A stretch of 64,000 bases of DNA. Origin: Candidatus Hadarchaeota archaeon. Lineage in GTDB: Archaea; CAYQAE01; CAYVLA01. Below, piece by piece: positions 1 through 64,000 of this stretch. Each line of letters begins with the position of its first letter. Within the stretch, counting starts at the first letter, position 1. The DNA is taken from contig CAZUNO010000002.1 of the NCBI GenBank assembly GCA_964621445.1, positions 1 through 64,000 on the forward strand. The letters run 5' to 3'. The translations under genes and the position numbers were made by a program. The notes beneath the pieces are model-generated. The model was not told where the DNA came from, made no database searches, and was given only the letters and a program-made list of their open reading frames with translations.

Positions 1-324
1 CCGGTAGGTAAACTTGAAACGAAGCCCTGACAGAGCCCATTCCCGAGCCTCTACAAATATGAACAGGGGAAATCCGCCTATATGGAAGCTGACATGCAAA
101 CAGCGATATCACGCCTAACGGAGGCAAATGACCAGCTCAACACGGCTTCGGAGAAGATATGGAAATTAAAGGATCAGGCCCTGCTCTGGGTTTACGTCAC
201 CGAGTGGTTGGTGGTTTCCGGAGTAGGGTTGATATGTGGATTCTTTCTCTGGTCAGTGATGATAAGGCGCAAGCTCTACAAGGAGGTAACCGTGAGCAGG
301 CTCTCAAGAATACATGAAACTTGA
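1..324 (+). CDS. C-terminal fragment of GATase1-like (DUF1355-like) membrane-anchored paralog (window edge; in-frame TGA at 28-30)
   Basis: Ends KDQALLWVYVTEW...LWSVMIRRKLYKEV, matching the C-termini of ORFs 13235-14455 and 17815-19038. Confidence 0.75.
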
Positions 325-396
325 TTCTGAAAAATTCGGTTACCTTTCGAATTCCTGCCACGATATTTATTAGAAGACAAATCGCTCTAGATATTG

Positions 397-927
397 ATGA
401 GCCTTATGTCCGGCATTCCCCTACCGACATCCCTCCCCCTTCCAAGTGCATTGGTAATCATTTTTATCGGTCTCGGGATCGCCTTCCTGGGAAGAAAAGT
501 CATCAAGATCCTCGTCTTCCTGGGAGCTGGGCTCTTCGGCGGGAGCATGGTCTTTTCATTTCTGGATGGAAGGTTTGGCGGGTATATCCCGCTTATCGGG
601 GGTATCGCTGGCTTCCTTATCCTTGGCTTCCTGTCTCTCAATCTCCTTAAGTTCCTGTTCGGGATAATGACTGGGCTAGCAGGGTACTATATCCTTGTGG
701 CCATCACCGGGAATCAGGTACTTGGCATTCTGGGGGCCGTTATCATATTCGTGATCGGGCTATTTCTATTCAAATATTATCTATCCCTAGGCACCGCCTT
801 CGGAGGGGCCATGCTGGTTATGAGCGGGCTACAAGCCGCGGGACTACACAGTACGCTATCCGCCCTGGTGGCGGTCGTGGTGGGTATACTTGGTGTCTAT
901 GTCCAGATAAAGCAGCTCTGGAAATGA
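397..927 (+). CDS. multi-pass membrane protein (DUF4203-like)
   Basis: About 6-7 Gly-rich hydrophobic helices. Confidence 0.7.
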   Translation: MSLMSGIPLPTSLPLPSALVIIFIGLGIAFLGRKVIKILVFLGAGLFGGSMVFSFLDGRFGGYIPLIGGIAGFLILGFLSLNLLKFLFGIMTGLAGYYILVAITGNQVLGILGAVIIFVIGLFLFKYYLSLGTAFGGAMLVMSGLQAAGLHSTLSALVAVVVGILGVYVQIKQLWK

Positions 928-983
928 TGCTTTTCGTAGAAATCATAAATCAAGTCCAAGCTAGGAATGGGCTCGGTTCAACC

Positions 984-1256
984 ATGAAAGAAGAGCGGAC
1001 AGGTATTGTGAAGATTAAGCCCGTCTACGTGAGTCTGCACGATCTAGGATCAATTACCGCCCTCCAGGGTCGCATTCTTGAGACCGAGGACGGTATCCAC
1101 TGCCGTGAAATCGTCCGCATGGCAGCTGATTTCTCCTCCAAGGCTATAAGAAGTGAGATGGTTGGATCACAGCACGTATCAATGATCATCGGTCACTTGG
1201 GAGAGGCCCTGGAAGAGGCTGCAAATTTGCTTAGCATGGAATTGAAAATGATCTAG
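984..1256 (+). CDS. hypothetical protein
   Basis: ORF sits between co-oriented genes; ATG 984 is the likely start. Confidence 0.5.
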   Translation: MKEERTGIVKIKPVYVSLHDLGSITALQGRILETEDGIHCREIVRMAADFSSKAIRSEMVGSQHVSMIIGHLGEALEEAANLLSMELKMI

Positions 1257-1265
1257 GATGATCGT

Positions 1266-2153
1266 ATGGAGCAGGGATTCAAACTCGGTATGGGACAACT
1301 CCTGGTTGAGGGAGGCAAGGTCGACGAAAACCTGGGTAGGGCGAAATCCATGATTAGCCGTGCTGCAAATGCCGGATGTTCATTGGTCGTTTTGCCCGAA
1401 TGTCTTGATTTTGGCTGGACGCACCCATCTGCGGCGGAGAGGTGTGAGGAGATACCTGGAGATCATTCGGGAATCATTTGTTCCTCAGCCAGAAGGGAAT
1501 CCATCTACGTCGTGGCTGGGCTCACGGAAAGATGCGGATCCAAGATCTATAACTCGGCTATACTGGTCTCACCCGAGGGCGATATCCTCATTAAGCACCG
1601 GAAGATCAACGTCCTGAGTATAGCCCAGGATCTTTACTCCGTTGGGGATCGATTAATGGCCCTGGAAACCCCCCTGGGTATGCTTGGAATCAGTATATGC
1701 GCGGATAATTTCCCCGACTCACTGACTCTTGCCCACTCATTGGCCCGGATGGGCTGCAACCTGCTCCTCTCTCCCTCGGCATGGGCGGTAGATGCTGATT
1801 ACGATAACCAAAAAAAACCATACGGTGGCCTTTGGAAAACCTCGTACAAACGCCTTGCAGATCTCTATGACATGACTACGGTTGGAGTTAGCTGCGTGGG
1901 CTGGATGACGGCTGGCCCCTGGGAGGGAAGAAAATGCATCGGGTGCTCGCTTGCAGTCGGGCCAGGGGGAGATATCCTTGCCCAGGGATCCTTTGGGTCC
2001 GATTCACAGGAATTGATAACTACAAACCTCAACCCTTCGCCTCCTCCCGCTCACGGCACGGGTATAGCAAATATGTTGGAAAAGAGGGGATATAGTCCAC
2101 CCGGTCTTTTGGGGGACGATGGTTACTATATGATGCGTGGGGGAGGGAAATAA
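1266..2153 (+). CDS. carbon-nitrogen hydrolase (nitrilase superfamily)
   Basis: Glu-Lys-Cys triad motifs VVLPE, HRKIN, ICAD. Confidence 0.9.
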   Translation: MEQGFKLGMGQLLVEGGKVDENLGRAKSMISRAANAGCSLVVLPECLDFGWTHPSAAERCEEIPGDHSGIICSSARRESIYVVAGLTERCGSKIYNSAILVSPEGDILIKHRKINVLSIAQDLYSVGDRLMALETPLGMLGISICADNFPDSLTLAHSLARMGCNLLLSPSAWAVDADYDNQKKPYGGLWKTSYKRLADLYDMTTVGVSCVGWMTAGPWEGRKCIGCSLAVGPGGDILAQGSFGSDSQELITTNLNPSPPPAHGTGIANMLEKRGYSPPGLLGDDGYYMMRGGGK

Positions 2154-2197
2154 CCAAATCCTTGTTTCGGGATTCAAATGTAGGTAGATGGCGTTAG

Positions 2198-3523
2198 TTA
2201 GCCTTTGGAGTCATGGTGCCCGAGTGCCCGTCTCAAGTTTTTCATGTCCACTTCACTTACAGGTTTTCCACTCGAGGCACACCTCGCCCCGGCAGTGCCC
2301 GCTGCCTCTCCCATCGACATACAGGGTACCATTACCCTTATGGCGCTCATTGCCATCCTGTCGGCGGAAACTGAACGGCCCGCGACTAGGAGATTTGAAG
2401 GACCTTGGGCGGGAACCATAACCCTATAGGGAATTCTGATCATTTTGAAACCCTTATCTATTACCACATTTTTTGAATCATCCCGGCTCGAAGCATGGAG
2501 ATCAAAACCATATGTACAGTAAGCTATGGTGTCCGGGAATTCCTTTTCCTTTCTACAATCCTCCTCGGTGAGGGTATAGAGACCCTCAATTCTCCGGCTT
2601 TCCCTTACCCCCATCTGGCACGCAATCCGGGAGATATACGCATCCTTGAATCCCGGTATATGAGGTTTCATTACCTTTTCGAAAAGCAGGTGGATCTTCT
2701 CCCTAGCCTCTATCTCGGCCCAGGTCAAGGACTCCGCATCCAGCGGGTTTTTGTCCAGTATCATCTGAACCCAGTTGAATATGATCTCCCCTGGGCGAGT
2801 AGGATTGACCATGAAGGGCATGAATCGTTCCTCGTTCAGGAAAGTGGTCTCCCTTATCTGTTCCGGAATTTTCAATCCCGACTCCTGGACGAAATCAGGC
2901 CACCTAGATTTTATGGCGGACAGGACGGCCTCCGCGTCCACATTGGCAACCGAAAAAAGCAGGGACATTCCCATGGTCTTACCGTCCTCCCTACCGTATC
3001 TAAAGGGAATCTTGCTCTGGGCAGCGAGGTCGGCATCACCGGTACAATCGATGAACATCTTGCCACGGATGCTCTTCTCCCCTCCCTTACCCATAACCTG
3101 GGTCGACTCGATATTTCCCCCGGATCGCCTTGCCCCTTTTACCCATGAATGTAGCAGGAGGGACGCCCCCGACTCCAATAGCATCCTCTGGTAGAGGATC
3201 TTTACTCCCTCTGGGTCTATGGCCAGCCAGTGATCTTTTGCAGGATCATCCTTTGTATAACCAGAGTTAATTGCCCTCCTAGCAAATTCATCTGCTAATC
3301 CAAATATACTCTGGCCGGATTCATCCTTATAGGTTAGGAAGGGCAGGCCGGTTGAAGCCATTCCCCCCACGTTTCCGTATCTTTCCACTAACAGGGTCTT
3401 TGCACCTGCTCTTGCAGCACTAACGGCGGCGGCGAAGCCGGCAGGTCCGCCCCCACACACAATTACATCAAAAACCTGATCATATACCGACATTGTATCA
3501 CACTTGGTATCCATGCTTATCAA
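2198..3523 (-). CDS. FAD-dependent oxidoreductase (FAD_oxidored family)
   Basis: GGGPAG Rossmann motif, FIDCTGDADL, GVRESRRIEG, IPYR, NLLVAGR. Confidence 0.9.
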   Translation of the reverse strand: MISMDTKCDTMSVYDQVFDVIVCGGGPAGFAAAVSAARAGAKTLLVERYGNVGGMASTGLPFLTYKDESGQSIFGLADEFARRAINSGYTKDDPAKDHWLAIDPEGVKILYQRMLLESGASLLLHSWVKGARRSGGNIESTQVMGKGGEKSIRGKMFIDCTGDADLAAQSKIPFRYGREDGKTMGMSLLFSVANVDAEAVLSAIKSRWPDFVQESGLKIPEQIRETTFLNEERFMPFMVNPTRPGEIIFNWVQMILDKNPLDAESLTWAEIEAREKIHLLFEKVMKPHIPGFKDAYISRIACQMGVRESRRIEGLYTLTEEDCRKEKEFPDTIAYCTYGFDLHASSRDDSKNVVIDKGFKMIRIPYRVMVPAQGPSNLLVAGRSVSADRMAMSAIRVMVPCMSMGEAAGTAGARCASSGKPVSEVDMKNLRRALGHHDSKG

Positions 3524-3579
3524 GATAACGTACTTTATATCTAGCTCGGGTTATACGAATCATAGGCCCGGTCCTATTA

Positions 3580-4284
3580 TTAAACTTGAATAAGCAACGC
3601 CGAATCATCCGTCATCCATTCTGGCTTCTCCCCAATCCTCCAACCGGACCCCGTGGTCTCGCAGTATGCATAATGAACGCCATTTTTGGTATAATATGTC
3701 AGAGGGTAATCCTTTGGCCAGTCGGAAATTACGCTTTCATCTATCCTAACTCCTGCCGCCATATGTTGTGACTCATCGAACTTCAGCAGAACAACCCCGT
3801 ATCCCATCTCAGAAATGATGGAAACAAACAATATGGCCGTGTCCTCGCAATCACCCTTTCCATCAAACATGGTTTCTATGGGGTACCTCGGGTACTCATC
3901 ATACCCACCGTCCTCATCCTCCGCGTATTCTAAACTTTGAACGAGGCTGAGTACGAAATCTATCTTCCCACTCCAATCACACTCCGCTTCGGCTCCCGAT
4001 AGCTTCGAGGAGAGCTCTCGGATATACTCGTCATCTCCATCATCGGTTGCATACACATGATACCCACAATCCCTTGGTCTGCTCCTGTATTCCTGGTAAA
4101 GTTCCAATGGGATGCTTACGTTCCATGCATAGGATTGGCCATTGAAATCCCATCTAAAATTCTTAACCAGCTTTCCTCCCTCCGCACTCTCTAGGAATTG
4201 GATCTCCGGTCCGAAGTCGCAACCGAGGAGAAATACCCCTGCCAGGACCGCTGCTGCTATGACTAGGTAATGCCCACCCTCCAC
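3580..4284 (-). CDS. transglutaminase-like putative lipoprotein
   Basis: Signal peptide with LLGC lipobox; YPRYPIET..GDCED, HMAAG and YCETT (Cys-His-Glu/Asp-type triad). Confidence 0.8.
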   Translation of the reverse strand: MEGGHYLVIAAAVLAGVFLLGCDFGPEIQFLESAEGGKLVKNFRWDFNGQSYAWNVSIPLELYQEYRSRPRDCGYHVYATDDGDDEYIRELSSKLSGAEAECDWSGKIDFVLSLVQSLEYAEDEDGGYDEYPRYPIETMFDGKGDCEDTAILFVSIISEMGYGVVLLKFDESQHMAAGVRIDESVISDWPKDYPLTYYTKNGVHYAYCETTGSGWRIGEKPEWMTDDSALLIQV

Positions 4285-4457
4285 ATTATGACGGGGCGAT
4301 AACCCCTAAAAAGATGAACTTGCTGATTCCATCTAGAAATTGTTACTAACGCAATACTCCTTCTCCTTTTCGCAACCAGTGTACCCTGAAGGAAAGGCCA
4401 AATGTATTAATAGCACGTAATATTCAGAAGTAACACTTGGCCTATGAGGAGAACGGT

Positions 4458-5726
4458 ATGATTACCGAGAAGAGCTGTACCATGATGAGAAAATCCTTTC
4501 AGAATACCAGATACAAATATGCCCAAATTCCAAGGGCAAAATTCGGTTCCTCTAGCTTTGGAATATACGTTCACGTCCCCTTCTGCTTCAGCAAATGCAA
4601 TTTCTGCCCCTTCTATAAGGAGATATACAACGAAAAAGCCAAGAATCTCTATCTTGAGGCCATCCATAAGGAGCTCCGGGAAACCCGGATGTCGGGCAGT
4701 ACAAGCTGGGTCTATTTCGGAGGAGGCACCCCCAACACCCTGAAGGCCTCTGAGCTAGGGAGGATACTTGGGGCAATCCGCGAGCAGGTCGAAGTGAATG
4801 CGGCAGGAGTGGAATTATTGCCCGCCAAAATTGATCAGCGGTTCCTATCCGGACTTCAAGAGCGCGGTTTCAATAGGATAAGCGTGGGGATTGAAAGCTT
4901 CTCCAAGAAGGTATTATCCAAGACGGGAAGACAGCTCAAGGAAGCAGAGCACACCAGGAAAATGATCGAAAAAGCTAAGGACCTAGGCCTCTCGGTTAAC
5001 GCCGACATGATGGTCGGTCTCCCGGGCCAGGATTCCCATATCTTCCTGCAGGACGTGGCACAAATCGCCGAGATATCCCCAAACCAGGTCACCATTTACC
5101 CCTATATGACCATTAGGGGAACCAGGGCAAATCCAAGCATGTCCACTGACCATCAAATTGATCTAATAGAGAGGGCCGGCCATGTTCTTAGCGGTCAGGG
5201 GTATGACCGGAAGGCAGTATGGACCTTTGCCCTGACCGATAATATCTATGATTCCTCCAGGGATGAGTTAACGGAGGAATACGCTGGGTTTGGACCGGCG
5301 GCATTTTCCACCTATGGGTCCTGGAAAGTCGTCAACCCGGAACTCTGGGCATATCTTGACAACGCATCCAAAGAGCAGTGGAAGGGGTTTGTTGCTCGAA
5401 ATTCTCGAGAAAGCTCCCACTGGAGGAGATTCGCCCGGATGATATACGACCTTAATTTTGAAAACTCCGATAGTTTCCCACTCAAGATCAGGCTCTTCAT
5501 CGGTCTGCTCAGGGCCTTCGGTTACGGTAGGAATGGACGGCTAACGGAAAAGGGAGTCAAGTTTGCCCACAAGGTATCCAAAACAGTTGTGGAGTCACTC
5601 CCATTTCCGGTACAGAACCCTGATTGCGTGGTCAACCACGACTCTTACCTTGAGCAGAGGGCAGGTCCATCCAAGATCTCCGAGATCCAGAATGAACCAA
5701 TTAAAGTTCCGGCATGGGATTCCTGA
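4458..5726 (+). CDS. HemN/HemW-like radical SAM protein
   Basis: HVPFCFSKCNFC (CxxxCxxC), YFGGGTP, NRISVGIESF; GAGGAG RBS before ATG 4458. Confidence 0.85.
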   Translation: MITEKSCTMMRKSFQNTRYKYAQIPRAKFGSSSFGIYVHVPFCFSKCNFCPFYKEIYNEKAKNLYLEAIHKELRETRMSGSTSWVYFGGGTPNTLKASELGRILGAIREQVEVNAAGVELLPAKIDQRFLSGLQERGFNRISVGIESFSKKVLSKTGRQLKEAEHTRKMIEKAKDLGLSVNADMMVGLPGQDSHIFLQDVAQIAEISPNQVTIYPYMTIRGTRANPSMSTDHQIDLIERAGHVLSGQGYDRKAVWTFALTDNIYDSSRDELTEEYAGFGPAAFSTYGSWKVVNPELWAYLDNASKEQWKGFVARNSRESSHWRRFARMIYDLNFENSDSFPLKIRLFIGLLRAFGYGRNGRLTEKGVKFAHKVSKTVVESLPFPVQNPDCVVNHDSYLEQRAGPSKISEIQNEPIKVPAWDS

Positions 5727-5833
5727 GGACCGGAGGATCTTTTTTTGCCTGAATCTCTTCGCCGAGCTCGGGAATTCCAGAAATAGTCACCTTTTTTACA
5801 TCGGGTCCCCGCTATTTACGAGGAGATACAAAA

Positions 5834-6046
5834 TTGGTGGCCGGTTTCCAGATATTGGCAGGTATAATCTCGGCTTCGCTTCTTTTCATAGGACTATGGC
5901 AAATCGAGATGATGTGGTTGCACAAATCCTGGGAATTCCAGAGATTTGTCCTGCCTTTCGGAAAGGAGGTCCCTTGGTGGTTCGCCAGGGACCTATGGTA
6001 CGCCTTCATCATATCCGGGTACGTGGTACTCATACTGGCCATGTGA
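5834..6046 (+). CDS. small membrane protein
   Basis: Two hydrophobic segments; AGGAG RBS upstream. Confidence 0.55.
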   Translation: MVAGFQILAGIISASLLFIGLWQIEMMWLHKSWEFQRFVLPFGKEVPWWFARDLWYAFIISGYVVLILAM

Positions 6047-6142
6047 TTTTCTGGTCCTTCAGCTCCGGAACCATTAAATATCGCTATATGGCACTAGACA
6101 TTTATTCGCTCAAGTCAAGACCCACCATAGAGGTCCAGTGAA

Positions 6143-7495
6143 ATGAAAAAGAGGGACGCAAAGCCCAATATAATATTCATACTCTCAGATCAGCAAAGGT
6201 GGGACACCCTCTCCTGCTACCGGAAACCGATTTACCCAGGCCTCACTCCCAACCTAGATCGGATGGCAAAGGAGGGAATACGTTTTGAAAATGCCTTCAC
6301 CCCGCAACCGGTCTGTGGTCCAGCTCGATCCTGCATCCAGACCGGAAAATGGGTAACTCAAACCGGCTGTTTCACGAATGGAATTGCCCTTCCCACCGAC
6401 CAGAAGACTATAGCTCACTACCTTTCCGAATCCGGATATAGCGTTGGATATATAGGTAAATGGCATCTCGCTTCAAACCGAAGGAAGGGCATAAATTTCC
6501 GGGATAAACCCGTGCCTCCCGAACGCAGAGGTGGTTATACCGATTACTGGTTGGCCTCTGATGTGCTTGAATTCACCTCCCATTCCTATGATGGCCACAT
6601 GTATAACGGGGACATGGAAAGAGTGGAATTCCCCGAAGATCGTTACCGTGCTGACTGCCTAACGGATTTCTGCCTAGAGGCGATAGAGGAAATAGGGACC
6701 CAAAAGCCTTTCTTCCTTTTCCTTTCCTTTATTGAGCCTCACCAGCAGAATGACCACAAACAATTCGAGGGACCAGCTGGCTCTCGTGAACGTTTCAAGG
6801 ACTTTAACACACCTGGTGATCTAGAAGGTAGAGAGGGTGATTGGGAAACCGAACTCCCGGATTATCTCGGCGCAGTCAATAGCCTGGATAAGAACCTGGG
6901 ACGTATTCGTACTAGACTCCAGGAACTGGGACAGTCCGAAAAAACTCTTCTAATATATACAAGCGACCACGGATGCCACTTTAGGACCCGTAACTCCGAA
7001 TACAAGAGATCCTGTCACGAATCCGCTATCCGCATTCCAATGGTAATATATGGCCCGGGTTTCAGGGGAGGACGTATCATAGAGGACCTAGTCAGCCTCG
7101 TCGATCTTCCCTCAACCGTACTTGAATCCGCAGGTCTAGAAGCTCCGGATTACATGGTAGGACGATCTCTTCAGGATATAGTTGTTAACCGCCCAGTAAA
7201 CTGGCGGAGCGAAGTTTTCACTCAGATAAGCGAGACCCATGTTGGCAGGGCATTAAGGACGGAGAGGTGGAAATATTCAATCAGAGCGCCGGACAAGGAT
7301 GGAGGTCTGGATATGGCCAGCAAAATCTACAGGGAGGACTTTCTATACGACTTGCAGAACGATCCAAATGAAAACAACAACCTAGTTGATGACCCCGAAT
7401 ACGGACACATAAGGTCCAGCCTGGCCTCAGTTCTCGCCAGGCGCATGGTCCAAGCCGGAGAACAGGAACCGATAATTCAGGAAAAGAAGAGGTAA
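6143..7495 (+). CDS. Cys-type sulfatase (S1)
   Basis: PNIIFILSDQ, CGPARS (CxPxR), GKWH, SDHG, LYDLxxDPxExxNL. Confidence 0.92.
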   Translation: MKKRDAKPNIIFILSDQQRWDTLSCYRKPIYPGLTPNLDRMAKEGIRFENAFTPQPVCGPARSCIQTGKWVTQTGCFTNGIALPTDQKTIAHYLSESGYSVGYIGKWHLASNRRKGINFRDKPVPPERRGGYTDYWLASDVLEFTSHSYDGHMYNGDMERVEFPEDRYRADCLTDFCLEAIEEIGTQKPFFLFLSFIEPHQQNDHKQFEGPAGSRERFKDFNTPGDLEGREGDWETELPDYLGAVNSLDKNLGRIRTRLQELGQSEKTLLIYTSDHGCHFRTRNSEYKRSCHESAIRIPMVIYGPGFRGGRIIEDLVSLVDLPSTVLESAGLEAPDYMVGRSLQDIVVNRPVNWRSEVFTQISETHVGRALRTERWKYSIRAPDKDGGLDMASKIYREDFLYDLQNDPNENNNLVDDPEYGHIRSSLASVLARRMVQAGEQEPIIQEKKR

Positions 7496-7500
7496 TTCAC

Positions 7501-9150
7501 TCAGTCGCGGCCATATTTTCCCGAGCATAAGAAGGAACCGGCTATCTTGATCAGGCCGGCAAGAATTATCATATAGCATCCCTTTCCCAGTCCCCATTCC
7601 AATCTGGCCTCACCGATCTCGCTAATCGTGCCCGTATACTGGCCTCCAACCGGATTCGAGGAAACGGAATCTATCATGTCCCTCACGGGGCCGGGTGCAC
7701 TCCCTCCCATGATTGACTCAACCTGGGCCGACACAAAGGGCCCAAGAGCCAGGATCAGGATGATTATGGGGATCAGAGGGAGTAGAATATTGATAATACC
7801 GCTCCAAAGGTACCGGTTTCTAAGTTCCGCCTCGCTTCTGGCTTTGAGAGAGTCCAGAACCAGGAAAACCATGGATGAACCCAGGAATAGGCCGAAGGGA
7901 ATCTCCAAATTGAACATGCTTACCAATCCCCTATTGCTTTGCGGGTCATTCAACTGGAGTCCCTGATCTCCGCTAAAAGACATGATGGGAACCTCACCCT
8001 GAGTCTGATAGGGTCCATCAGGCACCTCAAGTCTCACGAAGTACCAGGGCTGCCAGATTGCCAAAACGGCAAGGAAAGCCCCTGCAACGGCCAGCACCGT
8101 TCCCAAGCCCAGCCCTCTGAAAGCATTTCTGCTAAACACGGCCCGCCCCAGCCCAAAGAACTTCCACATGCCACCGATTACGAGATAGATACCAAAGAAT
8201 ATCACGAAATTTTTAACTAACCAACTGAGCCACAGCCAATTTGTATTCAGGGACTTTGATTCAACCTGCCATAGATTTGGATTCTCCCACTTCTGGGAGT
8301 TGCTTCCATGTCCAGGGCCGTTGGGCCCTCTCCTACCCCTTAACTTATCTTCCGCTTCTCCCCATTCTCCCCACCTGCCCGAAAAGAGTAGCCATTCCTG
8401 GCCAGGTTCATGCTGATCCATCTCTCCCAGAAGAACCAGGTTGTAGCTATCAGGTCCGAATACTGGTCCGCTTTTTGATACCTCATCGTTCTGGAATCCC
8501 AAAACTCCCTGATATGACCTAAAGTAGTTAGCGTGAGAGCCTCTTGCAACGTAGACAATTGGGTGTTCATCACGTAGTAGCACCTCCTCCCACTCGGCCG
8601 ACTGGCCGGAAAGGTGCTGAGAATATCCCGCCGTTACAGGTTCTCCATTCCTAATCTGAAACTGGATCATCTCCCAGTCTCCCTCATGACTATTCAGATT
8701 CCCGTCATTGAAGGGATAGTAAAACCAGTACTGAACCACCACCTGGGAAGAATCCCCGGTCACCCTGGCATATATGGTGGGAATAATTTCATCGCTCACC
8801 TCTTCGAAATAGGTCCTCACTCCATTGTCGTCTATAGAGCCATGGGTATCATCTAGGAAATAGCGGGAATCCGTATCGTCATAGTTGGAAAGAGCCAAAG
8901 CGGATGGGTCCTGTAATACCGTTTCATATTCTCCATTCTTGACCCTTTTTAGCACGGAGTTGTTGAAGGCGTAAGTTACGGAAACCGGGAAAAAAACCTC
9001 ACCATCATCCATTTGAAGAAATGGGCTAAATTCTCGGGCCAGTGAGGATTCCAAGTCATCCGATATGCCATCCCCATCGGAATCGATGGCCCCAATGATA
9101 GGGAGGGATATAATGAGGAAAATGAATGTCGCAATAGAAGCCAGACGCAT
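7501..9150 (-). CDS. Vps62/NPP1-like exported domain fused to a multi-pass membrane domain
   Basis: Signal peptide, DSDGDG motif, QYWFYYPFN..HEGDWE, SQH, GSHANY; 4-5 C-terminal TM helices. Confidence 0.75.
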   Translation of the reverse strand: MRLASIATFIFLIISLPIIGAIDSDGDGISDDLESSLAREFSPFLQMDDGEVFFPVSVTYAFNNSVLKRVKNGEYETVLQDPSALALSNYDDTDSRYFLDDTHGSIDDNGVRTYFEEVSDEIIPTIYARVTGDSSQVVVQYWFYYPFNDGNLNSHEGDWEMIQFQIRNGEPVTAGYSQHLSGQSAEWEEVLLRDEHPIVYVARGSHANYFRSYQGVLGFQNDEVSKSGPVFGPDSYNLVLLGEMDQHEPGQEWLLFSGRWGEWGEAEDKLRGRRGPNGPGHGSNSQKWENPNLWQVESKSLNTNWLWLSWLVKNFVIFFGIYLVIGGMWKFFGLGRAVFSRNAFRGLGLGTVLAVAGAFLAVLAIWQPWYFVRLEVPDGPYQTQGEVPIMSFSGDQGLQLNDPQSNRGLVSMFNLEIPFGLFLGSSMVFLVLDSLKARSEAELRNRYLWSGIINILLPLIPIIILILALGPFVSAQVESIMGGSAPGPVRDMIDSVSSNPVGGQYTGTISEIGEARLEWGLGKGCYMIILAGLIKIAGSFLCSGKYGRD

Positions 9151-9213
9151 TGGGGGAGCCACTCACGACAAACTCTAAAATCTTTTGAGAAAATGGGTGG
9201 ATGAACCGGAAAA

Positions 9214-9780
9214 CTATTTTCTCCCTTCATCTAGCAGATTTGATAAATTATCCACTGTTTCCTCAAGATCGTCATTCTTAACGATCATGATCGGGGTACC
9301 CACATCGACTGCTATGGACATGGCTGCCGCCCGGTCGAAGTCGGAATGTTCCTGGATATCCTTTAGTGACTCCTCCACATCTGCCATCTCCTTGCCCACC
9401 ATTCTCCTCCTAACCACCTCGTAGGGCTCTGCCTCAAGCAAAACCAGCCTATTTGGATTTAGCTGCTCCATCATTCTTCTAGGCATGCCTGCAATGTAAC
9501 CGGCAGGAGTATGAACCGTGACATGCATATCCAGGATTACCTTTCCAGCTAGTTCCGCGGCTATGTCCTTAGTTGCCTTGGTCTGGAGTCTCGACAAGGT
9601 CTCGGGCCAGAGATCGTTCAGCTCCTCCCTGCTTTCTATCAAGCCCTCTTCCTTGGCCAATGAAAAGATGGTCTCACCGAAGTTTACGATGGTGACATCG
9701 TCCCTACCCTCTGCCAACCTATTGGCCACGGTAGTCTTGCCAGCGCCGGTCTGGCCACAAATTATATAGAATTCCGCCAT
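9214..9780 (-). CDS. adkA: archaeal-type adenylate kinase
   Basis: GQTGAGKTT P-loop, VNFG, DMHxTVHTPAGYIAGMP; GGAGG RBS. Confidence 0.8.
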   Translation of the reverse strand: MAEFYIICGQTGAGKTTVANRLAEGRDDVTIVNFGETIFSLAKEEGLIESREELNDLWPETLSRLQTKATKDIAAELAGKVILDMHVTVHTPAGYIAGMPRRMMEQLNPNRLVLLEAEPYEVVRRRMVGKEMADVEESLKDIQEHSDFDRAAAMSIAVDVGTPIMIVKNDDLEETVDNLSNLLDEGRK

Positions 9781-9909
9781 TTTCCTCCCTCCATCCATAT
9801 CTCAATCTGGATCATCAATTAATATTACCTTAACAGCTATGTTTTCATAGCGATATAGTTGTTTTGAGGGAATCCAAATGGGTACCCCGGCCTTGGTGGA
9901 GGAAGTTTA

Positions 9910-10221
9910 TTGTTATTATTCTGGCCCGTAGCCGTATTTTTTGCCATTCAGGTTTGGAGATACTCCATTCTTTACTCAAAATTCAGGATATTTGAGCATA
10001 TACTGATGGCCTCTGGAATGGGAGCATCTCTCTTTGGTGCCATTATCCTGTCCCTCGACCAGTCGGGTTTGATCGTAGGCGCATCTCTATTGACCATCGG
10101 TCTCCTCCTCTGGGGAAAAGCCCGTTTGGAGATACTGGGTAACCTGGAATGGCGGGAGATTAGGAAGAATCACTCCACAAAGGAAATCCTGCTCCCAGGT
10201 ATCAATCTAAAGGACTCATGA
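9910..10221 (+). CDS. small membrane protein
   Basis: Three hydrophobic helices; start codon uncertain. Confidence 0.45.
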   Translation: MLLFWPVAVFFAIQVWRYSILYSKFRIFEHILMASGMGASLFGAIILSLDQSGLIVGASLLTIGLLLWGKARLEILGNLEWREIRKNHSTKEILLPGINLKDS

Positions 10222-11319
10222 TCGGCGGTCAACCTCCCTCCTCAGCCCCGGGTAGTAAAGCCAGAGGTGGCCCAGGGTATCATTCTCACCGAAAACCACC
10301 TCGCCGTCCCGGCCCATTGTGGCTGCCCCAAATTCATAACCATATCTACGTCTTTCGATAACCGAAACAGCTGCCCCCAAATCCCTTACCAACCCGTCAT
10401 TTGGATCGAAGGAGAATAATTTTGATATACCCTTTCCACAGAACCCAAAGACGCGACCGTCGAGGGTTACTGACATTGGCCCGGCGGGGCCGAGCAAAGT
10501 ACTTCCCAGGATTTCCAAGGAGTCAGTCCGTGGGTCCAGGCGGTATAGGCGGCCCGAGGAGTCACCAATGTACATTATAATCCTCTGATGGTCGCTCGCC
10601 CAACTAACACCATTCCCTAAATCCAAATTGTTTAGGCAACCGACCTGTTGTTCCAAATTGTTTTCTCGCGGATCGTAGCGCCATATATGACCATCGGAAA
10701 CCCCATAAAGCCTCCCCAATGGTCCAACGGATATACTGCTACAGGTCCCCTCCAATCTCGATATCAACTCGATGCAATCACCGGATTCCAATCTGAAAAT
10801 ATGGCCCTCGGTTGCCCCCATAACCTCTCCATCGGCGGCGGCTACCCCCAATATGGCCTCCTCTTGGGCCGCTTCTCCTAAATCATGCAGGGGCTTACGG
10901 GTGAACCACCACTCCTGTATAAGATCGAAGGGAAGTGGCTGTAGTTCACCGGAGATAAGCCGGCCGCCCGAGGAGCCGTTCACACCAGCGTAGAAGGATT
11001 GATCCGTACAGCAAATGGATTTGCATTCATTCGCCCCCTCCACAACCCCGAGGTCAAAAACCATACCGGTAACCCCGTGGAACATGCCGACGAAGCAATG
11101 TACCTTTTCCCCGCTGGTACCTCCATAGATGGAACCATCATTCGAGGTCTCCAGTGCCGTGATGTAGCTCTCGTTAGCTGGAATTGGCTTGGTCACTCCC
11201 GGAAAACAGGTAGGAAAGGCCACCATGGTCCCCTCCTTTACGAAGGTTCCATGAACGATCTCGTCCCTTTTCGCCTTGGTATCCGGTCTGCTCAGATCCC
11301 ATTTCTCCCTTTTCTTCAT
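10216..11319 (-). CDS. beta-propeller repeat protein
   Basis: Repeated DGxIYG/GRLYG/DGRVFG and YDP/FDP blade motifs. Confidence 0.7.
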   Translation of the reverse strand: MKKREKWDLSRPDTKAKRDEIVHGTFVKEGTMVAFPTCFPGVTKPIPANESYITALETSNDGSIYGGTSGEKVHCFVGMFHGVTGMVFDLGVVEGANECKSICCTDQSFYAGVNGSSGGRLISGELQPLPFDLIQEWWFTRKPLHDLGEAAQEEAILGVAAADGEVMGATEGHIFRLESGDCIELISRLEGTCSSISVGPLGRLYGVSDGHIWRYDPRENNLEQQVGCLNNLDLGNGVSWASDHQRIIMYIGDSSGRLYRLDPRTDSLEILGSTLLGPAGPMSVTLDGRVFGFCGKGISKLFSFDPNDGLVRDLGAAVSVIERRRYGYEFGAATMGRDGEVVFGENDTLGHLWLYYPGLRREVDRRS

Positions 11320-11323
11320 GTCA

Positions 11324-12559
11324 TCACCCCCAAGTCCTTATGGGAATATCTTCAACTGATTTAGAACACGCCGGCAAGCGAAAGATGCCCGTAGGTTTGG
11401 GACCTACATGACCAAAAAAGAGATCCCCTACTGGATCCACGCCACCCCGAGATACATACTGCGCACAATGCCCGGGTCTGTCCAGTACCGCTATTTCCTC
11501 CATTTCCAAAGAATCCGGTTCCAGCCTGTATACGACCCCCTCCATATCCTTTCCGGTTTTGGTGCTTATCCCCCGCTTTTCATCCCTCCACCTGGAAGCT
11601 ACAAAATACAGGTTGCCGTCCGGGGCAAAGGTAAGGCCCCCGCAGTGATCCTTGAAGGTATCTATAGGCAGGGTCAAATCCCGCTCCTGGGTAACCGGGC
11701 CCAAATCCTCCACTGATCCCCATTCACCCTCAGTGGTATCTATCCTCATTAGTCTCGGTTGGGCGATCCAGGTTACGGCCCACACAAAACCCGTACCCGG
11801 TTGCCTCGCCGCATCATATAGAACGCTGTGCCACCCCGTCTGGTACTCCGGATTATGGGGAAGTATGTAGGGAGATCTCCGAATACGATCCTCCTGGGGG
11901 TCGTACCTAACCAAATGACCGTAATCGTCCGATGTCCACACCCTGTGGCGGTCATCGGTGAACAACACCTGGGCGTTAATCGACCCAATTCTTCCCTTGT
12001 CTTCTCTTTCCCGGCTTTCAATATCATATATGTAAAAATGATCTCTGGGATAGCCCAAGGAATATAGATGGCCAAGTTCCTCATCGATGGCAAGGCACCT
12101 ACATCCCTCTTTGGGTATCATGGTATCCCACCATAACACGCTTTCCTCAGAAGTGTCATAGGCCACTAGAGCACTTCCCCTGAAGCATCTCTCTTCATCG
12201 TGCCAGAACCTCCATGGTGAGTAGGCAGGCAGATCTATGGGTGGACCAGATAGATGGGTTGCCATGTACATGATGTCATCATCGACGGCAGGAGCAAAGC
12301 TATAGTGGATCTTGCATTGAGTGCCGCGACCGGAATCCCTTGGGTCCTCCACCACTTCATCAATATCAAATAGGTATTCAAGACAATCCTCTTCCCTATC
12401 ATATCTAACCACCTTAACAACCCCTCCGGGCACGGTCTCCGCGCATGCCGCGGCATATATCCTACCATCGGGTCCTGTGGAAAGGGACCAACAGGAATCG
12501 GAATCCGGATGTTTGCTAAATTCATACCACTTAGGATTACGGTACATGATCCTCTTCAT
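11324..12559 (-). CDS. beta-propeller repeat protein
   Basis: GPDGRIY, APDGNLYF and YDP repeats; directly upstream of the previous gene. Confidence 0.7.
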   Translation of the reverse strand: MKRIMYRNPKWYEFSKHPDSDSCWSLSTGPDGRIYAAACAETVPGGVVKVVRYDREEDCLEYLFDIDEVVEDPRDSGRGTQCKIHYSFAPAVDDDIMYMATHLSGPPIDLPAYSPWRFWHDEERCFRGSALVAYDTSEESVLWWDTMIPKEGCRCLAIDEELGHLYSLGYPRDHFYIYDIESREREDKGRIGSINAQVLFTDDRHRVWTSDDYGHLVRYDPQEDRIRRSPYILPHNPEYQTGWHSVLYDAARQPGTGFVWAVTWIAQPRLMRIDTTEGEWGSVEDLGPVTQERDLTLPIDTFKDHCGGLTFAPDGNLYFVASRWRDEKRGISTKTGKDMEGVVYRLEPDSLEMEEIAVLDRPGHCAQYVSRGGVDPVGDLFFGHVGPKPTGIFRLPACSKSVEDIPIRTWG

Positions 12560-12618
12560 TAAGGTTCGAGTAGGAATAAATATAACCCAAAAAGCGGCAA
12601 TTTCCATGTCGATTAAAA

Positions 12619-12963
12619 ATGACGGAAATCTCTACGGTAATAGCGGAAATGAGCGTGGTTCCAGTTGGTACTGGCTCCACGAGCCTCTCTAAATACGTGG
12701 CAATTGCCTCCGAGGCACTAGCTCAGGTTGATGGTTTGACTACCAGGATCACTCCCATGGGGACCGTCATGCAGGCCCAAGGTCTTGAACCCATCCTCGA
12801 GGGAGTGAAGAAGGTTCATGAAGCCCTTTCCAAAGCCGGTTTGAACAGGTTGGTCACCGACCTGAGGATTGATGACAGAAGGGACAAGCAGGCCTCAATG
12901 GAAAAGAAGCTGGAATCCGTAGAGAGAAGCCACGGCTCCATACGCAGGGATGCCAAAAAGTGA
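12619..12963 (+). CDS. MTH1187/YkoF-family thiamine-binding protein (DUF77)
   Basis: SVVPVG..SLSKYVA, TPMGT, IDDRRDK motifs. Confidence 0.88.
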   Translation: MTEISTVIAEMSVVPVGTGSTSLSKYVAIASEALAQVDGLTTRITPMGTVMQAQGLEPILEGVKKVHEALSKAGLNRLVTDLRIDDRRDKQASMEKKLESVERSHGSIRRDAKK

Positions 12964-13009
12964 AGGAATACGCAAACCTAATATCTTTAGTTAGCCAAAG
13001 GCTAAGTGG

Positions 13010-13228
13010 ATGAATGAAGAGAATGGCCGGCGGGTGATTCTACTCACCTTATCAGCGGTCCTGTTAACCATGCTGGCAATTGGCGTGGCATACGCCATGG
13101 TAATTAGAGGGTTTCTCTATTTTTCCTGGATATTCGGACTCCCGGAGGCCATGCTTCTAGTCCTGATACTTCTTCTTCTAAAGAAAGTGCTTCACAGATT
13201 GGCACAGGACAACACACCCGTAAATTGA
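13010..13228 (+). CDS. small membrane protein
   Basis: Two TM helices. Confidence 0.5.
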   Translation: MNEENGRRVILLTLSAVLLTMLAIGVAYAMVIRGFLYFSWIFGLPEAMLLVLILLLLKKVLHRLAQDNTPVN

Positions 13229-13234
13229 ACCACC

Positions 13235-14455
13235 TCATTCCGTGTCATAATGGGTTGAACCAACCTCCCGATATAGACTTTTCCTGATCATCAATGTCCA
13301 GAGCGCTACACCGGCGGCTAGGCCCACTCCCGTGGTGACCGCCCACTCGATGAGATAGATCCAGAACAGGGCCCTGTCCTTCAGTTCCATGGCCATTTCA
13401 TTAAGCTCGGCGATTCTACGTTCTATGCCCTGGAGCTTTTCCCTGGAACCATCGTAATCCTGCTCTATGTACAGGCTCTCCGCCCTGCCTATCATGGCCC
13501 TTACCTCTCCTATCTCTTCCTCCACCGGCCTAATGTTGGCCCCAAATCTCTCCACGAAATTGATGGTATCTACTACCGAACTTAGGCTTGCAGCGGTCGT
13601 CCAGAAGCTTGTCCTCAACCCACGGAGTAGTTGAGCATCCTGCGGTATCTCGTTCCTTGTCGCCAGAAAGGCGATATTTGCCACATAATCGGGATAATAC
13701 TTCCATTTCCTGACGTCGGAGGCGCCTCCAGGTGTCCAGTCCGATGAGTGGGCCACGGACCGGCCTTCCCCAAATTCCATATAGGAAAGGGGCGGGTAGC
13801 TGATCTCGTCCGAGGTCAGAAGCTGGGTAGCCGCATTCTTCAAGGTGATTTTATTGGTCCCGTGGAAGAATGGAATACTCTCCCAGGGAAGTGACTGGGT
13901 AAAAGGGTGTTCAATTGCCGGCCTTACCTTGAAGGAGGTATAGACCCACGGCCCCATATTGAAATTGACCGGCAACACATCTTCAAGGGGTGTCCATGGT
14001 TGTCCTCTGGGAGCTCCAAAGCTCTCCATGCCCCCAATCATGGCCAGCCCGAGTCCGACATCACGCACAGCATCCTCTATCCACTTCACGTGATTGTGGC
14101 CCATGAAGATGATATTGGCGTCGCTCAACACGATAAAATCATAATCACTTACCAGTGCTTCGAAAGTCCTAGGCATGTAAAGTCTAACGAACTTCTTCAT
14201 CTTCCGGTTATCGAATGTATGTGCACTCCCTGTATGCAATTCGCTGGTTGGAACCGACATGACGGTGAACGCGGGGTCCACCTGGAATTTTGGAACGGGG
14301 GATGGGCCCCAACCGTCTCCGATATATAAGATCCTAACCCTACCCGTCTCGCTATCACGCCTCCCACCCAGAACCGGGGGGAAAAATCCCGAGATTAGAA
14401 TCATAGGGATCGTAATAAAAACTAACCAAGATGAAAACGGCCTCAAGACCAGCAT
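13235..14455 (-). CDS. secreted GATase1-like (DUF1355-like) protein with helical stalk and C-terminal TM anchor
   Basis: Signal peptide; YDFIVLSD, GLAMIGGMESFG, LEDVLPV, GEGRS..DWTPGG; C-terminus KDRALFWIYLIEW..LWTLMIRKSLYREV. Confidence 0.8.
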   Translation of the reverse strand: MLVLRPFSSWLVFITIPMILISGFFPPVLGGRRDSETGRVRILYIGDGWGPSPVPKFQVDPAFTVMSVPTSELHTGSAHTFDNRKMKKFVRLYMPRTFEALVSDYDFIVLSDANIIFMGHNHVKWIEDAVRDVGLGLAMIGGMESFGAPRGQPWTPLEDVLPVNFNMGPWVYTSFKVRPAIEHPFTQSLPWESIPFFHGTNKITLKNAATQLLTSDEISYPPLSYMEFGEGRSVAHSSDWTPGGASDVRKWKYYPDYVANIAFLATRNEIPQDAQLLRGLRTSFWTTAASLSSVVDTINFVERFGANIRPVEEEIGEVRAMIGRAESLYIEQDYDGSREKLQGIERRIAELNEMAMELKDRALFWIYLIEWAVTTGVGLAAGVALWTLMIRKSLYREVGSTHYDTE

Positions 14456-14511
14456 CTATGATCTAGTAAGACCCACACTTATTAGGATTTCCAAACTCGT
14501 TAAGGGATATA

Positions 14512-16695
14512 ATGAACCAGAATCTCGATTTGAGCTACGAAAACGGGGTTATCTCCGTTCTTGACAGGGAAACCCAGAGGAGATGGAGGACCATAAAGCC
14601 ATGTGCTGCTCTGAGATTGGGAAGCATGGAAGCCGACCATCTGGATATCGACCGGGGAGGCGACATATACCTAAAGGAAAGCAAAGGTAAACTGCGAGGT
14701 AAAATTTCCACTGAAAAAGAGGGGGTCACCATAACGGTCCCTCTAGAAATCCTTATGGAGGACGGAGTTCTCGATATCTGGGTGGGCGAGGTAAAGGGCC
14801 TGCCCGAAGATATCCGGCTTGAATTGGAATTCCCCCGATGCTTTGCCCACCTCCAGGCAGGTGCAGAAGGTTACCTGATAATTCCTATAGGTATGGGAGC
14901 TCTATGTGATTTCTCCCCCTCCAGATCTAGCAGGATTATCACCAAGCAAATCTACTCCGGTGGCCAGACTGGCATTACCATGCCCCTGTCCGGCATCATA
15001 TCCAGGGAACATACATGGGGATGCATCGTGGGAACCCCGTATGATTGTAGTATCAAGACCAGGGTAAATACGGGAAAGGACCACGTTTACGGGCAGACCC
15101 CGGTATGGACATTCGATCGAAGACTAAACTACCCGCGAGAGGCGCACTACTTTCTACTCCCGGGGGGCGATTACGTCGATGCCGCCAGAAGGTACCGTGA
15201 GGAAATGGGAAGGTCAGGGCGATGGCACTCTTTGCGGAGAAAGGCTAAGAAAAATCCTATACTGGAACTCACCATCGGGTCTCTCCTTGGTCATAGGAGA
15301 TTATCCTATGAAAAACCTACCTGCGATGGGAACCTAGATATGGATAACTCCTACGGCTTCTTCCAAACCGCTCTAAAATCGGGTTTTGACAGAGTGGTCG
15401 TACATAATGTACTTCGTGGAGACCCGGATACCATGTCCGAGGCATCCCAATATGCCCGCTCCCTATCACCAGGTTTTCGGCTCTCCGTTTACGAGAACTA
15501 CCTTGATATATTCCGTCCAGGAGAGCAGCCCGAAAAGGCGGGCGTAAAGAGATATCCAGAGTGGGACGAATCCCTTATAGCCCGGAAAGCCGACGGATCC
15601 CTCCGCCCAAACTGGAGGGTAAAGCGCAAGGGTAAACCAGATCTCTGGACCTACACGGTATGCCCTGCACGGAGGCTGAAAGTCGCCCGGCCCCAGATGG
15701 AAAGGATGTCGAGGATTTTGGGAAGGGGCTCCATCTATATCGATGTCGAGGGCGCAGTGCCTCTTTTTGAGTGCTTTGATCGGGACCACCCGGTTACCAG
15801 GGCAGATGACGCCCAACTCCGAAGGGAACTCATCAATGCTGTTAAGCATATTTTTGGCGTGGTTTCCACCGAGGCGCTCCCCCAGGATTTTCTGGCAAAA
15901 GAGGTCGATGTTGGATCATATTTCTCCGTCTTTCCCTATAGCGGATTTGGGAATAGCGACTCGAGGATCATGCCACCCCTAATTCCAATCCCCCTTCACC
16001 CCCTCGTTTGGCATGGATCGATACTAAACCAAACGGGAACGGGAACCACCTTCTATCAATCTGACCCTCCCCATGCAGCGCTATTCGCATGGCTCGCGGA
16101 TACTATGGATGACAAGGGAAGGCGAATAGCGTACAAGCTTAGAAACACGGGCTATGCCGAAATGGTTAATCATGAATTCCTGACCGAGCCCAGGGTAATT
16201 GTGGGGCCGGACGATGCCTTCCACTGCGATGACGTACAGAAAACCGAGTTCTCTGACGGAACTACCGTAATCGCCAACTTCGCTAGTATTCCTTACCATT
16301 GGGAAGGGAGGAAGATACCCCCCATGGACTTTATCATCATCAACAGGAGGGTCGTGCTGAGGCTTGAGCATCCCATCAAGGCCAGCGTCGGGGAAGAGAT
16401 CGAGGTGATTTTAACCGTTGAGAACACCTGGGACAGGGAGATATCCCTGGATGCTATTAAGATCGAGGGGCGAGGTCTAATACATTCGGAAAGGCCTCTA
16501 ATGGAGGCTGATGTTTCCAGACTAGGTATTGGTGAAAGAATTACGGAATCGGTATCCCTCAAGTTACCAGGGGAATCCGGTAAATTATGGTTGGTTGCTA
16601 CCATACAGGTCGATGATGAGGAGCCATGGAGCGTCACCGAGCTGGCCACCTGCCAGGTATCGAGCCAAACTCCGATGGACTGCCAAATGGATTGA
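14512..16695 (+). CDS. GH101/GH129-like (DUF5696-like) glycoside hydrolase
   Basis: DYVDAARRYR, YENYLD, IYIDVEGAVPLFECFDxxHP, STE, IPLHPLVWH; C-terminal Ig-like domain. Confidence 0.65.
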   Translation: MNQNLDLSYENGVISVLDRETQRRWRTIKPCAALRLGSMEADHLDIDRGGDIYLKESKGKLRGKISTEKEGVTITVPLEILMEDGVLDIWVGEVKGLPEDIRLELEFPRCFAHLQAGAEGYLIIPIGMGALCDFSPSRSSRIITKQIYSGGQTGITMPLSGIISREHTWGCIVGTPYDCSIKTRVNTGKDHVYGQTPVWTFDRRLNYPREAHYFLLPGGDYVDAARRYREEMGRSGRWHSLRRKAKKNPILELTIGSLLGHRRLSYEKPTCDGNLDMDNSYGFFQTALKSGFDRVVVHNVLRGDPDTMSEASQYARSLSPGFRLSVYENYLDIFRPGEQPEKAGVKRYPEWDESLIARKADGSLRPNWRVKRKGKPDLWTYTVCPARRLKVARPQMERMSRILGRGSIYIDVEGAVPLFECFDRDHPVTRADDAQLRRELINAVKHIFGVVSTEALPQDFLAKEVDVGSYFSVFPYSGFGNSDSRIMPPLIPIPLHPLVWHGSILNQTGTGTTFYQSDPPHAALFAWLADTMDDKGRRIAYKLRNTGYAEMVNHEFLTEPRVIVGPDDAFHCDDVQKTEFSDGTTVIANFASIPYHWEGRKIPPMDFIIINRRVVLRLEHPIKASVGEEIEVILTVENTWDREISLDAIKIEGRGLIHSERPLMEADVSRLGIGERITESVSLKLPGESGKLWLVATIQVDDEEPWSVTELATCQVSSQTPMDCQMD

Positions 16696-16708
16696 TGGAC
16701 AGCTGGTG

Positions 16709-17750
16709 CTAGGTCATTGGTTCTTTGGAAGCCAGACCATGAAACTCTGTCCTCAGTTCATTCATCTCAGGTATTCTCTCCGGTCTTCTCTTCGGGTGTA
16801 TTCTATTGGTCAGTAATATAGCCAGCATTTCCCTGGTTGGTTCTAGCCAGATTTAAGTACCCGTAAACCCGGTGTGGCCGAATACCCGCCCCGAGATATC
16901 ACTTCGAATCATATCTATGGGGTGCTTCCTCTTAAAGCAGGGAAGCCCATAGGCATTCTCCCCATCGGCGGACCATATCCTGGTCATTTCCCGTACAGTT
17001 CCCGGGGAGAGTAGCCTTATGCCTTTCCCGAGCATCATCCTGCAGAAGAGAGCCGGGTCCTTTACCGATGAGAATGCCCTGCTTGGCCACTCCCCCCCCC
17101 CCCCCTGAGATGGGCCCCCGTTGTGTACCTCTCCAACAAGGACATTGCCCCTTTTTGGAACCCTCTCGGTGGCGGCTATCCTCCTCCCCATACCTTTAGG
17201 AGGGCAGAACATGGTACTATACATATTCAGGGGTTTGTTTATCTCCTCACGGACATCACATCCAGATTTCGGTTAAATATCATCTCCAAAATCCGCCCCA
17301 GGAACATGAACCCGGCATCGCTAAACAGAGTTCTCTTCCCGGTCTCGTATCTCCTTTCGGCCCTGCACACGAGGTCAACTATTTGGGATTTGCTATCCGG
17401 CCTTCCAGGGGTATACCCGAGGGGAGGCTGGAACTGTGAGAGAGAAAGTGGCTAATCTTGACTCCGTCACGCCAACCCCCAGAAAAGCGGCGCACGTATC
17501 TCTTGACTGGATCCTCCGGGTCAACTTCTCCCTCCTCCGATTTCTTCAAGAATAGGGTCCCGGTACATACCGGTTTGGTTAATGAGACCAGGTCGAACAT
17601 GGTCTCCATGAACATCCCTCGCCTTTCAGGGGAAAGCTTCGCAAACCCGCTGCTCCCCTGTGATACTATCTCACCCTTCCTCTCCACGAGCCAAACTGCT
17701 CCCGGAAAAAGCCCCGATTCGATCTTATCATTCAGAAGTGAAGTTAACTC
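16709..17750 (-). pseudogene. beta-lactamase/serine hydrolase family pseudogene
   Basis: FPGAVWLV, FDLVSLTK (SxxK), FSDAGFMFLG and GHTGFTGT*IWLEP..LLTNRIHP lie in different frames; at least 2 frameshifts, a nonsense codon at 16853-16855 and a G14 run. Confidence 0.85.
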
Positions 17751-17814
17751 ATGATGGATTACGAGATTTATTTTAAATAAACCCCACTGAACCGAGGAAA
17801 GTAGATCCTACCCG

Positions 17815-19038
17815 CTACCTGGAACCACGTCTAGTAATTTTTACCTCTTTGTACAACCTCTTCCTAATCATCAAGGTCCACAGGGTCACCCCTGCCACTA
17901 TGCTTACCCCGGAGATACTTAGCCATTCGATTAGATAGATCCAAAATAGGGCCTGTTCCTTTACCTTTACGGCCAGGCTCTGTATGGATTCCAGCTTACC
18001 CAAAGCTCGTCTAGCCTTTTCCAGACCGCCCGAATAATCCTGAGCCAGGTATAGATCCTCGGCCTCTCCCTTCATATCTTCCATTTCGATTATCTCATTT
18101 TCAATTTCCCTGGCACTACCTCCAAAGCTTTCCACGAACTCTACCAGCGAGAACAGAGTACTCTTGCCCACCGAAAGTCTTTGGATGGCCTCCCTATATT
18201 GGTGAACGGTCAGGTAGTCATCGGGAAGATCCCACTGGGCCAAATAAAGCATGAGGTTGATTGCATAGTCCCCATAGTAGCGCCATCTTGACATCTCCCA
18301 CCCTCCACCAGGAGTCCAATCGTGTGACATTGCATAGGTTCGTCCTTCCCCGATATCCCAGGTCGCATAGCACGGGGGATCATTGAACTTGGGGGATATC
18401 CACCTAGTCAACACCGTCGCCCCCTTCCTGGCGAATACAAGATTGCCGCCAGTGCCCAATCTAAGATATTCCGGGCGTGGTTCGTAAGGCAGGCTGGATA
18501 TGAACTCGTTCTGGTATCCCTCAGGGGTTATTCTTATGGGTGCATTGCCACTTACCCAGTCCGGATCTCCGGCAGGTATCTCCACCGGTAGAACTTCCGC
18601 CGTAGGGGTACCGGCCCATGACTCGTGACCAAATCCCGCCCCAAAGGTCTCAAATCCCCCCACCATTACCAATCCCTTTCCCTCCTGAAATACCCCATCC
18701 CTTAGCCAGGAGTGTTGCTCGGATGTGAAAATCCTCCTGTTGGTATCGCTGAGTACCAAGACCTGGTATTTTTCGAGGTAATCCTGATAACTGCGGGGCA
18801 TGTATATCCTCAGGGATTTATAGATGTCGGTCCAATCGATGCCTGCGTAATGCTCCCTGGATCCCTGAACCGGGGTCACCGAAATCATAGCATCTTCTAG
18901 CATGGCCCGGTAGGGACTTACCCCGGGGTAGGGATCTCCGGTATATAGAACTCCCAGAACTCTCTCCCCTTGACCCTGAATTGGTGAAACAATTAGAATA
19001 AAACCAAAAACCAAAATGAGCACAATATTTTCCCTCAT
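17815..19038 (-). CDS. secreted GATase1-like (DUF1355-like) protein with helical stalk and C-terminal TM anchor (paralog)
   Basis: YQVLVLSD, GLVMVGGFETFG, EVLPV, GEGRT..HDWTPGG; KEQALFWIYLIEW..LWTLMIRKRLYKEV. Confidence 0.8.
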   Translation of the reverse strand: MRENIVLILVFGFILIVSPIQGQGERVLGVLYTGDPYPGVSPYRAMLEDAMISVTPVQGSREHYAGIDWTDIYKSLRIYMPRSYQDYLEKYQVLVLSDTNRRIFTSEQHSWLRDGVFQEGKGLVMVGGFETFGAGFGHESWAGTPTAEVLPVEIPAGDPDWVSGNAPIRITPEGYQNEFISSLPYEPRPEYLRLGTGGNLVFARKGATVLTRWISPKFNDPPCYATWDIGEGRTYAMSHDWTPGGGWEMSRWRYYGDYAINLMLYLAQWDLPDDYLTVHQYREAIQRLSVGKSTLFSLVEFVESFGGSAREIENEIIEMEDMKGEAEDLYLAQDYSGGLEKARRALGKLESIQSLAVKVKEQALFWIYLIEWLSISGVSIVAGVTLWTLMIRKRLYKEVKITRRGSR

Positions 19039-19100
19039 TTCAATATCGCCCAACCCAGTCCCTAAAATGGCAAAAAACATGAGATTTTATAAGTCATTTT

Positions 19101-19119
19101 GAGTTAACTCGTAATTACG
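19101..19119. promoter_or_regulatory. two overlapping perfect 10-bp palindromes, putative operator in a divergent intergenic region
   Basis: GAGTTAACTC (19101-19110) and CGTAATTACG (19110-19119). Confidence 0.35.
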
Positions 19120-19226
19120 CAATAAAAATCTACCTGGAAACGCTTTTGACCGCGAGACACTTCAAGCAATCTAGGCCTTTTACAAAGACACTTATATCCC
19201 GTCATTTCAATTATCTATCGATAGGC

Positions 19227-19847
19227 TTGGCATATAAGTTCGCTTTCGATCTCACAGGTATTTCCCGCTCCTTCTTCCGAGAGATAGCCAAGGTATCGGA
19301 ACAGAGAAATATTCACCGGAAACTTGGTAGCATCGCCGAACATATGATGAACAAGTTCAATCTAAAGGAGGCCACCGGTCTTCCCCTAAATGATGCGGTC
19401 ACCCTGCTAAACGATATGGTTGACATCTATGCAAAAAACCTATCCCAGGAGGAGGACTTTCGAAGGACCGAGAAACGTGCGCTACTCCTCCCCCACTGCG
19501 CTAGAAAGTATATGGATAATAGATGCCAGGCAAAATTTGATCCCCAGCTCTCAACCTACAGGTGTCAGCATTGCTCACAAGACTGCCTAATCAGCCAGGG
19601 CGTTGAAATTGGCGAGAGCCACGGGTATGATGTATACGTCCTCCCGGGGGGGTCATGTATCCACAAGCTACTAATCCACTGCAACTATGACGGCATAGTG
19701 GGAGTTGCCTGCCCAAACGAGATACAGCTCGGCATGCAGGAACTGGATGGCGTAATGCCCTTCCAGGCCGTCCCCCTGCTGAGAAACGGTTGCTCAAATA
19801 CGAAATACAATCCCGAAACCCTTGAGGATGTTCTAATCAACTCCTAA
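19227..19847 (+). CDS. DUF116 family protein
   Basis: LLLPHCAR, CQHC..C, VLPGGS, GIVGVAC, PLLRNGC; TTG start 19227 inferred. Confidence 0.85.
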   Translation: MAYKFAFDLTGISRSFFREIAKVSEQRNIHRKLGSIAEHMMNKFNLKEATGLPLNDAVTLLNDMVDIYAKNLSQEEDFRRTEKRALLLPHCARKYMDNRCQAKFDPQLSTYRCQHCSQDCLISQGVEIGESHGYDVYVLPGGSCIHKLLIHCNYDGIVGVACPNEIQLGMQELDGVMPFQAVPLLRNGCSNTKYNPETLEDVLINS

Positions 19848-19974
19848 TCCCGCTACATATTTCCCCGGGCCTTCTGGAAGAGGCGTATTTCCATCCATTA
19901 TTACAGGCTGGCAACATTTAAGATTCCGATTGGCCCTACGCACTTTTACCCTCACTCGAGCTGGGGCATCTTCA

Positions 19975-20814
19975 ATGAGTGATGACATAACCAGGATCAT
20001 GGTCGTTGGGCTGAAGGAGGTGGACGCCGGCAAGACCACAGTATCCAGGGCCGCTTTGTCGCTGATGCGAGAAAGGGGATTGAATGCCTGCGGTTTCAAG
20101 CCCAAGGCAGGGAATAATATCTGGTACGATTTCGATGTCGTGGACGAAGCCCTTTCCCAGGGTAGGCTATTCGGCAAGGATTCCAAGCTTCTATGTAGGG
20201 CCTCCGGGACCGACCTACCGGAGGAAGCCATTAGCCCCTTCCACCGGCTGCTCGGTGTACCCCCGGAACATCGTACAAATGGTATTCCGGAGTCATTATA
20301 CTTCATAGCCGATAGGGTCACCGCGTGGGAGGACGACCAGGAGCAAACACTGGTCCTGAACCGCATGTTTGACCTGGACATGGAAACCAATTCCCTTCTC
20401 TCCAAAGTCAAGCGTAATAGCGACACCAGGATTGAAGTTGGGTCATCGGAGAAGCTAAATGAGGTGTTCATAAACCGATACCTAAGGGCCATCGAATCCG
20501 CACATGAACTGGTATATGCCGAGAGCGATGCCATGGTCTACGAAAGTTATGCTGACGTGGCCTTGCCCTGGTCCGGAATAGATAACCTCGATATGGTTCT
20601 CGGCGTGGAACCGGGATTTATCCTGGAATACGACCCGGAAAAATATCTTCAGGCAGCAAGGATGTACTCTAATTTTCTAAACGAAGGCACCACCCGGCGC
20701 ATAATTAAGCTTCTGAAGCCACGCCGTAAAGCGACATTTCCCCCTTCCACCACAGATAGAAATGTTGAAACCGCAAAGGAAATTCTCAACGATGGCTGGT
20801 CGCTAGGCGAATAG
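19975..20814 (+). CDS. archaeal P-loop ATPase/GTPase (dethiobiotin-synthetase-like fold)
   Basis: DAGKTT, FKPKAGNNIWYD, GRLFGKD, VYESY..ALP. Confidence 0.75.
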   Translation: MSDDITRIMVVGLKEVDAGKTTVSRAALSLMRERGLNACGFKPKAGNNIWYDFDVVDEALSQGRLFGKDSKLLCRASGTDLPEEAISPFHRLLGVPPEHRTNGIPESLYFIADRVTAWEDDQEQTLVLNRMFDLDMETNSLLSKVKRNSDTRIEVGSSEKLNEVFINRYLRAIESAHELVYAESDAMVYESYADVALPWSGIDNLDMVLGVEPGFILEYDPEKYLQAARMYSNFLNEGTTRRIIKLLKPRRKATFPPSTTDRNVETAKEILNDGWSLGE

Positions 20815-20942
20815 GGAATCTCCACCCTTAACCTTGCCTAAAAATATAAAACCCTCTCAGGGCAGCCAGCGTGCCAACAGTTTAATTATTCCCCGGCCAA
20901 ACGGGTTTCGTTGTCCATCTGGAAACCCGAGGAAGATATTCC

Positions 20943-22337
20943 ATGACTGATGAAAGATTCGTACGGCCAGAAGGCCCCAACATATTGATGGTTATGTCCG
21001 ACCAACATAGAGGGGATTGGCTGGGCTGTGCGGGAGCGAGTTGGCTCAAGACTCCAAATATAGATGCTCTTGCCAAGAGAGGCGCCCACTTTCGCAATGC
21101 CGCCTGCAACTCTCCACTATGTGCCCCAAGTAGAGCCTCTCTCGCCAGCGGGCTACGCTGCAGCAACGTAGGGGTCTATCTAAATTCCCACCTTTACCCT
21201 CTTTCAACCCCCACATACTACCAGGTTCTCCGGCAAGGAGGGTATCGAGTGGGATGCGTGGGCAAGACCGACCTCCATAAGCGAGACCACTGGGAAGGGG
21301 TGAATGGTGACCGCCCGATTATGTATCACCTGGGCTTTACAGATCCCATGGAAACCGAGGGAAAGGGCAGCGCATCTAGATATGCCCCCAAGGGAGTATG
21401 CCCATATACCAACTATCTCCTGAAGAGGGGGTTGGCGGAAAAATTCAACGAGGATTACAACAAGACCAGAAACACACAATGGTACAGCGCGGATTCAGTG
21501 CTGCCCCTTGAGGCTTATCACGACCACTTCGTTGGCCGCAACGCGTGTAAATTCCTGGAAAATGTAAATACCGAGTCCCCCTGGCACTATTTCGTCAGCT
21601 TTGTTGGTCCACACAGCCCCTGGGATGCCCCCAGTGAATACGCGGAGAAGTTCGACCCCGAGGACATGCCCGTTGAAAAGGCCGTACGTGATGACTGTAC
21701 CGGGAAGCCGGAGAATGTCAAGAGGCGCCATGAAAAGGGGAGCAGAGGCCTAACCGACGAAAGACTGGCCGGTGCCTGGCAGCAATACGCGGGAATGATA
21801 AATCTCATAGACGATTTCATGGGTAGGTTCGTGGATATTCTGAAAGACCGGGGGATGTATGACAATACGGTCATCATATATTGCTCCGATCATGGGGAGA
21901 TGATGGGTGATCACGGGATATTCCACAAGACGGTATTTTACGAGGGCGCCTTGAGAATCCCCCTGGTGATTGCTGGGCCGGGAATAAAATCCATCGGAAC
22001 CAGCGATGCCCTGGTGGAACTCGCGGATATGGCCCCCACCATCCTGGAAATGGCCGGGCTGGAAGCCACCTTCCCAATGGATGCCAGATCGCTTGTACCA
22101 GTGCTCCGGGGCGATAGAAAGGAATTCCGAGAAAAACAGATCAGTGAAGTCGGCTGCTCCAAGATGCTTTACGATGGCCGGTACAAATACATGGAGCATT
22201 CCAGGGACCTCGACGAACTATACGACCTGGAGAATGACCCCCAGGAGCTCGAAAACTTGGTCCAGAGCAACGAGGAGAAGGCAAATGATATGAGCTCCCG
22301 GCTAAGGGGAGGGCTTCGAGCCCCTGCTCCTGGCTGA
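20943..22337 (+). CDS. Cys-type sulfatase (choline-sulfatase-like S1)
   Basis: PNILMVMSDQHR, CAPSRAS, SDHGEMMGDHG, ELYDLENDPQE. Confidence 0.92.
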   Translation: MTDERFVRPEGPNILMVMSDQHRGDWLGCAGASWLKTPNIDALAKRGAHFRNAACNSPLCAPSRASLASGLRCSNVGVYLNSHLYPLSTPTYYQVLRQGGYRVGCVGKTDLHKRDHWEGVNGDRPIMYHLGFTDPMETEGKGSASRYAPKGVCPYTNYLLKRGLAEKFNEDYNKTRNTQWYSADSVLPLEAYHDHFVGRNACKFLENVNTESPWHYFVSFVGPHSPWDAPSEYAEKFDPEDMPVEKAVRDDCTGKPENVKRRHEKGSRGLTDERLAGAWQQYAGMINLIDDFMGRFVDILKDRGMYDNTVIIYCSDHGEMMGDHGIFHKTVFYEGALRIPLVIAGPGIKSIGTSDALVELADMAPTILEMAGLEATFPMDARSLVPVLRGDRKEFREKQISEVGCSKMLYDGRYKYMEHSRDLDELYDLENDPQELENLVQSNEEKANDMSSRLRGGLRAPAPG

Positions 22338-22405
22338 GGGGAGAGATTCGAGGCCCTTGAAGGAAACAAAGTTATTCAACGGTTTGACTTCTGAACCGTG
22401 GTAAA

Positions 22406-22690
22406 ATGGGATATGCAGCTGGTGCTTCAGCCGGGGCGGTAGCGGCCGCCGAAGCAAAAAAAGCGTTAATAGGTGGGTTGCTAGTTGAGGTTGAACCCCA
22501 GGTATTCACCAACCTGGCCTCCGAGAACAAGGAACAAACCTGCGTCACCGGTGAGGTGGGCACAATACGCAAAAAGAAAGTATACGCATTCTCAATCAAT
22601 GGCCTGGTAATAATGACCAAGAGTGATGAGGACCTGCCGCTATCCAACAAGATGATCAGGGCAGGAAAGATCTCGATACCCTCCCTGTGA
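22406..22690 (+). CDS. conserved hypothetical protein
   Basis: Ala/Gly-rich N-terminus followed by VEVEPxxF; fits the gene layout. Confidence 0.6.
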   Translation: MGYAAGASAGAVAAAEAKKALIGGLLVEVEPQVFTNLASENKEQTCVTGEVGTIRKKKVYAFSINGLVIMTKSDEDLPLSNKMIRAGKISIPSL

Positions 22691-22779
22691 TATAGTTCCC
22701 TTTTCCCACCCTTACCTTAATCAATTCGGGCCACCCCGGTTTCTCTAGCGAAGGTGTTAATCTGAAATCCTACCGGGAA

Positions 22780-24258
22780 ATGTTCGCTGACGAAATCGAG
22801 AAGATTGAGGGACAGAATCGTATTCTGCTGATGACCTTACCCTCAATAGTTAACGTCGGAGAGGTGATGGATCTTAGGCTGGTAATGACCGATGCCTCCG
22901 GTATGCCCCACGAGAATTTTACCGGGAAGGTTGATCTCAAGCCCTCCTCGAACGGCCTTGAGGTCCCTGAATCCGTGGAGTTCACCGAAGCTGACAATGC
23001 CATTAAATCCGTGCCTGGTGTAAGGATTACCGAGCCAGGAGTACATTTCGTAGAGGGTTATGTTGAGGGTTCTCCCAGCAAACCTCAGGTGAGCAATCCC
23101 GTAAAAGCGGAGGAGGAAGTTGACCAGAGATTATACTGGGGAGACATACATGTCCATTCCGTTCTCGGAACCTGCCATGCAGATTATTCCAAGACACCAG
23201 AGTTCGGGTATTGGTTCGCCAAGGAGGTGTCCGACCTCGACTTCTCCGCGGTTACCGATCATCTTAGGGGGATAACCGATGAGAAATGGGAGAAGCTGAA
23301 AAAGCTAACAAGGGAGGAAACAGAACCTGGCGAGTTCGTAGTTTTCCTCGCCTTCGAGTCCTCACACTCCAAGGATCACGGTGGAGACATCAATGTCTAC
23401 TACCTGGAGGACGAGGCAGATTACTTCTGGCTCGACAGGGAAGATATGAAGGGAAACAACCCCAAGGTTGGTCTCGATGTGCTCTGGGATTGGCTCGATG
23501 AACAGGGTGTCCCCTATATTTCCATACCCCATCACACGGGAAGGGCCGGCAAGTTCCGGGACTTTGAATTGCCCTATTATGATGAGGAGAACGAGACCCT
23601 GCTGGAGATATTCTCAATGTGGGGCTCCTCTGAAGGAAGGCACGACGACTTCTACCTTAAAGGCGGGAAGACCGACAGCAAGGCATATCTCAGGGATGCA
23701 CTTAAGCTTGGTTACAAATACGGAGTAATAGGTTCCAGTGACACCCACTTCACCATGCCGGGCACTCCATGTTCCCAGCTACCAAGACCATATACCCATC
23801 CCCAGAACAAGATGGTTAACCAGGGATTGGCGGCGGTATATGCAAGCGAGCTAAACAGAAAGGCCCTATTTGATTCCATGATCAATAGGAACTGTTTCGC
23901 CACGACCTCCACCAGGCCCATCCTCAAATTCTGGGTTGACGGCATTCCCATGGGACAAACGAAAACCGTCAGCCAAGGCCAGGTAGGAGCGAGAGATATA
24001 CGAATCGAGCTTTGCACCAGTGTTCTCTCACCGCAGGTTGAGCTATTCTGCAATAACAAGGTGATAGACAGGCGAAAGGCCGGTGAAAACCACACCATAA
24101 TCAACCTCCAGGACGAACGCGATCCCAGCTCGCTTTGGATCAAGGGATCCCCAAAGAATCCGAATCCCTTCTTCTACTACTACGTGAGGGTCAATTATCA
24201 CGGATGCTATGACGGCATTACAGCCTGGTCCAGTCCAATATGGGTTGAGGCCCATTAG
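22780..24258 (+). CDS. DUF3604/PHP-like metallohydrolase
   Basis: YWGDIHVHS, AVTDH, IPHH, EIFSMWG, GSSDTH, AWSSPIW. Confidence 0.85.
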   Translation: MFADEIEKIEGQNRILLMTLPSIVNVGEVMDLRLVMTDASGMPHENFTGKVDLKPSSNGLEVPESVEFTEADNAIKSVPGVRITEPGVHFVEGYVEGSPSKPQVSNPVKAEEEVDQRLYWGDIHVHSVLGTCHADYSKTPEFGYWFAKEVSDLDFSAVTDHLRGITDEKWEKLKKLTREETEPGEFVVFLAFESSHSKDHGGDINVYYLEDEADYFWLDREDMKGNNPKVGLDVLWDWLDEQGVPYISIPHHTGRAGKFRDFELPYYDEENETLLEIFSMWGSSEGRHDDFYLKGGKTDSKAYLRDALKLGYKYGVIGSSDTHFTMPGTPCSQLPRPYTHPQNKMVNQGLAAVYASELNRKALFDSMINRNCFATTSTRPILKFWVDGIPMGQTKTVSQGQVGARDIRIELCTSVLSPQVELFCNNKVIDRRKAGENHTIINLQDERDPSSLWIKGSPKNPNPFFYYYVRVNYHGCYDGITAWSSPIWVEAH

Positions 24259-24264
24259 AATAGG

Positions 24265-25143
24265 TTAATGGACCTGACAACTGCATTCATCAAGCAGCCT
24301 TTCCATGGCCTTCAAAGATGATCTGATTTGGTTTGGGCTACCCGGGAAGTCGGAGGAACCTTCTATCTCGCCCATTAAGACCCCTCCATATTGTACCTCA
24401 CACAGAGCGGAGGCTAAGCCCTCCCAGTCAATGATGCCCGAGAATGGCGGAATATGGTCTCTTTCCCCGTCGTAATCATGTATATGGGTTGTTCCAAGGT
24501 GGTCACCGAGCGCCCTAACCATTTGGGAGGGAGAATTGCCAATTCTCTGGCAGTGCCCGACGTCCAGGCAGACGCAGACATGTTCTGGATCGGTTTCCTC
24601 TATGATCCTAATTAGGTCCTGGACACTTGAACCATGGCCATCCCGCCAACCGTTTTCCAACGCAATTTTGACCCCCAAATCGGATGCCATTTTCGCTAGA
24701 GGTCGAAGAGATTCCCTACTCTTTTCACCGATCCTGGATTCATAACCTTCCGGTATCGATTCAAGGTTCCCAATGTGGACCACCAGAAACCGAGCACCTA
24801 TTCGGGAGCATACACTCAGCATTACCCCCGTTTTCTCCACGGCGAGCATTCTCTCCCGGTCATCGGGCTCGCAGAGACAGTATTCAGGAGCATGAACTTG
24901 AACAATCCCCACATCTAAGGAGGACGCGATTTCCAAAATCTCCTTCAGGGGAATATCCTCCTCCCGGAGACGGAGTGCATTCCTTTCAGCGAGGTAATCC
25001 TTCTTAAGCCGGCTATCGCGGGAGGACATGATGAAATTAAAAGTAGCCAGCTCCACCCTGGACACGCCCTGTCTTGAAATCAGAGGCAACGCATCCTCTA
25101 GTCTTACACGTGGACAAATGCAGGTTGAAAGCCCAACTTCCAT
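24265..25143 (-). CDS. sugar phosphate isomerase/epimerase (AP endonuclease 2 TIM barrel)
   Basis: VHAP, ALEN, LDVGH, THIHD, DHIPPFSG. Confidence 0.88.
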   Translation of the reverse strand: MEVGLSTCICPRVRLEDALPLISRQGVSRVELATFNFIMSSRDSRLKKDYLAERNALRLREEDIPLKEILEIASSLDVGIVQVHAPEYCLCEPDDRERMLAVEKTGVMLSVCSRIGARFLVVHIGNLESIPEGYESRIGEKSRESLRPLAKMASDLGVKIALENGWRDGHGSSVQDLIRIIEETDPEHVCVCLDVGHCQRIGNSPSQMVRALGDHLGTTHIHDYDGERDHIPPFSGIIDWEGLASALCEVQYGGVLMGEIEGSSDFPGSPNQIRSSLKAMERLLDECSCQVH

Positions 25144-25236
25144 AGCCTCACCATGATACCAAGCAAATAAAATGAGTTCCTGTCAATGATAACCAGTCCG
25201 CTACACTTTTAGGCACCCGTCAACATCCTGACATGG

Positions 25237-26658
25237 ATGGATATGAAACCCAACATAATGATCCTGGTTTCGGACACGCTGAGATGGGATGCCCTGGGCA
25301 TCAATGGTGGCCCCGGATGGCTCGATGTCAAGACCCCCGAGCTTGATGAATTTGCCCGGAATTCCATTCGCTTCGACGGGGCAAGAACCTCAAGCTTCCC
25401 AACCATACCGATGAGAACGGATTGTTTCGCCGGTATCTTCAGCCATCCTCGCTACGGTTGGCAAACACTTGAACCATCCCTCATCACACTACCAGGTATA
25501 TTCAAGAATGCTGGCTACAACACGCAGCTTCTTGCCGACACCACACACCTTCTTCGATCCAACTTCTTCAAGCCCTTTGATCACTTTGATTTCCTGCGGG
25601 GCCACGAGGGCGACGCTCCTTTAGCCCGCACCAATGAACCAATTCCCAGAATTGTTGATGATCTCGAAAAGACCAGGGTCGAGCGCGGGAACACATCGGG
25701 CGGGCCAACCATAGGGGAAATACATGCTCATCAAAATGCCTGGTGGAGATATGAGTCGGACAGGCTTAACAGCAGATTGGCCGAGAAGACGTGTCAATGG
25801 TTGGAGGACAACTGGCGAGGGGATCCCTTCTTCCTTTGGGTGGACTTCTTCGATGTGCATGAGCCCTGGGATCCCCCTGAATACCTTTGGCGCATGTACC
25901 AACCGGACTATGATGGAACGCCAATGATACACCCAAACTATCATAGCGCCGATGCATACCAAAAGGAGGAACTGGCCAACCTCAGGGCCCACTACGCCGG
26001 GGAGGTGACCATGGATAGCAAGAACATAGGGAAGGTGCTGCGTATGACCCGGGATATGGGGCTAATGGAAAACACCATAATAGTACTTCTATCCGATCAC
26101 GGCATTTACATCGGTGAGAGAGGTAGAACCGGCAAAAGTCTCATTAAGCCCAGCATTTTCGATGCCTTTCCCCATCACACCGAGCTCGCCCATTTGGTCT
26201 GGGTCATGCGGGTGCCGGGGAAGGAACCAGGTAGCCTTGATGAAATAGTCCAGCCCCCCGACCTGATGCCCACGGTGCTGGATCTTTGCGGGATGAAGAT
26301 ACCGGAACAGGTCGAGGGAAGAAGCCTGGTTCCCTTCATGGAGGGAAATAGACCTGAGGAACGTGATGTAGCAATTTCGACATGGACGATGCCAACCCAC
26401 CACTCGGACGATATGGTTTACTGCAGGCGTCCTGCGGTTACCGATGGGGAATGGACACTAGTCCTCCAGGAACCACCTGATCCCCGCCCATCCAGGCTAT
26501 ACCACGTATCCGAGGACCCGAAGGAGAAGGTAGATCTATTAGGGGAAAGACCGGAGATCGCCAAAAGCCTCCACTCAAGGATGCTGAATTGGTTGCGGGA
26601 CATGGGAACGCCACCCTCAGCAATCGACAGGCTCTCTCACATACAGGACATACCCTAG
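25237..26658 (+). CDS. sulfatase-superfamily hydrolase with TxPxR nucleophile motif
   Basis: PNIMILVSDTLR, FPTIPMRT, DFFDVHEPWDPP, SDHG, LYHxxEDPxE. Confidence 0.85.
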   Translation: MDMKPNIMILVSDTLRWDALGINGGPGWLDVKTPELDEFARNSIRFDGARTSSFPTIPMRTDCFAGIFSHPRYGWQTLEPSLITLPGIFKNAGYNTQLLADTTHLLRSNFFKPFDHFDFLRGHEGDAPLARTNEPIPRIVDDLEKTRVERGNTSGGPTIGEIHAHQNAWWRYESDRLNSRLAEKTCQWLEDNWRGDPFFLWVDFFDVHEPWDPPEYLWRMYQPDYDGTPMIHPNYHSADAYQKEELANLRAHYAGEVTMDSKNIGKVLRMTRDMGLMENTIIVLLSDHGIYIGERGRTGKSLIKPSIFDAFPHHTELAHLVWVMRVPGKEPGSLDEIVQPPDLMPTVLDLCGMKIPEQVEGRSLVPFMEGNRPEERDVAISTWTMPTHHSDDMVYCRRPAVTDGEWTLVLQEPPDPRPSRLYHVSEDPKEKVDLLGERPEIAKSLHSRMLNWLRDMGTPPSAIDRLSHIQDIP

Positions 26659-26662
26659 TTGA

Positions 26663-26983
26663 TCACCGGGAATTCCGTTTGGCTTTCTCGAAACGCCCGT
26701 GTATCTCGTTACGGATCTCCCCATCCCTGACCGCGAGTGGTCCCCTGTAACCGCACTCCTTACAGTTCCACATATCTATCAGCCCCGGAATGACAAGGGA
26801 TATCTTGGTGGAGCCGCAGCGAGGGCAGAACAATATTCCCTCCTCCGCGGCCTTGGAGGTCTCCCTTCGCAGCCATTCCCTTTCGCACTTGACCGAACAG
26901 AATACGTCATCGTCCTCGATGGCCTTACCGCAGTTTACGCATCTGGCCTCTTCACCCTCACTTTCGCCCTTTTTCGAATTCAT
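26663..26983 (-). CDS. small zinc-ribbon protein
   Basis: CVNCG..FCSVKC (DUF2116-like) and CPRCGS..CKECG. Confidence 0.75.
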   Translation of the reverse strand: MNSKKGESEGEEARCVNCGKAIEDDDVFCSVKCEREWLRRETSKAAEEGILFCPRCGSTKISLVIPGLIDMWNCKECGYRGPLAVRDGEIRNEIHGRFEKAKRNSR

Positions 26984-27087
26984 CCCCGTTCGCCCCCCGC
27001 TGGGTATGTAAAGGTGATAAATATACTTGAAAATGTGGTTAATCGCCTGACCCAAACAGATAATGGCGGCAAAGAAAAACCCGAGAT

Positions 27088-27867
27088 ATGGACCTAAGGA
27101 AATATGGATGGATCTGGGAAGGCCAGGGACTGGACCCTGGGGTCAAACCCTCCATATTTGGCGTTGGGGAGGGCGCGGAATACTTCGGAATAGACAGGGT
27201 CTGCTACATGTTCCATCCCAACGACGAATTGGCCATGACCAAACTCAGGGATTTCGAGGAGGTCATTTGCGACATATCAAAGTGGAAGTGGAAGCAAACC
27301 GATGATGGAGGAGCAGCCAACTGGGTCGATTCCTCACCCCAATCTGTAAGGAAGGAGGCAAGAAAGGTAGGGCATCTTTCAACCAAGTTCACTAACATAT
27401 CGGGGGCTTTGCATGATGATATGAGAGGGCTCATGGAACGGGAAGGATATCGACCGGAGGACTATCAGGATATCTACAAGGCCCTGAAGAGCGAGAATGA
27501 CGAAATCAAGCTCTGGGCTGTTGTATACTCCCACGAGCTGGATGAAGATTGGGGGGACTATGAACCATTCATCGACGTGGTTAACCTCTGGGTCTGGAAT
27601 GCAAGGGATATTCCAAAACTTCAGGACTACATACGAAAGGCCAAGAGGGTCTTCCCGGACAGAGAAATTGTGGTAGGCTGCTATCTCAGAAATTACCCAA
27701 AAGAAGCACCGGTGCCTATGAACATGTTAAGGAAACAATGGAATGCTGTAGGCCGTAATCTGAAAACGGGGGAGATTGATGGATACTCCATTCTAGGAAC
27801 GGTGCTTATAGATGGCCACCAGGAGCAGGCTAACTGGATACGCGAATTTATTTCAAGGCCCTACTAA
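27088..27867 (+). CDS. hypothetical protein (possible TIM barrel)
   Basis: Long ORF with GALHDD and IDVVNLWVW. Confidence 0.7.
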   Translation: MDLRKYGWIWEGQGLDPGVKPSIFGVGEGAEYFGIDRVCYMFHPNDELAMTKLRDFEEVICDISKWKWKQTDDGGAANWVDSSPQSVRKEARKVGHLSTKFTNISGALHDDMRGLMEREGYRPEDYQDIYKALKSENDEIKLWAVVYSHELDEDWGDYEPFIDVVNLWVWNARDIPKLQDYIRKAKRVFPDREIVVGCYLRNYPKEAPVPMNMLRKQWNAVGRNLKTGEIDGYSILGTVLIDGHQEQANWIREFISRPY

Positions 27868-28109
27868 CACTCGCCGTGGCAACCGACGCATATTGCAGTC
27901 TGGGTTTCCATCACGCCACTGATCTCGTGTATCCGCTCGGCGACCAATGGACCGATGTCCCCCACTTCATCAACCTCAAAATGTACCACGACGTCGAAAA
28001 GGCCCGTCACCGCACACGATGAGGTGACATTCTCTATCTCCGATACCTCGCTGGCTACCCTCAAGGATTGACCCAAGTCAGCCGTCAGGAAAATATACCC
28101 GCAAACCAT
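27864..28109 (-). CDS. stand-alone Lrp/AsnC ligand-binding (RAM) domain protein
   Basis: VTGLFDVVV..IHEISGVMETQT; no HTH domain. Confidence 0.85.
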   Translation of the reverse strand: MVCGYIFLTADLGQSLRVASEVSEIENVTSSCAVTGLFDVVVHFEVDEVGDIGPLVAERIHEISGVMETQTAICVGCHGEC

Positions 28110-28176
28110 GGTTTATCCCGGATCATATTATACCAAAAGGTCTTATATAGATTCTGGAAAAAAGGGGACGGTAAAA

Positions 28177-28284
28177 GAGACCCCAAGGCGAAACAGGTTG
28201 AGAGGTTAGACCGTAGTTGAGAATCCCCTATTTCCCCTTTCCTGTGTCCATTTTGGAAGCCGACCGCGAATTCCTTGGGGTCTC
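28177..28284 (-). ncRNA. putative structured small RNA or cis-regulatory leader (no known family recognised)
   Basis: Perfect 12-bp terminal stem GAGACCCCAAGG/CCTTGGGGTCTC; internal helices; TATA 22-29 nt upstream; U-tracts downstream. Confidence 0.5.
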
Positions 28285-28305
28285 GCAATTAAGGTAATTG
28301 TTACG

Positions 28306-28322
28306 TAAATATAGTGATTTTG
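28306..28322 (-). promoter_or_regulatory. BRE/TATA-like promoter for the putative sRNA
   Basis: CAAAATCACTATATTTA on the minus strand, centred about 26 nt upstream of 28284. Confidence 0.4.
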
Positions 28323-28521
28323 TAGAAAGCGGATGTTACCCCAACGTTGACCCTCTGATACAAGTAACCCACAACGCCTTAGCATATCAAACGGTAAAGG
28401 CTTGAGCCCAACGATCGTTATGATAATTTTTCTTTCAGGGTGAAAGGACTTAACAATATGAGAATTAAATCCCAGAACGCCAACCGGGTATACCGGGGCA
28501 GGCAATAGAGGAGATGATCTG

Positions 28522-29268
28522 GTGGATAGAATACCTATAGGTTTACAGCTCTACACGGTGCGGGACCAATGCGAGAAGGATTTCGTTGGAACCCTTGAAC
28601 AAGTGGCCGAGATCGGGTTTGAGGGAGTCGAACTCGCGGGACTATACTCTCACTCTCCAGGGGAGGTCAGGGACATGCTTACCGACCTGGACCTGGAGAT
28701 AGTTGGGAACCATATGTCTGGAGAGAGAGACCTGGACAAAATAATCGACGTAAACCAGGAACTAGGGTGCGATCTGGTCTGGGGTCCTTGCATCCCGGAA
28801 GGAGGATTTCCGGAGAACGAGAAGGAATGTGAGGAAATGGTGGAGTACGCAAATGGCGTGGGCCGCGAGCTCAAGAAAGCCGGCATACAGCTTTATTACC
28901 ATAACCACTCCAAGGAATTTAACCAGGTCGGGGGAAGGTACATCATGGACTGGTTGCTTCAGGACGTGGACCCCGATAACCTAGTGGCCGAAATAGACGT
29001 TATGTGGGTACAGTACGCCGGCGTCGACCCAGCTCCCTATATCCGCCAGTACCCCGGCCGGGTTCCCCTGACCCACATAAAGGACATGGACCAGGAGCGA
29101 GAATTCACGCCTGTCGGTCAAGGCGTTCTGGACTTCGATCCTATATTTGATGCCTGCCAAGAGGTTGGGACTGAGTGGTACATAGTGGAACAGGACAGAT
29201 GCGAGATGCCCTCCATCGAAAGCGCGAGGATAAGCTTCGATTTCTTCAAAGAGAAGGGAATGGTATAG
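28522..29268 (+). CDS. sugar phosphate isomerase/epimerase (IolE/MocC-like TIM barrel)
   Basis: GLQLYTVR, YHNHxxEF, EIDVMW, HIKD, IVEQD. Confidence 0.9.
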   Translation: MDRIPIGLQLYTVRDQCEKDFVGTLEQVAEIGFEGVELAGLYSHSPGEVRDMLTDLDLEIVGNHMSGERDLDKIIDVNQELGCDLVWGPCIPEGGFPENEKECEEMVEYANGVGRELKKAGIQLYYHNHSKEFNQVGGRYIMDWLLQDVDPDNLVAEIDVMWVQYAGVDPAPYIRQYPGRVPLTHIKDMDQEREFTPVGQGVLDFDPIFDACQEVGTEWYIVEQDRCEMPSIESARISFDFFKEKGMV

Positions 29269-29303
29269 ACCGAGGTCCGTTTGACCGATCGCGGGGGTAA
29301 CAA

Positions 29304-30431
29304 TTGAATTTCCGAGAGCTCACCCTGAGAACCTTTCAGAGGAAGCATATCGATCAGATCGTTTGGCAACCAAGAATACGTTACTGGTATAACGGAAACC
29401 AGGTGGGAAAGAAAAGGGACCAGGTCGAGGGAGAACTGGATTACCCGGAGGTACCTGACCGATACAGGGGAAAAAGCCCCCTGGAGGTATATGATCAGCT
29501 GAACGCCTCTCCCAGATATCCCCATGAGGTCCTTGATATCGGAGTATTCCGGACAAGTATCGACCCAGCTGCAGATATTGAACAGGAAACCAAAACCAGG
29601 AATGAAACCAAAATAACCATCACCAAGACCCCAAAAGGAGATCTAAGGACGGTGCGTCATGCCGGTTACCCGACGGAATTTCCGGTCAAGACGCCTGGTG
29701 ACTGTAAGATAATGGAGTACGTCATACAGAATACCAGATTCGAATTTGATGAGAAGTCCTATAGAAAGGCGGACCAGCTCTTTGGTCCCAGAGGAGTAAT
29801 TCAAAGCTTCTACCCCCGTTCCCCCTTCCAGGCCCTCATAGTGAGGTATATGGGGGCAAAAAACACCTTCATACAGCTTCATCGAAATAGAGAGGCAGTG
29901 GAGGGCCTTATGGAAAGCCTCGACAGGTGGGCCGACGAGATATACGATACTCTGGTCAGCTGTCCGATAAAGATACTCAACTTCGGGGAGAATATCGACG
30001 CCAACCTAGCCTCACCCAAGTTTTTCAAGCGGTATCTAGTTCCATTCTATCAGAAGAGAATTGACCAGCTTCACCGTGCTGGAAAATTCTGCCACATTCA
30101 TATCGATGGTGCGATCAAACCCCTCCTGCCCTACCTTCACCTAGTCGAGTTCGATGGCATAGAGGCCGCCACTCCCAAGCCGCAAGGAGATGTTACTCTA
30201 GAGGACCTGAAAGAGGGTTTGGGGGACAAAATACTCCTGGATGGCATACCTGCCATTCTATTCCTTCCCGTCTATAGCAAGAGCACTTTGGAGGATTTTA
30301 CCTCCAAGCTCATCGAAATGTTTTCCCCCAACCTCATATTGGGAGTGTCGGATGAGCTCCCCCCGACCGCGGATATAAGAATGGTCGAGCTTGTATCAAA
30401 TATTGTCCAGGCCCTGGAAATTGAACCATAG
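29304..30431 (+). CDS. uroporphyrinogen decarboxylase/MtaA-like family protein
   Basis: NFGEN, SPKFFKRYLVP, HIDG, GIEAATPxPQGD, LILGVSDE. Confidence 0.8.
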   Translation: MNFRELTLRTFQRKHIDQIVWQPRIRYWYNGNQVGKKRDQVEGELDYPEVPDRYRGKSPLEVYDQLNASPRYPHEVLDIGVFRTSIDPAADIEQETKTRNETKITITKTPKGDLRTVRHAGYPTEFPVKTPGDCKIMEYVIQNTRFEFDEKSYRKADQLFGPRGVIQSFYPRSPFQALIVRYMGAKNTFIQLHRNREAVEGLMESLDRWADEIYDTLVSCPIKILNFGENIDANLASPKFFKRYLVPFYQKRIDQLHRAGKFCHIHIDGAIKPLLPYLHLVEFDGIEAATPKPQGDVTLEDLKEGLGDKILLDGIPAILFLPVYSKSTLEDFTSKLIEMFSPNLILGVSDELPPTADIRMVELVSNIVQALEIEP

Positions 30432-30524
30432 CAAGCATGTGGCTCTCATACAGCTCGATAGAAAAGAATCGGGGGTCGGATGCCCTTGCATAGATTTTTC
30501 TTTGAACCGAAAATACCCTAAGGG

Positions 30525-31880
30525 ATGACCATTCAATCAGAAAAGGAAGAGGAAGCCGATAGGCCTTACAAATTAGCGATTGAATTTGCAGAGATTTACG
30601 GGGGAAAGGTAGGAATCTGCCCCCGGGTCCCGGTCCACAGGCTGGAGGACTTCGCAGTTTGGTACAGCCCTGGGGTTGCCGAGGTTTCCAGAAGGATCGA
30701 GAAACAAAAGGACCTTAGTTATAGATATACGAATAGAAGTAACGCCATTGCCGTTGTAACCGACGGAACCAGAGTTCTAGGCCTGGGCGATGTCGGCGCC
30801 GAGGCTTCCCTTCCCGTGATGGAGGGAAAGTCCCTACTTTTCAAGTACCTGGGAGGCGTTGATGCCTTTCCCCTCCCGATATCCTGCACCGACCCTGATC
30901 AGTTCATATCCGTGGTTAAGAGCCTGGAGCCAGGTCTTGGAGGGATTAATCTTGAGGACATAGCACATCCGAAGTGCTTCCGGATTTTGGAAACCCTCAG
31001 GGAAGAGATGAACATCCCGGTTTGGCATGACGACCAACAGGGAACCGCCGCCGCAACCGTTGCCGGCCTTCTGAATGCCCTGGAGCTGACCGGCAGAAAA
31101 ATGTCGGAGACCCGCATGACCTTCATGGGGGCGGGAGCCGCCAACCTGTCCAATGCTCGCCTGGCGATTGAGGCGGGATTTCCTCCGGAGAACTTCATTA
31201 TGATAGACAGCAAGGGCATAATACACTCCCAGAGAGAGGATATTGAACGGATGGCAGTCCAAAACCCCTGGAAGCACGATTTCGCTCTCAAGACCAACCC
31301 CGAGGGACTAAGTGGGCCTGCCCAAAAGGCGTTTGAAGGGGCCGATGTCATCATTAGTGCATCCATACCAGGTCCCAGTGTTATAGATGGAAAGTGGATA
31401 AGGAAAATGGCAGAGGACCCCATAGTATTCGCCCTGGCTAACCCCACTCCTGAGATTTGGCCCTGGGAGGCCAGGAAGGAGGGAGCCGCCGTCGTGGCCA
31501 CCGGAAGAGGAGATTTTCCCAACCAGATAAACAATAGCCTCATATTCCCTTCCGTGTTCCGGGGAGTTCTTGACGTTGGAGCAAGAACCATTACCGATGA
31601 AATGGCGGTTGCCGCCTCAAGGGAACTTGCGTCATTCGCCCGGGAAAAGGGCATTTCCTCGGAGTATGTCATACCCAAGATGACGGAATGGGAGGTATAC
31701 CCCAGAGTAGCCTCCGCGACGGCCCAAAAAGCCATGTCCCAGGGAATAGCGGAAAGGCCCCTTCCCGAGGAAGAGCTGGTCAGCCGATGTAGACAAACCA
31801 TAGCCAGCGCCAGGGAACAGCTCCAGGCATTGATGGATCGGGAGATAATTACACCTGCCCCTGGCGGGAAGATATACTAA
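30525..31880 (+). CDS. NAD(P)-dependent malic enzyme
   Basis: YSPGVA, VTDGTRVLGLGD, INLEDI, HDDQQGT, GAGAA, ANPTPE, NQINN. Confidence 0.95.
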   Translation: MTIQSEKEEEADRPYKLAIEFAEIYGGKVGICPRVPVHRLEDFAVWYSPGVAEVSRRIEKQKDLSYRYTNRSNAIAVVTDGTRVLGLGDVGAEASLPVMEGKSLLFKYLGGVDAFPLPISCTDPDQFISVVKSLEPGLGGINLEDIAHPKCFRILETLREEMNIPVWHDDQQGTAAATVAGLLNALELTGRKMSETRMTFMGAGAANLSNARLAIEAGFPPENFIMIDSKGIIHSQREDIERMAVQNPWKHDFALKTNPEGLSGPAQKAFEGADVIISASIPGPSVIDGKWIRKMAEDPIVFALANPTPEIWPWEARKEGAAVVATGRGDFPNQINNSLIFPSVFRGVLDVGARTITDEMAVAASRELASFAREKGISSEYVIPKMTEWEVYPRVASATAQKAMSQGIAERPLPEEELVSRCRQTIASAREQLQALMDREIITPAPGGKIY

Positions 31881-31891
31881 ATCCAAATTCG

Positions 31892-32779
31892 CTATGAAAA
31901 GAAACCGGTGATGAGTTCCCGAGGGGTGCCTTCGTAGGATGCCTCGGCCAGGAACTCGGTGCCTTTCTGGTTACCCCAGCTGTAGTTGATTACCGTCTCC
32001 CCCTCATGCTCACAAAAGTCCACGTCAGAGTTATTGATGTTAACCGCGTTCTCTATCTTCTCCCTCAACCCAGATGATAGAGAGGAATTTGCTATCCTCT
32101 TATCACCGGGTGAAGGTGATAGAAACGGGCCAAGGGAGCTCTCCTCCCAGCTGCTGAGATCCCTGGATCGAATGACGTGAGGCTCATATCTTGGACCTGG
32201 TTTTGACTCAAGGTATACCATGTAATAATTTTCATCAAAGAAGCGCAAGGCCGGGCAGGCAGTATACTTTTCTCTCGAAAACACATGATTAAATGGCATC
32301 ATCTCCCATTCGCGGAGATTCTGTGACTGGGCAAAGAAGATGGTGAATCTCGATCCCACCAATTCTGCCGGCCCTCCCAGCTCCAAAGCCATCACATACC
32401 TATTCCCTGACTTGCATACCGATGTATTATAGACCTCCTTATCCCCCAGCTCGAGAGCCGTGACCGAATCCCATTTCGATAGATCCCTGCTCCAAAACAC
32501 CCGGATCTCCGAACCGCCGGGCTCATTTGTGCCATAGGCAAACAGCATCGGTCCTTCCACAAATGCGCAGCCAAAATGATAGCCGGGCGCAAATCGTGTC
32601 AAGACCTCTCCCGAAGCTGGATCAAGGAATCGGAAATATGATCGTCCGGTGTGGTTTCCGTAATAATTCTCCCTGACGTATTCAAATCGAATTAGACGCT
32701 CCTTGTACACCACGGGCGTGGTCTCCACCATATCGCAGTCTATGGTACCCTTCTTGACGATTTCTGGCTTCAAGCCCAT
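31892..32779 (-). CDS. five-bladed beta-propeller glycosidase-like protein
   Basis: Repeated SRDLxxW/SQNLREW blade motifs, ETTPVV, NNSDVD. Confidence 0.65.
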   Translation of the reverse strand: MGLKPEIVKKGTIDCDMVETTPVVYKERLIRFEYVRENYYGNHTGRSYFRFLDPASGEVLTRFAPGYHFGCAFVEGPMLFAYGTNEPGGSEIRVFWSRDLSKWDSVTALELGDKEVYNTSVCKSGNRYVMALELGGPAELVGSRFTIFFAQSQNLREWEMMPFNHVFSREKYTACPALRFFDENYYMVYLESKPGPRYEPHVIRSRDLSSWEESSLGPFLSPSPGDKRIANSSLSSGLREKIENAVNINNSDVDFCEHEGETVINYSWGNQKGTEFLAEASYEGTPRELITGFFS

Positions 32780-32888
32780 GCATCAACTTCTGGAAATTAA
32801 CTAATAAAGCCATTGCTTCTCAAAAAGGCAAGCCAAATCATTATTCAGCGTTGATCTGGTTTCAAAGCTACTCAAGGAGGACACGGAA

Positions 32889-34061
32889 ATGGGAATTAGC
32901 ATAGGCGTGGTTGGCCTGGGTTCTTTCGGCTCCAGCTTTGCCCCGCTTTTCAAAAACCACCCGCTGGTTGATAGAATAGCTCTCTGCGACCGGGAGCCGG
33001 AAAGAGTCAAGGCCTTTTCAGAAAGGAATTCATTCCAGGATAAATTCGACCCCTCAGATGCATATTACTCACTTGATGATATAGTGAAGAGCGATCTCGA
33101 CGCCATAGCCCTGATTACCCAGCCATGGCTTCACGCTCCTCAGGCGGTTAAGGTAATGGAATCCGGAAAAAGTGTCTACAGCGCCGTCCCTATCATATCC
33201 TTGCCGTCGGGCAAGGAGATACTCAATTGGTGCGACAGGATCATAAAGACCTGTATAGAAACGGATATGTATTACATGCTGGGAGAGACCACCTACTACA
33301 GACCACAGGCCATGTACTGCCGAAAGCGACGCGAACAGGGGGACTTCGGGGATTTCGTGTATGCTGAAGGTGAATATCTCCACGACATCGATAGCCCAAC
33401 CAGCAGCTTGAGGAAGGTTAGAGCGAGTCGTTTGGCCTCAGCGGCTGGTAGAGAATGGATTCAGACCGAAAAGGAGTATGAAGAGCGGGGAGCGATAACC
33501 GGTCCCATGCACTATCCCACCCACTCCACATCCGGCCCCGTTTCCGTGATGAATGCTCACGCCACCAGGGTTTCAGCCCTGGCATATTATAGCAAACGCG
33601 AGGACGAGTATTTTGGCGGCTCTCCCAGTAACGAGACTGCGCTATTCAAGATGTCCAACGGGGCCCATGTACGTATCTGTGAATACAGGGAGATAGGCCT
33701 TCAGAATCGAGAGATCTTTCGCGTATATGGAAACGAGGGCAGCTTCGAAAATGATACCTGGTGTGACAAGCATTCGTGTACCACTCTGAGCACGGAGGAG
33801 ATGAGGGACCCTCTTCCCCAGGATGTATATGATGCCTTTGCCAGGTACAAACCGGATGACATATACGGCGGTCATGGGGGTTCACACGCCTACTTGGTAA
33901 ACGAGTTCGTCGAGGCCGTACATCAGGACCGCCAGCCGGCCATAAATGCCTGGGAAGCGACAAGATATATGGCCATGGGGGTCATGGCCCATCAATCGGC
34001 ATTGAAGGACGGAAGGGTCTTGGATGTTCCGGACTGGGGAGATGCACCGGCAACCAGCTGA
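32889..34061 (+). CDS. Gfo/Idh/MocA NAD-dependent oxidoreductase (GH109-like)
   Basis: GVVGLG Rossmann motif, SAVP, LGET, EGEYLH, HYPTHS, GGHGG. Confidence 0.88.
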   Translation: MGISIGVVGLGSFGSSFAPLFKNHPLVDRIALCDREPERVKAFSERNSFQDKFDPSDAYYSLDDIVKSDLDAIALITQPWLHAPQAVKVMESGKSVYSAVPIISLPSGKEILNWCDRIIKTCIETDMYYMLGETTYYRPQAMYCRKRREQGDFGDFVYAEGEYLHDIDSPTSSLRKVRASRLASAAGREWIQTEKEYEERGAITGPMHYPTHSTSGPVSVMNAHATRVSALAYYSKREDEYFGGSPSNETALFKMSNGAHVRICEYREIGLQNREIFRVYGNEGSFENDTWCDKHSCTTLSTEEMRDPLPQDVYDAFARYKPDDIYGGHGGSHAYLVNEFVEAVHQDRQPAINAWEATRYMAMGVMAHQSALKDGRVLDVPDWGDAPATS

Positions 34062-34104
34062 TAGTTAAGAGTCGCCCGGATGAAGCCATCTAGAGAAGAT
34101 TCCA

Positions 34105-34542
34105 ATGAAGGACTGCATATTTTGCAGGATCGTCGATGGCCAGCAGGAGAGCGAAAGGGTCCTCGAAACGAAACAGGCCCTGGCCTTCCTGGACATAAAT
34201 CCCAGAGCACCGGGCCACACCCTTATAATACCCAAGGATCACGCTCGGACGCTCACCGATCTTGATCCTGACCCCGCCGCCGGGGTCTTCCTTACCACGA
34301 GGCGAATCTGCACCATGATCGAGGACGCCCTAAATCCGGAAGGATTTACCATAGGGATCAATGACGGACCTGAGGCGGGACAGGAAATACCGCATCTACA
34401 CGTGAATGTGATTCCTCGATTTAAGGGAGACGGCGGTACCTCGGTTCACTCCGTTGTCCAAAACCCCCCTGTCAAAGACCTATCAGAGATCGCGGAAAAG
34501 ATAAGAGATGCCGGTTTGTCAGATATAAGTTCCCGGCCCTAA
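34105..34542 (+). CDS. HIT family hydrolase (HxHxN variant)
   Basis: DCIFC, FLDINP, GHTLIIPK, AGQEIPHLHVNVIPR. Confidence 0.92.
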   Translation: MKDCIFCRIVDGQQESERVLETKQALAFLDINPRAPGHTLIIPKDHARTLTDLDPDPAAGVFLTTRRICTMIEDALNPEGFTIGINDGPEAGQEIPHLHVNVIPRFKGDGGTSVHSVVQNPPVKDLSEIAEKIRDAGLSDISSRP

Positions 34543-34583
34543 ACCGAAAAGATACTTCAGTTCAACCTACTGATAGGAACTCA

Positions 34584-34874
34584 ATGAGTAGCCAGAAGAC
34601 ACTCCTGCTGGACGAGATGTACACTGGCTTCAAGGAATATTTCGAGATAATGGAATGGGAAGTGGTCACCCTGGATGATCTGGACCTCCAGGGAGCCGAT
34701 GATAAAGAAGTAGTGAGATGCGCAAAAGAGAAGGACCTCCTGCTCGTTACCCAGGATCAGAAACCGGCAGAACTAGCTGAAATCACCGGTGTCCCCTTCG
34801 TTTTAATCTCAAAACGTTTGGTGGCGGAATTGATCGATTCCGAGATTCGAAGGAAGTACCCGAATCTGAAATAA
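34584..34874 (+). CDS. PIN-like (DUF5615/Mut7-C) domain protein
   Basis: LLLDEM, ADDKEVV..A, LLVTQD. Confidence 0.75.
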   Translation: MSSQKTLLLDEMYTGFKEYFEIMEWEVVTLDDLDLQGADDKEVVRCAKEKDLLLVTQDQKPAELAEITGVPFVLISKRLVAELIDSEIRRKYPNLK

Positions 34875-34935
34875 GCTATCCCCGCCTACGGTAGCAGTAG
34901 GTAGATCGATTACCACTTTTTCCCAACCATAAGAG

Positions 34936-37182
34936 ATGCAGATTAAGATGAAAGAAAAGGTAAAACTACTAATTAGCGGATTGCCTGAGAACTCAGGCCC
35001 AGGGGACCTACTCGGTGCTATGGCCAACGATACACGAATCGACGGCAAAGAGGTCGGCAGAATAGATATCAAAGGGTCCGTAGCCACCCTCTCGATTCCC
35101 TCGGGGGCCGCGGACAGCGTGATTGCCAATCTGGATGAGGTCTCCGGAAGACCAGTCACCGTGGCCAGGGCACGATCAAAAAATCTCAAGTCCCATCTCC
35201 TTGGCCTAGCAAGACTGGTGGAGATGGAAAGAGAGGAAGAAATGCGAAGGCACGAAAGGGAAATTCGAAATCTAACTGGTTTTCAGAGGGAAAAAGAGGG
35301 CCGTGCAATTCTCCATCTAAAGGGCAAGGACAAGGGAACCGGCCTGGGTGGGAAATATCTAATCAAGTTCGTCCGCCAGAGGCCCGGTGAGCAGCTTCCG
35401 GATACGGAGATAACCGTAGGTGATCTGGTCATGTTATCCAGAGGGAATCCACTGAAGGCAAATAATCCAACTGGAACCGTTTCCAGCAAGACCAACTATT
35501 CCTTAACCATCGCCTTTGACCGTAAACCTCGCCGTTTCCTCTTTGGAAAGGGGCTAAGGTGCGATCTTTACGTAAACGACATAACCTATCAGCGCCAGCT
35601 TGAGGCCCTTAAGGAGGTTACTTCAAGGGATCAGAGTCGAGACCTGGCCAGCAAGGCTCTGGGACAGGACGGGCTGGAATTCGAGGATCAAGGGAACCTT
35701 CAAATCCTCAACAAGAATCTCAATACTTCGCAAATCGAGGCCGTCCGGAAGGCGCTAGCCGCCAACGACTTCTACCTGATACATGGTCCTCCCGGAACCG
35801 GGAAGACGGTGACCTGCATCGAGGCCGCACGCCAGCTAATCAGGCGAGGAGAGAAAGTTCTATGCACGGCGGACTCAAACACCGCCGTCGATAATCTGGT
35901 TGAACGCCTCGCTGACTGGGGAGAAAACGTGGTTCGGGTTGGTCACCCAGCCCGAGTCACCCCGAACTTGAGGAGCCACACCTTGGATGAGATAATTCAA
36001 AATGACCCCAGCTATATCCAAAGCCAGGAAGCTCGGGAGGCCGCACTAAAGCTCGTCGATGAACAGGGCAAACTGACCCATCCCGGCGGCAGATGGCGCC
36101 GTGGAATGAGCAATGGAAAGATCCTTGCCCTGGCCCGTAGAGGTAAGGGCTCAAGGGGTGTTCCCCCTTCGAGAATTAAGGAGATGGCCAAGTGGATCCA
36201 TCTCAAATCCAAGATAGATGACCTGTTTAACAAGGCGCAGAGGCTTGAGGAGGAAGCAATATCACACGTATTGGAATGGGCGGATGTGATCTGCGCCACG
36301 AACTCCGGTTCAGGCTCCGAATTGATGTCTGACCGGGAATTTAACACCGTGATAATTGACGAGGCAACCCAGGCCACCGAACCCAGCTGTTGGATACCTA
36401 TGGTACGTGCAAATAAAGTGGTGATGGCTGGCGACCATAAGCAGCTACCCCCTACAATACTGAGCCCCGACGCCGAGGGCCTGAGCAAGACCCTTTTTGA
36501 GTCCTTGGTCGAGGTGCACGGAAACCGATGCAGATCCATGCTCAAGATTCAGTACAGGATGCACGAGAAGATCATGCAATTCTCCAACCAGCAGTTCTAC
36601 GATGACCTGCTAGAGGCCGACGAATCCGTCGCCTCCCATACTATCCTTGACCTCCTCCCTGATTCCAAAGTAAGATCTCCAAGTGATTCCCTTGAGAGCC
36701 CGTTGGTCTTTGTGGATACTCGGCATATTGATGGGAACGAGAGGACAAGAACTGGCTCCACATCTAAGGAAAACCCGGTAGAAGCGGAAATAGTTGATTT
36801 CATAACCAGCCAGATTCTCGATCTGGGGATTCTCCAGAGAGATATCGCCGTCATCTCCCCCTATGACGATCAGGTGGATCTTCTGAGAAGACTTATTGGA
36901 ATGGAGGAAATTGAAATAGACACCGTGGATGGATTCCAAGGTAGGGAAAAGGAAGTGGTAATCGTCTCACTTGTCCGGAGCAATTCGCGAAACAGCATCG
37001 GTTTTCTGAATGATATTCGCCGTCTTAATGTTGCGCTCACCAGAGCCAAGAGAAAGCTGATTATCATAGGTGATAGTTCAACCATTACCTCCCACCAAAC
37101 CTACGAACATCTCTTGGAGTATGTCCGTTCCACAGGAAAGGTAATCTCACTCGAAGAGCCCCCAAAGGCTTCAGCGCGGTAA
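34936..37182 (+). CDS. IGHMBP2/Upf1-like SF1B helicase with N-terminal DbpA-type RNA-binding domain
   Basis: HGPPGTGKT, SNTAVD, IDEATQ, GDHKQLPP, QYRMH, DGFQGREK, RRLNVALTRAK; N-terminal PGDLLGA..VGRIDI. Confidence 0.92.
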   Translation: MQIKMKEKVKLLISGLPENSGPGDLLGAMANDTRIDGKEVGRIDIKGSVATLSIPSGAADSVIANLDEVSGRPVTVARARSKNLKSHLLGLARLVEMEREEEMRRHEREIRNLTGFQREKEGRAILHLKGKDKGTGLGGKYLIKFVRQRPGEQLPDTEITVGDLVMLSRGNPLKANNPTGTVSSKTNYSLTIAFDRKPRRFLFGKGLRCDLYVNDITYQRQLEALKEVTSRDQSRDLASKALGQDGLEFEDQGNLQILNKNLNTSQIEAVRKALAANDFYLIHGPPGTGKTVTCIEAARQLIRRGEKVLCTADSNTAVDNLVERLADWGENVVRVGHPARVTPNLRSHTLDEIIQNDPSYIQSQEAREAALKLVDEQGKLTHPGGRWRRGMSNGKILALARRGKGSRGVPPSRIKEMAKWIHLKSKIDDLFNKAQRLEEEAISHVLEWADVICATNSGSGSELMSDREFNTVIIDEATQATEPSCWIPMVRANKVVMAGDHKQLPPTILSPDAEGLSKTLFESLVEVHGNRCRSMLKIQYRMHEKIMQFSNQQFYDDLLEADESVASHTILDLLPDSKVRSPSDSLESPLVFVDTRHIDGNERTRTGSTSKENPVEAEIVDFITSQILDLGILQRDIAVISPYDDQVDLLRRLIGMEEIEIDTVDGFQGREKEVVIVSLVRSNSRNSIGFLNDIRRLNVALTRAKRKLIIIGDSSTITSHQTYEHLLEYVRSTGKVISLEEPPKASAR

Positions 37183-37239
37183 GTACTGCCCCATCGGTAA
37201 TCGCAAAGCTTATTACCGGTGTAGGTATTTCCCTATGCG

Positions 37240-39555
37240 TTGCCCAGGCCATTCATCCTGAGTTTCCAGGTATTTATCCTAAGTCTGATTTTTGCCAGTG
37301 TATTTCTAGGTACCGGGTTTGGGAAACCCTTTGAGGCAACTCTGGTTCTGGAAACAAAGAACATCTCCATTGGCACCAGGATCGGGAATCCAAATCTTAC
37401 CTTCGCCCTGGAGAATGAATTTGGAGAGGACGTCCAGGGAGCCGCCGGATATCTGACCATGCTGGCAGAAAATAAGACCCTATATGAGAATAATGGATCC
37501 TATTATGCGAATTTAACCGATGTCAGCGCCGGCACCTATGACATAGTTGTCAGACTCCAGAAGGAGGGCTATCATATCCCAGAACTCCGGACCACCTTCT
37601 ACCTGGAATATGAAAGAATCTACCAGGGCTACACAAACCTTACGAGGCTTTCCGGTCTATCATTTACCACCGATCGCCCCGAGGTTTGCACGGCGTCTTT
37701 CAACCAGGAACTGGTGGAAATATCTGTCGTCTACGACAAGTCCAGGATCCCCGTCGTCCACTTCCATCTTGTATTCCCGGAACCCCTGGACCTCTCCCGA
37801 TTCGATCTTGTACGGATCAATATATCCCACCAAAACTGTCCCTCGCTACAAATCGGCCTTCAGGATGACGAGGGCTCAAAGACCATGTTAACCCTGGATA
37901 CGGACGGGGATATGGATGTGAAATGGAAATATCGCGAGGCGACTGACTGGGTTAACTTCAAATCCATCAGCAAACTGGTTTTCCAGACCATGCAGCGGAG
38001 GGATGGAAAGAATCACAGGATTGCCTTGGAAAGCCTGGAATGGGTCAGGAACCCACGGTATATCCACCAATGTCCTCCCACCTTGAAGGATGCCCTCCAA
38101 AACACCCTTTCCCATAGAGCCGATCCGATCTTCGTGCATGGCCCCACCGGCCTACCCTTTGAATTCATCAACCTTTACGAGTACACGGTGCCCTCGGTCA
38201 GCGAGCTTGACATGACCATCGGGAATAATGAGATAGGGGAGGGATTGACCTCTTTCTGGATGTATTACCTGGGCTCGGGAGAGAAATGGGTAGAGGAATT
38301 CCTTCGACAGGCCGCAGTTGCCGAGGCGCGCTACCTGGACCCGGGCGATGGTCTTATCGGTCTCCATCATTATTACAGAAGAACCGGAGAGCTAGACGAT
38401 GACACCCACAATCTAAGGGGATGCAAGTTTCGGGGTGGGCCCGCGGGGGAGAGTTCTGCCCAACATGGTGCAGAGGAGGCCATGTACATGATGTTACCAG
38501 CGGCCTGGATCCTGGGTGAGGAGGAGGCATTGCACGCCCTGGAAAGATATAGCGAAACACTCCTCCAGCTAAATTCTGAACCTGATTTCCTCCATCTTCA
38601 CCTCTACGTGAAGAAGTGTAATGGTGAATGGTATGTCGGGGACTGGAACGGAATGCACGACCAGAAGATGGAAGTCGTTGATCCTGACCCCTCGGCCTTC
38701 ACGGATCTATCCGAGTTCTGGTGGATAACACCCATGCTGGGAACGGCCATTCTGACCGAGAACCAGACGCTGAGAACGCGAATAATCGATCGCTGCCGTC
38801 CAATCCTGGATAACGTTATCCAATACCAGGCGGTTAATGGAGAAATCCCCTTTGTATATACCCTAGACGGATCAAGGGCAATTTTTAACGCCACCGCAAA
38901 GGGCTGGAGCGGGTATAATGTCAACAGCTTCTACGCACGTTCGGCTTACCTCATGCATAACCTGACGGGGGATGAGAAATACCTGCATTCGCTTGAGAGG
39001 ATGTACGACTTCTTCCTTCAGGATGGAACACCGGGCAGTTATCGATTCGCCCCCCAGATTATATTCCATTCCCTGTACACCGGAAATGAGACATTGGCAA
39101 GCCGCCTGGTCCAGGATATAAGATCGCGGTATACTTTGGATAGAATAGAGCATTCCATATTGGATTGTACGTGGCGCCTTTTGCCCTGGATTTTTACCGG
39201 TAACTTAACCGATCTTCAGATCGCGCTCCGGGGGGAAAGCAGATTCAGGACCGAGAACTGGCTAGAGATACCGGGAGGTTCCGGAAGATACCACTACTAT
39301 CCACCCTATGTAGTGGACACCATAGTGGAATGGGGTTGGTGCCCCCTCGATAAATTCGGGAGTGGGATCGAGGATTTCTACGCACTATCTCAATTAGGCC
39401 CCTCTTCGATGGGACTGGTGGAGCGCGACCTATTGACCATGGGTTTTCTGGCCAGGATACCTGATTGTCCGGTCATCTCGTTGGCCCTCCTTGCAATCCT
39501 GGGCGCGTTGCTCAATAGAAATCGATCTAGCGGAAAATTCCGGGGAAAACCATAG
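37240..39555 (+). CDS. large exported protein (Ig-like plus helical catalytic-like domain) with C-terminal anchor
   Basis: Signal peptide; C-terminal IPDCP + hydrophobic helix + basic tail. Confidence 0.7.
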   Translation: MPRPFILSFQVFILSLIFASVFLGTGFGKPFEATLVLETKNISIGTRIGNPNLTFALENEFGEDVQGAAGYLTMLAENKTLYENNGSYYANLTDVSAGTYDIVVRLQKEGYHIPELRTTFYLEYERIYQGYTNLTRLSGLSFTTDRPEVCTASFNQELVEISVVYDKSRIPVVHFHLVFPEPLDLSRFDLVRINISHQNCPSLQIGLQDDEGSKTMLTLDTDGDMDVKWKYREATDWVNFKSISKLVFQTMQRRDGKNHRIALESLEWVRNPRYIHQCPPTLKDALQNTLSHRADPIFVHGPTGLPFEFINLYEYTVPSVSELDMTIGNNEIGEGLTSFWMYYLGSGEKWVEEFLRQAAVAEARYLDPGDGLIGLHHYYRRTGELDDDTHNLRGCKFRGGPAGESSAQHGAEEAMYMMLPAAWILGEEEALHALERYSETLLQLNSEPDFLHLHLYVKKCNGEWYVGDWNGMHDQKMEVVDPDPSAFTDLSEFWWITPMLGTAILTENQTLRTRIIDRCRPILDNVIQYQAVNGEIPFVYTLDGSRAIFNATAKGWSGYNVNSFYARSAYLMHNLTGDEKYLHSLERMYDFFLQDGTPGSYRFAPQIIFHSLYTGNETLASRLVQDIRSRYTLDRIEHSILDCTWRLLPWIFTGNLTDLQIALRGESRFRTENWLEIPGGSGRYHYYPPYVVDTIVEWGWCPLDKFGSGIEDFYALSQLGPSSMGLVERDLLTMGFLARIPDCPVISLALLAILGALLNRNRSSGKFRGKP

Positions 39556-39625
39556 TAACCAACTTTCCAGACCTTCTCGAGTCGTGGTTACATTATTCTT
39601 GAAAGGTCAAGGGGCATAAAAGGGA

Positions 39626-39997
39626 ATGAATCTCACCGATGAGGATATCGAAGAAGCACGGGTCTATCTCGTTAACGAAATGGTGGAGGAAGAATTCCAG
39701 GAAATACTTTACCAAACGGATCTCACTTGTCGTCTCTGTACCCGATGCTGCATAGACTATGGAATCCCTGAGATCTCAAAGCCGGCAGGTGTAAGATGCC
39801 CCTATCTAACCGAGGAGGGATTGTGTGAAATATACCAGGACCGGCCACGGCGCTGCAGGGATTTCCCCCACCTCAAGAATCTAAACTACGTGAAGGCCAA
39901 TAGCCGGTCAATCTTTCACGTGAAGAGCAGCTGTCCAGTTATCACTGAATTCATCGAGAATATTCTGGAAAGGATCAGGGAAATCAAAAAATGCTGA
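39626..39997 (+). CDS. YkgJ-family CxxCxxCC (Fe-S/zinc) protein
   Basis: CRLCTRCC, CPYL..LCEIYQDRPRRCRDFP. Confidence 0.88.
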   Translation: MNLTDEDIEEARVYLVNEMVEEEFQEILYQTDLTCRLCTRCCIDYGIPEISKPAGVRCPYLTEEGLCEIYQDRPRRCRDFPHLKNLNYVKANSRSIFHVKSSCPVITEFIENILERIREIKKC

Positions 39998-40029
39998 GCA
40001 GCCGTTTACCACTCCCGAATGTGATTCGA

Positions 40030-40863
40030 ATGATGGGTAAGGATATTCTTGATCATTTCCTCTCCAGATCTGACTGGGTTGATGGAGAGAATACAGTTGA
40101 CCGGGTAATAGTTGGCGATCCCGAACTCGATTCATCCTCCTGCCTGGTAACCTGGATGCCCTCACTTTCCGCACTCCGCACCATGCATGGAAAGGGCATC
40201 CCCCTCATGATTTGTCATGAACCGGTATTCTGGAATCACCACGATCAGAGCCCCGGTTCCAGCCCCCAATCATCACGAAAATTGAACTACATCCAGGACC
40301 GCGAGCTAACAATAGTGAGGATTCATGATTGCTGGGATAGATGGCCGGAAGCCGGAATTCCCTTTGCATGGGCTCGATTCCTGGGTATTGGAACCAAGCC
40401 AGCGAAGATTGGAGCCAACGGCTATCAGCATAGATATGATATCAAGGGGATAGGACTCCGCGAGTTCGCGCTCAAGGTCGCAGATAGGTGCTCAACTATC
40501 GGTGAACCGGTCATCCAAGTAACGGGGGATCCGGGAACCGAAATATCCCGGGTGGGTATAGGGACGGGATGTGCATGTGATATCAATATCTATCTGGAAA
40601 TGGGTTGTGACTGCTCCGTGGTTTGTGACGACGGGTCCTCCTACTGGGCAGGAATCCAGATGGCCAAGGACATGGAACACCCAGTAATTCGAGTGAATCA
40701 TGGAACATCAGAGGAGCCAGGGATGATCTCCCTTACCGGTTATGTAAATGAGAACCTGGAGGGCCTAAACGCGATCCACCTTCCCCATGGCTCGAGCTAC
40801 CGGCCAATGGGATTACTCGAGTCAGGAGCCCACCAAAATTCACGAAGGTTCCCAGGTCCGTGA
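40030..40863 (+). CDS. Nif3-like dinuclear metal-centre protein
   Basis: TVD..GDP, ICHEPVFW, RIHD, NHGTSEEPG. Confidence 0.82.
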   Translation: MMGKDILDHFLSRSDWVDGENTVDRVIVGDPELDSSSCLVTWMPSLSALRTMHGKGIPLMICHEPVFWNHHDQSPGSSPQSSRKLNYIQDRELTIVRIHDCWDRWPEAGIPFAWARFLGIGTKPAKIGANGYQHRYDIKGIGLREFALKVADRCSTIGEPVIQVTGDPGTEISRVGIGTGCACDINIYLEMGCDCSVVCDDGSSYWAGIQMAKDMEHPVIRVNHGTSEEPGMISLTGYVNENLEGLNAIHLPHGSSYRPMGLLESGAHQNSRRFPGP

Positions 40864-42027
40864 ATGCTTACCCAGGAATAGGAATATCGATAGGCAAATG
40901 ATCAACGGCAAATAGGGCAACTCCCCAATGATCCCCACATCATCACCATAGGATGCCACGAAAAGTTCGGTGGATCGGGACCCACAGCCGATAAACTCCC
41001 CGGTCCAGGAGGGGCTGACGTCGTATGCGATATCTATATTGGTAGGCACGAAGTCCAACTCCCATAGTAAATCCCCGTTTTTGTCCACTTTGAGAAAATG
41101 GGCCAGCATGGGATAAAGACCAGTAATGCCTCCGGCCACGTAACCTCCTTCCACCTCGGTAACTGAATTAGCCTCATCCCTTTCGGGGGTTCCATATGCC
41201 TTCTCCCAGATCTTATTGCCTTCCTGGTCTATCTTAAGTAGGTAGAAATCCCTTCCTCCTTCCCCAAAAGATTCGGTGAATCCGGCCATGAGATAGCCAC
41301 CATCCTCGGTTGCAATTATGCTATCGGCAACTTCAAAATCATCCCCGCCTTGGCTCTTTTCCCATAGGACCTCCCCTTCCTCATCTATCTTAAACACGTA
41401 GGCATCCCCACCTTTGAAGCCCGCGACAAGGTAGCCAGAGTCCCTGGCGGTGACGATGGAGTTGGCCTGACCCGTGCCATAGGTTCTGTTCCAGACAATT
41501 TCCCCGGCCGAATTCAGCTTTAACAGGTATATATCCACATTAAGCCTCTGATAGAGCGAATAACCGGCCAGAATGAAACCACCGTCCCCGGTCTGTACGA
41601 TGGACCTCCCATACTCCTCATTCTCCCGCTCGATTACCCTCTGCCAAATCATCTCTCCCGATTCATCGGTTCTTACCACGGAGATATCTAAACGATCATC
41701 GTCCACGCCACTACCGGCCGAGATCCCACACATGATATACCCGTCCTCCAATGGCAATAAGTCAAAGGCGGAATTCTTTTTTTCCTCAACCGGATAGTAG
41801 CTTCTATTCCATATCACGTTTCCCATTTCGTCCAACTTGACCAGGATATATTCTTTATCTGATCCAGTGCCCGCGAAAACGTAGCCATTATCAATGGCCC
41901 TGGTAATTGACCTGGCCTCAGAGCCATTCAAAGAGATATTCCATAGCTGCTGTGGCAGCCCCATTGCCGGGATGCAGAGCATTACCATAAACGACAGCGC
42001 TAGTATTCCTTTCTTAAAGAAAGACAT
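40840..42027 (-). CDS. exported beta-propeller repeat protein with C-terminal anchor
   Basis: Signal peptide; repeated DGGY/FxxAG..LLKxDxxGxxxW units; C-terminal IGELP + TM + basic tail. Confidence 0.8.
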   Translation of the reverse strand: MSFFKKGILALSFMVMLCIPAMGLPQQLWNISLNGSEARSITRAIDNGYVFAGTGSDKEYILVKLDEMGNVIWNRSYYPVEEKKNSAFDLLPLEDGYIMCGISAGSGVDDDRLDISVVRTDESGEMIWQRVIERENEEYGRSIVQTGDGGFILAGYSLYQRLNVDIYLLKLNSAGEIVWNRTYGTGQANSIVTARDSGYLVAGFKGGDAYVFKIDEEGEVLWEKSQGGDDFEVADSIIATEDGGYLMAGFTESFGEGGRDFYLLKIDQEGNKIWEKAYGTPERDEANSVTEVEGGYVAGGITGLYPMLAHFLKVDKNGDLLWELDFVPTNIDIAYDVSPSWTGEFIGCGSRSTELFVASYGDDVGIIGELPYLPLIICLSIFLFLGKHSRTWEPS

Positions 42028-42052
42028 GCCTCTGGCCGTCTGGCAATTATTT

Positions 42053-42955
42053 TTATCTCTTTCCCCCCGGAAGTCCGACTTCATCCACATAATGCCTCCT
42101 TAAATTGGTCAAGGTTCCTGGTACCACCTCGTATTTCTCCTTTAACTCTCCCAGGTATCCGATTAGGTCCAGCAATGTTCTCGTATGGTCCGTATCCTCC
42201 CTGTCATACCGGTAACAATTATGGGTAAACAGGCATAGGCATTGGAAATCGGCGGACCTATCCTCCATTTCTCTCAGTGCCCGATTTACTATCGGCAGAT
42301 GCCATACATCGAACTCTCCGTGTTCTATTCGCAGCTCGTAAGGAAAGCCATTTGGATGGTGCCTGCTGGGGTCCGTGGTAACTGGAACTTCCAAGAAAGG
42401 CAGACCTCCCGCTTCCAGCCGGTTCTCCTCGTTGGTCCAGTGAGGATGACGGGAAGTATCCTTCCACTCGGCCGCAAAACATGGGACCTCCCTTCCCGGA
42501 TCCGAAACCGATCCTTGCTCAAATCCCAGGGAATAAAGAACGGGAAATGTATTGTCGTCGGCTGAGAAATTCCCGGGTCTAAAGGACTTCGGGGCCTTCC
42601 CAATTGCCTCCTGGAAAATCCTGCTGCCCTCCCCGATTATTTCCTTCTGGCCATGGTAATCATATTGACCTAGATAATTGGAATATTGGCCATTTCCCAT
42701 CGTCTGTGGGTGTATATGCAAACCCATCTCAACCCCCAGTTTTGAGAGTTCACGGAATAGCTCTGCCTGTCTCTGGGCACACTCCGGCGTTAAGAAAAGG
42801 GTGGGCGGAATCCCGGAATCAAGAAGTCGTTTGGAAAAGCCGTATATGGCCTTTTCGCTCCTATCCCAGCTTTCTGGTCCTCCGAGTTCATTGGGGAACT
42901 CCCCAACGCTTCGTTCACAGTCCATAGTGAACGCTATGTATAGCCTTGGAGCCAT
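42053..42955 (-). CDS. polysaccharide deacetylase-like (CE4/WalW-like) protein
   Basis: FTMDCE, GLHIHP, SFRPG, LEVPVT. Confidence 0.8.
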   Translation of the reverse strand: MAPRLYIAFTMDCERSVGEFPNELGGPESWDRSEKAIYGFSKRLLDSGIPPTLFLTPECAQRQAELFRELSKLGVEMGLHIHPQTMGNGQYSNYLGQYDYHGQKEIIGEGSRIFQEAIGKAPKSFRPGNFSADDNTFPVLYSLGFEQGSVSDPGREVPCFAAEWKDTSRHPHWTNEENRLEAGGLPFLEVPVTTDPSRHHPNGFPYELRIEHGEFDVWHLPIVNRALREMEDRSADFQCLCLFTHNCYRYDREDTDHTRTLLDLIGYLGELKEKYEVVPGTLTNLRRHYVDEVGLPGGKR

Positions 42956-44257
42956 TCAAGCCCCCTCTTGGCAGTCATTACCGAAAAATATCTCACTTGA
43001 ATCAGCCTTTTCGGCAGTAATCCCACGCAGATGCCGGAAGTTTTTCCTCCTTGCGGCCTCTGCTCCATAGCTATATTTGGGAGGCTCCCGGGCCCGAGAT
43101 TCCCTTTCACAGGATATATTGGGGGAGCAATAATCAAATTCGTTATCCGATATCCAAATTTGTCTAGCCTCTGATTCAACTAAAATTCCTGTCTCATCGC
43201 CGCCAGCCATCCCGGAAATGGAGTTTTCCTGGATAGCGATATCATGGGCGGGTCCACATATCTGGATCTGGCTATCCCCTGACTTGAAGGAATTTCCCTC
43301 GATTTGGCACCTTCTCACAAGACAGGCATGCATTTCAACTGGTCTCTCCGTTTTTCGGAATATTATCCCTGGACCTCCGTTGCTTCCGATACTACAATTT
43401 TCGATCAGGTTATAGCAATCTCTGGTGCCAATGGATATGCCGGAGGAGAGATTACCTGTAAATTCACAATCCCGGACGGTGATATGATTGGCACGCACGC
43501 AGAAGAATAATCCATTTAAGTCATTATCTCTGGCCTTGCATTTCTCGAATAGCATCCCTGTACTCCCTGCACCTGGGTGGTAACCATTTCCAGCATTTTT
43601 TTCCAGGAGACAGTCACTTACCCTAACCCTGCTACACATCTGGAAACCAAATCCTTCCCCCTCAAATGCCCTTTCCTCGACTTTCTGAACTTCGATTTGA
43701 TGGCTTCGGAGGAAATAGACCGCGGCACCTCTACATGGACCTATCCCTGCTGGTTGTTCTTCCCTGTTTCCATCGATCACTAGATCGCTGACCTTGGCGT
43801 TTTCTATATCCAAACCATAGATGAGAGGGAATGCGGTCACCAATACTGGATTGAATCTTTTCTGATAGTCAGCATGCAGACCAGTGTCAATACCTATCCA
43901 ATTATCATCAACCCACGTAATGCGGCCGAAGGTCTCGTAAAAGCCCCGATGTTCATCGTCCCCTATAGTCACCGTCATACCAGGCTCAAGGCCTTTGGCA
44001 TCGATTAGAGGAACATCAAGCATTCCATAATTATGATACCCGGAGAGGGGATATATGGATCCTGGTGATTTCCTTAGAACCGTCTTTTTACCCTGACCCT
44101 GCAGAGTGGTGTTGGAACGCAATTCTATTCCCCTGTCGATTTCAAGATCCATCTCCGGCAAGATAACACGGCCTCCGGCCGGAGATATGCCATCGATTTC
44201 CTTTTGAATATCGGTTGCGGAGGTTACGTCCGATTTCCTTAACCTGACGGAATGCAT
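42956..44257 (-). CDS. right-handed parallel beta-helix protein
   Basis: IQKEID..GGRVILP, LRSNTTLQGQG, IDGN, repeated NxxxG turns. Confidence 0.82.
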   Translation of the reverse strand: MHSVRLRKSDVTSATDIQKEIDGISPAGGRVILPEMDLEIDRGIELRSNTTLQGQGKKTVLRKSPGSIYPLSGYHNYGMLDVPLIDAKGLEPGMTVTIGDDEHRGFYETFGRITWVDDNWIGIDTGLHADYQKRFNPVLVTAFPLIYGLDIENAKVSDLVIDGNREEQPAGIGPCRGAAVYFLRSHQIEVQKVEERAFEGEGFGFQMCSRVRVSDCLLEKNAGNGYHPGAGSTGMLFEKCKARDNDLNGLFFCVRANHITVRDCEFTGNLSSGISIGTRDCYNLIENCSIGSNGGPGIIFRKTERPVEMHACLVRRCQIEGNSFKSGDSQIQICGPAHDIAIQENSISGMAGGDETGILVESEARQIWISDNEFDYCSPNISCERESRAREPPKYSYGAEAARRKNFRHLRGITAEKADSSEIFFGNDCQEGA

Positions 44258-44389
44258 TGGGTTACCCTCACACCTCATCCCCCTTCCAACAAAAAGGTGT
44301 ATTCGACAATACGTCTCCTCTCCGATATTCAGAGGCAGATGGAATAGCGGTCAAACAAGGCAAACACTATATAGACTGGCATTACCGAA

Positions 44390-46291
44390 TTGAGATCGAT
44401 GGATATGATATTTCTCATTGAGGCCGGAATCCATTTTGCATCTGCCTCGTCTATTTTGTGGCTGCTTCCGTTCATTGTCCTCGCCCTTCATGATGCTTCC
44501 GCTGGTGTTCCATGGAACTCGATAAGTAAATGGAAAATAAGATTGACCGGAAATCCAACAGCTAGCGAGCAGTATGCTGCCATTGAGCTACAGCGCTTTC
44601 TGAATGAAGCAGGCCAGGTAAAGCTCCAAATACAAAATGAGCTCTCGGAGAAGGGCCCTGCCATATTCATAGGGCCTGATGCCGTATCCATGGCTGAAGA
44701 TATGGAGTTCAATATGGAGGATTTGGGCCCTGAGGATTTTCAGATCTCGGTTGATGAGACCGGGATCTTCATTGCTGGGGGCAGGCCCCGTGGCACGCTA
44801 TATGGAGTATATGCCTTTCTTGAGGATGCGCTTGGAATCCGTTTTCTTACCCCGGACCACACCTTTATTCCCCATATGGATAATCAAAAAGCGATTCCCC
44901 ATATGGATAAAAAGTTCTCACCGCCTTTCTCCTTCCGATGGAGCAGATTTGGCGAAATCCTGGAAGACCACCTCTTCGCTACCAGAATGCGCACCAATAC
45001 CGTTCAGGAAGAGGAAAAGCTTGGAGGCAAAACCCCGGTAAAACTGATTAACCACACATTTGGACAACTAATGCCCTGGTCTGAATACGGGGACGAGCAT
45101 CCCGAATATTACAACGAAATTGATGGTAAGCGGCCTAAAAATATCTGGCATGATCAATATGACCCGGGAGTCCAGCTCTGCACCACGAATCCTGATGTCA
45201 TCCGTATTGTCACGGAAAAGGTATTGCGGAAATTGGAAGAAACCCCTGACCTGGCCAACATCTCAGTTTCCCAAAATGACAACGGCCAATACTGTCAATG
45301 TGACCGATGTCGGGCCATAGATGAGAGAGAGGGATCCCATATGGGGTCCCTTCTGACCTTAGTGAATGTCGTTGCCGACGAGGTGGCAAAACGATATCCC
45401 GGTGTAATGGTGGGCACCCTGGCATATGCCTACTCAAGAAAGCCGCCCAAGAATATCAAGCCCAGACCCAACGTCCAAATCCAGCTCTGCAGTATAGAAT
45501 GCTGCCAAACCCATGCAATTGATGACCCGGACTGCCCCAAGAATCCTCCATTTTGCAAAGACCTAAAGAACTGGGGAAAGATCTGCGATAACGTATATGT
45601 CTGGGACTACGTGACCAACTTCCACAACTACCTTCTCCCCTGTCCAAATCTTCGTACATTGGGTAACAACGTGAGGTTCTTCCACCAGAACGGGGTTAGA
45701 GGATTGCACATGCAAGGGCCGGGGCCGGGAGCAGAGATGGGCGGACTTCGTAATTATATAATTAGCAATTTGATATGGGACCCATCTAAAGATGACGGAG
45801 TTCTTATGGATGAGTTCCTAAGGCTCCATTACGGCAAGGCCGCTGGTTTGGTAATGGATTATATTGATCTCATACACGACGCAGCGGAGGAGAACACCCA
45901 GCACCGTAACTGTTTCGGATCCGCATCAGAACATGGTTTGAACGCTGATCTGGGATGGAAAGGCCTGACTATTTTCCGGAAAGCGATTGATGAGGCGGAT
46001 TCAAGGGCTATCCAGGAAAGGCTGGAAAAGGCGTCCATTGGCTGTCACGCACTTATCGTGGAAAGCGTAGTGAGTCAGGCTTTCCAGAAGATACGAAGTC
46101 GAAAGAAAAATAGGGACAAAACGCCTTTTGTTCTTGATGTTCAAGCCAGGAAGATCCGTCCCTATTTGGGGCCGTTTTTCGATCTTTGTCGAAAGCACGA
46201 TATACCAAAGATGGGTGAATGGGCGACTTTGGACGAAGTTGAAGAGGTTGTCAGGGAGGGGTATAAAATGGAAGAGGGAGAATCATTCTAG
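44390..46291 (+). CDS. DUF4838-domain protein (GH-like)
   Basis: AAIELQRFL, GTLYGVYAFLE..GIRF, QLCTTNP, SQND..CQC..C, TLAY, WDY. Confidence 0.8.
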   Translation: MRSMDMIFLIEAGIHFASASSILWLLPFIVLALHDASAGVPWNSISKWKIRLTGNPTASEQYAAIELQRFLNEAGQVKLQIQNELSEKGPAIFIGPDAVSMAEDMEFNMEDLGPEDFQISVDETGIFIAGGRPRGTLYGVYAFLEDALGIRFLTPDHTFIPHMDNQKAIPHMDKKFSPPFSFRWSRFGEILEDHLFATRMRTNTVQEEEKLGGKTPVKLINHTFGQLMPWSEYGDEHPEYYNEIDGKRPKNIWHDQYDPGVQLCTTNPDVIRIVTEKVLRKLEETPDLANISVSQNDNGQYCQCDRCRAIDEREGSHMGSLLTLVNVVADEVAKRYPGVMVGTLAYAYSRKPPKNIKPRPNVQIQLCSIECCQTHAIDDPDCPKNPPFCKDLKNWGKICDNVYVWDYVTNFHNYLLPCPNLRTLGNNVRFFHQNGVRGLHMQGPGPGAEMGGLRNYIISNLIWDPSKDDGVLMDEFLRLHYGKAAGLVMDYIDLIHDAAEENTQHRNCFGSASEHGLNADLGWKGLTIFRKAIDEADSRAIQERLEKASIGCHALIVESVVSQAFQKIRSRKKNRDKTPFVLDVQARKIRPYLGPFFDLCRKHDIPKMGEWATLDEVEEVVREGYKMEEGESF

Positions 46292-46379
46292 ATACCGGGC
46301 TTACTTATCAGGCAAAAAATTGATCCTGCCAATTTATAGCACTAAAGTCCCCTCCACCTAGGTAGTTTTATGGAGTTCC

Positions 46380-47129
46380 GTGAAGTACATACCGATGTTA
46401 AGAGAAATCAGGCCTCTGCTCGGTTTCAGCGTTGAGGCCATGGATGGAGATATCGGGAGTGTAAGAGATTTTCTTTTCCAAGCTAATAATTGGGAGGTGA
46501 GATACCTCGTTGTTGATACGGGGAATTTCCTCTCCGGCCGCAATGTACTCATAATTCCCGAGGCCCTTGGAAAGCCCCAGGAGGATTCAGAGGTGTTCCC
46601 GGTCCAATTGACCAGGGAACAGATAGAGAACAGCCCCGATATGGATTGGGCAGAACCCGTATCCAAAGAGATGGAGGAGAATTTACGGCTCTATTTTGGC
46701 TTAAGGTTCTATTCAATCCCCCGGCAGGCCGAAGTCGCATTATTTCCAAAATCAATATCCGAGCAGGAAGAGGCACAGGAGAAACCGGATAGTGATGAAT
46801 CTAACATTCGGAGTCTGGACGAGGTGGAGGAATATTCCATACATGCCACCGATGGTAAAGTGGGCCATGTTGATGATTTCCTCGTGGATGATGATGCGTG
46901 GATGATCCGATATATGACCGTTGAAACGGGTAATTGGTTATCGGGTAAGACGGTGCTGATCTCCCCTAAATGGATAGATGGGGTAAGTTGGGTGAGGCGA
47001 GAGATCGATGTGGAACTTTCCCGTGAGGCGATTGAAAACAGTCCAGAATATGACCCGTCAAGCCCGGTGGATAGGGAATACGAAGCCAGGCTCCACGAGC
47101 ATTATGGAGTTCCAAAATATTGGTCCTAG
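46380..47129 (+). CDS. tandem PRC-barrel domain protein
   Basis: Two xDGxxGxVxDF..WxxRYxxVxTGxxL repeats; LxRExIENSP; YExRLHEHYG. Confidence 0.88.
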   Translation: MKYIPMLREIRPLLGFSVEAMDGDIGSVRDFLFQANNWEVRYLVVDTGNFLSGRNVLIIPEALGKPQEDSEVFPVQLTREQIENSPDMDWAEPVSKEMEENLRLYFGLRFYSIPRQAEVALFPKSISEQEEAQEKPDSDESNIRSLDEVEEYSIHATDGKVGHVDDFLVDDDAWMIRYMTVETGNWLSGKTVLISPKWIDGVSWVRREIDVELSREAIENSPEYDPSSPVDREYEARLHEHYGVPKYWS

Positions 47130-47563
47130 CCTCCAAGAATAGCGGAATGATTTACTGGAACTTCCGCATTGAATCCAGCAAATACATATTTGCCCTGCTC
47201 CTTTGGCCCGACAGGTCACTACATTCCCTTGGCTTCTCCGGATCCATTTTAAGAATAATCCAACATTTAGCAACTGATGTTACAAAAAATCAAAGACCTA
47301 CGTCGATTTACGATTGAGGCAAAGGATGGTGAAATAGGGAGCATTCACGACTTCCTTTTTCAAGAGAATAACTGGTCCGTAAGATATGTGGTTGTGGATC
47401 CTAGAAAATACTTGCCGGGAAGAAAGGTTCTAATTATACCGGAGGCCCTGGGAAAGCCCGGTGTCAACCTTGAGGTCTTTCCGGTCATGTTGACCAATGA
47501 ACAGATAGAGAACAGCCCCGATATGGATTGGGCAGAACCCGTATCCAAAGAGATGGAGGAGAA
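46617..47563 (+). repeat. 65-bp perfect direct repeat (46617-46681 = 47499-47563)
   Basis: GAACAGATAGAGAACAGCCCC...GAGATGGAGGAGAA is identical in both PRC-barrel genes. Confidence 0.9.
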
Positions 47564-48016
47564 GCTTCATACTTTTTTCGGTTGGCCGCCGTACTGGATT
47601 CCTGAGGAATCAGGAACCGCCGTTTTCCCCAAATCGGATTCCGGTGATAAGAAGAGAGAGGTTAGGGAGAAACCCGGAGAAGGAGAATCGAATCTCAGAA
47701 GCCTAAACGAAGTCGGTGATTACTCGTTCAACGCGATAGATGGAGATATAGGGGAAGTGAGCGACTTCGTGGTGGATGATGATGACTGGAAAATACGTTA
47801 TATGGTGGTCGACACCAGTGAATGGCTTCCGGGAGGGAGGTTATTATCTCGCCGGACTGGATCGATAGCATCAATTGGGCCGATAACAAGGTAGATGTCG
47901 ATCTAAGCCGTGAAGCGGTGAAGCAAAGCCCAGAATTTGACCCTGAAAAGCCCATAGGCAGAGAATATGAGGTTAAGCTCTACGAGCACTACAGAGAGCC
48001 CAAGTACTGGGTCTAG
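47277..48016 (+). pseudogene. PRC-barrel paralog with a single frameshift near 47830
   Basis: ...DTSEWLPG continues as GREVIISPDWI...YREPKYWV in another frame, aligning with the upstream paralog. Confidence 0.8.
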
Positions 48017-48081
48017 ACCCGGGGATCAAAAAAAGTAATGGCGGGAATCCAGTTATCAGCCCAGGCCAGGATGGTAAATCA

Positions 48082-49056
48082 ATGGCCTATTCGAACCTAC
48101 ATATCGAACATATCCAGAAGGTCTTCGATGACGGAAACCACAACGCCTTTACCGACCTCTGTAATTTCAAGGGTGACTACTACCTGACCTTCCGCAGTTG
48201 CCCGGATGGACACGGCGTTAACTCGACCTCAAGGATAATCATAATGTCCAGCAAAGAGGGTGAATCATGGAAGGAATCGTGCAGTTTCAAGGTCAACGAT
48301 CGCGATACACGTGATCCCCACTTCCTTTCCTTCAGGGACCATCTTTTCGTGTATACCGGTTGCTGGCAGGAACCCAAACCGGATGGTCAGCCCGATCTAA
48401 ACGATCAGCTAGGGTTTGCCGTCCATACCTCCGACGGCCGTATATGGAAGGGCCCGACCCTGCTGGAAGGAACCTACGGGCACTACATCTGGCGCGCGGC
48501 CAAATTTCATGGTAAGGCCTATCTTTGTGCCAGGAGAAAGAAAAAATTCGCGCCCTCTTTCCGTAGGGGAGAATCGCCGGAGGAAGTCCAGGCCACCTAT
48601 CTTGAAAGTAATAATGGACTGGTTTGGTCCTTTGGTGGCTATTTCGCCAAAACTATGGGTAACGAGACCGCCTTCCTTTTCGAGGAGGATGGATCCATGC
48701 TGGCCCTGGTTCGGGGCAGAGGAGATTTCCCGGCACGTATCTGCCGTTCGAATCCCCCTTATACCGAATGGACCAGGAAGGAACTTGAACAGAACGTCGG
48801 TGGCCCACTACTTGTCAGATGGGGCAATGAATATCTGGTCGGCGGGCGAAACACCACCGAACCAGGGAACCCAAAAACCACTCTTTATTGGCTGGTGGGA
48901 GAACACCTGGAGGAAGCCTTGGAACTCCCAAGCGCTGGAGACAACTCATATCCTGGATTTGTCTCCCTGGGCAAAGATAGCGCATTAATATCCTATTACT
49001 CGGCCCACGAGAACCGACAACCCTCAATTTATCTTGCCAAGGTTGTGAGGGGATAG
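48082..49056 (+). CDS. BNR/Asp-box sialidase-like propeller protein
   Basis: HNAFTDL, SKEGESW, RDP, TSDGRIW, SNNGLVW, GDNSYPG, SYYS. Confidence 0.72.
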   Translation: MAYSNLHIEHIQKVFDDGNHNAFTDLCNFKGDYYLTFRSCPDGHGVNSTSRIIIMSSKEGESWKESCSFKVNDRDTRDPHFLSFRDHLFVYTGCWQEPKPDGQPDLNDQLGFAVHTSDGRIWKGPTLLEGTYGHYIWRAAKFHGKAYLCARRKKKFAPSFRRGESPEEVQATYLESNNGLVWSFGGYFAKTMGNETAFLFEEDGSMLALVRGRGDFPARICRSNPPYTEWTRKELEQNVGGPLLVRWGNEYLVGGRNTTEPGNPKTTLYWLVGEHLEEALELPSAGDNSYPGFVSLGKDSALISYYSAHENRQPSIYLAKVVRG

Positions 49057-49173
49057 GGAAAGTTTTCTTAGTTTGGTTATGGTTCCCTAATAGGACTAGA
49101 TGGTTTACGTCTTCACCCAAAAATAACTGGGCGAAAACCCAGCTTGCAGGGATTCTAAGGAGGAACCAGCAGG

Positions 49174-50796
49174 ATGAGTAACGATAAAAAAACTAATTTT
49201 CTGTGGATATCATTTGAGGATACCAACCCCTTCTACGGTTGTTACGGTGACCACATCGCCCGCACTCCAAATCTTGATCGTCTTGCAGACGAGGGCTGCA
49301 TATGGACCAACGCATTCTCCACCGCGGGCGTTTGTGCACCCGCCCGCTCGGCCATAATAACCGGAATGTACCCCACCTCCATGGGCACTCATCACATGCG
49401 AACTACACATACCAACGAATTCGCTCCCGAATTACCCACCCCATACTCAGCCGTAGTTCCCCATTACGTAACCTGTTTCACCGAGTACCTGCGTGCAGCC
49501 GGTTACTACTGCACAAATAACGTTAAAACCGATTACCAGTTCGATCCCCCCTTAACGGCCTGGGATGAATTGAGCAAAAACGGACACTGGCGTAATCGTC
49601 CAGATACCGAGCAACCTTTTTTCTCGGTATTCAACCTGGGACGCACCCATGAAAGTGGCATGTGGCCAGAGAAATGCCCCGAAATAGCTTTTGACCCCGA
49701 TAAAATGGAATTGCCACCATATTTCCCGGACACGCCTAAGGTCCGCAGGGCCATGGCCCGAATGTATACCAACATCGAGCAGAACGACCGGGTTCTCGGG
49801 GATCTACTAGAACAACTTGAGGAAGACGGTCTGGCCGAGAATACGATAGTGTTTCACTGGAGCGATCACGGACCTCTGCCACGAGGCAAACGCTGGCCCT
49901 ATGATTCCGGTATCCGCATTCCAATGATAATCCGCTGGCCAGGTAGACTGGAACCCGGAAGCGTGAATGAGAATCTGGTTAGCACCATTGACCTCGGTCC
50001 CACTGTACTATCACTCGCCGAAATCGATATACCCTGGCATATGCAGGGGAAAGCATTTCTGGGATCACAAACCGGACCTAGCCGGGACTACATCTTTGCC
50101 AGCCGCGACCGGTATGACGAGTCCTATGACATGGTACGGGCCGTCCGGGACAAGCGCTTCAAGTACATCCGGAACTACTATCCTAACAAACCATACCTGC
50201 TCTGGATACCATACAGGAACAGGCATCCCATAGTACAGGAAATGTGGCGTTTGCACCTTGAGGACAAGCTAGAAGGAGCACAACGCCTGATGTTTCGGTC
50301 CCGGCCAGTAGAGGAACTCTATGATACACGACAGGATCCTCATGAAATTCATAATCTGGCGGATAACCCTGAATACCAACCGGAACTCAGGAGACTTCGT
50401 GAAGCCCTGGATGCTTGGATAAATGAGGTAGGGGACATGGGAGAAATCCCGGAAGAGGAGATGATACGCCGTTGGTACCCGACTGGGGAAAAACCACGCA
50501 CCGCGCCACCATTATTTATTCCTATCACTAAGGATAACCCAGGGAAGGACCCAGCCCCACGTGGGGGAGAATATCAAGGGCCTTTTCTCATTCAGATCTA
50601 TTGTGCCACGCAGGGGGCCTCTATCGCCTATACATTTGATCAGGATGATAACCCCCATTGGCTGCTCTATACAAAACCAATTCGATTACCAGAGGGCGAG
50701 AACAGGCTGAGAGCTAAAGCAATTCGAATTGGGTACACAGAAAGCACGGAAAGAGCGGCAACCTTTTCCGTATCTAACCACGGATTGCCAGCTTAA
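49174..50796 (+). CDS. Cys-type sulfatase (sulfamidase-like) with C-terminal FN3-associated/chitobiase-like domain
   Basis: CAPARS, SDHG, RDRYDE..RAVR, EELYD; C-terminal ATQGASIAYT..LY..PI..AKAIRIGY. Confidence 0.9.
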   Translation: MSNDKKTNFLWISFEDTNPFYGCYGDHIARTPNLDRLADEGCIWTNAFSTAGVCAPARSAIITGMYPTSMGTHHMRTTHTNEFAPELPTPYSAVVPHYVTCFTEYLRAAGYYCTNNVKTDYQFDPPLTAWDELSKNGHWRNRPDTEQPFFSVFNLGRTHESGMWPEKCPEIAFDPDKMELPPYFPDTPKVRRAMARMYTNIEQNDRVLGDLLEQLEEDGLAENTIVFHWSDHGPLPRGKRWPYDSGIRIPMIIRWPGRLEPGSVNENLVSTIDLGPTVLSLAEIDIPWHMQGKAFLGSQTGPSRDYIFASRDRYDESYDMVRAVRDKRFKYIRNYYPNKPYLLWIPYRNRHPIVQEMWRLHLEDKLEGAQRLMFRSRPVEELYDTRQDPHEIHNLADNPEYQPELRRLREALDAWINEVGDMGEIPEEEMIRRWYPTGEKPRTAPPLFIPITKDNPGKDPAPRGGEYQGPFLIQIYCATQGASIAYTFDQDDNPHWLLYTKPIRLPEGENRLRAKAIRIGYTESTERAATFSVSNHGLPA

Positions 50797-53216
50797 AGAT
50801 CCTCGATTATCAGGGGATGAGCTGGGTCAGTGATTAACCACTGGGGCAATCCCTTGTCAAGTGTAATGATCTCATAATTATCGGATTTATGCATCAGTAT
50901 CTTCCAGAACCCCGGTTTGGATTCCCCCCGCGAAATAAGGATATGGGAAGATGACCCATGAACCTTGGGATTTTCCAAGCACCCCATATGCTCCTCATCC
51001 GGGGAAAAGACATCGGCTTTAGCTCCACTCTTGCCAAGAATCAGGTTGAAGCTCTCCGTCCCTTCCGGTACGTGGAAATATAGGGGCAAATCTTCATCAA
51101 GGCACCTCCCATCCAGATCCAAGCCGTGAGGTGGAACATGGAAAGCCATCCAAGCACCGTTAACCCTCATTTTCTCCAAGGCTGCCATACGGTACGGAGC
51201 TCTAAGAAAATAGACCTTGTTTGCCTTTCCCTGGAAGGTAATTGACCTTCCTTCGGCCACCATCCCGGTGTCAATCGATTTGCCCTTTTCATCTGTCAAC
51301 ACGTATTGTATAAATTCGGCCCTTCTATGGAATCTCTCAATTTTGATCTTGACTGCTCCTTCGGACGAGCTGTATAGAAGCAAATCAATTCCACCCCTGC
51401 CCACTGGTACCAGGCAGTCCCTTGGACCTGTCTCACCCCCTATGGGCGGACTCTCCGTCACCGCCAACTCAGGGGGTTGAAAATCGATCTTTCTGGTTAT
51501 CCTACATCCCTCTCGCTGATTTGCAAGAAGCTCATCGATCTCATCCTCATCGAGGGTCAAAGGTGATTGGTAATCTGGCGGCAGGAAGCCGTAATCACGG
51601 AGGTTCCATTGGAGAAGTGACAAAACATGGCCAAAGATATCCAGCCTTTTTTGTTGACTTGCCTTCTTCTCCACGGATAAGGCATCGAGATAGCAGCTCT
51701 CGATCTCTGGATAGAGGGGGGCATATAACTCCTCCAAATGCCTCTCGGTGAGCAGGTATTTTGCACCTGAATTGCGGTTATAGAACCGAGAAAAGGCCCT
51801 ATCGAGGAGACCGAAGAGTCTCTCCACGGATTTCCCTGCTTCATAACCATAGGCCTTCAGGTAATATTCGTGGAGTATCTCCCTCGCATCCTGGTCCGGG
51901 TTCCATAGCAGTCTGGCAATGGTATAGTTACCGGGACCAGAAACGGGCCAGACTGGGTTACCGTAGATATATCCTCCCTTGAAGCCATATTTAGACATAT
52001 TTGAGAAGGTCGACTTCAGAAGCTCCGGTGACGGGGGGCATATTATCCCATTTGGTTGCACCAGGGTCGTCGGCAGATCATAGTAGTAGATATCGAAGCC
52101 GTGTTTTCTTGATAGTTCACTCCAATCTCCCCATATGGATTCGTCCCATCTTTGCTTGACCGAAGGACGATAGAGCCTGAAACCATAGGCAGGGCTATTG
52201 GGGATCACAAAGGCCAAGTTGGATTCAATATCCATTTCCTCGGAAGGCGGGTAACGATAATTCGCATACAGGTAACCCCCCAGCATGTGCTTCGGGAACT
52301 CCTTCTCCACAATCCGGGCCACATCGTTATAGAATTTCAAAACCAAAGGAGTAACCGAAATTTCACCATGGGGGTCAATTTCCTTAAGTGCCCCCGACTC
52401 CGGACTCTCGCTCCATGCCCCACCGTCGGCCGGTGATAGCGAGTACCACCGCCTTTTTGGATCCTCTCGAAATGCCTTGATGATTTTTTCGGCGAAATAT
52501 TGGACCATCTCCTGGTTCGTGGTCTCCAGCTTGTAGTATCGACCTATGGGCGGAACCCGATTTCCATCCCTCATGGCAAACCAGTCTGGGTGTTCATCGT
52601 AAAGAGAGGGAGGAACCGTCCTTATCCAACTATGATTATGCTCGATTGGGCAGACCTGGTGCAATTTCATGCGCTTATCCCATTCGTCCTCCAGAGGGGC
52701 TTTGTCTCTAAACGAAATAACGCGGTAATCAAAGGGTGGATGGTCTTCCCGGTCCATTTCGGGAATCACCAAATCTCCCATTTCCGTATATTCCTCCCCC
52801 ATCTCACCCGGCATTAGCCATCGGACTTCTAGATATTCCTCAATGAATGAATACACTCCATTGGAAGTACCATGATTCACTCCTCCCTTGTCGTTAAGCT
52901 CCCCATCTGGCGTGTCGGGACCTAGAATGAAGAGATTGGAATCGAGAGCTACAATTCTGTAGCCATCAATGGGAATCTCCGAAGGGTCCAGCCCCTCTTC
53001 CCTGGCTGCGGCAGTGTAACCCAAACTGATATACGGATTGGAAGGTGGCTGCTCGGTGGATATAACCTCGGGTAAAGCTCCAGTCACCTTTCCAAAATAA
53101 TTCCTTAGGTCCTTAGCCGCATTCCTTACGGATTCAGGAGCGGTTGGATCCAGGTAAATTGAATAATTGGTCTTTCTGTTCCGGACAATCGGGATTGATC
53201 CTCTTCCGGACTTCAA
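50793..53216 (-). CDS. DUF4838-domain protein (GH-like)
   Basis: AAKDLRNYF, GTSNGVYSFIE..VRWLMPG, HPDWFA, SLSPADG, ARLLWNP. Confidence 0.78.
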   Translation of the reverse strand: MKSGRGSIPIVRNRKTNYSIYLDPTAPESVRNAAKDLRNYFGKVTGALPEVISTEQPPSNPYISLGYTAAAREEGLDPSEIPIDGYRIVALDSNLFILGPDTPDGELNDKGGVNHGTSNGVYSFIEEYLEVRWLMPGEMGEEYTEMGDLVIPEMDREDHPPFDYRVISFRDKAPLEDEWDKRMKLHQVCPIEHNHSWIRTVPPSLYDEHPDWFAMRDGNRVPPIGRYYKLETTNQEMVQYFAEKIIKAFREDPKRRWYSLSPADGGAWSESPESGALKEIDPHGEISVTPLVLKFYNDVARIVEKEFPKHMLGGYLYANYRYPPSEEMDIESNLAFVIPNSPAYGFRLYRPSVKQRWDESIWGDWSELSRKHGFDIYYYDLPTTLVQPNGIICPPSPELLKSTFSNMSKYGFKGGYIYGNPVWPVSGPGNYTIARLLWNPDQDAREILHEYYLKAYGYEAGKSVERLFGLLDRAFSRFYNRNSGAKYLLTERHLEELYAPLYPEIESCYLDALSVEKKASQQKRLDIFGHVLSLLQWNLRDYGFLPPDYQSPLTLDEDEIDELLANQREGCRITRKIDFQPPELAVTESPPIGGETGPRDCLVPVGRGGIDLLLYSSSEGAVKIKIERFHRRAEFIQYVLTDEKGKSIDTGMVAEGRSITFQGKANKVYFLRAPYRMAALEKMRVNGAWMAFHVPPHGLDLDGRCLDEDLPLYFHVPEGTESFNLILGKSGAKADVFSPDEEHMGCLENPKVHGSSSHILISRGESKPGFWKILMHKSDNYEIITLDKGLPQWLITDPAHPLIIEDL

Positions 53217-53321
53217 GGTTCACACCTGCGTTAAATGCATGGGGCTGAAATACAAAGACTCCTATTTTCATACATTATACATCGATTAAAATCAAATGGA
53301 GAAAAATCCAGCGGGAATAAG

Positions 53322-53460
53322 CGCTGGGGAGGGGATTTGAACCCCTGAAGCCTTTCGGCAACTGACTAGCTGCTCCGATCTGGATTAGCAGGCATACGCT
53401 GCTAAGCATCAGCGCCCTTCCAGATTGCCCGTGGATTTCTCCACACTAGGCGACCCCAGC
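53322..53460 (-). tRNA. tRNA-Ser(GCT) with three introns (53425-53445, 53394-53409, 53368-53385); CCA not encoded
   Basis: Acceptor stem GCTGGGG/CCCCAGC, G73 discriminator, T arm AGGGG-TTCAAAT-CCCCT, long variable arm GCC-GAAA-GGC; removing three BHB/BHL-bounded segments gives an 84-nt cloverleaf with anticodon loop CT-GCT-AA. Confidence 0.92.
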
Positions 53461-53485
53461 TCCAAGAGTGTGGACTTACACGGGG

Positions 53486-53500
53486 AAATAAATCTTTTCG
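53486..53500 (-). promoter_or_regulatory. BRE-TATA promoter of tRNA-Ser
   Basis: CGAAAAGATTTATTT, with the TATA element 26-32 nt upstream of the mature 5' end. Confidence 0.6.
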
Positions 53501-53532
53501 ACAGAAGCGGCTCTCAATTTATCTGCGGCGAA

Positions 53533-55227
53533 TTAAACTGAATCCCCTACAAGAGATGTTGACAAATCTGAGGTTCCCTGTTTATCGTAGGGTAGAACCA
53601 GCATGAATTTCGTCCCCTTTCTAGTTTTTCTCCGGACATCGATGGTTCCGCCATGACCTTCCGCAATTTTCCTGCAAACGCACAGTCCGAACCCCTGCCC
53701 CTGTGCCTTCGTTGTAAACATGGGTTCGAAAATTCTATCCATATCCTCTTCGGGAATCCCTTCACCGGTATCACTAACGCTCATCTTAACGTTTCTGCCG
53801 TCAAAGGACGTGGATATGACGAGTTCTCCCCCATTGGGCATGGCCTGAAATGCGTTGGTTATGAGGTTAATGAGAACCCTTCTTATGAGATGAGGGTCCA
53901 CCTCGAATCCCTCCGGAGTGGGATCAATATCGGTTTGCACCGTCACATTATCAGGAACATCTACGGAATCGAGGACCTTCATAATGAAATCATGAACATC
54001 CACCGACTGAAGCTCAGGTCTTATGGGCCTAGCATAATCCTGAAGGTCGGAGACTATCTTGTTCATGTAACCGGCCCGCTTTTCAATCGTATCCAGCCGA
54101 TCCTTAACCTCCCTTAACGATCCCTTATCAAGTTCATTCTTAGCAAGATATAGGTTATTCACTATAACCTGCAGTGGATTCCGGAGGTCATGGCCAACCA
54201 TGGCCGTGGTCTCGCCGATAGCAGCCATTCGCTCCCTTTCCTTCAACTGCTTGGTCCTCTCCTCCACGAGCTGCTCCAAATGCTGCGAGTACTTCCTCAC
54301 CTTCTCTTCGGCCTCTTTCCTATCCGTTATATCCATTATTACTCCACGAAGCCCACTAAAATTTCCCTCATTCCATATGGGAATTGCACGCAATAAGACG
54401 GGGAAGGTGGAGCCATCTTTTCTTATTGCCGTAAACTCCCCTGGACCGATTTCTTGTTCCTCCACTAGTTTTCCTAATTCATTCTTCGCCTTCCCCCGAT
54501 CCTTCGGGGCCAACATATTAAACCCGTTTAGTCCGCGTTTAAGGTCTTCCTCACTGTAACCGAACATATTAAGAGCATTTTGATTCGTATAGGTCAAGTT
54601 TAGCTCCTCATCCGTTTCAAATATCGCCCCGGGCATCATATCGGCGACATTCCTGAAACGCTTCTCGCTTACCCTGCGACCCCACGAGGCCTCCTCCAAA
54701 CTTCTTGCAGAAAGCCACGCAACGGTCGCCAAAATAAAAAAACCAATCATGGCCATCACATTGGGGAATCTTTGACCAGCGGGTCCTAACCCCACAATGG
54801 TAATCGTTATGCTACATATGATGGCGAAAACAAAACTTGCCCATCGCCTCAATATGAAACTTGACAGTACTATAGGGATGGAGAAGAAGAAAACATTACG
54901 CCCGTCTGCAACTTCAACCGGGGAGTCGGAGAGAACGATGGCAATAATAAAGAGAAATAGTAATGCGAATGCCGCCGCTTCAACTGACCAATACCGGTAG
55001 AAGGCATATGTAAGCCCAATCGCCACGGTAATGATCCCAATCCCGATAAAAAGACTGCGTGTCTCCTTAGGCGAACCTACTTCCCCAAAGGATACCGCAA
55101 ATAACGTTATGATAAGGCCGACAATTAGGGCCATTGCCAGCGCTTCTAAAAAAAGCCGGACCAATCCCCTTCGCCGCTCACCTGGCATTTCGGATGAGAG
55201 ATTGCCTTGATTACTCAATCCATTCAC
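53533..55227 (-). CDS. membrane PAS-domain sensor histidine kinase
   Basis: About 6 TM helices, PAS/PAC, GHDLRNPL H-box, NLITNA, DTGEG, FTTK, GQGFGL; start may be 55188. Confidence 0.93.
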   Translation of the reverse strand: MNGLSNQGNLSSEMPGERRRGLVRLFLEALAMALIVGLIITLFAVSFGEVGSPKETRSLFIGIGIITVAIGLTYAFYRYWSVEAAAFALLFLFIIAIVLSDSPVEVADGRNVFFFSIPIVLSSFILRRWASFVFAIICSITITIVGLGPAGQRFPNVMAMIGFFILATVAWLSARSLEEASWGRRVSEKRFRNVADMMPGAIFETDEELNLTYTNQNALNMFGYSEEDLKRGLNGFNMLAPKDRGKAKNELGKLVEEQEIGPGEFTAIRKDGSTFPVLLRAIPIWNEGNFSGLRGVIMDITDRKEAEEKVRKYSQHLEQLVEERTKQLKERERMAAIGETTAMVGHDLRNPLQVIVNNLYLAKNELDKGSLREVKDRLDTIEKRAGYMNKIVSDLQDYARPIRPELQSVDVHDFIMKVLDSVDVPDNVTVQTDIDPTPEGFEVDPHLIRRVLINLITNAFQAMPNGGELVISTSFDGRNVKMSVSDTGEGIPEEDMDRIFEPMFTTKAQGQGFGLCVCRKIAEGHGGTIDVRRKTRKGTKFMLVLPYDKQGTSDLSTSLVGDSV

Positions 55228-56056
55228 TTCCAGAAATGGCCTCCTTCAGTCAATATTGGCGGGGCCTCCTTCTTTCACATTCATGGAAAAACAACGAAGG
55301 AAGTTGGTTTGCCAGGATCCGAGAGGGTCTTCAATCATTAAAGCCCAGATGAACTAAAGAATCACTCTGAGATTAATAATTAGATTATGTAAAAATCGCA
55401 AATCGTGTGGACCGACAGATGTATCTTGATTAATTCAGTTCTACGTAATTTTACAAAACAACGTCAATAAATGATGAAAATTTATTTGTAAAAGAGGCTC
55501 TTTGCTTCTAAATCGGCTCCAAATGCCCCAAATGTGACAAGAATAGCGAAAACCGCTCCTGGTTATAGGTATTATAGCAAAAGGAGTAATCCTAATGCGC
55601 CGATATTACCTTTAAGACCAGAAAGGGCCAAGTTTAAGAATAGAAATAACCAATAATTAAACATGGGGAAGGGGAAAAACGAGGACAATCTTCCAAAACT
55701 GCGTTTTATCCTGAGAGAACGTAGCATGGCCTGGGCTGCAGTAAAATTTGAACGGGAAGAAAAGAAATTGGAGATTGAGAAACCTGGGAGTCCATTAAGC
55801 TTGCTGAAATCCGACCGATTTGGTAGATCAGCCAAGAATTCGGTGCCCAATCACTTGGAATAGAATTCTTGATTGGCGTGGCTGATGGATGAAAAGGCCC
55901 GGCTCGGACTCTACAAGTGTCTGGAATATGAGGGAAAAATGGAGTTTAGGTAGGAATCTTGTTGAGGAGCCTACTTTATCATCCTGAAAATTGAGAATAG
56001 AGCTGGCAGCTCTCTTGCTATGATATTAATATGCGGATCATCCAATTAACTGAGAA

Positions 56057-56548
56057 ATGGAAAGAAGTGAGGTTTTAAGGCTCTGTGGAGCAAAGGGAAA
56101 AACCATTCTGGATATCGGGGCTGGTCCCCTGGCAAGGATCGCTGCAAAAAAGTTCAATTGTCGTGTTACCAGTATCGATATCGATGAATCAAAACTGAAA
56201 AGAGAAAAAGATCAGGTGGAAAGAGAAGAATTACAACATCAAATAGAACTGCGTAAAATGGATGCGGCTAATCTCCACCTTGAGGATAATTCGTACCAGA
56301 TTATTATCAGCTATGGTGCCCTTCACCACATTCCGTCGGAGGATCGGGAAAAATTCCTCTCTCACGCATTCCGGGTGGCGTCTGAGAAGCTGTGCATCGC
56401 TGATTTCAGACCTTCGGAATTTCCGCATTCCAAAGAGGAATACCTACCGGTCGACTTAAAGTGGTTGGGCTCCGCGCTTACCAAGCTGGGTCCAACTGAA
56501 AAACGTGTTGGGCGTCGTATGAATCTCTACATATGTTCCATCACATAG
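56057..56548 (+). CDS. class I SAM-dependent methyltransferase
   Basis: ILDIGAG, SIDID, MDA, ALHH. Confidence 0.85.
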   Translation: MERSEVLRLCGAKGKTILDIGAGPLARIAAKKFNCRVTSIDIDESKLKREKDQVEREELQHQIELRKMDAANLHLEDNSYQIIISYGALHHIPSEDREKFLSHAFRVASEKLCIADFRPSEFPHSKEEYLPVDLKWLGSALTKLGPTEKRVGRRMNLYICSIT

Positions 56549-56583
56549 AAAATATTAGTGGCATACCTCGGTTTTCTAGCATT

Positions 56584-57108
56584 ATGAAAGGAGCCGTAGT
56601 CGGCAGCACCAATCCCGTTAAGATCAATGCCGTCCGTGAAATCCTCGATTCTATTTTTGGAGATGTTCACGTTGAGGGCATATACGTCCCTTCTGGCATT
56701 TCAAGAATGCCGACCTCCCCAAAAGAGGCGATAAAAGGGGCCGAAAATAGGGCCCTGAAAGCCATGGAAAAGGGAGACTATGATATGGCATTTGGAATAG
56801 AGGGATTTACCCAGGAACTAGAACAGGGAATGTTCCTTTCCAGATGGTCTGTGGCAATGGATAGAGAGGGTAAGATGGGTTATGGGTGCAGCCATAAGTT
56901 TCAGCTGCCGAGTAAGATAGCCAAATCCATTAGAGCGGGGAGTGAGCTTGGCCCAATCATGGATGTTTTGACCGGTGAAGAGGGCGTTAGCAGGGAAAGG
57001 GGCGCCATCGGCGTCTTTACCAGGGGAACGGTAACCAGAAATGAAGCGGCCAAACAAAGCGTAATATGCTCACTGACCAGGTTCCTATCACCGGAACTAT
57101 ACCAATAG
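56584..57108 (+). CDS. yjjX: inosine/xanthosine triphosphatase (DUF84)
   Basis: GSTNPVKINAV, GAENRA, GIEG, ELG, GAIGVFT. Confidence 0.88.
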   Translation: MKGAVVGSTNPVKINAVREILDSIFGDVHVEGIYVPSGISRMPTSPKEAIKGAENRALKAMEKGDYDMAFGIEGFTQELEQGMFLSRWSVAMDREGKMGYGCSHKFQLPSKIAKSIRAGSELGPIMDVLTGEEGVSRERGAIGVFTRGTVTRNEAAKQSVICSLTRFLSPELYQ

Positions 57109-57114
57109 GACGAA

Positions 57115-58863
57115 TCAGGCGAATTCGATATCCACTATCTGGCCCTGTTCATTGAACGTCGCTCTGAAAATGGCCACATCGCTCGAGAGCTCCTCTCTGT
57201 ATTCCTCCGCATCCCCCTGCAGAATCTTCCATAATACCTTCACTGATGTCTCTATCCCCCTACGCCCCAGTCCCCCGACCGCCAGCCGCTGGCCCTTTCC
57301 GTGCTCGGTGTAAAGGCATAGGTAACCCCAGCTGGAGGCATTACCTCCCAACTTTGGAATGCCGGTCTTAATCTCCTCAAGGGAGGCTTCCCTCCCCGGC
57401 GACATGGCTCTAAAGCGAAGCCGGCCAGAAGATTCGGATATTTCTAGACGACCCTCCTGTGATATATAGCCGGAAACGAAGTTTGCATCAGGCCCTCCCA
57501 TCCCTATCACATCACGGTACGTGTGCTGGGAATCCAGGGTGTATCTACCACCTGTTTTTGATGCCACTTGGCTATGGTTAAGAACTCGCACTTCAATGCC
57601 CTGGTCGCTAATTATATCACTGGTTTCATTCCCCCAGATCTCCAGCTCGGATGCAGAGACAATACCCGTCGTATTACCACCATAGGTAATCTCCGTTACA
57701 TTGCCCAAAAGGTTCCCGAGATGAAACAGGTCAACATCAAATTCCAGGTTTACCGAGCGCAATACCTGCCTCTTGCTTTCATTCGCAACCCAATACTCCG
57801 CGGCGAGAACGATACTTTCGGAACCCTCTGGTGAGATTTCAGCAACGGCCTCAAGCTCCCTCAGTTCACCTGGCCCCAGACTATCAACGGTGATGTTGCC
57901 GGATAACAATTGGGCGCCACCACTTTGCTTGTATAGGTTGATATTTGACACCGAACCCGTTCCTTGATTCCATATCCCAATCGGTATGGCGGCGGTATAG
58001 TTACCATTCGGGGAGGGATGGACCTTTGGGGAGGTATCCAAAGCTAGCGCCTGTAGTTCCGCCTGCACTATATCCCCTGATACCCAGCGCACCATGTTTA
58101 GCAAAAATTGGTTATTATCAAACGAGTTTAAAAATCGGCTGCTCCAGAGATCATTGTCACCTATACAAGCTATCCTTCCCTTTCCGTAGGTCGAGATGGC
58201 GGCTATGGTCTTTTTTCCCGTATCCTCGTCATCGTCAAGTTCCAGATCACCATCGGTGTCCGCCCATGATTCCTCTGAAGTCCAGGCCACGGGAGAAGCA
58301 TTTCCGGAGGTCTGCAATGAACATCCCGCGTGATAACTGATACGATCCAAACCATCGGTCACCTCATCTCCGGAGAATGCATCTATCATTGGCCAATGTG
58401 CATATCTGGAATCCGAGATAAAGGGATTATTCGGGTCGCAAATGGTATTTCTCTCAAAAATTATACCAAACTCCGAGGTTATCTCGTTCACCCTTTCACG
58501 GGCCCATGGCTGATACTTTGAGCTCGAACCCTGACCAGCGATAATCATGCCGTTTCCCTCGGACACGTAATCCAGAAGCATATCGATGTCATTGGACAGG
58601 CTACCACCATCCCTTGGCGTTATTAACAGTACGGAGACCAGATCCGTCAGGTTATCCGGATGAAGTTTTTGCACGCCGGTATAGGGACTTAGCAAGTGGG
58701 CCCTGAAGCCTATTTTATCAAATGATACCGCGGCATGCCAGTAATCATAAATGCTGAGCTGTTCCTCCATATGAGTCTCTATAAAGGCAGCAGTTGGTTT
58801 TTCAACCGAGGAAATTGGCACAGCCGAGAATATAATAACCAGCAAGATCAGGCCGGAAATCAT
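57115..58863 (-). CDS. exported DUF4350/GIFT-like (GATase1 fold) multidomain surface protein
   Basis: Signal peptide after GGAGG RBS; LLITP, DYVSEGNGMIIAG, GKGRIACIGD, DNNQFLLNMVRW; CARDB-like Ig domain; GGPDAN S-layer-like motif. Confidence 0.7.
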   Translation of the reverse strand: MISGLILLVIIFSAVPISSVEKPTAAFIETHMEEQLSIYDYWHAAVSFDKIGFRAHLLSPYTGVQKLHPDNLTDLVSVLLITPRDGGSLSNDIDMLLDYVSEGNGMIIAGQGSSSKYQPWARERVNEITSEFGIIFERNTICDPNNPFISDSRYAHWPMIDAFSGDEVTDGLDRISYHAGCSLQTSGNASPVAWTSEESWADTDGDLELDDDEDTGKKTIAAISTYGKGRIACIGDNDLWSSRFLNSFDNNQFLLNMVRWVSGDIVQAELQALALDTSPKVHPSPNGNYTAAIPIGIWNQGTGSVSNINLYKQSGGAQLLSGNITVDSLGPGELRELEAVAEISPEGSESIVLAAEYWVANESKRQVLRSVNLEFDVDLFHLGNLLGNVTEITYGGNTTGIVSASELEIWGNETSDIISDQGIEVRVLNHSQVASKTGGRYTLDSQHTYRDVIGMGGPDANFVSGYISQEGRLEISESSGRLRFRAMSPGREASLEEIKTGIPKLGGNASSWGYLCLYTEHGKGQRLAVGGLGRRGIETSVKVLWKILQGDAEEYREELSSDVAIFRATFNEQGQIVDIEFA

Positions 58864-58882
58864 CCGCCTCCTCCAAATCACT

Positions 58883-61800
58883 CTAGGGAGCCCTGATAGA
58901 GATACGATATTCATCACCCTCCAATTGCCAGCTCTTTTGATATGACTCCTCCAATCCACGTCCAAAACTCAGCGATTTAGCCCTTGTCTCGGTGGATATA
59001 TAATCCTCATAATCGGCAAGCCTATCCAGGCCAGGACCATCCACTGCCACCTCGATGAAGTCGTCAACATCAAGATCCATATCCTTTCTCATATCCTGGA
59101 CTCGCCTCACTATCTCCTTGGCCATGCCCTCGCGTTTTAAATCCTTGCTGAGCCTGCAATCAACGACCACGGTTCCAGAGGCGAATTCGGAATCCGAATA
59201 GTACTCAGGCATCTCCTTTTCAAAGGATACATGTTCAGGGCGCACCCGGAAATCCCTCTTTTCGGTGTGCAAGATGAAATAATCCTGTTCGTCAAAGGCC
59301 TCCTTCACTTCCTTAGGATCCGAATTCAGCAGCCCATCAATTACCCGGTTTGCATCGGATCTAAACTCCCTCCCAATACTTGGGAGCTCTGGTTTTATCT
59401 CCAGCACGGATTCCACTTCATCCACACACTCAACCGACTTGCAGTTCGTCTGCTCCGTAAATACCCTATCCAGGTCCCGAAGGGCTTGCTTTACCTCCTG
59501 ATCCTCGGTTTTCACCATTATCCTGCCCACCGGCTGTCTGAGCTTTATCCCTGCCCTCTGCCTAGCCGCCAGGGAGGATTCGACCAGTGATCTAACGATC
59601 GCCATGGAACCTTCGAGACTTGAATCGGTCAGGCCCTCATCGGCAGCTGGCCAGCCCTGGAGATGAACGCTATCCGGCGTCGAGGAGCTCCTAACCAGCT
59701 TCTGGAAGATCTCTTCCGTTATATGTGGGGTTATGGGTGCCATGAGTCTCAGGAGGCGTTCGATTGCATAGTGGAGGCTGAAATAGCAGGCCAGCTTGTC
59801 AGGATCCTCGGACTCTATCCAGGTTCTATCCCTGGCCAGTCTGACGTACCACCTGCTGAGGTCGTCCAGGATGAATTTCTGGAGATCCCTGGTGGCATGC
59901 AGAAAATTCATCCCATCCAGGGACTCGGTCGTGCTCTCTATGAGCGAGTTAACCCTCGATATGAGCCAACGGTCCTCCGGTCTCAGGTGGCCCTCGACCC
60001 GCGAGGCTTCAAAATTCCGGGGGAATTCATCCAGCTCCATGTAGGTGGAAGCAAAGACGCAAACGTTCCAGAAGACGTTGATCATGCGCTGTATGGTGGT
60101 GAGTTCGTCGAAATTAAACTTCAGGTCCTCCCAGGGAAGGGTAGCCCATAGCAGGTAGTACCTGAACACATCTGCGCCAAACCTATCCACCACATCGTCG
60201 GGGTCAACTGCATTTCCCAGAGATTTGGACATCTTCCTGCCCTCGGCATTGAGGGAGAATCCGTGCATCAACACCTTTCTATAGCAGGATTCATCGAAGG
60301 TTATCACGCTCGCCGCCTGAAGGGAATAGAACCACTTGCCTACCTGATCTGACCCCTCCATGATGAGATCAGCCGGCCATATGGACAGGGCATCTGGATC
60401 TGAAGGGTAGCCAAGGGAACTCCAGGACGCTATCCCCGAATCGAACCACACATCTATTATGTCTGGGATCCTTGTCATCCTCCCTCCACATTCGCATTCC
60501 AGTTCTATTCTATCTACGCTGGGCCTGTGAGGATCGAAATTATCGGGATCTATCTCCGACGTGGAGAGCGAAGCCAGCTCCGTATATGACCCCACCACGG
60601 TCATCTTCCCGCAATCGCCACATATCCAGATTGGCATTGGTATTCCCCAATACCTGTTTCTGGAAAGACACCAGTCCCCTGCATATTCCACGCCGTTCTC
60701 ATATCTCTCGGACACCCAATCGGGTACCCAATCTACATCCCCATTCTCCTCGATTATCCTGTCCTTTATCTTGCTTATCTCCAGGAACCATTGTTCCCTG
60801 GCCATGAAAAGCAGGGGCGTCTTGCATCGCCAACAGTGAGGATAGCTATGTTTAATTATTCCCTCGTGGACGTAATAACCGCTTGACTTAAGGTCCTCTA
60901 TCACCAGGGGGTCGGCATCCTTTACGTACATGCCGTTGTACTTGCCGCCCTCTTCGGTGAATCTACCGCCGGCGTCCAGGGGCGAAAAGATCGGTGCCCC
61001 TACCTCGCGGCCTACCTCAAAGTCCTCCTCACCATGTCCAGGTGAGGTATGAACACAGCCGGTTCCCTCCTCGAGATCGACGTATTCCGCCAGGACCAGT
61101 CGGTGAAATTCATCCGCCCACTCCCCTTGCTTCGGGACCTGCTCCAGAAGCGGGTGTTCATATTGGAGACCCTCCAGTTCCGTTCCCGGCATGGTCTCCA
61201 AAATCTGGTAATCTTCTATCCCCGTCTGCTCCATAACCCTTTCCACGAGCTCGGAGGCCATTATCCACTTCTCATCCCCCACCAATACCCTGGCATACTC
61301 GAAATCGGGCTTTACCATAACCAATAGGTTTGAGGGAAGTGTCCATGGAGTAGTGGTCCACACCAGGACGTATTGGTCTGTAGCGTCCCTAATCTTGAAT
61401 TTGATATAGATGGATGGATCCTCTCGGTCTTCATAAGCCCCCCTGACCTCATGTTCAGCTAGAGCCGTCTCACAGCGAGGGCACCAGTGCACTACTCTTA
61501 CATCCTGAACCAGCAGGCCCTTTTCATAGGCCTTCTTTATGGTGTCCCAGCCGGCCTCCATGTACTTGGAATTGAATGTGACGTAGGGATCGTCCCAATC
61601 CATCCACACGCCAAGCCTCTTAAACTGATCGGTCATGGTCTTCAAGTGGCTCTGGGCATAACTCTTGCAGGCATCGATGAACTTTTCGACCCCAACCACG
61701 TCCTCGATATCCTTCTTGCTTTTCAGATCGAGTTCCTTCTCCACCTTAACCTCGATGGGAAGTCCATGGGAGTCCCATCCAGGCTGCCTCCTCACGTTCT

Positions 61801-62032
61801 TCCCCTTCATTGATAGATATCTGAGCACCGCTCCCTTGATGATCTTATTCCATGCCGTCCCGATGTGTATTCTACCACTACAATAGGGGGGCCCGTCAAG
61901 GAAGTAAAAGACGGGTTTGTCGGAGTTTCTCTCCTTGGATCTGGGGTATATACGGTTCTCTACCCACCAGGACTGGACGTCTTCCTCCAGCCCCTTCAGA
62001 TCCAGCTTCTTCTGAAGAGCTTCTACAGCCAT
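58883..62032 (-). CDS. ileS: isoleucine--tRNA ligase (archaeal/eukaryote-like type)
   Basis: DGPPY..HIGT, GWDSHGLP, WTTTPWTLP, GTGCVH, DWCLSRNRYWG, KMSKS; start may be 62059. Confidence 0.97.
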   Translation of the reverse strand: MAVEALQKKLDLKGLEEDVQSWWVENRIYPRSKERNSDKPVFYFLDGPPYCSGRIHIGTAWNKIIKGAVLRYLSMKGKNVRRQPGWDSHGLPIEVKVEKELDLKSKKDIEDVVGVEKFIDACKSYAQSHLKTMTDQFKRLGVWMDWDDPYVTFNSKYMEAGWDTIKKAYEKGLLVQDVRVVHWCPRCETALAEHEVRGAYEDREDPSIYIKFKIRDATDQYVLVWTTTPWTLPSNLLVMVKPDFEYARVLVGDEKWIMASELVERVMEQTGIEDYQILETMPGTELEGLQYEHPLLEQVPKQGEWADEFHRLVLAEYVDLEEGTGCVHTSPGHGEEDFEVGREVGAPIFSPLDAGGRFTEEGGKYNGMYVKDADPLVIEDLKSSGYYVHEGIIKHSYPHCWRCKTPLLFMAREQWFLEISKIKDRIIEENGDVDWVPDWVSERYENGVEYAGDWCLSRNRYWGIPMPIWICGDCGKMTVVGSYTELASLSTSEIDPDNFDPHRPSVDRIELECECGGRMTRIPDIIDVWFDSGIASWSSLGYPSDPDALSIWPADLIMEGSDQVGKWFYSLQAASVITFDESCYRKVLMHGFSLNAEGRKMSKSLGNAVDPDDVVDRFGADVFRYYLLWATLPWEDLKFNFDELTTIQRMINVFWNVCVFASTYMELDEFPRNFEASRVEGHLRPEDRWLISRVNSLIESTTESLDGMNFLHATRDLQKFILDDLSRWYVRLARDRTWIESEDPDKLACYFSLHYAIERLLRLMAPITPHITEEIFQKLVRSSSTPDSVHLQGWPAADEGLTDSSLEGSMAIVRSLVESSLAARQRAGIKLRQPVGRIMVKTEDQEVKQALRDLDRVFTEQTNCKSVECVDEVESVLEIKPELPSIGREFRSDANRVIDGLLNSDPKEVKEAFDEQDYFILHTEKRDFRVRPEHVSFEKEMPEYYSDSEFASGTVVVDCRLSKDLKREGMAKEIVRRVQDMRKDMDLDVDDFIEVAVDGPGLDRLADYEDYISTETRAKSLSFGRGLEESYQKSWQLEGDEYRISIRAP

Positions 62033-62158
62033 TTTGTAGCCCGTCCGGCGGGCTTCCATCGTTCAGCAGTTAATTAAGTGTTTCTCGTCAGAAAATTAAC
62101 CCGCATGGTGCCCGACAACATTTAAGATAACTACACACGGTGCCTTCCCAAGCTAGGT

Positions 62159-63619
62159 GTGTCCTTGGAACCGTTCGAAATGAATGCCCATGATGCAGTA
62201 GAGGCAATTCGAGGCGGTGAGCTTACCTCGGTTGAAGTTACTAGTTCCGTACTTTCCAGAATAGGTGATGTCGACGGCGATGTTCGTGCATATATATCCG
62301 TGGACCGGGAAGGGGCCCTGAAGCGGGCGGCACAAATCGATAAACAGCTCTCGGATGGCAAATCGCCGGGCCTCCTGGCCGGTGTTCCGGTGGCCGTAAA
62401 GGACAGCATAGTGACCAAGGACCTTCGCACGACATGTGGTTCCCGGATGCTGGAGAATTTTTCTCCCCCCTATTCAGCCACCTCGGTCAGCAGGCTATTG
62501 GAGCAAGGAGCGGTCGTAGTTGGCAAGACCAACTGTGACGAGTTCTGCATGGGAACCACGACGGAGACGAGTTACTTCGGGCCAACACATAATCCCTGGG
62601 ACCTGGACCGGGTTCCAGGAGGTTCCTCGGGCGGTAGCGCTGCCTGCATAGCGGCGGACGAAGCACTTACCTCCCTGGGTACGGACACCGGGGGTTCCAT
62701 TCGCTGTCCGGCAGCCTTCTGCGGAACTATTGGATTGAAGCCAACATACGGCAGGGTCAGTAGGTATGGCCTCATAGCTTATGCAAGCAGCCTCGACCAA
62801 ATTGGGACCTTGACCAAGGACGTTCAGGACTCCGCACTTCTCCTATCTTCCCTGGCTGGAAAGGACGAGATGGATTCGACCAGTATTGACAAACCAGTGG
62901 AGGATTATCTTGGTTACCTGGATCAGGGCATAGAAGGAGACCGCTTTGCGGTGCCCGGAGAATTCATATCCGACGCCACCGATGAATCGGTTGGGAAGGC
63001 CACCTGGAAGATTTCCGATGTACTCGAAAATCAGGGAGCCGAGAGGGTGGATGTGTCCCTTCCCTCCCTGGATTATTCTCTGCCCACCTATTACATCCTG
63101 GCCATGTGTGAGGCGAGCTCCAACCTGGCCCGTTATGACGGGGTCAGGTACGGATATTCAGTCGAATCAAAGGCCGACTGGATCCAGGCATTCTCAAAGA
63201 CCCGGGGTAGGGGTTTTGGCCCCGAGGTACGAAGACGAATCATTCTTGGAACCTATGCCCTCTCGGCCGGGTATTATGACGCCTATTACAGCAAGGCATT
63301 AAAGATTCGGACCTTGATCAAGCGGGATTTTGAAAAGGCCTACGAGAAGGTGGATTACCTGGTCACCCCTACAATGCCCGTTCCTCCCTGGAAAATAGGG
63401 GAAATGGCAGATCCGTTGACCATGTATCTGCAGGACATAGACACCGTTCCGGTCAACCTTATTGGTGCACCGGCACTTTCCTACCCCTCAGGACTGTCCG
63501 ATGGACTGCCCATAGGAGTGCAGCTAATCGGTAGGTATTTCGAGGAAGGCACCATACTCAGGGCTGCCCGGGCCCTGGAAAAGAAAATGCCCTTCCAAAA
63601 TCGGCCTCCTATACGATAA
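62159..63619 (+). CDS. gatA: Asp/Glu-tRNA amidotransferase subunit A
   Basis: VKD, GKTNCDEF, GGSSGGS, GTDTGGSIR, SSNLARYDGVRYG, EVRRRIILGTYALSAGYY. Confidence 0.96.
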   Translation: MSLEPFEMNAHDAVEAIRGGELTSVEVTSSVLSRIGDVDGDVRAYISVDREGALKRAAQIDKQLSDGKSPGLLAGVPVAVKDSIVTKDLRTTCGSRMLENFSPPYSATSVSRLLEQGAVVVGKTNCDEFCMGTTTETSYFGPTHNPWDLDRVPGGSSGGSAACIAADEALTSLGTDTGGSIRCPAAFCGTIGLKPTYGRVSRYGLIAYASSLDQIGTLTKDVQDSALLLSSLAGKDEMDSTSIDKPVEDYLGYLDQGIEGDRFAVPGEFISDATDESVGKATWKISDVLENQGAERVDVSLPSLDYSLPTYYILAMCEASSNLARYDGVRYGYSVESKADWIQAFSKTRGRGFGPEVRRRIILGTYALSAGYYDAYYSKALKIRTLIKRDFEKAYEKVDYLVTPTMPVPPWKIGEMADPLTMYLQDIDTVPVNLIGAPALSYPSGLSDGLPIGVQLIGRYFEEGTILRAARALEKKMPFQNRPPIR

Positions 63620-63650
63620 ACCATTTTTCAGCAAGGAAACTCAACCCTGG

Positions 63651-63893
63651 ATGAGAATTAAAATGGCCATAAATTGGGTTCGACTGGCATGGACCTTGGG
63701 TTTCGCGGTGCTTGGGCTTACAGCCATCTTCATCTACATAGGATATATGCAAAAATACAACAGGAATTCGCAACTGGTGGAAAAGGAGATCCAATCATCA
63801 CCCCTTTCAAAGAGACCGGAACCAAAATCCTCATCCAAGAAAAGGAGAACTCCGAGACCCAGGGAAAGCAGAAGGTACAGGCGCAAGAAGTAA
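63651..63893 (+). CDS. small single-TM protein with basic tail
   Basis: One TM helix followed by a Lys/Arg-rich C-terminus. Confidence 0.55.
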   Translation: MRIKMAINWVRLAWTLGFAVLGLTAIFIYIGYMQKYNRNSQLVEKEIQSSPLSKRPEPKSSSKKRRTPRPRESRRYRRKK

Positions 63894-63925
63894 TCTAAGG
63901 ATCGTCTCTGGGGCCAGGACATAAT

Positions 63926-64000
63926 CTAATCGGTGACCCCACCCTCGCCTATGGAAAACACGGTCTCCCCCTCCGCCAGATAGGGGCTGTCCACAAGCCT
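63926..64000 (-). CDS. radA: DNA repair recombinase RadA, C-terminal end (partial)
   Basis: Minus strand reads RLVDSPYLAEGETVFSIGEGGVTD*, the typical RadA/Rad51 C-terminus. Confidence 0.85.
   Translation of the reverse strand, partial: RLVDSPYLAEGETVFSIGEGGVTD

Follow-up and report, generated by a model that had tools for sequence, protein, structure and literature searches.

A putative three-intron tRNA-Ser(GCU) gene in an uncultured archaeon outside the Thermoproteales

The 64,000-nucleotide stretch of a Candidatus Hadarchaeota genome analysed here (the window) carries on its minus strand a pre-tRNA-Ser(GCU) coding region of 139 nt (53322..53460), which runs from the mature 5′ end G1 (53460) to the discriminator G73 (53322) and does not encode the 3′-terminal CCA. 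The gene sits in a 316-nt gap between two minus-strand ORFs; one (50793-53216) encodes 807 aa with a DUF4838 domain and the other (53533-55227) a 564-aa PAS/HisKA/HATPase sensor histidine kinase, and neither has an apparent link to the tRNA. Four exons alternate with three introns, all on the minus strand. Exon 1 (53446..53460, 15 nt) holds the 5′ strand of the acceptor stem, positions 8-9, the 5′ strand of the D-stem, A14 and G15, and is followed by intron 1 (53425..53445, 21 nt) in the D-loop at 15/16. Exon 2 (53410..53424, 15 nt) supplies the remaining D-loop with G18 and G19, the 3′ strand of the D-stem, position 26 and positions 27-29, up to intron 2 (53394..53409, 16 nt) at 29/30. The short exon 3 (53386..53393, 8 nt) comprises positions 30-37, including U33 and the anticodon GCU, and is separated by intron 3 (53368..53385, 18 nt) at the canonical 37/38 site from exon 4 (53322..53367, 46 nt), which contains positions 38-43, the variable region, the T-arm, the 3′ strand of the acceptor stem and G73.

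When the gene was sliced by script at these coordinates, which are those of the original prediction, the exons (15 + 15 + 8 + 46) gave 84 nt and the introns measured 21, 16 and 18 nt. ARAGORN, which is silent on the unspliced gene, identifies the product as a tRNA-Ser(gct) of 84 nt that has G73 and a long variable arm, and in its free minimum free energy (MFE) fold this product forms a cloverleaf plus an extra arm. Both results agree with the original prediction, which had stated that the locus folds as a tRNA only after three segments are removed and that the mature form is an 84-nt type II tRNA with G73. The class II features of the product are a 15-nt variable region with a 3-bp stem, the anticodon GCU and G73. 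A G73 discriminator and a long variable arm are serine identity elements; by its variable arm, anticodon and discriminator, the predicted product is a class II tRNA-Ser. A split or permuted tRNA gene is ruled out, as the four exons are colinear within 139 nt. Read from the DNA, the locus is a multi-intron archaeal tRNA gene with introns of the bulge-helix-bulge (BHB), protein-spliced type, whose splicing is predicted.

Two of the introns are bounded by strict motifs and one by a relaxed motif. Intron 3 has a strict BHB with the helix CUGC/GCAG, the bulges UA^A and CU^A and an inner stem UCC/GGA, and the anticodon stem provides its outer helix. The strict hBHBh′ motif of intron 2 consists of the helix GCGC/GCGU, the bulges UG^A and AU^G, an inner stem UGC/GCA and an outer helix in which the 3′ side of the D-arm (nucleotides 21-23) pairs with positions 31-33. 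The outer helices of introns 2 and 3 are 3 and 2 bp long, respectively, and the inner helix is 3 bp in each. At intron 1, the helix GCCU/GGGC is accompanied by a 3-nt bulge AG^U and a 5-bp hairpin, GUGGA-GAAA-UCCAC, as the inner helix, and the second cut site, AA^U, stands without an outer helix, giving the relaxed HBh′ form. Every motif that had been named for the strict BHBs at 37/38 and 29/30 was found, as were the helix, bulge and hairpin of the relaxed motif proposed at 15/16.

The helix, bulge and hairpin of intron 1 form unaided in the free MFE fold of the precursor, with a pair probability of 0.86 for the helix. In the consensus fold of four orthologues, intron 2 has its helix with a long outer helix, and intron 3 its inner stem. 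The MFE folds of the precursor and of partly spliced forms of the gene in G000 (the genome to which the window belongs) lack the 4-bp helices of both these introns, the mean pair probabilities of which are at most 0.17. However, this failure is weak evidence against the two introns, because most other introns of the genome fail too: among other predicted introns in the best tRNA genes of G000, the MFE fold has all four helix pairs in 5/15, and in only one of the five at the canonical 37/38 site. Nucleotides 31-33 are required by the motif of intron 2 and also by that of intron 3, so that only one of the two can form at a time, which makes stepwise splicing probable; the account of closely spaced introns given with tRNAscan-SE 2.0, in the part drawn on here, agrees with stepwise splicing (PMC8450103). 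In the MFE fold of the same precursor, a D-loop segment, AUCUGGA, pairs over 7 bp with UCCAGAU at the start of intron 3 (window positions 53419-53425 and 53378-53384 on the minus strand; precursor nucleotides 36-42 and 77-83), and this complementarity is mostly kept in relatives through a U-A to U-G change.

The phylum is represented by five species genomes in the collection searched, of which G000 and G001-G003 form one family and G004 a sister family. Genomes of the first family are large for archaea (2.4-4.0 Mb), and G000 DNA occurs in microbial-mat and hypersaline-lake metagenome runs; none of the runs listed is recorded as RNA. BLAST finds the gene once in each of the three relatives in the family, 88-89% identical along its full length and carrying the three insertions too, whereas the flanks cannot be aligned. 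Across the four family genomes, variable alignment columns number 4/85 in the exons (all in loops), 23/58 in the introns and 57/61 in the flanks (Fisher's test for exons versus introns, p = 2.9e-7; the sequences are kin, so that independence is overstated). Exons 1 and 3 are invariant in all four family orthologues, exon 2 varies only at D-loop position 20/20a, and the two variable columns of exon 4 both lie in the variable region. Where the intron strand of a helix has changed, pairing persists: G-U becomes G-C in intron 2, and U-A becomes U-G in intron 3. A closer relative on the X3/X4 metagenome contigs, from a second study, has the same architecture and only three differences within the gene, all in introns 2 and 3, compared with four indels and 32 substitutions in the flanks, 17 of the latter at 53182-53282 and 15 at 53463-53582. 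An intron-less allele was not seen, with no joints in the DNA contigs of X1-X4. Searches of the genome for paralogues of the three introns with their context (blastn-short), which would be a sign that introns had transposed, gave only chance matches of 13-18 nt.

Several features point to expression and to a need for the gene. A promoter-like element on the minus strand (53486..53499), a purine-rich GAAAAGA followed by TTTATTT, ends 25 nt before the mature 5′ end; we take it to be an archaeal BRE/TATA box. The motif lies 24-27 nt from the gene in all four family orthologues, in which the rest of the flank does not align, and is unchanged in the X3/X4 relative even though adjacent flank positions differ. 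Several further tRNA genes of G000 have a similar motif about 30 nt upstream. On the other side, a run of five T on the minus strand (53302..53306), 16 nt after the gene, is a weak candidate for a transcription stop and is not conserved in the downstream flanks of the other orthologues. A CCA-adding enzyme gene is encoded in G000. The codons AGC and AGU make up 29% of the serine codons in 839 long ORFs, and the serine tRNAs found elsewhere in the genome by ARAGORN in intron mode have the anticodons UGA, GGA and CGA, with no other GCU. Neither ARAGORN, nor a home-made genome-wide scan, nor the Rfam tRNA matches gave any other credible tRNA-Ser(GCU) in G000. Two further 'GCT' solutions of the scan were rejected, as their scores of 24 and 25 and their 'introns' of 40-128 nt place them inside the noise; the window locus scores 30.

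The original prediction had also warned that standard tRNA scanners may mis-call the gene, and both ARAGORN and Rfam miss its unspliced form. ARAGORN finds 0 genes in the 64-kb window and leaves the unspliced gene uncalled even in intron mode. Rfam gives 0 matches over the 64 kb at the gathering threshold, and a loose scan (E<=10) returns chance-level matches only, the best from the tRNA clan being tRNA-Sec at 14.8 bits against a 47-bit threshold. Across the whole genome, the locus is likewise absent from the 38 Rfam tRNA matches. The sole tRNA found for AGC/AGU codons is therefore one that neither ARAGORN nor the Rfam tRNA model sees, and automatic annotation of this lineage will consequently report a missing tRNA.

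The sister-family genome has no BLAST match to the gene. Its tRNA-Ser(GCU) was located by our home-made scan of Rfam tRNA loci (G004:C2:5155-5254, minus strand, locus L147; score 31). This gene of 100 nt has a single 16-nt strict BHB intron at 29/30, with uninterrupted D- and anticodon loops, and its mature form of 84 nt is identical to the predicted window product at 63/84 positions in a gap-free alignment. Compensatory double changes account for differences in 6/21 stem pairs; exon 3 is identical, and the fourth pair of the intron 2 helix is C-G in the window gene and G-C in G004. The two genes thus share the mature length of 84 nt, the 29/30 position, the intron length of 16 nt and the anticodon loop, and differ in that the G004 gene has one intron, not three, introns 1 and 3 being absent. 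As a predicted orthologue, the G004 gene is the nearest thing to an intron-less allele, and around 15/16 and 37/38 it settles what the mature sequence is. The pattern suggests a greater age for the 29/30 intron, with introns 1 and 3 either gained in the family of the window or lost in G004. In intron mode, ARAGORN mis-calls the G004 gene as an intron-containing tRNA-Pyl(cta), with a CUA anticodon, which is a likely source of false pyrrolysine tRNA annotations.

A tRNA-like fold could in principle arise by chance through the free choice of three removed segments, and we gauged this by enumeration with home-made BHB and cloverleaf scripts. Intron candidates were segments of 11-120 nt whose ends fit a 3-4-3 bulge-helix-bulge, with a 4-bp helix and at least one flanking helix of 2 bp. 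A 159-nt region around the gene contains 56 such BHB-like candidates, including all three proposed introns; introns 2 and 3 are among the seven strict ones. Up to three BHB-like removals were enumerated and ARAGORN was run on each product. On the true gene it gives some call for 56/607 combinations, a leniency that follows from the presence of a genuine acceptor stem and T-arm and that speaks for chance; the same removals in 200 dinucleotide shuffles and 199 random 159-nt genomic windows yielded no tRNA call (0/200 and 0/199). Because ARAGORN is too permissive to choose a model, as its many genome-wide mis-calls also show, we used a stricter cloverleaf filter instead. This filter fixed the arm lengths, demanded U33 and a purine at 37, allowed a class II variable arm solely where the anticodon is Ser or Leu, tolerated at most one mismatched pair in the acceptor (7 bp), anticodon (5 bp) and T (5 bp) stems, and required the D-stem pairs 10-25, 11-24 and 12-23 to be intact. 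A single combination (1/191) passes, and it is the three-intron solution originally proposed. The conservation pattern and the outgroup orthologue also fit a real gene, and with the controls effectively refuting it, chance resemblance has a negligible probability. Only slightly less improbable is a decaying or silent pseudogene that has accumulated insertions while a working tRNA-Ser(GCU) lies elsewhere in unassembled DNA. The assembly consists of 89 contigs and is 96% complete, and the scanners reject the locus, both of which would suit such a pseudogene. However, the exons are almost invariant across three genera in which the flanks are scrambled, all three insertions keep their splice motifs through one-sided or compensatory changes, the promoter-like motif is conserved, each family relative has only its single match, and G000 has no other credible gene for this tRNA. 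Decay is therefore a very improbable explanation.

The least certain point is the exact register of the D-loop intron. Intron 1 starts N-GUGG and exon 2 starts UCUGG, and with these two copies of ...UGG both a 15/16 and an approximately 20/21 register give a valid cloverleaf. The second would leave the same three-intron gene with intron 1 cut elsewhere: exon 1 would end after GUGG, the intron would end in UCUGG, and the mature D-loop would read NGUGG, not UCUGG. In G000, the two products differ at one base (C17 for 15/16, G17 for ~20/21), and their identities to the G004 product (63 versus 62 of 84) barely separate them. In G001 and G002, the ~20/21 register has all four helix pairs, two of them G-U, together with an outer helix of 4 bp; in G002, where the 15/16 helix has 3/4 pairs, it is the sole solution that passes the 4/4 filter. 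In G000 and G003, by contrast, it has 3/4 helix pairs and no flanking helix, whereas the 15/16 register gives a 4/4 helix with the 5-bp hairpin in three genomes. Its 5′ cut would also fall inside the conserved 5-bp MFE hairpin, the stem of which is kept while the loop changes in sequence and length, and the uninterrupted D-loop of G004 reads CCUGG, one change from UCUGG. We consider the ~20/21 register unlikely and prefer 15/16 as the predicted site. Weighing all of this sequence-based evidence, we think it highly probable that the locus is the functional, probably sole, tRNA-Ser(GCU) gene of this uncultured archaeon, with three introns at 15/16, 29/30 and 37/38 that are removed by splicing.

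The gene belongs to an intron-rich set of tRNA genes: 24/36 Rfam tRNA loci above the cut-off in G000 span at least 87 nt. Our genome-wide scan, with loose acceptor matching, returned 77 loci, the majority of which score 18-25 and are noise, one stop anticodon included; its output is noisy below a score of about 26, and we regard as credible those loci that score about 26 or more with short introns. In this incomplete, home-made scan, introns of other G000 tRNA genes fall at 21/22, 29/30, 30/31 and 43/44, in the D-loop and in the variable region; two other genes have two introns, and only tRNA-Ser(GCU) has three. Examples on the minus strand are Arg(UCU), with a 16-nt intron at 29/30 (G000 C7:8-97); those on the plus strand are Leu(UAG), with introns at 30/31 and 37/38 (C25:41388-41505), Tyr(GUA), at 37/38 and 43/44 (C9:87406-87524), Ser(UGA), at 30/31 (C6:118610-118712), and Glu(CUC), at 21/22 (C5:137172-137258). 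The tRNA inventory is incomplete, and expected tRNAs such as Asn, Cys, His and Gln were resolved by none of the tools used.

The original prediction had called for the type of splicing endonuclease (EndA) in the genome to be identified, and G000 encodes two: an epsilon-type enzyme and a fused two-unit type with a CSL-like loop. The first lies on contig 9 (28563-29768, plus strand; locus L032:835-2043) and is about 402 aa long from its likely start. Residues 125-507 align to residues 13-387 of the epsilon2 enzyme of ARMAN-2 (PDB 4fz2; E = 4.6e-74), with equivalents of Y236, H251, K282, R275, W384, K228 and the loop residues Y160-K161 all kept. In the ARMAN-2 enzyme, Tyr, His and Lys are catalytic, Arg and Trp clamp the bulged base, and the Tyr-Lys pair lies in the ARMAN-specific loop (PMC12397907). 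The contig 9 enzyme is of the epsilon2 (ARMAN-2) type, a single three-unit chain whose dimerization and activity are predicted. The second gene, some 30 kb away from the tRNA gene and also on contig 2 (~82,900-84,000, minus strand; locus L031:1468-2589), encodes 373 aa in two units: the C-terminal unit matches the Aeropyrum pernix catalytic subunit (E = 3.9e-43) and the N-terminal unit weakly matches beta subunits. Its loop has a Lys aligned to K44, which sits in the loop of the A. pernix enzyme in the passages cited here (PMC6379350, PMC3241643). According to the relevant parts of three papers, loops of both types were shown to enable endonucleases to cut introns of the relaxed and D-loop kinds (PMC3241643, PMC6379350, PMC12397907), and D-loop introns are cut by loop-bearing enzymes and hardly at all by the loop-less Archaeoglobus fulgidus enzyme, as one of these reports in the portion used (PMC3241643). 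G000 also encodes RtcB (609 bits). The genome therefore has candidate endonucleases for relaxed motifs and an RtcB-type ligase, with their activity predicted.

Both EndA types are present in all four family genomes. In contrast, two protein queries found in G004 only a 190-aa endonuclease that lacks the loop insertion. Of 56 distant archaeal genomes sampled, four have full-length epsilon-type matches, and none of these four is larger than about 1 Mb. Published accounts, as far as those consulted go, give one endonuclease type per organism, and a literature search at the level of titles found no epsilon-type enzymes outside the ultrasmall ARMAN archaea, which is not proof of absence.

From the observed gene anatomy, conservation and enzyme genes we infer how the gene may be transcribed, where it is cut, by which enzyme and in what order. 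Transcription from the BRE/TATA-like promoter would give a precursor with introns in the D-loop, the anticodon stem and the anticodon loop. A splicing endonuclease would then cut each intron at the two 3-nt bulges that flank its 4-bp helix. Introns 2 and 3 would offer it a strict BHB, and intron 1 only the relaxed HBh′ form, for which a broad-specificity enzyme would be needed; the candidates are the ARMAN-2-like epsilon-type enzyme with its specificity loop and the fused two-unit enzyme with its Crenarchaea-type loop. RtcB would join the four exons, the ends would be trimmed and CCA would be added, yielding the 84-nt class II tRNA.

A larger enzyme set, epsilon-type plus Korarchaeum-like two-unit, may have accompanied the change from one strict intron, as still seen in the sister family, to three, including a relaxed D-loop intron, with the overlapping motifs of introns 2 and 3 forcing a fixed order of splicing; we put this forward tentatively, as a possibility that we rate below even chances. 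If it is true, the family of the window and its sister family would show, as a natural pair, the states before and after in the co-evolution of endonuclease architecture with tRNA introns. The two lineages, one with a single intron and the other with three and a different endonuclease set, allow a clean comparison that bears on the view that the spread of introns follows the presence of a broad-specificity endonuclease.

That an archaeal tRNA gene may carry two or three protein-spliced introns is well documented in the accounts cited here, mainly for Thermoproteales, as the original prediction had stated (PMC4033280, PMC3239211, PMC8450103, PMC4090602), and three introns is the published maximum per tRNA gene in the parts of these accounts that give one (PMC4033280, PMC3239211, PMC8450103). 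D-loop introns and the 29/30 position are likewise already known in archaeal tRNA genes from the literature consulted. The original prediction had proposed that three introns with one at 15/16 are rare; the reviews consulted give other positions and, without a finer site, the D-loop. The three-intron genes of Thermoproteales resemble the window gene in combining one canonical with two non-canonical short introns, colinear and with BHB or relaxed motifs. Pyrobaculum islandicum tRNA-Pro(UGG), for example, is interrupted by introns at 25/26, 37/38 and 56/57 (Sugahara 2007, quoted in the section of PMC4090602 used here), and the window gene differs from it in its 15/16 and 29/30 positions and in a host outside Thermoproteales. 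The endonucleases differ as well: an epsilon-type and a fused two-unit enzyme in G000, compared with a heterotetramer of separate alpha and beta subunits in Thermoproteales.

The closest parallel to the epsilon-type enzyme is in ARMAN-2 (Ca. Micrarchaeum acidiphilum), which, in the passages available to us, likewise has a three-unit epsilon-type enzyme with conserved catalytic and loop residues (PMC3239211, PMC3488258, PMC12397907). ARMAN-2 also resembles G000 in having many tRNA genes that carry non-canonical introns, some relaxed, according to the same partial accounts. The examples they give have one or two introns (59/60; 53/54 and 59/60), whereas the window gene has three, and the ARMAN-2 genome is about 1 Mb, compared with 3.2 Mb for G000, which has a second endonuclease gene. 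Like the window gene, A. pernix pre-tRNA-Thr2(UGU) has a D-loop intron, which in A. pernix is removed by an enzyme that needs its specificity loop with a key lysine, in the part of the study drawn on here (PMC3241643); a comparable loop and lysine are present in the two-unit enzyme of G000. However, the A. pernix D-loop intron is a canonical BHB whose splicing was shown experimentally, as described in the same portion of that study (PMC3241643), whereas the D-loop intron of the window is of the relaxed HBh′ form and predicted. The second EndA of G000 resembles the fused two-unit enzyme of Korarchaeum cryptofilum, the catalytic unit of which groups with crenarchaeal alpha subunits in the passage cited (PMC3239211); this likeness consists of PDB matches only. 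Heavy disruption of tRNA genes, including the published maximum of three introns, is thus not confined to Thermoproteales and occurs also in a phylum for which the collection searched has five species genomes. The window gene joins a known multi-intron kind, and what sets it apart is a new lineage that has an unusual enzyme set.
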